64,000 nt of DNA from Octopus vulgaris (Eukaryota). The number at the start of each line of letters is the position of its first letter. The stretch's first letter is position 1. The notes under the pieces were generated by a model, which made no database searches, had not been told where the DNA came from, and worked only from the letters and a program-made list of their open reading frames with translations. Positions 1 to 64,000 of this stretch are shown in pieces. A program made the position numbers and the translations under genes. The stretch spans positions 47,616,001-47,680,000 of the forward strand of contig OX597820.1 in assembly GCA_951406725.2 (NCBI GenBank). The letters are read 5' to 3'.

Positions 1-1278
1 TGATATGAGTGGATATGAGTATTTGGGTATTTTGGAGTTTAACGAAATCAAGGAGAGTGAGATGAAGAAAAGCTTTAGACAGAATAATTCTGAAGAACCA
101 AATTAATTGTGGAGAGTAGACTCAGTGGAAGGAACAAGATCGGAACAATGAATACATGGGCTGTCTTCTTAATGCGACACGGGACATGTGTTATTAGGTG
201 GACAAAAAACGAGCCAGAAGAAATGGATAGAAAAACTAGCAAAGTGATGACAATGAACAAGGAAATGCACCTTAAAAACAATATCGATAGACTACCTTTG
301 CTTGTTGCTGTTCGAAATAGCAACATGACATCTAGTAAAAATATGATACACCAAAAAACATTAAAAAAACTAGATGGGGAACAAAGATTGAACAACTGGA
401 AAATGAAAGCAACGCATGGTCAATACCTCAGAAAAAGGAAAAGAAAAGACGAGACCAACACCAGGCGGTGTCTAAGGAAAAGTGATCTGAAAGGCTGCTG
501 CACTGAAGCATTGATTGAGGCAACGCCAGGAACAAGCTCTGAGAAATAGATAAGATAAGGAGAGTGAAATACCTCCGTTGTAGGGTGTGTAGTAGCAAAA
601 ACGAAACAGTCTCACATATTGTGAGTGAATGCAGCAAGTTGTCTCAAAAAGAATTCTAAAGGAGGCATGATAACTTAGCTAAGTTTTTTCCCTGGAGATT
701 GTGTGAAAAGTACGATCTTGAAAGAACACATGGATGGTACGAGCATAAACCAGAAGGCGTCACCGAGAAAAAAATGGTATAGGCACACACCAGAAAAGGT
801 CACAGAAAATGAGAAAGCAACCATACACTGGGATATGTGAATACACATAGATAGAGAAATTAAGGCCATTAGGCCAGATATAGTTGTCAGAGATCACCAA
901 GATAAAAAAAATGCTTTCTAATCGATGTTTCAATAACAACAGATGACAACGTTTGTCTAAAAGAAACGGAGAAACTTTCAAAATACAAAGAGCTGGAAAT
1001 AGGTGTAACTCGAATGTGGAACCTAAAATTAGAAACAATTCCTATCACTGTAGGTGCATTTTGTATGATAAAAAAACATTGAGACAAATACATAGCAAAA
1101 ACAACAGGACAAGTATATATAACACAGAAAATAGCACTACTAGGCACCGCACACATCCTACGTAAAGCACTTTCAATACAGTAACAATAAGAGCATCACA
1201 ACAAACCGCAGCACATACCCAAGGTACACAGAACCGCGCTCGGTAGTGCAGTGAAAGCACGTGATAAAAATAAGACTA

Positions 1279-1361
<83 letters not shown>
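1..1361 (+). mobile_element. R4/Dong-clade non-LTR retrotransposon, 3' part (RT end, CCHC knuckle, RLE endonuclease, 3'UTR, (TAA)n tail), decayed
   Basis: Broken frames give YEYLGI, CRVCSSKNETVSHIVSECSKL..RRHD, RPDIVV, LIDVSI and EKLSKYKELEI..MWNLKLETIPITVGA. The element ends in (TAA)n at ~1282-1361. Confidence 0.85.
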
Positions 1362-1362
<1 letters not shown>

Positions 1363-1954
1363 TACTTAGTGCTAGTAGTAGTAATATAGTAGCTATTTTC
1401 AAATATTTTAGGGATATAATTTATATTTGCTGTATGGGCTGTTGGAACAAATAAATTGCAAAAAGATGTACATTCACACACAAACATGCACACTCATAGA
1501 TACATGCACACACATACATCCATGCACACACATATCGTGTGCGCCTCTGTGTGTGTTTCTTTTTGGTTTACTTAGTGGTGTACAAACATCGAAGTATGTG
1601 TGCTTGTGTGCATGTGTGTGTATGAGTGAGTGTGTGCCTCAGTATATGTATGTGTGTAACTCTGTGTGTGTATATGTGTGTGTGTATGTACGTGTTTGTG
1701 TTTGTGTGTATGTATACGTACGAGTGTGTGAGTATTGTTGGAGGTGTGCGTTTGTCTGTGCATATCAGAATGTGAGAGTGTACGTACATACATCCAAGTG
1801 CATACACACGCACACACACACATATTTATATATGTATATATATACATTCATTTTTTGTGTGCATGTATGTATACTGACGATATAAGAAACAACAATAATA
1901 ATAAAATCAGCGTGAACTACGGCAATAACATCTTAACAAGTAGACAACGTTAAA

Positions 1955-2031
<77 letters not shown>

Positions 2032-3599
2032 CAATAACAGCAAGAATAACGAGAACAACAAAAGAAATGCAATGAAAGTGGAAGCCTGTGGTAAATAACG
2101 CTATAAAACGCTAGTTTCACAGCTTCACTAATATCCATTAACATCTCTACAAAAATGCAAAAGCCGTCAAAACCAACGAAACGAAACCTCGGTAATACAT
2201 CAAATTTCCTTTTTGCATTGGATCGTTCTTAAACTAACACGTGTTGTGTATGCCCAATATTTACACTGATCGACCGCTAACCACAAGGTGTAAAACACGT
2301 TAAACAGTCTATAAATTGAATCAATACCATAGAAAATCAAACCTGAGCCTCCAACAACACCAAAAGATAATTTGACAAAAGTCTATTTGAAAATATATAA
2401 AAAGACGTGCATAAAGCTAAATAAACGACAAACTTACGATTTCGCCAAAGGTTATATATAAGGTGAATGCGAACATTTATCTTATGTTAAAAGCACCAGC
2501 CCTACCCCCAGAGAAAGAGAATAAGCAAAAACAAAAACAAAATAAAACGAACAAAAACAAATAAAAAAGAAAGGAAAAAAAGACAAAAACAAAAATGCAA
2601 AAGAAAAACATTGAAAAAAATAAGAGAACCAAAAAAGTAATTCAAATATTCTAGGCGACAAATCTCGTATCATCGGAAATGAACGAAGTTGTGCTTGAAC
2701 AGGATATAAAGAAAACAGTAGAAATAGAGCTGGGATGTTGTCTTTTTTTTTGCCTTACAGACAGTTTGTCACAAACGAGAACTGACTAAGACAAATATGT
2801 ATGTACACACGTATACATGTACACACACACACAAACAAACAAACATATATACATAATATGTAGGTGTATACTTAGATATGTATATGCATATGCACATTTT
2901 TATATACATTCATATAAATACACACATAGTTATATACACAATATATACATACACACATGTATAGACGCACACACACACATATATATACATATATGTGTGT
3001 ATATATTGTGCATATAACTATATGTGTATTTATATATATGTATATATCTATATATATATATAAGGTGCCAACATGCTAATGAAAGCATGTTATATGTGTG
3101 TGTGTGTATGCGTGTATGCGTGTGTGTGTTTGTGTGTGTGTGTGTTGTGTATGTATACATACATATATATATATGTATGTATGTATTTATGAATGTATGT
3201 GTGTATATGTGTGTGTGTGTGTGCCTGTGTGTGTGTGTAGGATACAACCATGGTAATAAAAGCATGTTAGACTTGGAGATGTGGACCATCAGGAACAGCT
3301 ATGAGAGAAAGCGGAGGTAGCTACGGAAAATAAAGGCTTAGAATATGAAGGGCGTGGCTCAAATACTTCCTCAAGATCTGCATGACTAGCACAAGCCTAG
3401 CTCATTTGATTGCAATGCAGAACATTCTACTCAAGGCATACAAGAATCATGACAAACAAAGGAAAGCGCTTGCTTGCTGGACGTCCTTGTAGTTTCGTTT
3501 CCTTTCTTTAACTCCCAATTCTTGGGATGGCCACAGGCTGGAGAAAAAGGAACTTGCCTTTTCGAATTAAGAGAACTTTTGCCATTATTTCTTGGAGAG

Positions 3600-4040
3600 C
3601 CTGTTCTTACTACTTGTGGTCTTTCCTCTGTCTCGTGAATGCATTCACTTCTAAACATAGCCTTGAGATTAGGTATTTTTGCATGAATAAACAATAGAGT
3701 GTATCGATCGATCTCAGGTGATATCAGATTGCAGAGTCGTTAACAATGAAAGATTGTTGGGTACTAGTAGCAATATCATTTAGATTTTAAGGAACTATTA
3801 ACACACTGACGAACTTCTTCGTGTGAAAATGAATGTTTAATTCATAGCCCCTTAAGTATGTGTAACCCTCCTCTGGTTCTGACTCCTTTGTAACATTCTG
3901 TTGGTAAAGTGTAACGTTAGATGTTTCTATCACTTTCCCTCTGATAAAAGTTGATTTTGTGCATTTATCGAGGCTAAATTCTATCCTGATGACACCACTA
4001 AACTGTTTTTCAATTGCTCGTCAACCTTCTTGTTTCTGGT
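3600..4040 (-). mobile_element. R4/Dong-like LINE internal fragment (RT C-terminus to zinc knuckle), highly decayed
   Basis: The minus strand encodes IRIEFSLDKC (GMEFGLDKC-like), EGYTYLRG and a degenerate RLC..PEIDR knuckle. Confidence 0.55.
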
Positions 4041-4042
4041 GA

Positions 4043-4370
4043 GTTATTATTATTATTACTATCATTATTTGATGAAAACTCACATCATATTTTGCTGGGT
4101 ATGACCGAAAGTGTCAGCTGTCCGCAGCCATCAGACTATGGTGACACTTGTGTATAGGTCATGCTTCAAGAACCCTGCAAAGAGTTCTTGTAGTTTCAAG
4201 AAAGGCTGATTTTTGTAGGTGTTCTATCTTTGCATTTATACCAAGCTTTTTGAGCCATGCTGGTAGTTGAGTGCTGATACTTCCAAGTGCGTCAATTACT
4301 ATTGGTATCACGTCTATTTTCCTCATTGATGTCTATTTTCCTCATTTCCCATACCACCCATTTCAAAATC
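4043..4370 (-). mobile_element. 5'-truncated R4/Dong LINE 3' end
   Basis: Minus strand reads MRKIDVIPIVIDALGSI...LQKSAFLETTRTLCRVLEA*, with a TAA tail at ~4043-4066. Confidence 0.7.
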
Positions 4371-4395
4371 ATTATTATTATTATTATTATTATTA

Positions 4396-4429
<34 letters not shown>

Positions 4430-4757
4430 TTTTTGTTTTCTTCTTTCAAATTTGCATCCATTTCTTGCCGAGTGTCTTCCCGACTCCTAGGGCAAAGAAA
4501 CTCATAGTATACATTGGTAGGCCATTAAACCAAACTCAGTAGTACGTTCATTTTTTTTTTTTTAAGTTAAATTAAAATACATGAGCAGCAACAGTTCTCA
4601 CATCGACAATGCTCTTCTCAATACGTGTGATGTACCAGTTAAGACAATCTTTTGCACTTCTTGCAGGGATGGTAAGCCAGGGATCATTCTCATATAATTT
4701 TCGGTTCCCTTCTTGATCATTCCTAGTGCTCCTACGATCACTGGTATTGTAACCGCC

Positions 4758-4760
<3 letters not shown>
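4371..4760 (-). mobile_element. 5'-truncated R4/Dong LINE 3' end between TAA arrays
   Basis: Minus strand reads KAVTIPVIVGALGMIKKGTENYMRMIPGLPSLQEVQKIVLTGTSHVLRRALSM*, then 3'UTR and (TAA)n at 4371-4428. Confidence 0.85.
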
Positions 4761-4826
<66 letters not shown>

Positions 4827-4827
<1 letters not shown>

Positions 4828-5010
4828 GCAAAATGTTTAGCGGTATTTCGTCTGTCTTCACTTTTTGGGTTCAAATACCGCCGAAGTCGACTTTGCCTTT
4901 CATCATTTCTGGGTCGATACATTAAGTACCAGTTGAGTACTGGAGCCAAGGTAATCGACTTGCCCCTCTCCACAAAATTCAGGCCTTGTGCCTATAGCAG
5001 AAAGGATTAT
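4827..5010 (+). mobile_element. SINE family B (GGTTCAAAT B-box-like motif plus central GCCTTTCATCC..GGTCGATAAAATAAGTACCAG domain)
   Basis: Matches more than 10 other copies in the window and ends in an (ATT)n tail. Confidence 0.75.
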
Positions 5011-5029
5011 TATTATAATTATAAATATT

Positions 5030-5800
5030 ATTATTATGAAATCCCCCTGTCATTTCATTCATTCTTCCAGGGCGTGACGTTAATAACTCGCAAACATATT
5101 TATCCTCATGCATTCTGAGTACTGAAAGTGTAGCAGATTCAGAATATCTCCTGAGAATATGCACTTTTAAGTCTTTTTCAAAATTGCAACTGTTTGATAC
5201 AAATTATTCGGTAAGTTCTGTCGAACTACCATAATTGTGCCTGGCGTCATATCTGTGCCCATTGAATCTTTTGTTTAATTGTTCTGTTGTACAACCAACA
5301 TAAATCAAATTGAGTTTCGTGCATTCTGCTACATTCACCAAATAGGAATCTCTACACGTCTCACTTTCCGTGTAGATCATAACATTTCTCTTATGGTTCC
5401 TGGTGGAATTCACTTAACTCATGTTGTTGCACAATGAACAGGGCTTACCTCTCTTGCCGATGTTTTTCAAGGTACAACACACTGAAACTCCAATGTTAGT
5501 TTTCTTGGAGTCAGAGGTAGAAGTTAATAGTTCACTTATATTTTTATTCCGTCTAAAGTCTACAACAGGCGACTGAGGAAATATTTGTTTGAAACGAGGA
5601 TATTTTTCCGCAACATGCTGGTAACTTTCATGTAACGCTTTTGAGATGCCAGCGAAAATTCGGTGCCAGTAAATCACTAAAGGAATTCTGTCATATATTG
5701 TACTTTGTTTTCTAAAATTATGCGCGAAAGTTTGAGTTTCTTTGCTAATCTTAGCTATGTCATTTGCTATTTCCTTTAATCGTAATTCACCGTAACTGCG
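5030..5800 (-). mobile_element. Penelope-like element fragment (RT C-terminal linker plus GIY-YIG endonuclease)
   Basis: ORFs 5414-5827, 5204-5413 and 4979-5164 give IPLVIYWH..VVDFRRNKNISELL, CSLC, YLVNVAECTK..IYVGCTTEQLNKRFNGH and HEDKYVCELLTSRPGRMN. Confidence 0.85.
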
Positions 5801-6109
5801 TTTGACATAATTTCGAGGTCGATACATTAAGTACCGGATATCCTTTTATAATATCAAAATCAAGTAGATTGAGATGATTGATTGTATGTTACACCGAATA
5901 AGAAATGGAATATTTAGAAATTCTGGAAGTTACTTAAACAGTCGGATGTCTAAGGAAAATCGTAATGTAAATTACAGCTTTTGCGTTTTATTCCTTCTTA
6001 CAGTTGAGTTGTCAGCTCTGTTAGTTTCGTTAGACCCCAGTGTTGAGCCCAATCCTGGGCCAATGGATATCATCATCATAATTGTTTTTAAAGTCTGCCA
6101 ACTGGCAGA

Positions 6110-6480
6110 ATTGTTAGCATGGGATGTTGTCTTGGGATTTGGTGAGAGCAGGTGTCCTCAGATTTCAAGTATAACTTAGGATATTTTTTTATAGAATACA
6201 AGATTTTTGTACTTTTCTGCAGGTCGACAATGTGAGTCTGAATTTCAATATCCTTTAGCCGCTAGGTAACAGATTAGGTGCTGTATCAAGTGCACCAATT
6301 AGCATAGAGATAATTGTCCTCTCACTTTTCCACAGTCGCTTCAACTCTCTAGCTGTGTCTCATTATCTCTCAAATGTTTCAATTACTTTGGATTTTATTC
6401 TATTATCAGATGGTATTGTAATGTCTATGACCTTACACTGTTTCTTTCGTCCTCTGTAATTATATGTGGTTTTCTTGCTT
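6110..6480 (-). mobile_element. R4/Dong RLE-domain 3' fragment
   Basis: Minus strand reads ARKPHII..CKVIDITIPSD..ARELKRLWK..MLIGALDT. Confidence 0.7.
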
Positions 6481-6846
6481 TAAGAAAGTGTAGGTAAAAC
6501 AATGCAAAAACCTACTCACATTCATATAGTTTAGGAAAGTTTGCGTTCTATTTATTCAGATGTTTCGAACAATTTAAATTCTTTTTCACTTTGCCTGCTC
6601 AATGAAACACGGCTACAAAAATTCCGAGCCACGCCCCGCTTAAAAAGAAAAAAAAAATAGCAATTCCCAAGCAGAAGAGAAAAAAGAGTAGAAATTTAAT
6701 TGTATAACAGAATATTAATGTTGAACTTAAACAAAAAAGAAAACAATAAAATTTTAGCAGCAAAAAAAAAAAATAGAAAATGTCAATTTGAATAAATTTA
6801 GAAAATGTTTCTATCAACAACAACAACAACAGCAACAACAACAACG

Positions 6847-6916
<70 letters not shown>

Positions 6917-7430
6917 AAGTAACAGCAACGAAGACGACAACGACGACTGCCTTGCCAAACGAATACATTACCGATATATCGCATGCATTGACTCCTTTAG
7001 TAGCATCCTAGACAATACAAAATATTTGAATACGAATCTTTTAGTGGAGAAGGTGGCAATGTAGCTGAGACATTTTCCGTAAAATAACCTCTCTATCTGA
7101 TGATTACACATAAGTAGATAAAAGCACAAAAAAAAACAACAACAAAAACAAACAAAACCCAAAACTCGTGTATCTCTGCCTCTTAGTAAATGGCTGAGGT
7201 TTTCAAATGCCCTCGAAATAGCTAATGAAAGGAAAACTCGTTTTGTTTTAGTAAGCTGGATCCTACGGGACTATTTCTGTTGTTTTGAAATTGAAAACAC
7301 ACCCTCCAAAGAAACATGCTCATCCATATACTCGTGTTTGGAGTAGAGAAATACAGGAGCACCGATCAGGAATATCGGCAATGGTATTAGCTCCTTATCT
7401 GCTGCCTCCTTTGTATCGATGTAAGGGCGG

Positions 7431-7700
7431 ATGGTCAGTGCAAGAGTGAAAACGGAGGTACATGGTCAAGAAGGAAACAGAACGAATTTAAAAGTGCTCA
7501 TATCTCCTCAAAACCACAGGGATATAATGGGTCTGTATCCTGCTGCTGATGCAGAAACAAAGGACATGAGACTTTTGGTGCAGGACAGAAGACCTAATTG
7601 TTACACCTGTGGAAGCAAGAGCCATTTGAGGGACTTTTGCCCCGTTGAACTGGTAAAATTAAAAGAAATTTCACGAAAACGGATGGCAACTACATTGTAA
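7431..7700 (+). mobile_element. LINE ORF1 (Tx1/L1-like) remnant with a CCHC zinc knuckle
   Basis: RRPNCYTCGSKSHLRDFCP fits CX2CX4HX4C (7599-7640). Confidence 0.55.
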
Positions 7701-7719
7701 AAATACGTTCTGAATCATA

Positions 7720-8060
7720 AAAATCATCCCTGAATTTTCCCAAGAAGTAGGCATCTAAACAAATTTCGTATGACAAGATATTTAAAAGAAAAATTGAAGA
7801 TGCACTGTGGCGCTACAAAATTTGCGAGCAAAGGCAAATGAGTCACTAAGTCAAGGAAAGTTGGTTCATTCGGATAATTATGAAAACTTTCTGTACAGAG
7901 TCATGATAGGTGATGAAACACGGAGGTAGGGATACCGTGTTTGAAAGAAGAAAAAAACGAACATCGTCACTGAAAACAGAAAGCACATCAGAGCTGTTCG
8001 AATATAAGATGGTGAGGATCGTGTTTTTGATAACATGTTTTGATAACGAGTAATATTTGT
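7720..8060 (+). mobile_element. Decayed mariner transposase fragment
   Basis: VMIGDETR..GY (GDETW-like) and KAHQSCSNI..IVF (KARQSRSNIK..IVFFD-like). Confidence 0.45.
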
Positions 8061-8118
8061 TTTAAGACACGCGTGCACACTCACACACACAAACACACAC
8101 AGACACACACACACACAC

Positions 8119-8166
<48 letters not shown>

Positions 8167-8351
8167 GCACATACACACACACTCATTCACACACATGCAG
8201 ACAAATATGAGAAAGAAATTCTTAGCTCATTCATTTTTACCAATATAGTCAACGAATGTCTTCGATCTCAAACATTGCATCCTCATCCTCTAACACATGT
8301 GTATACGTATTCGTTAAATTATCTCTAAATGTCTATATGTAAACTTGCGTA

Positions 8352-8575
8352 CAATAATCCCTCGACTATCGCGGGTGTTACATTCCAAAATACCGCGCGA
8401 TAGATTAAAATCCACGAACTAGAAACAGTACTGTACCGTATATTTAAAAAAATTATTTTTATAATTTGTATATATTTATTTTGGTTATAAATGCAAAACA
8501 ACACCACGGAGGGATCGACGTAAGCTTAAATAATAAACCGCGATAAGTGAACCGCGATATGGTGAGGGATTACTG
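8352..8575. mobile_element. Tigger/pogo-type MITE
   Basis: TIRs CAATAATCCCTCG.. and (reverse complement) CAGTAATCCCTCA.., with TA on both flanks (8350-51, 8576-77). Confidence 0.8.
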
Positions 8576-8920
8576 TACATATAAATGCAGCTTGTAAGCA
8601 TGTATTTATGTAAGAATATACCTTATATATATATGTTTATGTATGGAAATCTGTGTATATACATATATATATATATATATATATTAAGACTTATATACAC
8701 GTATGTGTATATATCAATATAAGCATAAATTCATATGATGTATGTTTATGTACATGTATATGTGGGCGTGTATGTATGCTAACATTTTTGTTCTGAGTTC
8801 AAATTTCGTCGATATTGAGTTTGCCTTTCATCCTTTCGAGATCAATAAAATAAGTACTGGAGTCGGTGTAATCGATTACTTGTTGACTTTGTGCCAATAT
8901 TTGAAATCAGTATATATGCT

Positions 8921-9302
8921 TACTCTGTTACTTGTTTCAGTCATTTGACTGTGGCGATGCTGGAGCACCGCCATTAGTCTAGCAAATCGACCCAAGGACT
9001 TATTCTTTGTTAGCCTAGTCTATTTTGCCGAACTGTTAAGTTACGGGGACATAAACACATCAGCATCGGTTGTCAAGCGACGTTGGGGGGGCAAACACAG
9101 ACACATACACACACACATATACATATATACACATATATACGACGGGCTTCTTTCAATTTCCGTCTACCAAATCCACTCACAAGGCTTTGGTCGGCCCGAG
9201 GCTATAGTAGAAGATACTTACCCAAGGTGCCACGCAGTAGGCTTGAACCCGGAACCATGTTGTTGGTAAGCAAGCTACTTACCACACAGCCACTCCTGCG
9301 CC
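8921..9302 (-). mobile_element. SINE family A (tRNA-like head, CORE-like ACCTTGGGCAAGTG segment, internal microsatellite, LINE-like tail)
   Basis: A-box TGGCTGTGTGG, B-box GGTTCAAGCC and tail GGCGGTGCTCCAGCAT..ATGACTGAAACAAGTAA. Confidence 0.85.
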
Positions 9303-9844
9303 TATAAATAACTATATTTAGAGGCATCGACCAAAATCCTACGAACGCGAAATATATCAAAATCACATAGGTTTATCCATATACACGTAATAATATCCTT
9401 AAAACGAACACACTTGCACTCAAAAGCCCATAAACAAGAAAATGTCTACTGGAAACTAGGTTTCTAGGACACTCCATCCATTTGTCTTTCTGAGAAATTT
9501 TTCGACGTCTTAATTTTACGCCATTTTTTTAATCAGTTTGAAGTAAACTAGTGACATGTTTGTCACCCGTGTGATAAATCCTTTGTAATCACAATGCCAT
9601 ATTGTTTAACTTATAAAATTTATATTATTTATGTCTGTATGTGTTTGGGTGTGTAGTATGTTTCTCTTGTAGTCAGGACACACACACACATATACATAGA
9701 TTGATAAACAATCTTCCATGCACACATGCATACATATGTATATACATACATCCTGTATGTGTTTGTGTGTACACACGCACACACGCGTATATATAAGTAT
9801 ATACACAGAAACATATACACATATGTATAAAGCGTATATATGTA

Positions 9845-10203
9845 GGCGTAGAAGTGGCTGTGTGGAGGCGTAGGAGTGGCAGTGTGGTAACTAGCTTGCT
9901 TACCAACCACATGGTTCCGGGTTCAGTCCTACTGCGTGGCACCTTGGTCAAGTGTCTTATACTATAGCCTCTGGCCGACCAAAGCCTTGTGAGCGGATTT
10001 GGTAGACGGAAACTGAAAGAAGCCCGTCGTATATATGCCGGTGTGTTTACGTCCCCGTAACTTAGCGGTTCGGCAAAAGAGCCCAATAGAATAAGTACTA
10101 GGCTTACAAAGAATAAGTCCTGGGGCCGATTTGCTCGACTAAAGGCACTGCTCCAGCATGGCCACAGTCAATTGACTGAAACAAGTAAAAAAAGTAAACG
10201 AGT
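9845..10203 (+). mobile_element. SINE family A with a duplicated ~22-bp 5' end and an internal deletion
   Basis: GGCGTAGAAGTGGCTGTGTGGA is followed by GGCGTAGGAGTGGCAGTGTGG; the family tail is present. Confidence 0.85.
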
Positions 10204-10587
10204 ATGCACGAGATTGTATAAGTTTTCTATGTGTAAAATATTTAACTGAGAGTCATCAGTTAATATGGCTAGTGAAAAAAGATTCCAGAAAAATACTTTT
10301 TCGTACTTATTTCAAATCGCTCTTCTGCCGTATTTGCTTTTCTTTCCTCCGCGGTTGATAAATATTAAATCAGTCTTGAGCAGCCGTTTTTGGAATCGGC
10401 AGAGCGAATGACATAATGGACGCTGTATTTGTTCCGGGTCTATCCGTTTTCAGTTCGAATCCAAATCGAGTCGTGAAAAAACCTTCGTGATATGCACTGA
10501 ATCTTTCGCTTCTTTTTACCTGTTGGCGCCTATCATTTTTCAGATCTGTCTTCCTCCTAAAAGAGATAAGATTAATTGACAGATAGG

Positions 10588-10655
<68 letters not shown>

Positions 10656-11019
10656 AAAAAGAGAGAAAGTAGGAGGAATGAGAGATAATGAGAAACAGAC
10701 AGATGGATAAACGTAATGAGCAGGAAATATTGAACAGTATATTGCACTGATACTTCATTTATTTAACGGGAAACGATGAGATACACAATTGATAATGATG
10801 GAATCTGAACTCATCTTGTATTCAACCATAACTCATACAGCAAACCAACTGCATGCTAAGAACCTAAGTTTCCGAAAAACTGTATTCCATATGTCGTCAA
10901 GCAAGTCGAGATTCTGTCTTCAGACTTTGGGTAAGATTTCAACGGTTGTAGGCGTCAATTAAGAAATACATTTTGAGTAGTAAACCCATTTACTTCTGTT
11001 TTGGGTTTTACTCTCCATA

Positions 11020-11225
11020 CAAGCTTCGAATTCTGGCACAAAGCCGGTAATTTCGGGGGAGGGGAGTAAGTCGATTACATGGGCCCCAGTGCTCAACTGA
11101 TACTTATTTGAGCGACCTCGAGAGGATGAAAGGTAAAGTGGACCTCAGAGGGAATTTGAACCCAGAAAGTAAAGACGGACGAAATGCTGCTCGGCGTGCT
11201 AACGACTCTTCTAGCTTTCCACCTT
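11020..11225 (-). mobile_element. SINE family B
   Basis: Reverse-complement match to the family B body. Confidence 0.7.
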
Positions 11226-12568
11226 CTTTGCTCCGCGTATTAATTTCATGTTTTATGATCAGGGATAAATAACTTGTGAATAATGTTTGAAAATATATCT
11301 TTGAATGTCCATCTGTTTCACAAATATGTTTCAATATGGTGCCAAGAATCTGCTCTATTGATTTAACCTCCGACTCATATATGATAGCCTCTCATCGCGG
11401 AATCCATTTAGCAGGAATGTTTTCTTGTTTCAACATAAGCAACAAGTTTCAGGGGGTGTAGCACGTCTTGCTTCATATCAGTGATGCAGTTAAGACTTAC
11501 ATTAAGTTTGAAGGATGAAAAGTCTTTTCATGAGTAAGTGAGGAAGTGAGAACAAAGTATGTTAATATATCTCAAAGATAATATGTTCGGCCTACTCGAA
11601 AATTCACGAAACTCATATTAGCAATGTATTAACGAAGGGCTTATAATGTCAAAAATTATATAAATCAGTCGTATATTCATTATGTTCAATACTCCACACT
11701 TAGCTACATGCAACTTCTTGATCCTTTATGCATAAATATATACGTACATATATGCATACACACACAGTTATATATATATATATATGTATATATACATTTT
11801 ATCGTATAAGAGCTAATAGTCACACTGACACACAAACTCTCCCATGCGCATTTTAATAGTCCATTCATACACACACACACGCAGACACACACACGCACGC
11901 ACACACACAGACACACACAAATATGCAAAGATATATACCCACACATAATTAAATGTTATACAATCAAATATTTACAAACAACCATACTCGCACACATACA
12001 TTACTTTAAACACACGCATAAATACTAAATGCATTATATATATATATATACACATACATATATTCCCACATCATTACAAGCAAAGATATAGAAAAGAGAC
12101 AGAGACAAATTATATATATTCACGTAATATAGGTTCTCTCAAGCAGAGTGGCACCAATGTCACAAAAATATAACCATATCTAATTACAACTAACGTATAT
12201 AAGTCTATGTATATATATATATATATACATACATATATATATATGTATATATTTATATATAGAGAGAGAGGGAGAGAGAGAGATAGATAGAGAGATATAG
12301 ATATATGTATGTATGTATGTGTGTGTAATAACGTATGCACACACATCCTTTACTATATATATATATATATAATTATATACGCGTAATTATGTACGCATAT
12401 CTATATACACTCACATAAAAAACCATAAATATTAAAGCAAGTTGGTCGTGTTTGTCATTTGTGACAAAAGACTTAAATCATGCTCACGAGAGAAATTTGG
12501 CACAGGGTAGCAATACCTCGTAGACACACAGACACACACACACGCTCGTGCGCATACGCACACATGAA

Positions 12569-12599
<31 letters not shown>

Positions 12600-13419
12600 G
12601 CGTGTGTATATAAAATATATAATATATATGTACATATATGATACATTTAAGTATACATATATAGATATATATTTGTGTATACCCACCCACACAGATACAC
12701 ACACATAGATACTCACAGATACACACAGACCCACACACACATACTTTATGCATATGTGTGTGTTGTATAGTTTTATTTTTGAAGTTATTCATCCGAAACT
12801 TCACACTATGCCTTGTAATCTCAAATGTCTCATCCGAGACATCACTTCCCACTCTATTATGTGAAAAAATTAAAAGATAAAAATAATTTTCAGAAATAAC
12901 AACAACGATAACAACAACAGCTACAAGAACAACAACAACAACAGCAACAACAACTATAATAATAATAATAATTTATAAGATTATTGAAACTAAACAAAGT
13001 TTCCCAGAATTCCGTAACATCTTTGGTGGTCTACTCGAGGGGCATTCGTTCGTAAATATTGCTCCAACATGTAGAAATATCTAATCTGAGAATATATTTC
13101 ATTTTGCAGTGTTTGTTTTCTAGTTGTTTTATAAAATATTTGGGTTAAACCTAAACTAAACGAAGAAATGTGTGATCGCAAACTGTGTGATTATCATTGC
13201 GTACTCTCCTAAATCTTCATCAGATTCACTGTAGCATGTAATACGATCGTTTGTCAAATTTATATTCTTTTGTCAAAAAACTGCGACCCAGACCACCAGC
13301 TGTTTTACATAGGATTCTGCTTTTTACCAATTTAAAAAAACTACATGCATAGCAAACAGAAATACTGTTGCTATAGAATTGCGAATAATTGGTAGATAAC
13401 ATCGAAAAATAGCTTACAG

Positions 13420-13810
13420 ATCTCTTACTTTTCCGTTTTCGACTTCCTGGGTTTTGGGCAATGGGGTAGTGACTATGGACTTTGTAGCCCTACACCACCG
13501 AAGTCGGGAGAATGATTTTGTTAATATTCACTTTAAACTGCTGTTAGCCAACACCTGTAGGAGACATGACCTGAAAGAGGGGAAGAAAATGCGAGGTTCC
13601 GGTGCTTTGGTGGAAAGGGGTCTGGGTATTGTGTTTAGTGCAGGGCCTAAGAGGTAGTGGACATTACAAGAATGATGAGAGGATGAGATATAAGTGGGTT
13701 TAGAATGCCAACTCCGAGGAAGAGATCTCATTATTGGAACAGTCAAAGAACAGAGAGATGTGATAGTAAGTCTGAGCTTTTCTCTGGATGTTGTGTTCGC
13801 AGTGGGCACA
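13420..13810 (-). mobile_element. Decayed CR1/Jockey-group LINE 3' end
   Basis: Minus strand has TSLCSL..SSELA and QQFKVNINKI, resembling the ORF2 C-terminus; the match is weak. Confidence 0.35.
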
Positions 13811-14284
13811 GAACTTAATTGTTTATCTCACTCGAGTTTTGTCAAGTGTCACATTTAGAGGAGCGGGACCGAAATATTTTTGGTTATTAAAGAGAAGGCA
13901 ATTATTTATCGTTGAAGACATTTCTTGGACACACAATAATTATATAGGCTATTGACTAATTGACAAATAACAACTAAGGATGACACTTTACAGCAAATAT
14001 ATATTAGTACTGATTTGTTTATAAACATTGTGCCATTTGCTGTAACATCTTACTATATTCCAACCACAACTTTCCTTGTAACATTTGCGTTTCTAATGAA
14101 ATTACTAAATCACAGGATCAGACGTTTCGTCTGATAATCTGTAATTAATTGCCATCATCTATAAATACGCATAACAACTTACATAAGTATCAAACACAGA
14201 TACACCCTAAATTCTCTTCTTATGTTGGTTTTGACGATGGGTATTCCAGTGTTCGGTCAACTGAGCTATCTACTCATTGAATTA

Positions 14285-14497
14285 CGAGGGTGTAGTGAAA
14301 AGTTCCTGGCTTGGGTAAAAGAAAATAGAGGAGGATCAGTTAATTATTATTTTATTCCCCATATTCCTCTCTCAGATTCACACACTTATTGCAGCAGTCC
14401 TTCAGTTTTTCTAAACCTTGTAAAAGAACTCGGAAGTTTGGGCTTCCAACCAAGCCATTCGCGATACCTTTAAAGCTAGGAACTTCAACACTTCTCG
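14285..14497 (-). mobile_element. Mariner-derived MITE
   Basis: TA|CGAGGGTGTAGTGAAAAGTTCCTGGCTT ... AAGCTAGGAACTTCAACACTTCTCG|TA. A homolog lies at 59023-59227. Confidence 0.75.
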
Positions 14498-14599
14498 TAA
14501 TGAAAGTGGCGGAGTATTCCACTGACATATGGACGATTAATGTAATCCTCTGCAGTTTGTGACAGGTAAGGTTTTACAATGACAAGGATAGTCCTTCTG

Positions 14600-14900
14600 G
14601 CAGGGTGCATGACCTAGTGGTTAGGAAGTTGCACTCACGATCGCGAGACCGTGGTTTCAATTCCTGGGCAGAGTGGTGCATTGGGTTCTTGAGCAAAACA
14701 CTTCATGCTCAGCGGACGTGTAGTACACCGTGCACCTGTTCAGGCAACATCGATTTGATGGAGGGAGTGACCTAATATACAGCACATACATTTGATTACT
14801 ATTAACGAATCATTTGTGCTGGTTGTTCAGCAAGAAATTGCAGAACCATCTTTCTGAGACTACGAGACACTACCGTCATCACAGACCATCTGACTGGTTT
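14600..14900 (+). mobile_element. Diverged tRNA-headed SINE (family C-like head)
   Basis: ATGACCTAGTGGTTAGG..CTCACGATCGCGAGACCGTGGTTTCAATTCCTGG resembles the head at 38136. Confidence 0.55.
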
Positions 14901-15499
14901 TCATACAGTTACAGTTCACTTACAAGGCATGGATCACAGCAGTGACTACGGAAAAAAGCTCCTTAATAATTCAAAGCAATGCGAATAAACCTTGACTTCG
15001 TGACATGACTGTGAAACGAATTTTCTACCCACACGACCACTCGTACACACACGTACGCACACACTCACACTCACATACTCGCTCATATACACATGCATAC
15101 ATGCGTATTTACAAACACATACATGCAGACACATTTTCAGGTGCATAGTCCATAAAAAAATCCATCCTTATATTTAGTTTTGTGTAAACAATACATTCAC
15201 AATAAAACTAAATCCCACTGAAGAAAATTCCTTTTATCTAGCAAAAACCTACCTCAGAAATAAACCACCATTAAAAGTTATTTGTCCTCTGTTGACCTTT
15301 TTTCTCTTTCGGTCTCATCCCATAAAATTCCCGCGATTTCTGTTAACTTTCTGAGAACAAACCCGCGTTATTTATATTTTTCAATTCATAGCTCTTCCAG
15401 TTGAAAACTTGGGAGGAAATAATAAGCATTATTACTACAACATTTTGAATTGCTTATAAGCAAACAACAGCTTCGAACTTTAACCGCACGAATTTGACT

Positions 15500-15960
15500 C
15501 AAACAACCAGCCAAATAACCAACGAGTCAACCAACCAGCCAACCATCCAACCAACCAACCAGCCTAACTACCAACCAACCAACCAGCCAACCAGCCAACC
15601 AGTCATCCTACCAGCCAATCAACCAACCAACCTGTCTACCAACCAACCAACCAACCAACCAACCAACCAACCAACCAACCAACCAACCAACCAACCAACC
15701 AACCAACCAACCAACCAACCAACCAATCAACCAACACACCTACCAACTAACCAACCAACTAGCCCACCTACCAACCAACCAACCAACAAGCCAACCCACC
15801 TACCAACCAAACAACCAACAAACCAACCAACCAACCCACATACCAATCCACGTACCAACCAACCAACCAACAAACCAACCAACCCACCTACCAACCAAAC
15901 AACCAGCAAACCAACCAATTCACCCACCCACCAACCAGCCAGCCAGCCAACCAACCAACG
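15500..15960. repeat. Degenerate (CCAA)n tetranucleotide array
   Basis: Seen directly in the sequence. Confidence 0.95.
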
Positions 15961-15992
15961 AAGAAGCAAACAAGCAAATCAGTCTTTATTGC

Positions 15993-16506
<514 letters not shown>

Positions 16507-17093
16507 ACAAGAGCAAGTACTCTAACACCACTCACTACTTACTCCTGTAAACATTCCGTCTCATTGCCATCTACAACCATATCCACCGTTATCACCACCA
16601 TCACGACGACGACGACCACCACCACCATCATTACCACTGCCACCATTACCGCTACCATCGCCACTCTGATCACCGACTATTTCTTCTAGTACTACTAAGT
16701 CAAAGAACTACCAGCAATACTAGCTTTTCCAACACTAGGAACACAAAAGAATACACAAAAACTATATAAAAGCAAAAAGTAAAAAGGAAAAAAAAACATC
16801 ATGTCCATTCAACCAATCAACAAAGCAGACAGCATAACGACCAATCAGCTTCACAGTGATTTCTTATTCAGAGAGTTTCGTGACTTGATCTCCAAGACAG
16901 AAAACCATTTACTTTGAATAGAAACACTTGTTCTTTGAACAATAGGATTACATTGTTTGCTGTCTTACAACGGAAACAGCAATATAATTCTTGCGGACAC
17001 ACACATCTCTATTTATTTAGGAACCTATTATGATGATAATAATGATGATGATAATGATGATGATGATGATCATCATCATCATCACCATCATCC

Positions 17094-17094
<1 letters not shown>

Positions 17095-17170
<76 letters not shown>

Positions 17171-17585
17171 CATTGTTATTATTGAGTGAGAGAGTAGTGC
17201 ATGCCGTCAAAGTGACGCTGGGGTAAAATATACTAAGCCCAGATTACCCGTCATGACAACCCGTCTGATGAAGGTACACCACGCACATGCATCACAAGCA
17301 TATGTGCGCGACATGGTGATCTCATATCAAGATAAACCGCGCATGACCTCGCAGGTGGGGCCCAGTTCAAATTTTCTTCAGGTCGAGTAGCCCATTCCAC
17401 TCAAAAGTTCCCCGAATAAGGGTTGTTTAAGGATGTTGAACAAAACACCAATGTTTCTGGAGGTGAATTATCCAAACCCCCCAAAATTCCTCTCAACACA
17501 TGGCTATGATGCTCCCCCCCACTACTTCTGCTCGTCATCACAGATGCACATATCGTAAGCCACTAAGGTACGTGTTTAGCTGCTT
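17095..17585 (-). mobile_element. Non-coding TAA-tailed interspersed repeat (3' part)
   Basis: Homologous in opposite orientation to 19610-19845 and 33413-33545; ends in (TAA)n. Confidence 0.7.
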
Positions 17586-17849
17586 ATGCCTCAACTGCTT
17601 ATGCCTTATGCCTTGTGATACTCTTCCCAAGGACCCAGTAACTTCATCGTCTTCATTTTCCATAGTCTGACTATTCCGTACTTAAGAGGGTTGTAGCTAT
17701 CTATCTATCTATCTATCTATCAATCTATCTATCTATCTATATTTTAGCCTTCTTCTTCTTCTTCTTCTTCTTCTTCTTCTTCTTCTTCTTCTTCTTCTTC
17801 TTCTTCTTCTTCTTCTTCTCCTCCTCCTCCCCCTTGCTGTTATTACCAT

Positions 17850-18065
17850 TAAGACGGCGATCTGGCAGAACCGTTAACACCCAGAACAAAATGTTCCACG
17901 GCATTTAGGTCATCTTCGTGTTCTGAGCTCAAATTCCGCCGAGGTCCACAATGCCTTTCATCCTGTCGGGGTCGATAAAATAAGTAACAGTTGAATACTG
18001 GAGCTATTCGACTATCCCTCTCTCCCAGATTTCAAACATTTTACCTATAGTAGAAAGTATTATTA
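17850..18065 (+). mobile_element. SINE family B
   Basis: GACGGCGATCTGGCAGAA head, central domain and ATT tail. Confidence 0.75.
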
Positions 18066-18315
18066 TCATTATTGTTATGGGCGTTCATATTCTGGTTTTT
18101 GTTGTTGCAGTTCCATCTCCTATTTAATTAGAATTTGTTATTAAATTTCCTTTGAGATCTGGATACAAGTTTTATTTTATTGCTGTAGGTTTATACCTAT
18201 TATTTTATTGCTTTCGTTGTGTCAAACTTAGAAGTGTTGACTTGTTACCGTATTATTGTAGTTGCTGTTATTATTATTATTGTTGTTGTTGTTGTTGTTG
18301 TTGTTATTGTTGTTG

Positions 18316-18385
<70 letters not shown>

Positions 18386-18587
18386 CTACTGAGATTGTTT
18401 ACATTTTTGTATTATGTTGTCATTATTCTGTTTTTGAATACAGCATTTTGTTTATGTTGTCATTAGATTCCCGTTCTGCATTTTGATCATATTTATTTCT
18501 AATCAATTGTTACTACTTTTTCAAAATTCAATTTGCGAATGGAGATAACATTATCAATTCCGTGAAATAACAAAAAATAATATTAAA

Positions 18588-18774
18588 GTGGATGGCTGCG
18601 TGGTAAGTAGCTTGCTTACCAACCACATGGTTCCGGATTCAGTCCAACTGCGTGGCACCTTGGGCGAGTGTCTTCTACTATAGCCTCTGGCCGACCAAAG
18701 CCTTGTGAGTGGATTTTGTAGGCGGAAACTGAAATAAGCCTGTCGTATATATGTATATCTATCTATCTATCTAC

Positions 18775-18823
<49 letters not shown>

Positions 18824-19110
18824 ATTTATGTGTTTACTCCGATATATATATATATATATTTGTGTGTGTGTGTATGTTTGTGTGCGTTTGTTTGTGTGTC
18901 TGTGTTTGTCCCCCCAACATCACTTGACAACCGATGCTAGTGTGTTTACGTCCACGTAACTTAGCGGTTCGGCAAAAGAGACCGATAGAATAAGTACTAG
19001 GCTTACAAAGAATAAGTCCTGGAGTCGATTTGCTCGACTAAAGGCAGTGCTCCAGCATGGCCACAGTCAGATAACCGAAACAAGTAAAAGAGTAAAAGAG
19101 TAAAGAGAAA
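18588..19110 (+). mobile_element. SINE family A, full length
   Basis: Head, internal (TATC)n/(TA)n/(TG)n and family tail. Confidence 0.85.
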
Positions 19111-19196
19111 GAGTATGATATTAATGATGATGAGAAACATGGTGATGCTACTACAACTAATATTACAACTACTAATGCTTTCTGTTACAACAAAAA

Positions 19197-19230
<34 letters not shown>

Positions 19231-19231
19231 G

Positions 19232-19276
<45 letters not shown>

Positions 19277-19444
19277 ATCCTTTCTACTAAAGGCACAAGG
19301 CCTGAAATTTTGGGTGATGGGATTAGTCGATTACGTTGATCCCCAATATTTCACTGGTGCTTATTTTATCGACCCCGAAAGGATGAAAGGCAAAGTCAAC
19401 AACAACAGCAACAATAATGATAACAATAATAATAATATTAATAA

Positions 19445-19845
19445 CTGCCCGGATGCAGTACCGAGCAGTAGCTCTCATGGCTTCTGATCTTAACTGATTG
19501 TAAGTTTTATCATGCACATTGTTTTGTCTTGGTATAAAAGATGGACAACAGCAAATATTATGCTCAATACTTCAGATTTGCTTGTCAGTTGTTTGACTTT
19601 AACCAGTTGAGCATGTCCCTTAGTGGCTGATGATATATGCATCTCTGATCACGAGCAGGAGTAGCGAGAAACATCATAGACAAGTGTTAAGAGGAATTAT
19701 TTGGGGTTTGAATAATTCATCTGTGGAAACATGGTTGTTTCGTTCATCATCCTTAAACAAACCTTATTCAGGGACCTTTGAGCGAGATGAGCTACTCATC
19801 CTGGAAAAATTCTTACTCGCAAGGTCATGCGCTGTTTATTTTGAG
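19445..19845 (+). mobile_element. Non-coding interspersed repeat, 5'/middle part of the TAA-tailed family
   Basis: Reverse-complement homology with 17325-17585; starts right after a TAA-rich tract. Confidence 0.65.
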
Positions 19846-19869
19846 AAAATAAATAGAAAAACCTGGTAA

Positions 19870-20910
19870 GTGATGACAATGGACAAGGAACTTCATCCAA
19901 AAAGTGATATCGACAGACCGTATGTACGTATGAAAAGGGAGGAAGATCTGTGTTGTCAACGAAGAGTACAGTTTGGGATCGTTCAGCAGAGTGAGGCCTT
20001 ACTTGTGAAAATATGACGCACCCATAAATAATTAAGGAACACGGTGAAGGAAAAGAATAAGCAGCTGTAAAATGAAAACAATGCATGGACAATGTATCAG
20101 AGAAATAGAAGGGAAAGACAAGACTAACATTTGGAAGTGGTTAAAGAAAAGTGATCTGAAAGGATGCATTGGTGAATTGATATGCAACACTCAGGAATAA
20201 GCTCTGAGAACTAATTACATTAAATTCCAAATTGATAAGAGCAGTGTATCGTCGGTTTGTAGGATGTGCTGCAGCAAAAAGGAAACAATTTAACATGTTG
20301 TGAGGGAGTGGTGCAAACTGGCCCAGAACCACAACAAAAGGAGGCACAATAACGTGGCTAAGTTCGTTCACTGGAAATTGTGTGAAAAGTCCGGTCCTAG
20401 AAGAACACGGAAATTATACGAACATGAATCAGAAGACGTCACTGATAATAATGAACATAAAATCTTGTGGGATTTTACAATCAGATATTGCCATACCTGG
20501 GAATGCACGCGTAGGTGACAAAAAGCTGAAAAAGAGGAAAAAATACAAATTTCTAGAAGTCAAAATTGTAATAATGTGGGTAATGAAGAGAGTACCTGTC
20601 CTCCAAGTAGTTATAGTGGCACTCGGAGCACTAACAGCCAAGTTCGAGAAATACGTCGGAGAAACTGGAATTGACATGAGGATAGAGCATGCCCGCAAAA
20701 GACAGCTCTGTCGGGGAGAGCTAGGATTTTGAGATTGTTGCTTTGATGATGAGTATCTTCCATGATACTTAACACCTAAGTACCAAGTCCTATAAAGCGT
20801 GGAAAGGGATCCTGTGAGATCTTTGACGACAGGATGGTGTCCGCTTTCACACAATTAACCAGAGCAAGTAAAATCGAGAGCTCTGACAAGTAAAATATAA
20901 CAATGATAAT
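19870..20910 (+). mobile_element. R4/Dong LINE 3' part, decayed
   Basis: WKWLKKSDLK, CRMCCSKKET, RRHNNVAKFVHWKLC, KILWDFTI, DIAIPG and VVIVALGA. Confidence 0.85.
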
Positions 20911-20913
20911 GAA

Positions 20914-20981
<68 letters not shown>

Positions 20982-21004
20982 CACTGCTGCTGCTGCTGCT
21001 GCTG

Positions 21005-21232
21005 CCGCCACAGCCATCTTCACCGCCGCCACCCGCACGGCCACCACCGCCACCCGCACGGCCACCACCGCCACCCTCACGGCCACCGCCGCCACTCTCA
21101 CGGCCACCACCACCACAGCCATCTTCACCGCCGCCACCCGCACGGCCACCACCGCCACCCTCACGGCCACCGTCGCCACCCTCACGGCCACTGTCGCCCT
21201 CACCGCCGCAACCCTCGACGCCACCGCCGCCG
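21005..21232. repeat. GC-rich ~21-bp minisatellite (CCGCCACCCKCACGGCCACCA) between (CTA)n arrays
   Basis: Seen directly in the sequence. Confidence 0.85.
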
Positions 21233-21339
21233 CTACTACTAAAACTACTACTACTACTACTACTACTACTAACTACTACTACTACTACTACTACTACTAC
21301 AATAATAATAATATTGATAATGATAGTAATAAACATAAT

Positions 21340-21630
21340 AGGCCAAGTGTCTTCTACTGTAGCCTCTGGCCGACCAAAGCCTTGTGAGTGGTTTTGGTAG
21401 AGGGAATCTGAAAGATGCGCGCGCGCGTGTATATGTATATGTTTGTGTGTTTGTCTTTGTCCCCCCCATCATCACTTGACAACCGATGTTGGTTTGTTTA
21501 CGTCCCCGTAACTTAGCGGTTCGGCAAAAGAGAGCGATAGAATAGGTGTAAGGGTCGATTTGTTCGACTAAAGGCTGTACCCCAGCATGGTCGCAGTCAA
21601 ATGACTGAAACAAATAAAAGAATAAAAGAA
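21340..21630 (+). mobile_element. SINE family A, 5'-truncated
   Basis: Family body and tail. Confidence 0.8.
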
Positions 21631-22290
21631 TATTGTATGAGAAAGGAGAACAATTCATATAATTATCTTCCAGATATCTTGTTTTATTGACCTAATTTCT
21701 GTTCAGAACCGTGGTACATTGAACTAGTTTCCGTCGAATATTTTCTCTGTCAACATTCTACCTTAATGAATTATTAAATGAATAAATAAATGAATAAATA
21801 AATAAACAATAAAGAACAAATCTGATAAAGTGCACTAGTATCATGTTATATCGTGTCAGTTTTGTTTACATTTTAAATGATAATATATCAATCTATTTTG
21901 CAATATATACCAATATAAAGTCGATATCAAAAGCACTCTTGTTTAAACAAATTTAGCTTTAAAGCGAACATAAAGTTCACACGCATATATGAAGATATAA
22001 ATAAATATATACTAAGGTATACTCACACATATATATGTATTTATATATATAAGTACACTCACACACATATATACATATATGTATATATACATACATACAT
22101 TCATATATATATATATATATATACATACACACACACATACACACATATATATTCATATGTAAATAATTATGTCTATATACACAATAGGCATATGTGTGTT
22201 TGTCCGCACTCTTTGTCTTCACATGCGCATGCGTTTGACACAACAAAAAGGAAAAAAAAAGAAAGAAACAAAAAGAAGAAAGTTCACGTG

Positions 22291-22731
22291 CATGTAAAAT
22301 GGTAACTTAGGCAGTTGACAAAATATTTGACAAAATGTGGATCAGATTGAGAAATGCGATGGGGTAGCTATGGCCAGTGCTAATCGACGGCAGGCTGTGT
22401 CCCTGTATGGCTGCAGTCCAATGACTGAAACTAGCAAAGCAAGAAAATATACATGTATGTATGTATGTATGTATGTATGTATGTATGTATGTATGTATGT
22501 ATGTATGTATGTATGTATGTATGTTTGTATGTATGTATGTATGTATGTATGTTTGTATGTATGTATGTATGTATGTGTGCGTGTGTGTGTGTGTATGTTT
22601 GTATATATATATATGTGTGTGTATGTAAGTGTGTATATATATACATGTGTGTGTATACACACACACACATATATATGATGGTATACATACCTACCTACCT
22701 ACCTACCTACATACATACATACATACATACA

Positions 22732-22829
<98 letters not shown>

Positions 22830-23041
22830 AGCCTCTATATACATACTTTCACAACAGAATAGATATATAAATCATTTATAGAAGACAAGTTCTATTCATT
22901 GTAAATTTTCTTACAAATCGTGATAGTGTCTCGATGTCACTGAACGCGTCGCCATCACGTTGGATAATAATGAAACAAAAGAAAGAGAAATGGAAACAAT
23001 AAATACAGCTTGTCAATTGTCTAAGTTACCATTTTACATTG
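22291..23041. mobile_element. Putative MITE with 28-bp TIRs and an interior expanded by microsatellites
   Basis: TGTAAAATGGTAACTTAGGCAGTTGACA (22293-22320) matches the reverse complement of 23011-23038 at 26/28 positions; TA follows the right end. Confidence 0.6.
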
Positions 23042-23551
23042 TATCTTCGACTAATTCTCCGACTGTTGGCTACTGGTCAATATATACATGCAGGCATACG
23101 TCCATATGTACTTAAAAAAATACGCACAATATATATGTACATACATACGTACATACGTACATGCATACATACAGACTACAGATTCGGGCCATCTCTGGAA
23201 CTGTAAAAATCTGTAAAACTTTCCAGACGTTTATCATTTAAATATATATGAAGATGTATAGATATGCAAGGATATGTATGAGAATACATACATAAAGCAA
23301 AACATACAAATCTGCACATATACATAGATACATACAAATTACTCTGTTGATGCTGTTGAAATTTCAATGAAGGAGCCTTGGATCTAGGTTAGAAACCGGC
23401 CCTTTCTCTATTGGCAAGAAATCTTGAAATAAAACTGAATAATTACCTACCTATCTACCTACCTACCTACCTACCTACCTACCTACCTACCTACCTACCT
23501 ACCTACCTACCTACCTACCTACCTACCTACCTACCTACCTACCTACCTACA

Positions 23552-23585
<34 letters not shown>

Positions 23586-23879
23586 CATACATACAAACAT
23601 ACATACATACATATATACATACATATTTATGTATATATTTATATATTAATGCTTGTTTTTTAGTTAAGCTATATAGAAACAAAATTGAAGAATTGTTCAA
23701 AACATTTTGTAGAGTTCGTTTATTAACCTTTTTCATAGAGAAGACTGAAGGTGAATTCGAAATTTCGACAGCTTGACAAAGGCGAGGAAACTGAAACTTC
23801 GAAGTCTTTGTCAACCAGTTCCTTGTAAAAGTTTAATATACATATGTACCTACATACAAACGTATATATATGCACAACA

Positions 23880-24225
23880 AGGACCGAATGTTTGCTGGAA
23901 ATGGAAGTGAAATGAATACTGGCAAAGATGTGTGCAGGCAGCGAATAAAAAAAAATGAACTCTAGGCATACACTGGGACAGGAACTGTCAAACACCCTCC
24001 CCCCTGCAACGTGTAGGTGTGGATATCTTCAAGGAGAGCCTCGACAAATTTTTACCTGAAATACTAAAAGGACTCACATCGCGGCAGGAGGAACAAAGAA
24101 CAACCCCGTCCAAGTCGCTACTTCACCAAAAACAGTTCTGGAGAGGAATCCAAACATACCGAAGGGTGGTGCTCCAGCATGGCTTCAGCCTCTGGCTGAA
24201 ACCGGTAGAGAATAAAAGAGAACAG
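23880..24225 (+). mobile_element. CR1/L2-group LINE 3' end
   Basis: VDIFKESLDKFL..TSRQEEQRTTPSKSLLHQ, followed by the 3'UTR GGTGGTGCTCCAGCATGGC..GCTGAAAC. Confidence 0.65.
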
Positions 24226-24707
24226 ATAAAAGATACCCTCAGAACCGACTGATTTCATTCCAACATTAATCAAGCCAACAGTCTTCACTCGTCACTCGAC
24301 ACTCTTCCTCTCGTTACTCATATCGTGTCTCACCACACTAGGACACTAACCACATCCAGTCCTTTCTACCCAGACCTTCACTCCTCTGAAATTCTACGCC
24401 CTGACCATGCTTTTCGTGCAATCAATAAATTCTGCTTGTTTAAAAACATCAACCAAGTCGATCTCATCGTCTCGGATGGCATGCAATGGTAAAATTTATC
24501 AGCTGCTTCCCCGAGATAAAACATTGATAAAATCCTCTGAAATTAGTCACTATAAATATATATACGGAACTAATAACTGCTTTAATCGTGTACGTGCTGT
24601 GTATGTGTATGTGTATGTGTATATACATATACACGCGCATATATGTGTGCGTGTATATATATATATATACTTGTGCGTATGTATTGCATATATATCTATG
24701 TATATCG

Positions 24708-24755
<48 letters not shown>

Positions 24756-25221
24756 GTACAACGCTTATATGTATAGTACAAGTGATACAGGGCCGTGTTA
24801 GTGGATATTTTGCTCTTTTATGTCTCAAAATGGTATCTATGATGTCTAATATCATTTCCATTAAAGTCTTAGAAGTTAATTCACAACACAACCACAGAAT
24901 TAATTCATATCGGAACCATAATGCAGTACCGCAGTGCTCGGTCTCTGTAAAATTTGTACGTCACATAAAACACAACAGTATTCTAGTATAGAATAGAAAC
25001 ACACACACACACACACACACACACAAATACACACACACACGTATATATACACACGTATGTATATAGACACACATGTTATATATATATATACATAACCGTA
25101 CACACACATATGTTAATATATATATATATATATATACACACGTATATATGTATATATATATATGTGTGTGTATATATATGTATATATATATATATATGTA
25201 TACTTGTAAGTGTATGTATGA

Positions 25222-25273
<52 letters not shown>

Positions 25274-25746
25274 GTATGCATATATGCACATAAGAAAAAC
25301 CTCACAAGAACAATTGGAAGCTGAAAACCGACTTTATTGAAATTACCAAATTACGAAAACAAGATTCTGTCCGTTTTTCACAATTGCTCTACCGTTTCAT
25401 TTGAGAATTTCCTTTGTACAAAGAAAAGCACAGAAAGACAATAGGTGGTTACATTGTCTTTCCTGATGTTTCGGTAAGTTATATTTCATTTAATATAAAT
25501 GCTTTCTTGTATCTCTTTACGGATTCTTTGATTTTCGGCTAAGAAATGTTAATATTGATAATAAAAAGTAATAATATCTACACATAAACGAGTGAGACAT
25601 TTTTGATCATATCACAACTATTTTTTCATTCTCTATATCTGTTGCATAATTACATGGCCGAAGTCCAATGATTGAAACCATTAGAAAGGATGTATGTATG
25701 CCTGTGTGCGTACACACTCACTCACACACACATACACACACACACA

Positions 25747-25803
<57 letters not shown>

Positions 25804-26224
25804 AGACGCGTGCACACACACATACACTCAGACGCACACACATACACCTTATGTACATATATATGCATATTATACATATGTACGTATCTATACATACTCA
25901 CGCACACATATATGTGTGTATATGAATAATATATATGTGTGTGTACTCATGTATACATACACACACGCCCACGTAAATATGTAAATATGTAAGTATATAT
26001 ATATACACACATACATAGTATATATATATATATATATGTATATATATCCATACATGCATACATGCACACACACTCACACACACAGATATGTATGTGTATG
26101 TATATACATATATATATATTACATATATACATATATATATATACACTCATATATGTATACACAAATATATCTATACCTTTACGTATTTATCTATATCTCG
26201 TTGTCTGTATTTATGCATATATGC

Positions 26225-26302
<78 letters not shown>

Positions 26303-27974
26303 TTTATATACATGTGCATGCCTATGTGTTGCCTGCGTGTGAGAATATGTTTTTTTGCGTGTATTATTGAAGATCTTAGAATATTTATGTGGCATGAAAA
26401 ATGCCTGTACAACAAAGTAGCAAGTTATATCCTCTCTCTAAGGAATGCGGTCTATGAAACCAAATGATGGTTCTGATCCAGATCCATTTGTCATCATCAA
26501 ATATATATAATAGTTTTTGTTTGTAAAGTTCTTTTGCCGTGCCTCATTAGGTAAGCGTCGCTCAATTAAATAGTTGGAGAAATCGTTGGATCCTCTTCGA
26601 CGTACATTGATATATTGTTTTAAGTTAATTTTTAATTATTGTCAGTTGGTAGTGAGTATAGTAATTTTAAATAAGCTATATCTCCATTTGCCATTCTATA
26701 GAGTTTGTGTTTGCCTGCAATGAAAGAATATAAAAAAAGGTTAACGATTCTAAGTTTAGTGTTAATTGTAATACTTGAAATATGATTATTAAATTTTCTC
26801 TAAATATATACCATACTTGAACATTTATGCTCGTAGCAACAGTTAACCTATCGTTTCTATATCATCTCTGTGGGTGGCGTTCATTCTTTGATTTTAAGTG
26901 TGTCTAAAATTTACTGGTCGAGAAATCTGCATATTTAGTTGAAAGAAATTTACTCATGGTAACTTCAAAAAGTTTCACGTTTTCCTTCTTGATTTCCACA
27001 CAATGAAACAATAGCAACTAATAATACTGTTATCGTTCATTTAAGGCTGCTGGAAGATGAGATTCACTAATTTAGTAGAAATATTTCTTTATCGAATTGA
27101 TTGAGCTTAACATTATTTCTATTTTCATTAAGCCACTTTACTTCAGTCCTGCTACTGTTTCATTGCGATAATTATAAGGAATTTCCTATATCTAAGCTCA
27201 TGAAGGTGAGAATACTCTTGCTTACTATTTCTGTTCATTTTTAGTAGTCTGCAAAATTTGCAGTTGGATAAAAATTGTGTTTGTAGACTTTTAAAAGAAA
27301 ATTTATCAAGCGCTTGGCTAACTACGCTACTCTGACGTCTAATTTAAGACATGAGACGTAGTGTATTTTGCATTGTAATTAATTGTACAGTATTTTTGTA
27401 AATGTTGGTTCTGTTTCCAAACAATGGTTTGCAGTATGTGGTGCTATAGGATTCTGTTTTAGATTGATGGAAAATATGCCTATTCTGCGTGTGTCTCCAG
27501 TAGATGTTATGTGCTCATTTCAAAGAATATTCATAATAAGAACAAGACTGACAGCCAGAAATTAATTACTACAATACCGTATACAACTCTCGTTTACATC
27601 CTCATACATAAACCAGCTGTATTCGAGCTGTGGTTATTAATTTCCGACTGTCAACCTAGCATCGTTTTGTAAATTTAATTATTTTTGTCATAATTTCATT
27701 ATATATTTCTCTAAGAGCATGTTGATACTAGCTATGGCAGTTGAAAGCGATGTAATTGGTCCCTGATGTTTCTTTGATGAAAGACAATAATATGGGCCTG
27801 TTGATGCTCTGATTTATCGAGGTAGTCTTACTTCAAAGTGAAGCTAAGTAAATATATATTAAGCATATCGCTTACGATTCTGTTCGCATATATATCCATA
27901 GGTGTCCATGCCAGTTCCTCGGTAGGGAACCTGGGCTTCAAAGCATCAGTATAATTGCGTGTGTGTGTGTGTGA

Positions 27975-28023
<49 letters not shown>

Positions 28024-28029
<6 letters not shown>

Positions 28030-28220
28030 ATTAAAATAAACAAACAATTAAAAAACAGAAAAGACGGACGTGAGGTCGCGCACAAGAAATATATTAATTA
28101 GACGCTCGGTGAAGGGAAAGAGTTGTTAACGCTTCGAGCATAGATCTTCGTCAGAAAATGCAAAGTCCAAAAAGAAAGAAGAAAAATAAGGAAAAATAGC
28201 CAACAATCCACGTGCGGTTA
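28024..28220 (-). mobile_element. Penelope pseudo-LTR-like repeat with a degenerate hammerhead core, between (TA)n tracts
   Basis: Minus strand TTTT CTGACGA A GATC TAT GCTC GAAGC GTT; related to 59235-59408 and 60384-60470. Confidence 0.55.
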
Positions 28221-28234
28221 TATATATATATATA

Positions 28235-28415
28235 ATCAGACTCAGTAACGACACCTCGGTCTCGTGCCACTTTCGCACATAGTCATTTCCTGCAACACCT
28301 GCCAGAGTTCGAACTGACCTTGTACAGAGGCCACTCGGACTCACGCCTCTTTCGAGAGCAGAAATTACTTTCTCTCTGCATTCTTCAGTCCCTCATGGTC
28401 TCAATTAACCTATAC
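28235..28415 (+). mobile_element. Penelope GIY-YIG C-terminal fragment
   Basis: SVSCHF..LYRGHSDSRLFREQKL..PHGLN. Confidence 0.6.
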
Positions 28416-28565
28416 CCACCTTCACGTAAATTTATATCCCCCCCCCACAACATTGCAGTGCTCCTCCTTTTCTATCCTCTCACCGCTACACTGTTAAACT
28501 CATTACCTACGCCGCACCCACCATTATGGCCCTACAGCTTATACATACACCTACACATATGTAAT

Positions 28566-28617
<52 letters not shown>

Positions 28618-28846
28618 CTCTCTCTCCTTCCCACTGGAGAACACACCAGTACCCACACTCTCACTTCCTTTCCTCCACGTACACTAGCATTTATGGAATC
28701 ACGCACCTTCAACTCTCAATCCCTACCACCCTTGTCACCTCTAATCCAACCAAGTCAACCCATATATACATCCCCCGACAACACAGACGTACGTCAGATA
28801 GCCTCACAAACACAGGAGCGCCATTACACCCATACACATACGCACA

Positions 28847-29020
28847 AGCACAAGAGTGGCTGTGTGGTAAGTAGCTTGTTTACCAACCACATGGTTCCGG
28901 GTTCAGTCCCACTGCGTGGCACCTTGGGCAAGCGTCTTCTACTATAGCCTCGGGCCGACCAAAGCCTTTTGAGTGGATTTGGTAGACTGAAACTGAAAGA
29001 AGCACGTCGTATATTATGTA

Positions 29021-29080
<60 letters not shown>

Positions 29081-29293
29081 AGCGTGTATGTTTGTATGTC
29101 TGTGTTTGCCCCCCCCCCATCGCTTGACAACCGATGCTTGTGTGTTTATGTCCCCCTCACTTAGCGGTTCGGCAAAGGAGACCGATAGAATAAGTACTGG
29201 GCTTACAAAGAATAAGTCCCGGGGTCGAGTTGCTCGATTAAAGGCGGTGCTCCAGCATGGCCGCAGTCAAATGACTGAAACAAGTAAAAGAGT
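28847..29293 (+). mobile_element. SINE family A, full length
   Basis: Head, CORE-like segment, internal (TA)n(TG)n and tail. Confidence 0.9.
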
Positions 29294-29551
29294 ATACATA
29301 TCAACTTCATATGTACACACTTTATCCAACAGCTCCATATACATACACCAACTGATAACAGAGGTACATACACTCGCTCACATACATACACACGCATAAA
29401 CACACTGAGTATTCACGCATAAACGCACATAATACACACGACCACAACTGTGTCGCTTACGCACTATATGCCCATACATACACGCTTGCACACGCACCTT
29501 GATTGTTGTTCCTTCACCTGGCAACTGTCTGTGACTTTTGTGTTTTCTTTT

Positions 29552-29883
29552 TGCACCTTGGGCAAGTATTTTCGGCTATAGTCTCGGTCCGACCAAAGTC
29601 TCATGACTGGATTTAGTAGACGGAAACTGAAAGAAGCCCATCGTATATATGTATTTATTTCTGTGTGTGTGTGTGTGTGTGTGTGCTTGTCTTCCACCGT
29701 CGCTTGACAACCAGTTGGTGTGTTTACGTCCCCGTAACGTAGCAGTTCGGCAAATATAACCCGATAGAATAAGTATTAAGCTTTAATAAAATAAGTATTG
29801 GGTCGATTTGTTCGACTAAAACCTTTCAAGACGGTGCTCCAGCATGACCGCAGTCAAATGAGTAAAACAAGTAAGAGAATAAA

Positions 29884-29885
<2 letters not shown>
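29552..29885 (+). mobile_element. SINE family A, 5'-truncated
   Basis: Family body and tail. Confidence 0.8.
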
Positions 29886-29935
<50 letters not shown>

Positions 29936-29952
29936 TGATAATGACATAAATA

Positions 29953-30018
<66 letters not shown>

Positions 30019-30079
30019 TTTTGCTATTTTATATATATATAATGCCAAAAGAAAAGAAATTATATCATGAATCCATTAA

Positions 30080-30240
30080 CCTACAGCTGTTTCTGCTATA
30101 AGGTGTAATGTGCTCATAGTTAAATGCTTATGTATCACCTTAAATAGCACTTCAAGTCTGAAACTACGATGAACCTATAGCGTGAAACACAAACATTCAG
30201 CTATGAGTGCATTGCACCTTATGGCAGAAACAGGTGTAAG
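30080..30240. repeat. Imperfect inverted repeat / hairpin element (~58-bp arms)
   Basis: TACAGCTGTTTCTGCTATAAGGTGTAATG.. pairs with ..CATTGCACCTTATGGCAGAAACAGGTGTA. Confidence 0.7.
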
Positions 30241-30651
30241 CTGAAGTCGATGACAGTTTCTTTGCCTCTGTTCATTTTACTTTCTTATTACTGGTCTGTA
30301 CTTGACACATCCCAAAATATTCAGTAGATTGATTGAGCTTTCAAATCATTAGACTCGAAGAAGTGAATAGACCAAACGAATTTATTACACACTTCCATAT
30401 ATTATAGCATGTATTAAATAACATTGTATACATTGTATTAGATATGGAATAAAGGATTTCGTCCGTTTACAGAGACACTTGTAAAGTCAATTTGACTTCT
30501 TTCCTCATTTAGATTATTACTTATAGAATTATGTATGCATGTATGTATGTGTCTGTATGTATGCATGCATGTATGTATGTCTGTATTTTCACACGCACGT
30601 GCACACACACATACACACACACTCACACACATACGGTCATATGTAATCTAT

Positions 30652-31035
30652 CACTTGTTTCAATCATTAGACAGCAGCCATGCTGGAGCATCGCCTTGAA
30701 ACATTATAACCGAACGACACGACTCTGCACTGTTTATCCCCTTCGGTCTCTTGGACCGAGTCGTTAAATTACGTAGACATAGACACCAACACCGGGTGTC
30801 AAGCTGGAGTAGGGGTAAACACTGACGCAAACACACACACATATACACACATTCAAAATAGATACATACACACGCATTTAAATACGACGAGCTTCGTACA
30901 GTTTCCATCTACTAAGTCCACTCACAAATGTTTGGTAGAACTGAGGCTATTATAGTAGACATTAGCCCAAGCTGCCATGTAATGGGATTGAACCTGGAAC
31001 CATGTGGTTGGGACACAAACGTTTAACCACTTATG
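30652..31035 (-). mobile_element. SINE family A, diverged
   Basis: Reverse-complement family head and tail. Confidence 0.7.
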
Positions 31036-31139
31036 AGCGCGCGCGCGCGTAGTTAATCTCAAAACTAACATTCCACTCTCCGCCTCCAGTCGCTCTTTCG
31101 TGAAAGCAACCGAGTAAATGAACGACAGGAAAGGTAGTG

Positions 31140-31217
<78 letters not shown>

Positions 31218-31693
31218 GTGTGAGAATCCGAGAGAAAGAGAAAGGGAGAGAATCCGAGGGAATGAAACAGAGTGAGAGCAAGAATGAAACTGAGATAGAC
31301 AGAATAATTCCTTGTAAAAGACGTCGAACTAGAGCTGAGAGATGAATAACTATGTGAGAGCTGATGAATATTTGAAGATTCGTAATTACAATCCACAGGT
31401 TGCTGGTCTCATGTCTTTTTTTCCTCGCTGCCGACGCAAGACTTTACCATTAACATTTCCTGTCAAACTTAATATGTTTAATTTACCTTCATTACCTCTG
31501 ATGTATTTAGTTTCTGCTATTGATGTACAAGGAAATTATGTAACAAACCATAGAACACACGGATTAATTTTCTGATATATATACTCACACATGTACATAC
31601 ATCCTTTTGATATATATATATAAAAATCTATACATATATACACATACATATATGCATGTATGTGTCTTATGTGTCTTTCTCTTCACCCCGAGC

Positions 31694-31728
<35 letters not shown>

Positions 31729-31779
31729 CTGTGTATAATATATGTATATATATATATGTATGTATCTATCCATGTGTAC

Positions 31780-31825
<46 letters not shown>

Positions 31826-31878
31826 GTGTATGTATGTATGTATGTATGTATGTATGTATGTATGTATGTATGTATGTA

Positions 31879-31909
<31 letters not shown>

Positions 31910-32490
31910 ATGGAGGTACATACAATTTATCATCTGCTCACTGAAAAACAACGTTACACTAGCAAGAAAACCAAATTACATTTTGTTTATTAAACGTCTA
32001 TTTACACAGCAATAGCAAATATATGTTTATTAAAGGTATTGATGTAAACATTTACAATTTAACTATATACAAGCCCACATACTGTTTCATCACTTTAGTT
32101 AATTAACACCTTCCCAGGTACTTCACGGCCAGTCTGATTTAGTACCATTCAGATTTCGAAATATCCTTTGTACCTAATATAGATCCAGGCCGAGCGAAAG
32201 ATGTATAGTCTTTGAAGATGACCGGGAGAAGTACGAATGAACGTGTGAAAGAAACGAGTGTCGCTGATAGCTATTACACTTAAATCAAATGTCTTGCAGC
32301 CGTTGATCAGGTGGCTGTCATTCTTCAGGGCGAAGAGCATTCCAGTACCTTTTTTACACTTGCACTATTGTCGTGATTGTTGTAAAGAAGCTAAATTAAG
32401 TGGTGTTTATTCCGTGTCTTCTTTGCCTTTCTGTTATTGTTACCTTTTCTTTGGGTTTTCCGAACGGGACTTTAGGCATTTGAAGTTTAT

Positions 32491-32564
32491 ATGAAATCTT
32501 TCATATCTTCTGGAGAATCTTATGTTACAACATAACATTCTCCAGAAGATATGAAAGATTTCAT
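32491..32564. repeat. Near-perfect palindrome, 36-bp arms, 2-nt spacer AC
   Basis: ATGAAATCTTTCATATCTTCTGGAGAATCTTATGTT-AC-AACATAACATTCTCCAGAAGATATGAAAGATTTCAT, with 1 mismatch. Confidence 0.95.
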
Positions 32565-32581
32565 GGCCGCGATAAACCCTA

Positions 32582-32756
32582 ATGCCTATCTCACTCTATC
32601 TCCCAAAATCCTATTCCGCCAATCTCCAGCTATCTCCGACTATCTCCGGCTATCTCCGGCTATCTCCGGCAATCTCCGGCAATCTCCGGCAATCTCCGGC
32701 AATCTCCGGTAATCTCCGGCAATCTCCGGAAATCTCCGGCAATCTCCGGCAATCTC
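32582..32756. repeat. 10-bp satellite array (AATCTCCGGC)n
   Basis: Seen directly; opposite orientation to 34005-34800. Confidence 0.95.
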
Positions 32757-32757
32757 A

Positions 32758-32817
32758 TGATAACCACATGAACAGTCCACCATCATGTATGATGGTGGAC
32801 TGTTCATGTGGTTATCA
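32758..32817. repeat. Perfect palindrome, 29-bp arms, 2-nt spacer GT
   Basis: TGATAACCACATGAACAGTCCACCATCAT-GT-ATGATGGTGGACTGTTCATGTGGTTATCA. Confidence 0.95.
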
Positions 32818-33412
32818 ACAATACTTTCTCATTTGAGGTTTTACAGAATAGGTTGTTTATCGCCTTATGAAGCATCTCACTATTTTACTTCTCTCTTAAC
32901 GTTGTGTGTAGTCTTATCGACTTCACGTTCAACTTTCAGATAACTGTGATGTGTTACCGTAAGTAAACAGTCGATCGGTGGTTGGGCGGAGTTTTCATCT
33001 TCTTGTCCGTAGACTATCTCCCCTTCCTTCCTTTTTCTGTACTTTCTGTTCCATACTCAGATTTCCATTTGTCATAAAGCTTTAGCCTTTTCTCAACATC
33101 GCTTTCAGACGATGCTTTGAAATCATTGCTTGCAGCTTCTGATCGATTATGTTCCATAGGAGAGGAGAGTCTTCTGTTTCTCATTGCCTCACATCCATGT
33201 CTATTGATACAGGCGAAGATTAGGATGAAGCAACTTTGTTTTCAATCTGAAAATCATATGAGTGGTGAACAGTAATGTTACTGCAGCAGTGGCACTAACG
33301 GTCATGCTTCACGCTTTGAACTTCATGAGTCTGCTAATCGGAGGAGGCCATTAGGCGATTTCGTCGATCCCGTTACTCAACTAGAACTTATTTTATCGAC
33401 CCCCAAATGGAT

Positions 33413-33543
33413 GAGATCACCATGTCTCGCACAAATGGTTGTGATGCATCTGCCTAGTGTACCCTTATCAGACCGATAGTCATGATGGGCTTCGAATATT
33501 TTACCCCAGTGACAATTTGATGGCACGCACTGTTCTCACACTC

Positions 33544-33608
<65 letters not shown>

Positions 33609-33610
33609 TA
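33413..33610 (+). mobile_element. 3' end of the TAA-tailed non-coding repeat
   Basis: Reverse complement of 17182-17325, followed by (TAA)n. Confidence 0.7.
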
Positions 33611-33639
33611 ATGATGATGAATGATGACGGCGATGATGC

Positions 33640-33995
33640 TTTCTTTCGGTATAGGACAATACAATGTTAGGTTACATAAAAAGCGTGTAAAAAATAAAAC
33701 AGGAAAATAAAAATAAAAGGAGACGGTCTAGGGCTGCTCGTGGAGACCCCACAAAAACCATGGTCATCCTGACTACTAGGCGAAGTGCTCTCTTCACATT
33801 GTCCTTCTTCAACTTACAGGCGCATACTTAGAGCAGGCTCGCTCATTCGGACCTTTCTTACAACAGTCACCCGCTTTTTAACAAAATTGCTGAGTAAGCG
33901 CTTCCCTCTCTACCATCACTTTGCTTTTCTAGTGAAACTTGAAAAAGTTGATGTGGGCTTGGCCAAAGCTAGGCTGACAGGATTTCCATGTCTGT
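33640..33995 (-). mobile_element. Probable Tx1/L1-like LINE 3' end
   Basis: Minus strand HINFFKFH*KSKVMVERE with a T-rich 3'UTR; motif similarity only. Confidence 0.35.
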
Positions 33996-34004
33996 AGAGC
34001 TTAT

Positions 34005-34800
34005 CCCGGAGGTTGCCGGAGTTTGCCGGAGATTGCCGGAGTTTGCCGGATATAGCCGGAGTTTGCCGGAGCTTGCCGGAGCTTGCCGGAGATAGCCGGA
34101 GACTGACGGAGATTGCCGGAGTTTGCTGGAGATTGTCGGAGTTTGCCGGAGTTTGCCGGAGATTACCGGAGATTGCCGGAGATAACCGGAGATTGCCGGA
34201 GATAGTCGGAGATTGCCGGAGATAGCCGGAGACTGACGGAGATTGCCGAAGTTTGCCGGAGCTTGCCGGAGTTTGCCGGAGATAGCCGGAGTGTGCCGGA
34301 GTTTGCTGGAGTTTGCCGGAGATTGCCGGAGATTACCGGAGATTACCGGAGATTGCCGGAGATAACCGGAGATTGCCGGAGATTGCCGGAGATAGCCGGA
34401 GACTGACGGAGATTGCCGGAGATAGCCGGAGATAGACGGATATAGCTGGATATAGCCAGAGATAGCTGGGGATTGGCGGAATAGCATTTTGGAAGATAGA
34501 GTGAGATAGGGGGAGATAGAGTGAGATAGGCGGAGATAGAGTGAGATTGGCGATGTTTGTCGGAGATTATCGGAGTTTGCCGGAGTTTGCAGGAGATTAC
34601 CGGAGATTGCCGGAGATAGCCGGGGATAGCCGGAGATTGCTGGAGATTGCCGGAGATAGGTGGAATACCATTTTGGGAGATTTCCCAATAATGCTGGGTG
34701 TTAAAACACCAGAGAGAGAGGGTGAGAGTAAGATTGGCGGAAATTGGCGTAGATGGCCGGAAATTTACGGAGATAGGTGGAGATTGGCGGAGATACGCGG
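34005..34800. repeat. 10-bp satellite array (GATTGCCGGA / GTTTGCCGGA / GATAGCCGGA)n
   Basis: Seen directly; variant units recur in higher-order blocks. Confidence 0.95.
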
Positions 34801-34802
34801 AG

Positions 34803-35875
34803 ATAAAATAAAATAAAATAAAAAAAATATAAAATGAAATAAGATAAAATAAAGTAAAAAATAAAACAAAATAAAATAAAAAATAAACTAAAAAAATAAA
34901 AATAAAATAAAATAAAACAAAACAAAATAGAATAAAGTAAAATAAAATGAAAAATAAAATGAAAAATCAAATAAATATTTTATGTTATTTTATTTTATTT
35001 GTTTATTTTTATTCTATTTTATCTTATTTTATTTTTTTTAACAAAAAAATAAATAAATCAATAAATAAATAAAATCAAATGAAATGAAAATAAAACAATT
35101 GAAAAATAAAAAATGAAATAATATAAAATAAAATAATATAAAATAAAATAAAAATAATAAAAATAAAATAAAATATAATAAAATAAACATAAAATAAAAT
35201 AAAATCACATAAAATGAAAATTAAAAAAGTGAAATAAAATAGAATAAAAAAAATAAGATAAGTTAAAATAAAATTTAAAAAAACAAAATAAAATAAAAAA
35301 ATAAAATAAAATAGAATAAAATAAAAAATAAAATAAAATAAAAAAATAAAAATAAAATAAAAAATATAAAAATAAATAATGAAAAAAAAAAGTAAAGTAA
35401 TGTATATAAGGTAAGGTATGGTAATAAAATAAAAATAAAATAGAATAAAATATAATAAAGTAAAATAAAAAAATAAGATAAAATAAAAAATAAGATTTAA
35501 AAAATAACATAAAATAAGTAAAATAGAATAAAATAAAAAATAATGCTAAATAATAAAATAAAATAAAATATAAAATAAAATAAAATAGAATAAAATAGAA
35601 TAATATAAAAGATAAAATGAAAAATAAATATTTTATTTTATTTTATTTTTTAAATTTCTTTTAATTTAATTTAATTTAATTTATTAAAATTGTTTTTATT
35701 TTACTATATCTTTAATTTTTTAATTTTTTAAAATTTTTATTTAAAAATATAAAATAAAATAAATTTAAAAAAAGATTTAAAAAAAAAAAAAAAATTTTTT
35801 TTTCCTATTTTATTTTATCTTATTATATTATTTTATTTTTTATTAATAAATAAAATAAAAGTTCTTTTACTTTTT
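34803..35875. repeat. Degenerate (AAAAT)n array with strand switches
   Basis: Almost pure A/T; orientation flips near 34977, 35040 and 35630. Confidence 0.9.
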
Positions 35876-36315
35876 TGATTTTCTGGTCGTTGTGATGGTG
35901 AACTTTGGTGCCTTAATTTGGGACAAATCCCGTTTAAGTTACCTTCCAGGTTCGTATTTAGCCATTTGAAAATTTTTCGCCATCAGGCAGGCAGCCTCCT
36001 GACGGGCGCGCTTCCTGTATAACCATTGGACAAGCGATTCGGTGTACTGTTAGAAATTTTCTTTTCAAGTAAAGTTAAATTATTATTAAGTTTTCATTTA
36101 AAAAAGAAATTACTACTAATCTTCATACAGGGACCTCATTTATCATCATTAGCAGCAGCAGCCCCAGTAGTTGTAGCAGCAGCAGCAATATCATTGTCAG
36201 CAGCAGCAGCGGTAGTAGCAATAGTAGTAGTAGTAGTGACAGCAGTAGCATTGGTAGCAGCAAGAGCTGCAGAAGTAGCAATAGTAGTAGCAGTGACAGC
36301 AGCAGCAGTGGGAGC

Positions 36316-36612
36316 ATCATCATCATCATCATCATCATCATTGTTCGACCGTGGTCGAGACAATGGAATTTACTATGTTACGCCAGACTTCACGGTCCAT
36401 CATAGCATTACGGAGGTCCTGTTGCTGGATGCCTGTATCCCTGGAGATTACATCAGGGTAGGAGAGTGTGCGCCCTCTGGTATTGCGAGTAGATGGCTTC
36501 CAGAGGAGAAGAGTAGAAATTACTTCTTTTTCAGCTCTACAACAATGTCCAGCAAACTGGACTCTCCTACCTTTCACAAGAGATGACACAGGTGGTAGTT
36601 TCCCATATATTT
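36316..36612 (-). mobile_element. RTE-clade LINE 3' end, 5'-truncated, with a (TGA)n tail
   Basis: QIYGKLPPVSSLVKGRRVQFAGHCCRA..LLLWKP..RGR..YPDVI..AMMDREVWR..*. Confidence 0.85.
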
Positions 36613-37088
36613 GCAGTGATAGCAGCATCAGTGGTAGCAGCAACAGCAGTAGCAGTAGTAACTGCAGCAGTAGTAGTAGTAGCAGTAGTAGTAGTAGTAG
36701 TAGTAGTAGTAGCATCAGTGGCAGTAGCAGCAGCAGCAGTAGTAGCTACAGCAGTAGCAGCACCTGTAGCAGCTGTAGTAATAGTAGTAAGTGTGGCTCA
36801 TGTAATTTTTTTTTTAGGTGGGATGGGGTCCGATCGGTCAAAAGAGTTCAAATGTCTACTACTACTAGCAACGAACAGTTACCTTAACCTTAAAAAAAAT
36901 TATTTGTGAATAGAGAAGTTGTGTTCGACCAGAGAGAATCTATTATTAGTATCATTATTTATTGTTACTATTATTATTGTACTACGGTGTCAGCTGTTCA
37001 CTACCAGTGAACTAAGGTAACACCTCTTAATTTTCGAGCACCTTCCGGAGTATCATTATTATTATTATTACTATTTTTATTATTAATT

Positions 37089-37144
<56 letters not shown>

Positions 37145-37644
37145 CATGATGTTTTTTTTTTTCGCAGTTCCACTTTTGAGCTAGTTTCCGCAATACAACA
37201 CCAAATAAAGGTTTGCTTTAGAATTTTTGCGACTTATGAAATTACAATAGTACAGAAAAATTCTATGACGCTCTTGTGTTTTAGAAAAAAAAAAAAAACT
37301 AACCTGCTGCCGTTTATGGAAATCGTTGTTGAAATTAACATTATTTTTCTTCTTCTTAAATTTATTAGCAACAACGGAAAAAAGAAGAGCAATAATACCA
37401 ACAACAGCAAAATCAACAACACTAGTATAATCTATTGCATGCAAGAAAGCAGGCAGAAAAGTAACAGCTGTTACAGAAACAATATGAGAAAAGCAATGAA
37501 AATACAAATGTTGGCAGCAATAGAAGTGTCTGATCTAAAGTAATAATGTAGAAGAAGCAGTGTTGGAAGAAAAGCAATAATATTAACAAGAAGAAAAACA
37601 GCAACAGTTAAAGTAACCCCGACGAAGGCAACAACAACAATTCT

Positions 37645-38065
37645 TTCTAATTTTGACACAAGGCCAGCAATTCTTGAAGGAAGAGGGCAAATTGATTGCG
37701 TCGATCCCAATACTTGACTGGTACCTATTCTATCGACCTGAAAATGGTGAAAAAGAAACTTGACCGGCGAAATTTGAGATCAGAATATAAAGAGCCGGGA
37801 GAAATATGGCTAAGTATTTTGTCCGACGCGCTAACGATTCTGCCAGTTTGCTACGGTAATGGTTTCAAATTTTGGCACAAGCCGAACAGTTTTAGGGGAG
37901 TGCGTTAGTCGTTACTATTGACTCCAATACTTGACTAACACTTTAATTTATCGACCCACCCAGAGGGTTGAAAAAAAAACAAACTTGGCCTCGGTGGATT
38001 AGTGAGTTGTAAGAGTTATTTTGACATTTTGTCCGACGCTCTAACGATTCTGCCAGCTCGTCTTA
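37645..38065 (-). mobile_element. Two tandem diverged SINE family B copies
   Basis: Reverse-complement family B heads (CTAACGATTCTGCCAG) at ~37830 and ~38040. Confidence 0.65.
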
Positions 38066-38132
38066 AAAGTGATAACAACAGTAGTAAAAAAAAGCTACAA
38101 GAACAGTTTTGTATAATAGCAACAACAATCAC

Positions 38133-38578
38133 AGTGGAGGCGCAATGGCCCAGTGGTTAGGGCAGCGGACTCACGGTCGTAAGAACGCGGTTTCGATTCC
38201 CAGACCGGGCATTGTGAGTGTTTATTGCGTAAAACACCTAACCCCACTGTACTCTTTCACCACAACTTTCTCTCACTTTCTTTCTACTTCTGCCACAGAG
38301 CAGAGGAACCATGGTGTAACCCACTATGGTGTGGTAAACTTTCAGACCCTAGTCCAGATTGCGAATCCTCTGTACGCCAGGATGGTTCAGCTCTCCACCC
38401 GTTAAAAAGCCACCGTTTACGGAATGAGGATGACAACGTAGCTTTCGCGCCCGTGCAACCGCGTGTGGTGGGTGGACCTTCAAGTTGCTACACGCATTCT
38501 TAGTAGCTTAGAGTGGACTCGAATTAGAGATTATTCTTTGTGGTTAATGACGTGAGTCCTGATTGGAAGAAGAAGAAC
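38133..38578 (+). mobile_element. SINE family C (tRNA head, (GAA)n end)
   Basis: GGAGGCGCAATGGCCCAGTGGTTAGG A-box and GGTTTCGATTCC B-box; same head as 52917-53188. Confidence 0.75.
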
Positions 38579-38959
38579 AACAACCACAGTTTATAGCACC
38601 ACTAAAATCAACAAAAATTATGGTTTCTACTTTAGACAGAAGATCATTAATTTTTTAGTCGATACCAACGATACCAGATCTTAGATTTGTAACTTATTTT
38701 TCGACCCGAAGGATTAAAGGTAAAGTTGGCTTCGGTGGGATTTGAACTCAGAATTAAATGAGATGTAATTTAATACTGTAAGGCAATTTTATGTCGATCT
38801 AACAATTCGACTAATCTACAATAATAATTCAACTCACAGTCTCAAATCAATTGGGTGTGCTAGGCAAGAACATTCCCGAAATACAATAATTATTTGTAAT
38901 TTAGGCACAATGTCAGCAGTTTTGACGGATAAGGTTTGTAAGCAATATTGATCCTAGAA

Positions 38960-39360
38960 AGGCGGCGAGCTGCCAGAAACGTTAGCACGCCGAGCGAAAT
39001 GCGTAGCCGTATTTCGTCTGCCGTTACGTTCTGAGTTCAAATTCCACCGAGGTCGATTTTGCCTTTCATCCTTTCGAAGTCGATAAATTGAGTACCAGTT
39101 ACGCACTGGGGTCGATATAATCGACTTAATCCGTCTGTCTGTCCTTGTTTATCTCCTCTGTGTTTAGCCACTTGTGGGTAGTAAAGAAATAGGTATTTCG
39201 TCTGTCTTTACGTTCTGAGTTCAAATTCCGCCGAGGTCGACTTTGTCTTTCATCCTTTTGAGGTCGACAAATTAAGTACCAATTGCGTTCTGGGTCGATC
39301 TAATCGACTCGCCCTCTCTCCCCAAATTTCGGGCCTTGTGTCTAGAGTAGAAAACAATAT
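38960..39360 (+). mobile_element. Dimeric SINE family B with a 14-bp TSD
   Basis: Two bodies with different tails; TATTGATCCTAGAA at 38946-38959 and 39361-39374. Confidence 0.85.
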
Positions 39361-39585
39361 TATTGATCCTAGAACTTCACTGGTAGTTTAATTCATTGTC
39401 TCCGGAAGGATGAAGGGTAATGTCATGTTTTTCGGGGGAAAAATTTGGAAGAGTGCTGTACATTTGTGTATTCGAGAAGAACTGGTAATCCGAGTTTATC
39501 GACTGTGGTAGTAAGTTCCTTGAAAGGTTTTCCTAAAATATCTTAGTTTATTAATTAGAGGGGCACAAAGCAGCGTTGACTGAAA

Positions 39586-39830
39586 TATAGTTATGCACAG
39601 TCGTATTTAACTTGTTCGTGTGCATTTGGACATGGAAAGTCAATACGATGTACAAGTGGTCTCGAGAGAAGAAGTTTTCTTTATAGATGATATGGCTATA
39701 AAGACCTATATCGTCAACACCGACGATGTTTATAAGGAGAATTTCTTCTCTCGCGACAACCTGTGTAGCGTATCGTCTTTCCAAGTCCGAATGAACACGA
39801 AAATGTTAAATATGAGTGTACAAAACTATA
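39586..39830. mobile_element. Fold-back hairpin MITE (~110-bp imperfect arms)
   Basis: TATAGTTATGCACAGTCGTATTTAAC.. versus the reverse complement of the right arm, TATAGTTTTGTACACTCATATTTAAC.. Confidence 0.75.
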
Positions 39831-40496
39831 CATCTTAGTTTATATTTCATAGGAAATAAATCCACAACATAAAGGCATTTTGAACTGAGTGTCATGCCAG
39901 TCTCTGTCTAAGAAGTCTTTTCTGTGGTGCTTTTGTGTATGAGTTTTTTGGACTCATATTCTCTTTACTGTAAATGTTATTTATTTGTTGTTTGTTATCT
40001 CGATTAAATCCCTGTCGCCTTTTCAAACAACAGTGAAAATGATTTGTGGTAAGGTTTTATGTGTTTGGTAGTCAGTGATATTACTATGGCAGTTCTTGTA
40101 TTCGTTTTTGCCCTCGTTCATTCTTCTATGAAAGTAAATTTCTTTTTGCTTTTGTTAGTGTTACAACTGTCGTTGCTCACGCTTGTGACTGGAAGAATCG
40201 GGAGGTCTTTGTTGGTGAAAAATAGTGAAGGGAAAAATCTGAGCACCCACAAACGAACATGTCTCGTTTTATGGCTGCTACCGCTTCAACGGTTACATCT
40301 CATCACTTCTCTCATATCAAACGTAGAATTTGCTCGTTGGCTGCATATGACGCAAGAATAAAATTCCGCCACTTCTTGTCAAAGAGTTTCTAAATTCTTT
40401 ATACCCACCGAATGTCTTAAATGACTTCAACAACATTTTTATAGCGGAGTGAATATATATATATAAAATATATATGTCTGTCTGTCTCTCTGTCTC

Positions 40497-40543
<47 letters not shown>

Positions 40544-40572
40544 AATAAATACACACAGCATACATATTCATT

Positions 40573-40652
<80 letters not shown>

Positions 40653-41287
40653 GCTATCTATCTAACTACGTACCTGTATGTCTGACTATTTGCCTATATG
40701 ATACAATACAATACAATATAATATATAAGATAAACAAAAAAAACCTTATGTTTGCAATACTATGTATCAGCTTGTAAATGTATAGGTCTAACAGCGTCTC
40801 GAATATTTTCAAAAACTAAAAAAAAAATATTAGTCGTTAAAGTTCAAAGTGTTATACTTTCGGGAGAAAAATGAAACCAACAAAAATAGGAGTTAAAAAC
40901 AATTAAAATATATATTTCAACGTGTTAAAATTTCTCACGGAACACCGGTTAAAAAAAGCGGAATAATGTGTAGAAGCAAATCGATATTAAAATGTTTTAC
41001 AAAGTATAACAAAACGAACAATGTAATGAAAATCGCTAACAGCTTCACATGTACGTCAGAATGCTATATTAACAAACGAATAAACAGATATTAGGAAATA
41101 AAAAAGAAATGGTGTAGAGAATATTATATTAAAATAACTATAGAGAACCTTTATGCTATAATATAATATAATATAATATAATATAATATAATATAATATA
41201 GTATAATGTAATGTAATATAACGTAATATAATGCAATATATATGCGCACACACATACAAACGTATACATATAAATATAAATATATAC

Positions 41288-41338
<51 letters not shown>

Positions 41339-41360
41339 ATACACACATACAAACGTATAC

Positions 41361-41417
<57 letters not shown>

Positions 41418-42649
41418 TATATAAATATATATATATATATACATATAGACAGACATACAGAGATACATTTATTTGAAAGTATGTATGTGTGTGTGTACAA
41501 AAGGCAATTTAAATAATTCGAATTCAAATATACCCAATCGAAACTGTGAAAAATCTATAGTTTTGTGTAAGGACACAATATCCTAACTTCTAAACAATCG
41601 ATATTGAATGAGTAAAAGAGCTATTCTTTTATTTAAAAATCAAAATCAACTAAAATAATTTAAACTCCAACATTTATTCCGTAGAGTTCAAAATGATCAC
41701 TGAAACCAATCACACACATACACACACACATACTCTCTCCCCCCTCTCTCTCTCACACACACACATTCACACAAAGACTTCATCCCTCATCAAAGACTGC
41801 CAGCACATAGTCGTTATTGATTTATTTGTGAATAAACACAACATGGTTTACACAAACGCTTGTAAACTTACGCACTTCAAAAAAACCAGAGAACAATGAA
41901 CAGTAGCTCTCTTGATCAGAATCTAACGTTTGAAAACAGTATATTGTAAGATTCCAGGTGGATTGCTGTTCAATAGGAATTACGTACCAATTCTGAATAG
42001 AGGACTACTACTTATGACTCTGATACATTGAAAATCAGGGAAATTTTAAACTATCAAATAAAACAGTTGATAGCATCAGAAATACATATGGCATTAAAAG
42101 ACTTCACGTTCTAATGGCCGCTATCAAATGAATCTATAGATTGATTAAGCGATTTTTCACATATTAACTACTAATATCAGGGTAGTTACTATGAAACATC
42201 TCTGTCTTTGTCTCTCTGTCTGTCCCTCTGTGTCTCTGCCTGTCTCTCTGTGTCTCTGTCTGTCTGCCTGCCTGTCAGTGTCTCTCTCGTTCTCTCGCTT
42301 CCTTAAGCATTGACATCTTGTATCCGTATGTATGTATGTATGTATGTATGTATGTATGTATGTATGTATGTATGTATGTATGTATGTATGTATGCATGCA
42401 TGTATGTGTTTATAGATGTATGTATGTATGCATGTATGTTTGTATGTAGGCATGCATGCATTGCTGACGTCATAAGAATTTAATAAACTTTCGAGAGAAA
42501 GTGCAATATTTTTTTTGAATAAAATATATCACGAAGCACAAGCAAAAAGCTATAAACAATGTTTGTATGCAGTCGTTTGTAACTTTATGTGTGTGCTTCG
42601 TGATATACTATTCCCCGAAAGGATATATATACACATAAACGGACTTAAA

Positions 42650-42723
<74 letters not shown>

Positions 42724-42820
42724 AAGCACATAAATGCGAAACAAGGTGGAAAAAATAGTACTCGAATACCAGAGGTAGAGTAATATTCTTAATTAAAAAT
42801 GCAGCAAAGATAGCACAAAA

Positions 42821-42860
42821 ACTGTTACTCAGAGTTTCACGCTCCCATTCGTCGGACAGT
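42821..42860 (-). ncRNA. Minimal type-I hammerhead ribozyme-like motif with a U4>C core change
   Basis: ACUGU-CCGACGA-AUG GGAG CGU-GAA-AC UCUGA GU-A-ACAGU: stem I of 5 bp, stem II of 3 bp, a short stem III and a GUA site. Confidence 0.55.
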
Positions 42861-43050
42861 AGATCAAATTTAGTTATTTTTTCCGTGAGATTGTAAAAAT
42901 GGTAAACTGCATTGATTATATCAGTTCAATTCATTCTCTGAGAAATAAGCGGACAATATGTTTAAGTACGCAACAATTCCAAGTAGCTATAGACAACTGG
43001 CATTACTATATTGCATACCATAACTGTTGACATCTTACTTTTAATATAAC

Positions 43051-43201
43051 GGGCTGTGTGGTAGTTTGCTTAACAGCCACATGGTTCCGGGTTCAGTCCC
43101 ATTGCGTGGCACCTTGGGTAAGTGCCATCTACTATAGCTTCGGGCCGACCAAAAAGCCTTGTGAGTGGATTTGGTAGACGGAAACTGAGAGAAGCCCGTC
43201 G

Positions 43202-43246
<45 letters not shown>

Positions 43247-43437
43247 CTTTGTTCCCCCGCCAACATCACTTGACAACCGATGGTGATGCGTTTACGCCCA
43301 GGTCACTTAGTGGTTCGGCAAAACAGACCGATAAAATAAGTACAAGGCTTACAAAGAATAAATCGTTGGGTCAGTTTGCTCGACTAAAGGCGGTGCTCCA
43401 GCATGATCACATTCAAATGACTGAAGCAAGGAAAAGA

Positions 43438-43440
<3 letters not shown>
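43051..43440 (+). mobile_element. SINE family A
   Basis: Head, internal microsatellite and tail. Confidence 0.85.
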
Positions 43441-43483
<43 letters not shown>

Positions 43484-43543
43484 GACCCCCTTCAGTCATA
43501 AATGACCATGGGATTGCACCTAGAAAGTCACACTCCGAGGAAC

Positions 43544-43686
43544 AAGTCGACCCCGGGACTTATTCTTTGTAAGCCTAGTACCTATTCTATCAGTCTCTTT
43601 TGCCGAACCGCTAAGTTACGGGGACGTAAACACATCAGCATCGGTTTTCAAGTGATGTTGGAGGAACAAACGCAGACATATATACA

Positions 43687-43736
<50 letters not shown>

Positions 43737-43908
43737 TACACATATATACGACTGGCTTCTTTCAGTTTCCGTCTACCAAATTCACTCACAAGGCTTTGGT
43801 CAGCCTGAGGCTATAGTAGAAGACACTTGCGTAAGGTACCACGCAGTGGGACCCAGAACAATGTGGTCGGTAAGCAAGCTACTTACCACACAGCCACTCC
43901 TACACCTA
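43544..43908 (-). mobile_element. SINE family A, tail truncated
   Basis: Reverse-complement family head and body. Confidence 0.85.
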
Positions 43909-44226
43909 TAAACCTGTTTTTCCTTATTTACTATTCTTGCTATCTGTAGTTATTGTGGTTACTAATATGAGTTAATCTTTGATATTAATATCATGCTATG
44001 ATTGGAGTTCTATATAACTTTGGATACACCTGGATTTGCGAAAACCGAATACCATTCGCCTTCACTTCACTGATATCTCCGTTGCTACCTGAATAGATTG
44101 TTTTATCCATTGATTTGTGTTATTCTGTCATACGTGGTGTGCTATTTGTATTATTCTGTCATACATAGTGTGTTTCACGTTTGATCTGCCTCGATATATT
44201 CAATAGATTCTCATCAAATTGAAATA

Positions 44227-44810
44227 CAGTAATACCTCAATATAATTTGTTCTCAGAGACCGCTCGTAAAGCAAAAACACTGTAAAGCAGAGCAGTAATT
44301 TTCCATAATATCAATGTTATAAATCATTATTCGTTCACAGAAAAATATTTTACCCTGTAATACTCGTAAATAAATGGCAATAAAACAATAGTAGAATGTA
44401 AATAATATGTAAAGTAAAAAGAATGTCAAAATAATTTTTTATAAAAAATATCATCATCATCATTATTGTTATTATTATCATTATTATTATTATTAATATT
44501 ATTATTAGCGTTTTCTGAATTACTTTTACTCGGACTAGACTCGCGCACATCATCACTTGTAGATGCGATCGCCGATTCACAAGCACTCGAAGACAGACAA
44601 GTAGATTTCTTTTAAAAATCAAGTTTAGAGTTGCTTGCTTAGAAGAAGCTTTTTTTTGCTTTCTATAAATTTCTCGGTAACTTGCAGAAGCATTTGTTAT
44701 GGTGGTAGAAATTTTGGCACTTCTTTCAAAATTTGGATCATGTGCTTGAAAAATAAACCTCCTAAACCCGGATTGTCGTAAAGCAGGTCCTGTAAAGTGA
44801 GGTATTACTG
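44227..44810 (-). mobile_element. Internally deleted Tigger/pogo element
   Basis: TA|CAGTAATACCTCA ... TGAGGTATTACTG|TA; retains the Tigger-type C-terminus SAKISTTITNASASYREIYRKQKKASSKQATL. Confidence 0.8.
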
Positions 44811-44815
44811 TACAT

Positions 44816-44853
<38 letters not shown>

Positions 44854-45220
44854 TCTCTCTCTCTCTCTCTCTCATACACACACTCACGTGTGTGTGTATG
44901 TGTGTGTTTTTTTGTTTTGTATGCATTTGTTTTGTATGTATGTGTGTATGAAAAATATCTTCTGAAATTAGAAAATTAGTCATTTTATAAAATGATGGTT
45001 CATTTAAAACAATGTAGGTTAATACAGTCCTTGTGGAAGGTAGTTTTCGTGTGAGCAGTCTTTGCTCTTTTCAGGTTTTCAAACAATTGTGTTAGAAGGT
45101 AATCCGTATAGAAATAGTATACACTCCAACACACATACACACACAGACACACAGATACACACACACACACATGCAAATACACACACACATGCAGAGACAC
45201 GCCATCCTCACACGTACATA

Positions 45221-45256
<36 letters not shown>

Positions 45257-47018
45257 TGTATGTATGTATGTATGTATGTACATACATGCATTCGTACGTA
45301 CGTATGTGTGCGTGTGTGAGGTGTTTGTGTGTATATTAATCAACGTGATGGTAGACAAAATAGGCCACGAATTGGCAAAGTTGTTGGAGCGTTGAATAAA
45401 ATGTTATGCAGTGTTCTTTCCGACGCTCTGAATGCAAATCCTACCAGGAACAAATCTATCTTCCATTTTTTCGGGGTTTGATTAAGTAGCAGGCAAGAGT
45501 ATACTACCGGAATTGCTAGAGGGTTGGACGAAATACTTGGGAGTATCTGTTCTGGAGTATGAGAAGCCACCTGTTTTGACCTGGTGCGAAACCGTATCAG
45601 TCCTAACACTTCTCTAGGGTCATAAGGTGGTGGCGATTAGTAGAGGAAAGTTTTTGGATGGAGACCCACTGTGTTCCAAAAAAATAAATAAATAAAAAAA
45701 TAAAACAAAAGAAATTGCTTAAGTCTATCTTTTGGAGAAAGTTATTCCAAATGTATATATATATGGTGAACCGAAAGGGGAAGAGGTCGTCTGTCATCTA
45801 GTAAATTCCAGGGAATATTAGTGGGTCTGAGGTTAGTTTTGAAGACACTTATTCAAGATTCTTCAGTGGGATAGAAGCTGGAAACATGCCACTGTAAAGC
45901 AAACATCTTTACCATATGAGCACGCCAGCACGCCAGCGCCCGTCGTCGTGTTGGCGGCGGCGGTATTAACTCGTATCCGAGTTGTCAATTTGTAGCGAGT
46001 GAATGAGTCTCTTCATCCTGATGGGTGCGATAGATTCCGGTGCCTGAGCCGGGAGCAGTTATCGTAGGGGAGGGTTGATAGGGACAAGTAAGTACAAGTC
46101 GTTTTCTGCGTCTTTGGCGTCTGATCTCTGCCACTTGATGTTTGTTATTTTCTATCTAGTCCGTTCCCTTGATTACTTGCCATCTCTTTTGGCGGTCCTT
46201 GGCGATTGTTTGCCAGGTATATGGCAAAGATCTTCAATTGTATTGTTCTTAATTATATGTTAGTGCAAAAATTGTGAAACGGGTTCTCCAGTCGTGTCTC
46301 CGCTCATTTCATGCACATCGAATGTATGGCTCGAATGTGCTTACATTGTTAAAATTTCCTCTCCTTGCTAAGGTCTTCCAAAATTTCATTTATTTTAGTT
46401 TTCCTCATCTATATTGTGTTGACCATAAATAGATAAGTAAAAATAAAACATTTATTTAATTATTTATTCTTCTATTGTAATATAAGTGACTTACAATCAC
46501 AAGGACTGCGGGTTCGTATCATACTGGCAATACAACAGTAAAATGCATTTTAAAATCATATGTCAGATTTAATACCTTGAGGAAATGGTGGTTTATTATA
46601 ATAACAAAAACTTGAAGGCAAGTTAATGCTACATTTGAAAGTTGGATGTTTTACATACCAACATATGCCGTGGTAGAAAATAACCAGTTTTGATCAACCG
46701 CTATTTCTAAACATTTATTTTTCAATGATTTATTCGTTGCTATCAATATCAAACCTGAAAAATATGGAAGCAATTTATGATAAGATGCTATAACCAATAA
46801 AAAATAAATAAAAGAATGCGAAAAGGGAATTACACATTATAATGTGAAGAAAAGGTTGTATGATAACTTGGAAATATAACCATACCAATATGAGAGAATT
46901 AAATAAAATGATGAATAACAGCAATAAGAATACGAAATTGTATACAACAACGAAAATGTTAGTTTCTAATTATATATATATATATACATATATATAATGT
47001 CTGTATATATTTATATGT

Positions 47019-47065
<47 letters not shown>

Positions 47066-47067
47066 AG

Positions 47068-47100
<33 letters not shown>

Positions 47101-47150
47101 GAGTATATTTATCTATCTATATATATTATATGTATAAAAGACACACAAAA

Positions 47151-47480
47151 AACCCGGATGTTAGAAAACCGGATGCAAAAGCCCGGATGTAAGAAAAACC
47201 GGATGTGAAGGAAAAAATTGGTTGTGAAACTGCTAAATGTTGCATGGTTGCTGCCATTTGGCGGCGACGGAGGGGACGGCGGCAGCTGCGTCGGCGGCGA
47301 GTGTGGTGGTAGGTGCCAAAAGTGGACAGAACGAGGCTGTTAAAATGTATATGACTGAGTCATCGGACTCAGCGAGAAGGTTAGCAAATAATATGAAGCT
47401 TTTCATAAACTTCATAAATCTATCCTGATTGATTGGGCAATTCACAGGGAATAAAAGTGAAGTATTTATTGGCTTCCTAT
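47151..47480. promoter_or_regulatory. Candidate cis-regulatory island (4 ETS-like CCGGATG sites plus YY1-, AP-1- and Pbx/Hox-like sites)
   Basis: Motif cluster in unique, locally GC-rich sequence; there is no functional evidence. Confidence 0.3.
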
Positions 47481-47578
47481 AACCTTATATTCTCATAATT
47501 TTCTCCGCAATCGCTGCCTTTCAAATTATCGTAAAAGAGGGATATATAGTTTTACGTGGAAGAAGGTGGGCTCCGTAG

Positions 47579-47616
<38 letters not shown>

Positions 47617-47704
47617 CTTCTTCTTCTTCTTCTTCTTCTTCTTCTTCTTCTTCTTCTTCTTCTTCTTCTTCTTCTTCTTCTTCTTGGTCTTCTTGTCGTT
47701 GTAG

Positions 47705-47751
<47 letters not shown>

Positions 47752-49109
47752 GTTGTTGTTGTTGTTGTTGTTGTTGGTGATGTTTATGATTGTGATCGTG
47801 TTGTTGATAGTGATGATTGTTGATTTTTGACAAGGTTGCTGATAGGGCGGGGCGCGGGGTGGTGGTGGTGGTGGTGGTGGTTGTCACTGTTTGCAGAGTT
47901 GTTGTTTGTTGTTGATGTTCTTGCTTGTGGTGGTCGTTTTTGGCACCGTTATTAAATTGGGCTGTATATTGCGGGGTAGTGCTACTCACTATAGCCTATG
48001 TTCTTGTCGTTAGTATTATTATTGTAGATACTGTCTAGCACCAGGTTACCGCTGACAAAAATAACCAATGAGCAATGACATTCCAACCGTGACCACTTCA
48101 TCGTTTTTAGATCTCCTCCGAGAACTATACTACTCCACGAGTCTTCTTTTCTTTAAGACTATTGGATGGGATTTCAGAGAAAACTCACTGCTATTTCTAG
48201 CAGGTCCAAAGGCCACATACCGGCTCTGTAGTTTGTTGGCGCATGTTATTTTTCATTTTAGCGGTGATGTAGGTGGCGTTGGTGTTGTGATATTGCTGTA
48301 GGTATGTAGTAGTGGAGTGGCGTTTCAGTGTCATAGTTGTTATTGTTGTGGTTGTTGTTGTTATTGTTGTTGTTGTTGCTGCTGTTGTTGCTGTTCTTTC
48401 ATTTGCTGTTCTTTCATTTGCTGTGACTTTCTAATTTTGCTATGGGTGGTGATGGTGGTGGTATGAGTGGTAGTGTTAGGTTGTCGTTACAGTGGTGGTA
48501 GTAGTAGGAGGGGCAGTGGTTGGCTGTAATGATAGTTACAGTAAAGGAGGGGGGCGTCATAATGAGAGTGTCGATGGCGGTGAATGATGGAATGAATGTA
48601 ACGATGGTTGGATGGTGACAGCGATGGGAGGATAGCGGTAATACAGGGAATGGTGGTAGGTCCATGATGGTGGTTGTGGCGATGGTATTTTGAATGAAGC
48701 AATTCCGGGGTACCATGATTAATTCGAACAGCTGTCACCGTGAACAAGTGTTCATGGTAAATCTTACAGAATTGCTCCACAGGTGCTCTCCCTTCATCCA
48801 ACCATTATGCTTACATACATGCGTACACGTATACGTACGTATACACATATACACATACATGCATGCACACACATGCACACTCATGTAAGCGAGTGCATAC
48901 GAACATCTACCAGAATGAATACAGTCTTTTCTTTGTACGAGAATACACACATACAGACGCAAACAAACACACACACACACACGCACATGCGTATGCTCAC
49001 AGACGCAGGCTCAGATATACGCATAAATATGAGTGCGCGCATGATTATGATTATACTTCTGTGTGTATGGGCATATATATATATATAGTATATGTGTATG
49101 TTTAAGTAT

Positions 49110-49156
<47 letters not shown>

Positions 49157-49387
49157 TACATACACACATACACACACACACTCATATATATATATATGTA
49201 TATATTCACCCACCACACGTATATATATACATATATTCATGTGTTTATAATTGTGCTTCTTTCCTATATGAATGTATAAATGCTCAGAGCTTTCCATACA
49301 ATAGCTGTTAAGAATTGCACCCACACGTAGGCGCACATGCAATATGCATGTACAAACATTGTCGTAATTATAGGCATACATATATAA

Positions 49388-49905
49388 AATGGTGAGCTGA
49401 CAGAACCGTTCGTACACTGGAGTTAAGGCTAAGCGGCATTTCACCAGTTCAAATTCTACTGTTGTCAACTCTCCTCTTTTTCCTCTTGGAGTCGATAAAG
49501 TTAGTACCAGTTGAACACTGGGGTCAATGTATTCGACTAGTTCCATCCCCTCAAAGACTGCTGACCCTGTGTAAAAATTTGAAACTATTATTTATTTCTT
49601 TATTACCCACAGGGGGCTAAACGTAGAGGAGACAAGCAAAATTTGAAACTATTATTGACTCCTGACCCTGTGCAAATATTTGAAACTATTATTGATGGTG
49701 AGCTGGCAAAATGGTTAGCACGCCGGGCAAAATGTTTAGCGGCATTTCGTCCGTTCTCATTTCTGAGTTCAAATTCCACCGATATCGATTTTGACTTTCA
49801 TCCTTCCGGTGTCGATAAAATAAGCAACAGTCAAGTACTGGGATTGATGTAATAAACTTGTGTCCTCGGCCAAAAGTTCAAACCTTGTGCCAATAGTAGA
49901 AAGGA
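49388..49905 (+). mobile_element. Two SINE family B copies plus a small inverted tail insertion
   Basis: Family B heads at ~49390 and ~49695. Confidence 0.7.
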
Positions 49906-50149
49906 TAAATATAGGCGTATATAAATATTCGCTAGCATGAACTCACATTCTCAGGCGAGAATTATATTATATTCAAATTATATTTTCATAATTATCAGCA
50001 TATGCATATACAGTCAGTGCGCACAAAGACACGCGTACATACATTAGGAATACAAACCCCTTGTACGTATACATATATTACTAACTACACAACCTACAAT
50101 AGTATTCCAAAGTCATTATACACACACACATATATATATATATATATGT

Positions 50150-50180
<31 letters not shown>

Positions 50181-50206
50181 CATACACACACACACCCACA
50201 CACACC

Positions 50207-50263
<57 letters not shown>

Positions 50264-50451
50264 GTATACACACACAAACTAGCATGACATTACTTCTTTA
50301 TATCACTATTCAGGTTTTTATAGATGCACACAAAGTTGTAGATACATACACACACACATATGTACAGGGTGTCCCAGAAAGATTCACCCATTGATACTTC
50401 TTAATTCTTAAAAATGAACTAATTTAAATTGTCAATCCTTTGCAGTAATTA

Positions 50452-51577
50452 TTAGGTTGGCAAATAAGTTCCCGACGTTTTCTTAAATTTTGGAATTTAT
50501 TGCGTTTATAATTTTGGAATCTATTTTTTTCGAAAATCTTATTCTTGAGTCATTTTGGAATCTATTTTGGTTTTTTTTCTAGTTAATTTTAGTTAATTTT
50601 TGTTTATTTTCAGATCATTAAAATGGAATGTCAAGTTAAGAAAAACGAGCATTTTCGACACCTCCTTCTTTTTGCTTTTAATCAAGGTTGAAAGGCCGCA
50701 AAAGCTACTCGCGACATTTGTACTGTGTATGGAGAGGGTGCCATAGTTGAAAGAACCGCTCGTGATTGGTATACCAAGTTTAAAAATGGAAATTTTGACT
50801 TCAAAGACACACCTCGTTCTGGCTGTCCAGTTGAGTTCGATGAAGAGCGATTAAACCACCTTTTGCGCGAAAATTCTCGTCAAACGACAAGGGAAATGGC
50901 AGAGGAAATGGAATGCTTCCACACTGCCATAGAGCAGCATCTTCACTCGATGGGAAAGGTTCAGAAGTATGGAGCATGGGTTCCGCATGCTTTAAGTGAC
51001 AACAGCAAAAATCAACGAGCCACAATCTCCGCTGGTTTGCTTGCTCGTCACCGCTCAACTCATGGACCCCGGCAACGATTTCTTTACTGAATCGTTTCTG
51101 GCGACGAAAAATGGTGCCTGTACATCAGTACGGCCTGTACATAAGTACGGCTATTCAAGAGAAAAGACCTAATCGTCAGCATGGAGTTCTTTTGCTGCAC
51201 GACTACGCCCGACCTCATATCGCCAATATCACCAAGGAAACCCTTCAAACGCATGGCTGGGAAGTGCTACCACACCCGCCGTACTCTCCTGATTTGGCAC
51301 CAACGGATTTCCAACTCTTTCGATCTCTTTCAAATGCTATGCGCAGAGTTTCGTTCAATACTGATGCAGAATTGAGAGCTTGGCTGGATCAATTTTTCGA
51401 GACGAAATCGGGTGATTTCTACAACGAGGTATTGAAAATCTTGTTGAACATTGGGAAAAAGTTGTAAACAACAAGGGTGAATAAATTATTGATTAATTCG
51501 TTGTTATTTTGTTTTTATTAAATCTTTTAAAATATTTAAATTAAAAAAACCCAGCGAGAACTTAGTTGCGAAACTAA
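50452..51577 (+). mobile_element. DD34D mariner with a deleted, pseudogenized transposase (ATG at 50623)
   Basis: TIRs TTAGGTTGGCAAATAAGTTC and TTAGTTTCGCAACTAAGTTC with TA flanks. Motifs WVPHAL, GDEKW, LLHDYARPH and HPPYSPDLAPTDF (34-aa spacing); contains stops and an internal deletion. Confidence 0.92.
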
Positions 51578-52129
51578 TAGATTACAAATTGACCACCTTT
51601 CGCCTGCAAACAAATGGTCACTGAGTTGCATAAGCGCCGTACCACCTCTTCATCCAACTTGACCCATGAAGGCAGAAGGGCATTCTTCATATCTGACACA
51701 TTTGAATAGGAGTGAGCAGACGCATTATCTCTAAGATGGACCAGATAGTAAAGTTCATGGAAATGATGTCTGTACTTGAGGGAGGCCTTATCATCTTATC
51801 CCGAAAACTGCTGAAATGCTCTTTGCACCACCTCTGTGTCAAATTGGATGTGTGGGCCGGAATCCCGCCTTGAGTGAAGATGTAACAGTCATCAAAGGTT
51901 TCTCTGACCCAGGGTAACACTTTCTCATCCAACATTTTCACATAAACTTCACTGTTGACCTTGACGCCAGCGTCGATGACGATCGAGGGAGGCTTGGATC
52001 CATCAGATGCAACTGCGGCCCACACTATGAGTGAAGCTGGTTTCTAACAGCATAATTGACTCCTCCTACCTTCGGGCAATCTCCTACATTACGTGCATAA
52101 AACCTGTAGTTCTGTCTGTTGGTAACTGC

Positions 52130-52358
52130 GAGCTGGCAGAAACGTTAGCACACCGGGCGAAACGCTTAGTGGTATTTCGTCTGTCGTTACGTTGTGAGTT
52201 CAAACTCTGCCGAGGTCGACTTTGCCTTTCATCCTTTCGGGGGCAATAAATTACGCACCAGTTACGCACTGGGGTCGATGTGATCGACTGAATCCCTTTG
52301 TCTGTCCTTGTTTTTCCACTCTATGTTTAGCCCCTTGTGGGTAGTAAAGAAATAAATA
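52130..52358 (+). mobile_element. SINE family B monomer with the 9-bp TSD GGTAACTGC
   Basis: TSD at 52121-52129 and 52359-52367. Confidence 0.9.
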
Positions 52359-52916
52359 GGTAACTGCCTCCACGTTGAAGATCTTCTCGTCGGTCCAGAT
52401 CAGCACTTTGTCAGCGGTACACTTCATCTCAGCTAACATGGTCTTACCCTTGTCGAGCCGTATCTTCTTGGAAGTTGCTGAAATTAAATGCCGGGATTGT
52501 ATTTCGTGTGCAATTAGCTTTAAATCCCCTTTAAATTTCTTATGCATTGATGATTTAGAAACATCAAGAGCTTTTGCAGTTTTCTTGTACTCCGGCAGGG
52601 ATTTCGGTTCATTCACTTCTTCACAGCATCAACAGTCTGTTTGGTACGAAGTGATTGTTACCAGCGCGGAATAGGCTTGCTAGAGGTAGTAGAGGACTCC
52701 ATGTATCGATTCCAGGTATTGAACACTGTTTTACGGCGCACATTCAACTGTTTTGTTATGTCCTTTTTGTTCAATCCGACTGTTTTCAAAGTGGCAATCC
52801 GGTCACGCTTTGCTTTCGATGCCATGTTTGTTTACAAACCTGTTATCGACGAACGAAGCAGTAGACACATGAACAGAAGACATATGCAAATATTCATGTG
52901 ATATGCAAATCTTTAT

Positions 52917-53188
52917 CTAGACATCGCTGGTCACAATGCGTTCGTATTGTTTTAGCCTTCGAATAACGCCACCTCACTGGCTAAGCGAGCAGGCCAACAG
53001 AAGAAAGAGTGAGAGAAAGTTGTGGTGAAAGAGTATAGCAGGGATCACCACCACCCCCTGTCGGAGCCACGTGGAGCTTTTAGGTGTTTTCGTTCAATAA
53101 ACATTCACTACGCCTGGTCTGGGAATCGAAACCGCGATCCTACGACCGCGAGTCCACTGCCCTAACCACTGGGTCATTGTGCCTCCAC
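52917..53188 (-). mobile_element. SINE family C with the 12-bp TSD GCAAATCTTTAT
   Basis: TSD at 52905-52916 and 53189-53200; tRNA-like head. Confidence 0.85.
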
Positions 53189-53521
53189 GCAAATCTTTAT
53201 GTAAAAAGTATTACCTGAACCGATATCCTTTAGGAAGTATTTTAAACACGGGTAAATCTTTCTGGGATGCCCTGTGCATAATGCATGTATATAATAGACA
53301 CATACACATGTGTATATATAATGCATAAGAGAAAGCTAAAGTAAGCTCGGTATAGATATTCACCGAATAACTCACAGATAAAACTGGAACTTAAAATTCA
53401 ATTCTTTCATCTTAGGTAGATAATGCTGGTGTTGGGAGTCGGCTATAAGAACAACATTCGTTGATCTGGTATTGAAGTAAAAACAAGCAGATAAAAAAGG
53501 GTGTATCATACACTTCACTTA

Positions 53522-53729
53522 TGTATTAAGATTACTATTGCTTCATGTTAAGAAAATATTTTATCAATTTTTGAAGCCGATCACATAAAGAAATCGGTGT
53601 TTGTCACCATTTTGCGTTAAAACATTGTTTTAATCCAAAATGGACATGAAATCCAATTTTGCCATGTGATCAGCTTCAAAAATTGTTAAGATATTTTCTT
53701 AACATAAAACCAATGGAAGCCTTAATACA
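53522..53729. mobile_element. Fold-back hairpin element (~100-bp imperfect arms, centre TAAAACATTGTTTTA)
   Basis: TGTATTAAG..ATGTTAAGAAAATAT..AATTTTTGAAGCCGATCACAT is mirrored on the right side. Confidence 0.75.
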
Positions 53730-53854
53730 CAAATAAAAAAATATATTTATCCACCAATGTGGTGTTGAGCACTCATTCTCATTGCTCGACATTTACGAGT
53801 GTGTGTGTGTGTGTGCATTCGCATACAGACATGCCCAAACGCATATGATGATTT

Positions 53855-54490
53855 CTTATTTCTTTATTGCCTACAAGGGGCTAAACACAGAGGGGGAAAA
53901 ACAAGGACAGACAAAAGGATTAAGTCGATTACATCGACCCCAGTATGTAACTGGTACTTAATTTATCGACCCCGAAAGGATGAAAGGCAAAGTCGACTCG
54001 GCGGAATTTGAACTCAGAACGTAACGGCAGACGAAATACAGCTACGCATTTCGCCGGGCGTGCTAACGATTCTGCCAGCTCGCCGCCTTAGATAACAACA
54101 ATAATAACGGTTTCTTATTAAGGCTTGCCTGTTTTGTAGGGAAAGAATAAGACAATACCATCGACTTAAGTAATTGACTAGCGCTTTATTTTATCGACCC
54201 TGAAAGGAGGAAAAGCAAAATTTGAATTCAGAAACGTATTGAGTTAGAACAAAACATCACAAAGCATTTTCTTTCCGACACTCTAACGATTCTGCCAGCA
54301 TGTCGCCATATCATGACAGCAACAACAACATGAACGATTTTTCCCTACGTTAGGCACAGGGTCTGAAATTCTGATGGAAGGGTTTAAATCGATGACGTCG
54401 AAACCGGTGATCAACAGTATATATTTTATTGAGCCTCGAAAGGGAGGAATGCAAAGTCAACGACAGCGGCATTTGAAATCAGAACGTAAA
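53855..54490 (-). mobile_element. Three tandem SINE family B copies (53855-54090 is well preserved)
   Basis: Reverse-complement family B bodies. Confidence 0.75.
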
Positions 54491-54569
54491 TACAAGAAGA
54501 AATGAAAACAATGCTCACATTTAATTCTGTACACTTATTGATGTACATTCGTGCTTGTGGATACACACA

Positions 54570-54682
<113 letters not shown>

Positions 54683-54855
54683 ACTCACACACATGCATAT
54701 AAATATATACAAGTATCCCCTTACATATCAATCAATCGCACAATTTTTTCATTCTCTTTCTTTCTCTCCACTTTCTTTATCACACTATCTCTCTCTCAGT
54801 CTTTCCATCTCTCTCCCCTCTCCTCTCTCTTTCTCTCTCACGCGTGCGATCTATG

Positions 54856-54907
<52 letters not shown>

Positions 54908-55137
54908 CTGTATGTATGCGTATATATATATATATATATTTATATAATACATTTATAGTCCTACATATATCTCACTGTATGAATGAATGTATCTATCTAT
55001 CTATAATATATATTTATTATATAGAAGGAGAATGTAGAACTGTTTCTATCTATCTATTTCTATCTATCTATCTATATAATAAATCAATTTTACTCTGCTA
55101 TGTATATATATACTAACCCCGAATCAACCCGGGACCT

Positions 55138-55197
<60 letters not shown>

Positions 55198-55804
55198 GTA
55201 TATATATATTCACATATACACATTACACATATATACATATAAGCATGTATGCACACACACAAATATAAACATATACACATAAATACTTACGCACGTACAC
55301 ACACATACACATGTATATTATAAGATACCAAAATACACAAACATAGACTTAAATATATACATTGATCTTACGGAACAAATATGGTCCGCCTCCATACACA
55401 CACAGATGCGCGCGCTCATATTAAAAGTATAAAGGAATCAGACATAACATTCCACCTCCACACTACCGTAGTTATTACTATGAATATATAAGTAGTTAAA
55501 ATACACAGTGGGGAGTATGTATTATTTATTAAACTATTCTCGACCTCCTCTCTATTAACGTAATAACAGACTTGTAATCACAACATTACAACAGTTACTT
55601 CGTATTCATTTATTTAAATACGTGTGCAAATATGCAAGTATTCACGTACAGGCAGTTGCGTTTTGTATATATTTATATGTGTGTGTGTGCGTGTGTATAC
55701 GCACATATACATATGTATATACACTTATATACATATGAATATATATATATATGTTTGTGTATATGGTTCTAAGTGTGTTTGCATGTGGGTAAATATTTCT
55801 TTAA

Positions 55805-55919
<115 letters not shown>

Positions 55920-56778
55920 CATATATATATATACATATATGCATACATACGTCTGTATATGAACAAATTATATACATTCATATAAATACTATATGCATAA
56001 CAACAGAACATATATCTATGTCTACGTGTGAGTGTGTATATATCAAGATACATCTATCTACTGTATAGATTTAGGTATATATTATATATATATTGAATAA
56101 ATATACGTATATATTTAGGTATATAAGTATATGTATATGTATATATATATATATTATATATATCTATGTACGCTTATGTCTATGTGTGTGTGTCAAATTT
56201 ATATACATAGGTGGTGCTCCAGTATGACCACAGTCCAGTGACTGAAACTAGTCGAGGGATAAAGGGATACATACAGATACATATACATGCATACACAAAT
56301 ATTTTTATCTATACCCGCCCATATGAATATATATATATATATATATATAAATATACGAATGTACGCGTATGCGTATGCACATTCTTAACGTATCCATGCA
56401 AGTACTATGTAACAATTAAGATGGCGGTATGAGGCACTTATTAAAGTTTCCTTTCACTTCCGAAATGCAGTCAGCCTGATGTAATCCAACGGCAACCAGT
56501 TAAAACACTGTTTATCATAAACGCCGTATAATGGGATGTCTGATTACGTTTTACCAAGACACCCATTTTCCCTAACTTCTATGTGGTCACTGGATCTGCT
56601 AGAAATACCAATATTATGTTGTACAGTCTTAAAAATTTGTTTTAAAAAGATGGTGCAGGTGTAGATGACACAATGATCACAAATGTAAAGACATCGAGTA
56701 TCAGAAATTACTATGGAACGGAGAATCCTTTCGTGCTTGAATGAATATTGGATCATATTCTTCTAAATCTTTAAACCG

Positions 56779-56935
56779 ACATGGCTGTCTGATTAAGAAG
56801 TTCACTTTGCAACTATGTGACTTCGGGTTCAATACCACAGCGCGGTACCTTGTGTAAGCGTTTTTTAATATAGCACTAGATGGACCAATGCCTTATGAAT
56901 GAAACTGGTAGATGGAAACTGTGTGGAAGCCCATC

Positions 56936-56973
<38 letters not shown>

Positions 56974-57505
56974 CAATGATTTAATAAAAATATAACAAAC
57001 GCAAAAGATACCTAAGACATAAACGGCAAGTTTGAAAAAATCGTAACAAATAGAAAATTTGACAAAACCATAACACACACAAAAAAATTTCGTAGCTAAT
57101 TCCTCATCAGTCAACGTCCAAATCTCATAACTATTTCACGCCATTATCGTTGATATCGTTCCCTTTTGGTGGCGCCAGTTGCAAAAAGGCTACTGGGAAT
57201 TACTAATGTACGGACAGGAGTAGAACGAAAACAAACAAAATGAATTAAAATAATTGTAATAATCATACATATATAAACAAAGCTGTGCGGTTACCAGGAT
57301 ACATGTCTGTGTTTATCACCACCATAACTTGACAACGGGGGTGGGTTTGTTTTCATCCCTGTAACTTAGCGGTTTGGCAAAAAGACCGATAGTATATGTG
57401 CCAGAACTGAAAAGTCGGTACAGGATCGATTTATTTGAATAAACCCCTCAGGGAGATGGTCCAGCATGGCCGCAGTCCAGTGACTGAAACAAGTAAAAAA
57501 TGAAA
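56779..57505 (+). mobile_element. Diverged SINE family A split by an insertion in its (TA)n
   Basis: Head at 56779-56940 and tail at 57300-57505. Confidence 0.6.
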
Positions 57506-57691
57506 GCTAATAGATACAATTACTTCATAAACGTAATATTTAACTTTACACTTCATTTAATGGTGGAAAAACCATACGATTTTATTGTTAAACTTGTTTA
57601 AAACTTTGGCAGAAGGCCTGCAATTAAAATTTAGGTGCAATGATTTGGTTACAATTCCTTATAATGTTTAATTATAAAAAAAATATAGACT

Positions 57692-58196
57692 TACTCTTTT
57701 ATTCTTTTACTTGTTTCATTTCAATTGATGCTGGAACACCGCCTTAAAGGGTTTTAGTCGAACGAAGGAATCGATCCTAGGAATTATTCTTTGTATGCCT
57801 AATACTTATTCTATCGGTTTCTTTTGTGTTTATGGGGACATATACACACTAGCATCGGTTGTAAAGCGAAGGCAGGGGAGCAAACACAGACATAGACATA
57901 TAAACACATACATACATACATACATACATACATACATACATACATACATACATACATACACACATACATACATAATACATACACACATACAGACACATAT
58001 ATATATAATATGTATATATATATATACACGATGGGCTTCTTTCAGTTTCTGTCTACTAAATCCATTCACAAGGCTTTAGTCTGCCCGAGGCTATAGTAAA
58101 AGTTACAACGCAGTAGAAGGTACCATGCAATGGAACCGAACCTGGTACTACGTGGTAGGAAAGCAAGCTTCTTACTACACAGACACGACTGCGCCT
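57692..58196 (-). mobile_element. SINE family A
   Basis: Reverse-complement head, microsatellite and tail. Confidence 0.8.
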
Positions 58197-59022
58197 ATTG
58201 CTTGAATTTTTTTGAAACATCGAATAGCTATGGGGACCAATAGAATAATAATATGAATCAAAAAGAGTCCATAGCCAAAAAAAAAAAAATGTTCGAGGAT
58301 CACTGGCTTAAATTCAAACAACGACTATATTTTCTCATATTTTCTTTTCTTTGTTCCTAAGTTTGGTTTTACTTGCATCATGACTCGTTGACGTTTCTAC
58401 TCAATGCTTTTTTCCTTTTTGTCATCTGGATATAGAACTGAATGTTCAATAATTAACTTATATTATTAAGTTAAGTACTAACAGCAGAATAATATGAAAT
58501 TACGTGTTCTGAAAATGTTCGGCGAACATGCATGTTGTATAACAGCTCGCCATTTATTATGACTAAACGTGGATGAAATAACTTCATTTGTTGACAACTT
58601 TAGGACTTTGAAATACATTTGTGACTATTCAGTCTTTGAACATCGGATTAAAACACCTCTTGTCTTGTACAATAAACAAGAAAGCCAAGATCTTTCTGTT
58701 AGTTGATTCCCTATACAATCGTTTGTCAATTGTAAAGACATATGTATTGTTACTTCAGTTCTAAGAGAAAGTAAAATCCGCATACACTGAAACCTTAGGA
58801 AAGCAAGCAACAACGGAAGCATTACATTAAATAAAGAATTTACCGACAGCGAAAAATAATGTTGACAAGATAAAAGACGTCGTTGTACGTGAAACATTTA
58901 AACGAGCTTATTGAAATAGCGGAACAAACGTTATTAAGCAAAGTGCCATTAACACACGCACGCTTAGACACGTATCAATCAACACACATGCACAGACATT
59001 CATACAAAAGCACAACCATGTA

Positions 59023-59227
59023 CAAGGAGGTGCTGAAAAATTCCCGGCTTTAATGGTCTCGCGAAAGGCCAGGTTGGATGCATAAACTTCTGAATTCTTT
59101 TACAGGTCATAGAAAAACTGAAGGACCGCTGCAATAGGTATGTGAACCTGAGAGGAGAATAAAATCATAATTAACTGATCGTCCTGTATTTTTTTAAACC
59201 AAAACCAAGAACTTTTCACTACTCTCG
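59023..59227 (+). mobile_element. Mariner-derived MITE
   Basis: TA-flanked TIRs; retains the C-terminal remnant EKLKDRCNRYVNLRGE. Homolog of 14285-14497. Confidence 0.75.
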
Positions 59228-59281
59228 TATCGGTAGCCACTACACACATTTTCTTTTCTCTCCTTGTTTGTTTCTGTGTTC

Positions 59282-59317
59282 CTTTCTGTGGAAGAGCGTA
59301 GGCTCGAAATGTAAAAG
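59282..59317 (+). ncRNA. Degenerate minimal hammerhead-like motif in a Penelope pLTR-like repeat
   Basis: CUUU-CUGUGGA-A-GAGC GUAG GCUC-GAAAU-GUA-AAAG. Confidence 0.45.
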
Positions 59318-59404
59318 ACTTTTTCAATTCCTGAGCGTTATACTAATACATCTGTTTGTTTTCTACATCACCTGTTTTCGTCTTTAGATTTTTTCGTGAA
59401 TTCT

Positions 59405-59667
<263 letters not shown>

Positions 59668-59708
59668 TCGTTCCAGCACATACATACATACATACATACA
59701 TACATACA

Positions 59709-59768
<60 letters not shown>

Positions 59769-60022
59769 GTTGTGTTTCGGGATGGCCAGTTTTACTTTTT
59801 GCAAAATAAACACATGCACTATATATTCGTCCTTCACTTGTTTATTACTGTTCTTATTCTGACTCATGTCCATTATCCAGAAATCTTTCGTCACACATCT
59901 GTGACCTCTTCAGCGACACTTCCCGTCTTCGTGTGTGCTCTTGCTCTGTTTATTCCATTATGTTCCTCCTGAATTTCTTTTACCCACCGCTGGAAACTTT
60001 TCAGTAATCTCATATGTACATA

Positions 60023-60200
60023 TCTATTATATAAAATCCGCTCTGTCTGTCTCTGTGTGTGTCTTCTAGGATCTCGGGCATCTTCTAGAATCTCGGGCAC
60101 TCAAATTTTATATGTAGATACCGACGGTATCATGGCATGTATAAATCTTGAAAAAATTACAAAAAACGATTCCAGGTGAGAATGCGATCGATAAAGTGAA
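60023..60200 (+). mobile_element. Probable non-autonomous Helitron 5' portion
   Basis: A|TCTATTATATAAAA start followed by a (GTCT)-type microsatellite; the 3' hairpin/CTAG end was not identified. Confidence 0.4.
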
Positions 60201-60466
60201 TAAAATCGTTTTCCCTTTGGAATAGAAAAAAAGTCTATCTTCATTTCTTCTTTTGCTGGTGTCTGAAATTTAGGTTAAATTAGTGTTTCTCAAATGGGAG
60301 GCCTATGGGACGGTCGAACAAGTTGTTTTAAGAAAATTTGGTTTAAATTTGGACGGGGGGCGTTTTGCACGTATATATATATATAGTTAATCCAAACAAG
60401 AAAACACAGAAAAAAGAAAAAAAACACAGCAACGCAGGACGTGGAACAATTAAAGTATTATTGACG

Positions 60467-60598
<132 letters not shown>

Positions 60599-60835
60599 CA
60601 GTGCAAGAACACACACGAAGTGTCGTTGAAGAGGTCACAGATGTGTGACGAGCGAATTACTGCCAATGGACATGAATTAGAATAAGAACAGTGATGAACG
60701 ATTGAGGAACGAATATATAATGCGTTTTTATTTGGCAAAAGAAAAAAAATGATCATTCCGAAATACAACAATACCAGTTTCAGCACACGATTTCACATCA
60801 GGAATCATGCAACACAAATTCAAACATACATACAT

Positions 60836-60912
<77 letters not shown>

Positions 60913-60954
60913 CACACACGCATATACATACATATATAATTTCATTTTTTATAA

Positions 60955-61216
<262 letters not shown>

Positions 61217-61236
61217 TAAATAAATAAATATATATA

Positions 61237-62757
61237 GGAAGGAACCCTGCCCACCACTATGCAAGACCACCACAGTCAACAGACACGGGATGGCCTCCCC
61301 TAACGCCTGCACAGCCGTCACCCCAATACTTTTACTAAATATTGGGGGCCTGTTGCATCAACGTAGAAGCAAAATTTCTTTCCTGAGAGATGTTACTGCA
61401 TGCAATCAAGCCCTATGCATAGCACTTGTGGAAACTCACCTTAACCCTGATATAGAGGACGCAGAAGTACACATACCAAACTATGCCATACTGCGAACAG
61501 ACAGAAGGGAAAGGAGCCATGGTGGAGTTGCTGTATATAACCGAGATGACCTCACACCCCAGGTCTTAATGACATACTCAAATTCGGTATGTGACACTTT
61601 AATTGTATGCATAAGACAACATAATATAGTCATATGCAATACATATTGCCCACCGGATGCCCCAAATCACACAGGCAAGTTTGAAGATTGCCTCACAAGA
61701 ATTACAGAAATCTTCATGAATCCGGAACACCACGTGACCATATTTCTTATGGGTGATTTCAACTTCCCCAACGTCAAATGACCCGAAGGTCGTATACTCT
61801 CAGGAATGAATCATTGCAAGCAAGTACAGGTGGAGTCCCTGCTCAACCTCACCAATGCTTATTCATAGAGCAAGTTGTACTTAAGCCAACTGGGGCGAAT
61901 AACATTCTAGATCTCTGCTTCACGAGCAATATGGACATCATTCATGATGTGAAAGTGACACCGACATCAGTTTCGGATCACAACATAATAGAGCTGTCTA
62001 TGTTTGGGCCAAAAGTAACCAGAGACATACAGCCTAAAGGAATCACCCGAAATCTCTCTAATCTGAACTTCCACAAAGCAGATTCGAAATCGATCCAAAA
62101 AGAGATCCTCAGAGAGGACTGGCCGGAATGTCTCTCCACACCAGACATTGACATGAAACTAGAATGTTTCATGCCTTCTGTGCAAGCCGTATGCCAGAAA
62201 TATGTCCCAGAGCACAAGGCCAAAACAAATAGGAGCAAGATTCCAAGAGACAGGAAGATCCTCATGAGACGACGGACGAAGGTTGCAAATCGTCTCAACC
62301 AACATCCCAAAAGTAGCGAAACGTCCTGTCTAAAAACAACACTGATGGAGATCGAAAAAAGGCTGCAACAATCCTATGTGAAGGAGAAAGCAGACAAAGA
62401 AGCCTGGGTTATAAATAATATTAAATCAAGCCCAAAGGCCTTCTATCATTACGCGAAAGAAACAGTCTCAGTGCACTACAAGATAGGACCCCTCCTCCAA
62501 AAGGATGGCTCCCTCACAGACAGTCCAACTAAGATCAGTGAGATGCTGAATGACCAGTTTAAAAGTGTCTTTACCACCCCGTTGGAACACAGACAAGTGA
62601 ACGAACCAGTGGACTTCTTTGCCGCCTCACCTATAACCAGCGAGGCGGTTACAATAGAATGTATTGACATTAGCGAAAAAGATGTCCTACTAGCCATAGA
62701 TGAAGTGGACACAAACTCAGCTGCTGGTCCAGATGGTTTCCTAGCCATCCTCCTCAA
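61237..62757 (+). mobile_element. CR1/L2-group LINE ORF2 fragment: APE endonuclease and linker up to the start of RT, with a stop and frameshift
   Basis: LLNIGGL, ALVETHL, RTDR..HGGVAVY, YCPPD, MGDFNFP, NILDLCFT, SDHNII, PKAFYHYAK and SAAGPDGF. Confidence 0.9.
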
Positions 62758-62759
62758 TA

Positions 62760-62944
62760 TATATATTTACGTTTGTGTATGTTTCTGTTCCTGTAACCTA
62801 TCAGTTCCGCAAAGCGGGCCGATAGATTAAATACGAGGTTAAATAAGTAATGGGGGGTTCGGGAGTGGGGAATTCATTCGAGTAAAAATCTTGAAGGTGG
62901 TGCCCTAGAATGGTCGCAGTCTAATAGCTGAAACAAGTAAAAGA
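62760..62944 (+). mobile_element. SINE family A tail half, diverged
   Basis: GGTGGTGCCCTAGAATGGTCGCAGTCTAATAGCTGAAACAAGTAAAAGA. Confidence 0.65.
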
Positions 62945-63425
62945 CGCGCCCGCCGGTCCAGGAATCGAAATCACACACCCATTAACCTAACACGCTCACC
63001 ACTAAGCCATGCACCAGCCCGACTTTGATTTAGTACGTTTAAGATCGTTTTATTTATTATCGCTTCTTATTTAGCTCTTCTGATTAATTCGACCATTTTA
63101 CAGTTATTTTAGCAGAAATGTAAATATATAGTATGAAGATTAGCATACTTCCATATTTTAACATGTTAAATATGTGTAGGTACATAAGTTTACTTTCATT
63201 TCTATTTATATATTTTTATATCCAAATTAGAACGTGTTTCCATCTCTATATAATCATGCATACCTCCGTGTGGGAGAATACATGTTTATTTATTTGGGAT
63301 ATATATACACATAGGTGATTATATATATATATATATACAAGCACACACGCATGCACATATATATATATGTATATACGCGCGTGTACATATATATATATAT
63401 ATGTATGTGTGTGTGTATATATATG

Positions 63426-63596
<171 letters not shown>

Positions 63597-63598
63597 TA

Positions 63599-63682
<84 letters not shown>

Positions 63683-63818
63683 TACATACACATGGTTCTC
63701 TCGCTCTCTCGCTCTCTCTCTATCTATGTATATAGGTTTATTTATATGGATATATATATATTTTTTTTCTGTATATATATTTATGTGTATGTGTGTGCAT
63801 AATCTCTCTTTTTATCTA

Positions 63819-63892
<74 letters not shown>

Positions 63893-64000
63893 CATCCATC
63901 TATCATAACAATGCACAAATATATATACACACACACACATTTATGTATTGCTGGGTGATTATCTTTCTATAAATGTGTATAAATACATGTATGCTGAATT

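Follow-up and report, generated by a model that had tools for sequence, protein, structure and literature searches.

We describe a 260-base insert (positions 32529-32788) that consists only of inverted copies of its own two flanks and a piece of a neighbouring repeat. It is probably a one-off germline repair scar that goes back to one double-strand break, both ends of which folded back and were bridged by a templated filler. The window, i.e., the whole stretch of 64,000 nucleotides that was analyzed, comprises positions 47616001-47680000 in a 2.8-Gb assembly (contig label C7).

According to the original prediction, each flank is followed by its own inverted copy, and a satellite lies between the two copies. 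Both palindromes were found as described in a palindrome scan of the window, and contigs support this anatomy. The left palindrome (32491-32564) has arms of 36 bp with one mismatch and the spacer AC, and the right palindrome (32758-32817) has perfect arms of 29 bp and the spacer GT. By chance, the longest perfect arm would be expected to be 8-12 bp long (20 first-order Markov simulations, 64 kb each). The outer left arm, X (32473-32526, plus strand), is the original left flank, as judged from the palindrome scan, the contig runs and its single copy. It is followed by the left loop AC (32527-32528, plus strand) and by the inner left arm, X' (32529-32588, minus strand), a reverse-complement copy of an older version of the flank. 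The predicted arm length of 36 bp was confirmed by the palindrome scan, but the contig letters showed that the inner arm really extends over about 60 bp, to 32588. Because of this extension, the filler comprises 172 bp (32585-32756, plus strand) and not the roughly 190 bp of satellite that had been predicted. It starts with the 20-mer subunit of the satellite, the 10-mer array itself occupies 32615-32756, and CCTA, the last four letters of the inner left arm, is common to arm and filler. Next comes a single A (32757, plus strand), which, by its sequence, fits neither the donor register nor the right arm. The inner right arm, Y' (32758-32786, minus strand), is a 29-bp reverse-complement copy of the right flank. 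The right loop GT (32787-32788, plus strand; palindrome scan) is the reverse complement of the left loop, and the outer right arm, Y (32789-32817, plus strand; palindrome scan, single copy and contig runs), is the original right flank. In a DNA search of the own genome, in which very common words were skipped, both flanks were single-copy at the junction.

Seven letters are missing behind 32490 in the outer left arm of the window. All six contig runs contain them as the reverse complement of 32565-32571, so the window has lost these letters from its outer arm, either by a haplotype deletion or by a consensus error in the hairpin. The telomere-like letters at 32572-32581 were considered as a telomere addition, which was rejected, as they belong to the inner left arm. 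On the right side, an A was found at 32761 in X4, X9, X10 and, in part, X2, and an A at 32808 in X10, while the right palindrome of the window is perfect; correction between the two arms is a possible explanation for these lineage differences. None of seven translations of the flanks matched Pfam, none of 17 Rfam matches to structured RNAs (miRNA precursors etc.) reached the gathering score, and a metagenome scan with the right arm yielded no matches. Further downstream, a very high-copy short repeat (33374-33500) with a summed contig depth in the millions is probably a SINE and is unrelated to the scar.

The filled form was present in all six contig runs that were compared (X1, X2, X4, X9, X10 and X11). 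These runs carry four organism labels and come from five studies, and X1 is possibly the source of the assembly. They belong to eight runs that were chosen out of 24 listed; the other two, X14 and X15, consist of raw reads, of which about 3 in 100 per run were sampled without a read at the locus, and carry no weight either way. Single contigs of X1, X4, X9 and X10 span the filler end, the inner right arm and the tip and continue into the flank. A contig of X2 covers the right arms from 32762 onwards. In X11 the right arms lack cover, but a contig runs through the inner left arm and into the filler. The left-flank contigs ended at 32507 in five runs (X1, X2, X4, X10, X11), which would be the point at which a 31-letter word graph merges the outer and inner arms. 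Among the contigs listed for the six runs, none crossed the insert from end to end, and none crossed the left tip in its filled state. The flanks diverged by about 2-4% between haplotypes (for X4 and the window, 11 differences in 565 letters and 24 in 718), and the runs showed lineage-specific changes. An assembly or library fold-back artefact could be suspected because the window differs from all six runs by the seven letters of the outer left arm, and because the support consists of contigs rather than long reads. The spanning contigs and the lineage-specific changes speak against it and make this reading extremely improbable. As six runs with flanks diverged by about 2-3% from the window contain the filled form, the insert is unlikely to be an artefact, and the event predates the split of these haplotypes.

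In addition to the filled form, X9 contains one contig (depth 17.5) that joins 32528 directly to 32789 and thereby skips 260 letters. This contig is the only empty homologue in the six runs; it has 78 letters on the shorter side of the joint, and one letter fits either side. It is marked "between: not known", and extra letters at the joint are possible. As given, its center reads T-AC-A, with the left loop retained. The original prediction had placed the two flanks next to one another in an empty site, which is what this contig shows, with AC in the center instead of the expected GT. The own genome, searched with very common words skipped, contained no paralogous empty site. In comparison with the one empty contig of X9, no direct target duplication was found. 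X9 rows of equal depth carry own alleles at 32465, 32481-32490 and 32836. Taken as a whole, the changes at 32481-32490 agree with the inner arm past 32577 if a 10-letter gap is allowed, at a place where the outer arm of the window differs. This agreement indicates that the empty haplotype split off before the change in the outer arm, and that the inner arm retains the flank in an older state. The empty form is therefore likely to be the ancestral state, although it could also have arisen early on through a deletion that removed exactly the DNA between the two tips. A further X9 contig (32256-32427) has seven differences and a four-letter gap in 168 letters and lacks the alleles of X2, X4, X10 and X11 at 32308, 32337 and 32348; its depth suggests that it is part of the empty haplotype.

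The window contains a further array of the 10-mer satellite in inverted orientation (34006-34804), which was absent from the original prediction. This neighbour array, about 1.6 kb downstream, is the likely template of the filler, to judge from the following comparisons. Among 35 targets it had the best score for the filler (259, with 238 for the next). An ungapped alignment with its segment 34339-34510 (minus strand) contained 17 mismatches in 172 letters, compared with 26 for the next best of 34 targets, and the subunit junction of the filler occurred in one of the 34 targets, the neighbour array. Over the last 92 letters of the filler, the neighbour array ties with an array at another locus (L063), with six mismatches each, so the donor signal comes from the first 80 letters, in which it has nine mismatches versus 15. 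The filler starts with the four letters shared with the inner left arm, in the donor register, while the right joint shares none and has the one extra A. The donor is only likely because the divergence between filler and neighbour array (10%) exceeds the 2-4% found between haplotype flanks; the array is CpG-rich and prone to slipping, which may account for the difference. Each of the inserted pieces, three in number, is the reverse complement of plus-strand DNA that lies within 2 kb.

The satellite is dispersed over many contigs. Directly behind the larger array in the window (minus strand) come 800 bp of degenerate (ATAAA)n and a short tract of inverted (TATTT)n (34803-35727). At two loci in the interior of chromosomes, the arrays pass into degenerate telomere-like repeats (L005, after about 2010; L022, after about 1860). 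Three loci (L043, L044, L057) have about 800 bp of flank in common beside their arrays, and on two different contigs a stretch of about 615 bp with 94% identity directly abuts the arrays (L061:6540-7158 and L070:4198-4811), possibly as a carrier element or a duplication. Arrays of both orientations lie side by side at seven loci (L050, L054, L057, L063, L067, L071, L164). Opposed arrays are often interleaved with a self-complementary satellite of A/T runs, which results in compound repeats that resemble fold-backs.

Recurrence was analyzed at other arrays of the satellite and in further genomic DNA. For the satellite, 40 of 88 candidates were scored, and one locus (L075) was left out of the flank test; the 35 loci comprised 33 of 9.9 kb and a further two of 3 kb, and the former had 150 array ends, counting those inside broken arrays. 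Short-loop palindromes derived from the flanks were found at none of the 35 loci. The matches near array ends were self-complementary AT-rich satellite, were internal to arrays, or, in one case (L054), were limited to one side, with an arm of 15 bp and a spacer of 16 nt. The second search covered 1,200,634 bases, made up of the window, 200 kb next to it, the satellite loci and a further 600 kb taken from twelve places elsewhere. It yielded 20 complex palindromes with spacers of up to 12 nt, including the two described here, and no second reciprocal pair. The sole other pair within 1.5 kb (L120) had spacers of 3 and 12 nt, and one of its members was multi-copy. Long palindromes were seen at six loci (L042:696-852, L072:1003-1140, L101:5859-5971, L106:3734-3886, L147:2982-3163, L013:2110-2335), most with further copies in the sample, and probably represent palindromic MITE families. 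The sampled 1.2 Mb are 0.04% of the genome, which is compatible with thousands of further sites. These data reject a satellite-specific mechanism, but they are a weak bound on a general one.

The palindromes and the X9 joint together allow the geometry of the event to be worked out. In our own working, the empty form is X-T-AC-A-Y, and the filled form is X-T-AC-A-X', followed by the filler and Y'-T-GT-A-Y. The two tips of the filled form equal the two strands of a break with a 2-nt (or 4-nt) 3' overhang, each end being joined to its own opposite strand. Both breakpoints derive from one site, one from either side of it, with extra letters between them being possible at the X9 joint. The templates are local for the arms, which derive from the flanks, and probably for the filler, which is closest to 34339-34510. 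Snap-back synthesis would predict a primer repeat at the fold and microhomology at the joint; one base pair was observed at each tip, with four shared letters at the left joint and none at the right joint, which speaks neither clearly for nor clearly against it. The options of the original prediction that invoked folded-back break ends and a filler, either by hairpin opening or by snap-back synthesis, fit both this anatomy and the empty homologue. A third option, a direct duplication with subsequent inversion by a recombinase, does not, since it predicts the same loop twice or no loop, in contrast to the observed AC and GT; this holds for a simple inversion, the geometry of which was worked out by us.

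We propose the following course of events. A staggered germline break at T-AC-A would have left a 2- or 4-nt 3' overhang, with no base lost. The left end would have folded back to generate X-T-AC-A-X', and the right end to generate Y'-T-GT-A-Y. The right end would have passed through a covalently closed hairpin or through the fusion of replicated sister ends, because a plain 3' extension would put AC and not GT on the plus strand; alternatively, the right GT could stem from copying through an intact site or from a loop that flipped later. This right end would then have been opened 29 bp from its tip. The 60-nt extension of the left end would have primed on the neighbouring array via the four shared letters and copied 172 nt, and the copied filler would have been connected to the right end with no microhomology. 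Host repair, i.e., synthesis of the polymerase-theta type and hairpin capping, would suffice. Several points weigh against the repair scar, among them that folding back on one T-A pair, with a loop of 2 nt, is energetically unfavourable, that complementary overhangs would normally simply religate, and that the empty site rests on one contig of one run. Moreover, a single locus does not allow a distinction between hairpin capping, the fusion of sister ends and template switching during replication.

The last of these was considered as an explanation that dispenses with a free break. The nascent plus strand would stall after T-AC, copy the parental plus strand backwards three times (left flank, neighbour array, and right flank through the site), and then return. 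One strand would template all three pieces, and copying back through the site would yield GT directly. However, four switches would be needed, three of them with at most one shared letter, as well as a return to the exact base of departure, and we regard this course as unlikely. Unlikely, too, is a recurring germline process, in which a nuclease cuts with 2-nt 3' overhangs, both ends seal as hairpins without base loss, and locally copied DNA bridges the unrolled hairpins. Homing endonucleases of the GIY-YIG type leave 2-nt 3' overhangs, as described in parts of PMC3664794, and a GIY-YIG domain is encoded by Penelope-like elements, for which passages of PMC8557442 give a variable distance between the two cuts. 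Nothing at the site points to a Penelope-like element. The mobility of the satellite itself, suggested in the original prediction as an integration mechanism with inverted copies of the target flanks, would be in agreement with its dispersal and with the sharp ends of the insert. Yet such flanks were lacking at all 35 other array loci, the filler resembles an internal piece of the neighbour array, and array flanks share AT-rich satellite and common repeats only, with no element ends. In addition, the palindromes are single-copy without shared terminal inverted repeats, and a direct duplication relative to the empty homologue is missing, which together render this mechanism very improbable.

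Two further explanations involve the excision of a transposon. Both tips read T-AC-A inwards and fit TA-CA / TG-TA, as would be left by a Tc1/mariner-type element with a TA duplication and the ends CA...TG, if both flanks with a 3' TA-CA snapped back after excision (the cleavage geometry is described in parts of PMC2170065). The empty homologue keeps CA, while a pre-insertion site would be TA alone and a plain footprint TA-CA-TA; this reading is thus viable only if the empty form is derived. The empty homologue resembles an outgroup haplotype instead, and no remnant of an element is present at the site, so that a Tc1/mariner origin is quite unlikely. In V(D)J recombination, P nucleotides are inverted flank copies left by hairpins that were opened off-center. 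Both tips also fit covalent hairpins, as a hAT, Transib or RAG-type transposase would form on the flanks; these would have to be opened far from the tip, giving very long P nucleotides, and to capture a filler. Passages of PMC1978519 on Ac/Ds describe footprints with hairpin formation, opening and microhomology joining, in which off-center opening of flank hairpins leaves inverted flank copies, and a hairpin route has been proposed there for long inverted repeats beside Ds. The footprints tabulated in that source alter a few bases only, whereas the arms here are 29-60 bp long and the loops have 2 nt and are reciprocal. There is also no transposon at the site and no target-site duplication relative to the empty homologue, and we judge a transposase of this type to be distinctly improbable. 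Because neither an element nor a target duplication is present, the locus is not shown to be a transposon footprint.

The component parts of the repair scar are known from cancer genomes, yeast and fly, but we did not find its compact inherited form in the literature. The search, which for the most part did not extend to subscription papers and older plant footprint work, yielded no report of a compact, inherited, paired fold-back. Reciprocal foldbacks from one break have been described for cancer genomes, under breakage-replication/fusion, in passages of PMC12807874. As in the scar, both ends of one break fold back, a staggered end results in two adjacent parallel breakpoints, and short junction insertions occur. 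In contrast, these passages concern somatic and disease genomes, and in the example given there the breakpoint distances are 429 and 2,059 bp, while the scar has a stagger of 2-4 nt and arms of 60 and 29 bp, healed locally, and was inherited across lineages. More generally, passages of the cited foldback papers describe breakpoints hundreds to thousands of bases apart that lead to large inverted duplications, compared with a healed insert of 260 bp in the present case. In yeast, as far as covered in parts of PMC10622511, foldback, fill-in and ligation generate a hairpin cap, which subsequently undergoes replication or cleavage; the process relies there on natural inverted repeats of 3-15 bp and results in large inverted duplications, while here one pair primes and both ends are involved. 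In Drosophila, snap-back SD-MMEJ with polymerase theta likewise leaves inverted copies of nearby DNA and microhomology at the joint, synthesis can proceed in several rounds at one end or at both, and adjacent nucleotides have been suggested to snap back on each other; the repeat motifs were scored within 20 bp of the junction (passages of PMC2943611). Plain snap-back at both 3' ends would, however, not yield the right GT loop of the scar. Extra nucleotides at LINE 5' junctions also stem from flanking DNA, but they concern one junction beside a retroelement, and the passages of PMC4245944 in question do not describe palindromes. Palindromes spanning junctions appear in parts of PMC3734650 with a geometry different from that of the scar.

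In summary, the locus is a single old scar in non-coding, single-copy DNA, with no function shown. It represents a clean natural record of inherited reciprocal fold-backs, for which an empty homologue, a stagger exact to the base and a likely template nearby are available. The scar indicates that such ends can heal in the germline without the large rearrangements known from tumours and yeast. It also provides a search pattern, i.e., two unique short-loop palindromes with reverse-complementary loops. If the recurring process were true, paired palindromes with reciprocal 2-nt loops would be a signature that can be searched for genome-wide.
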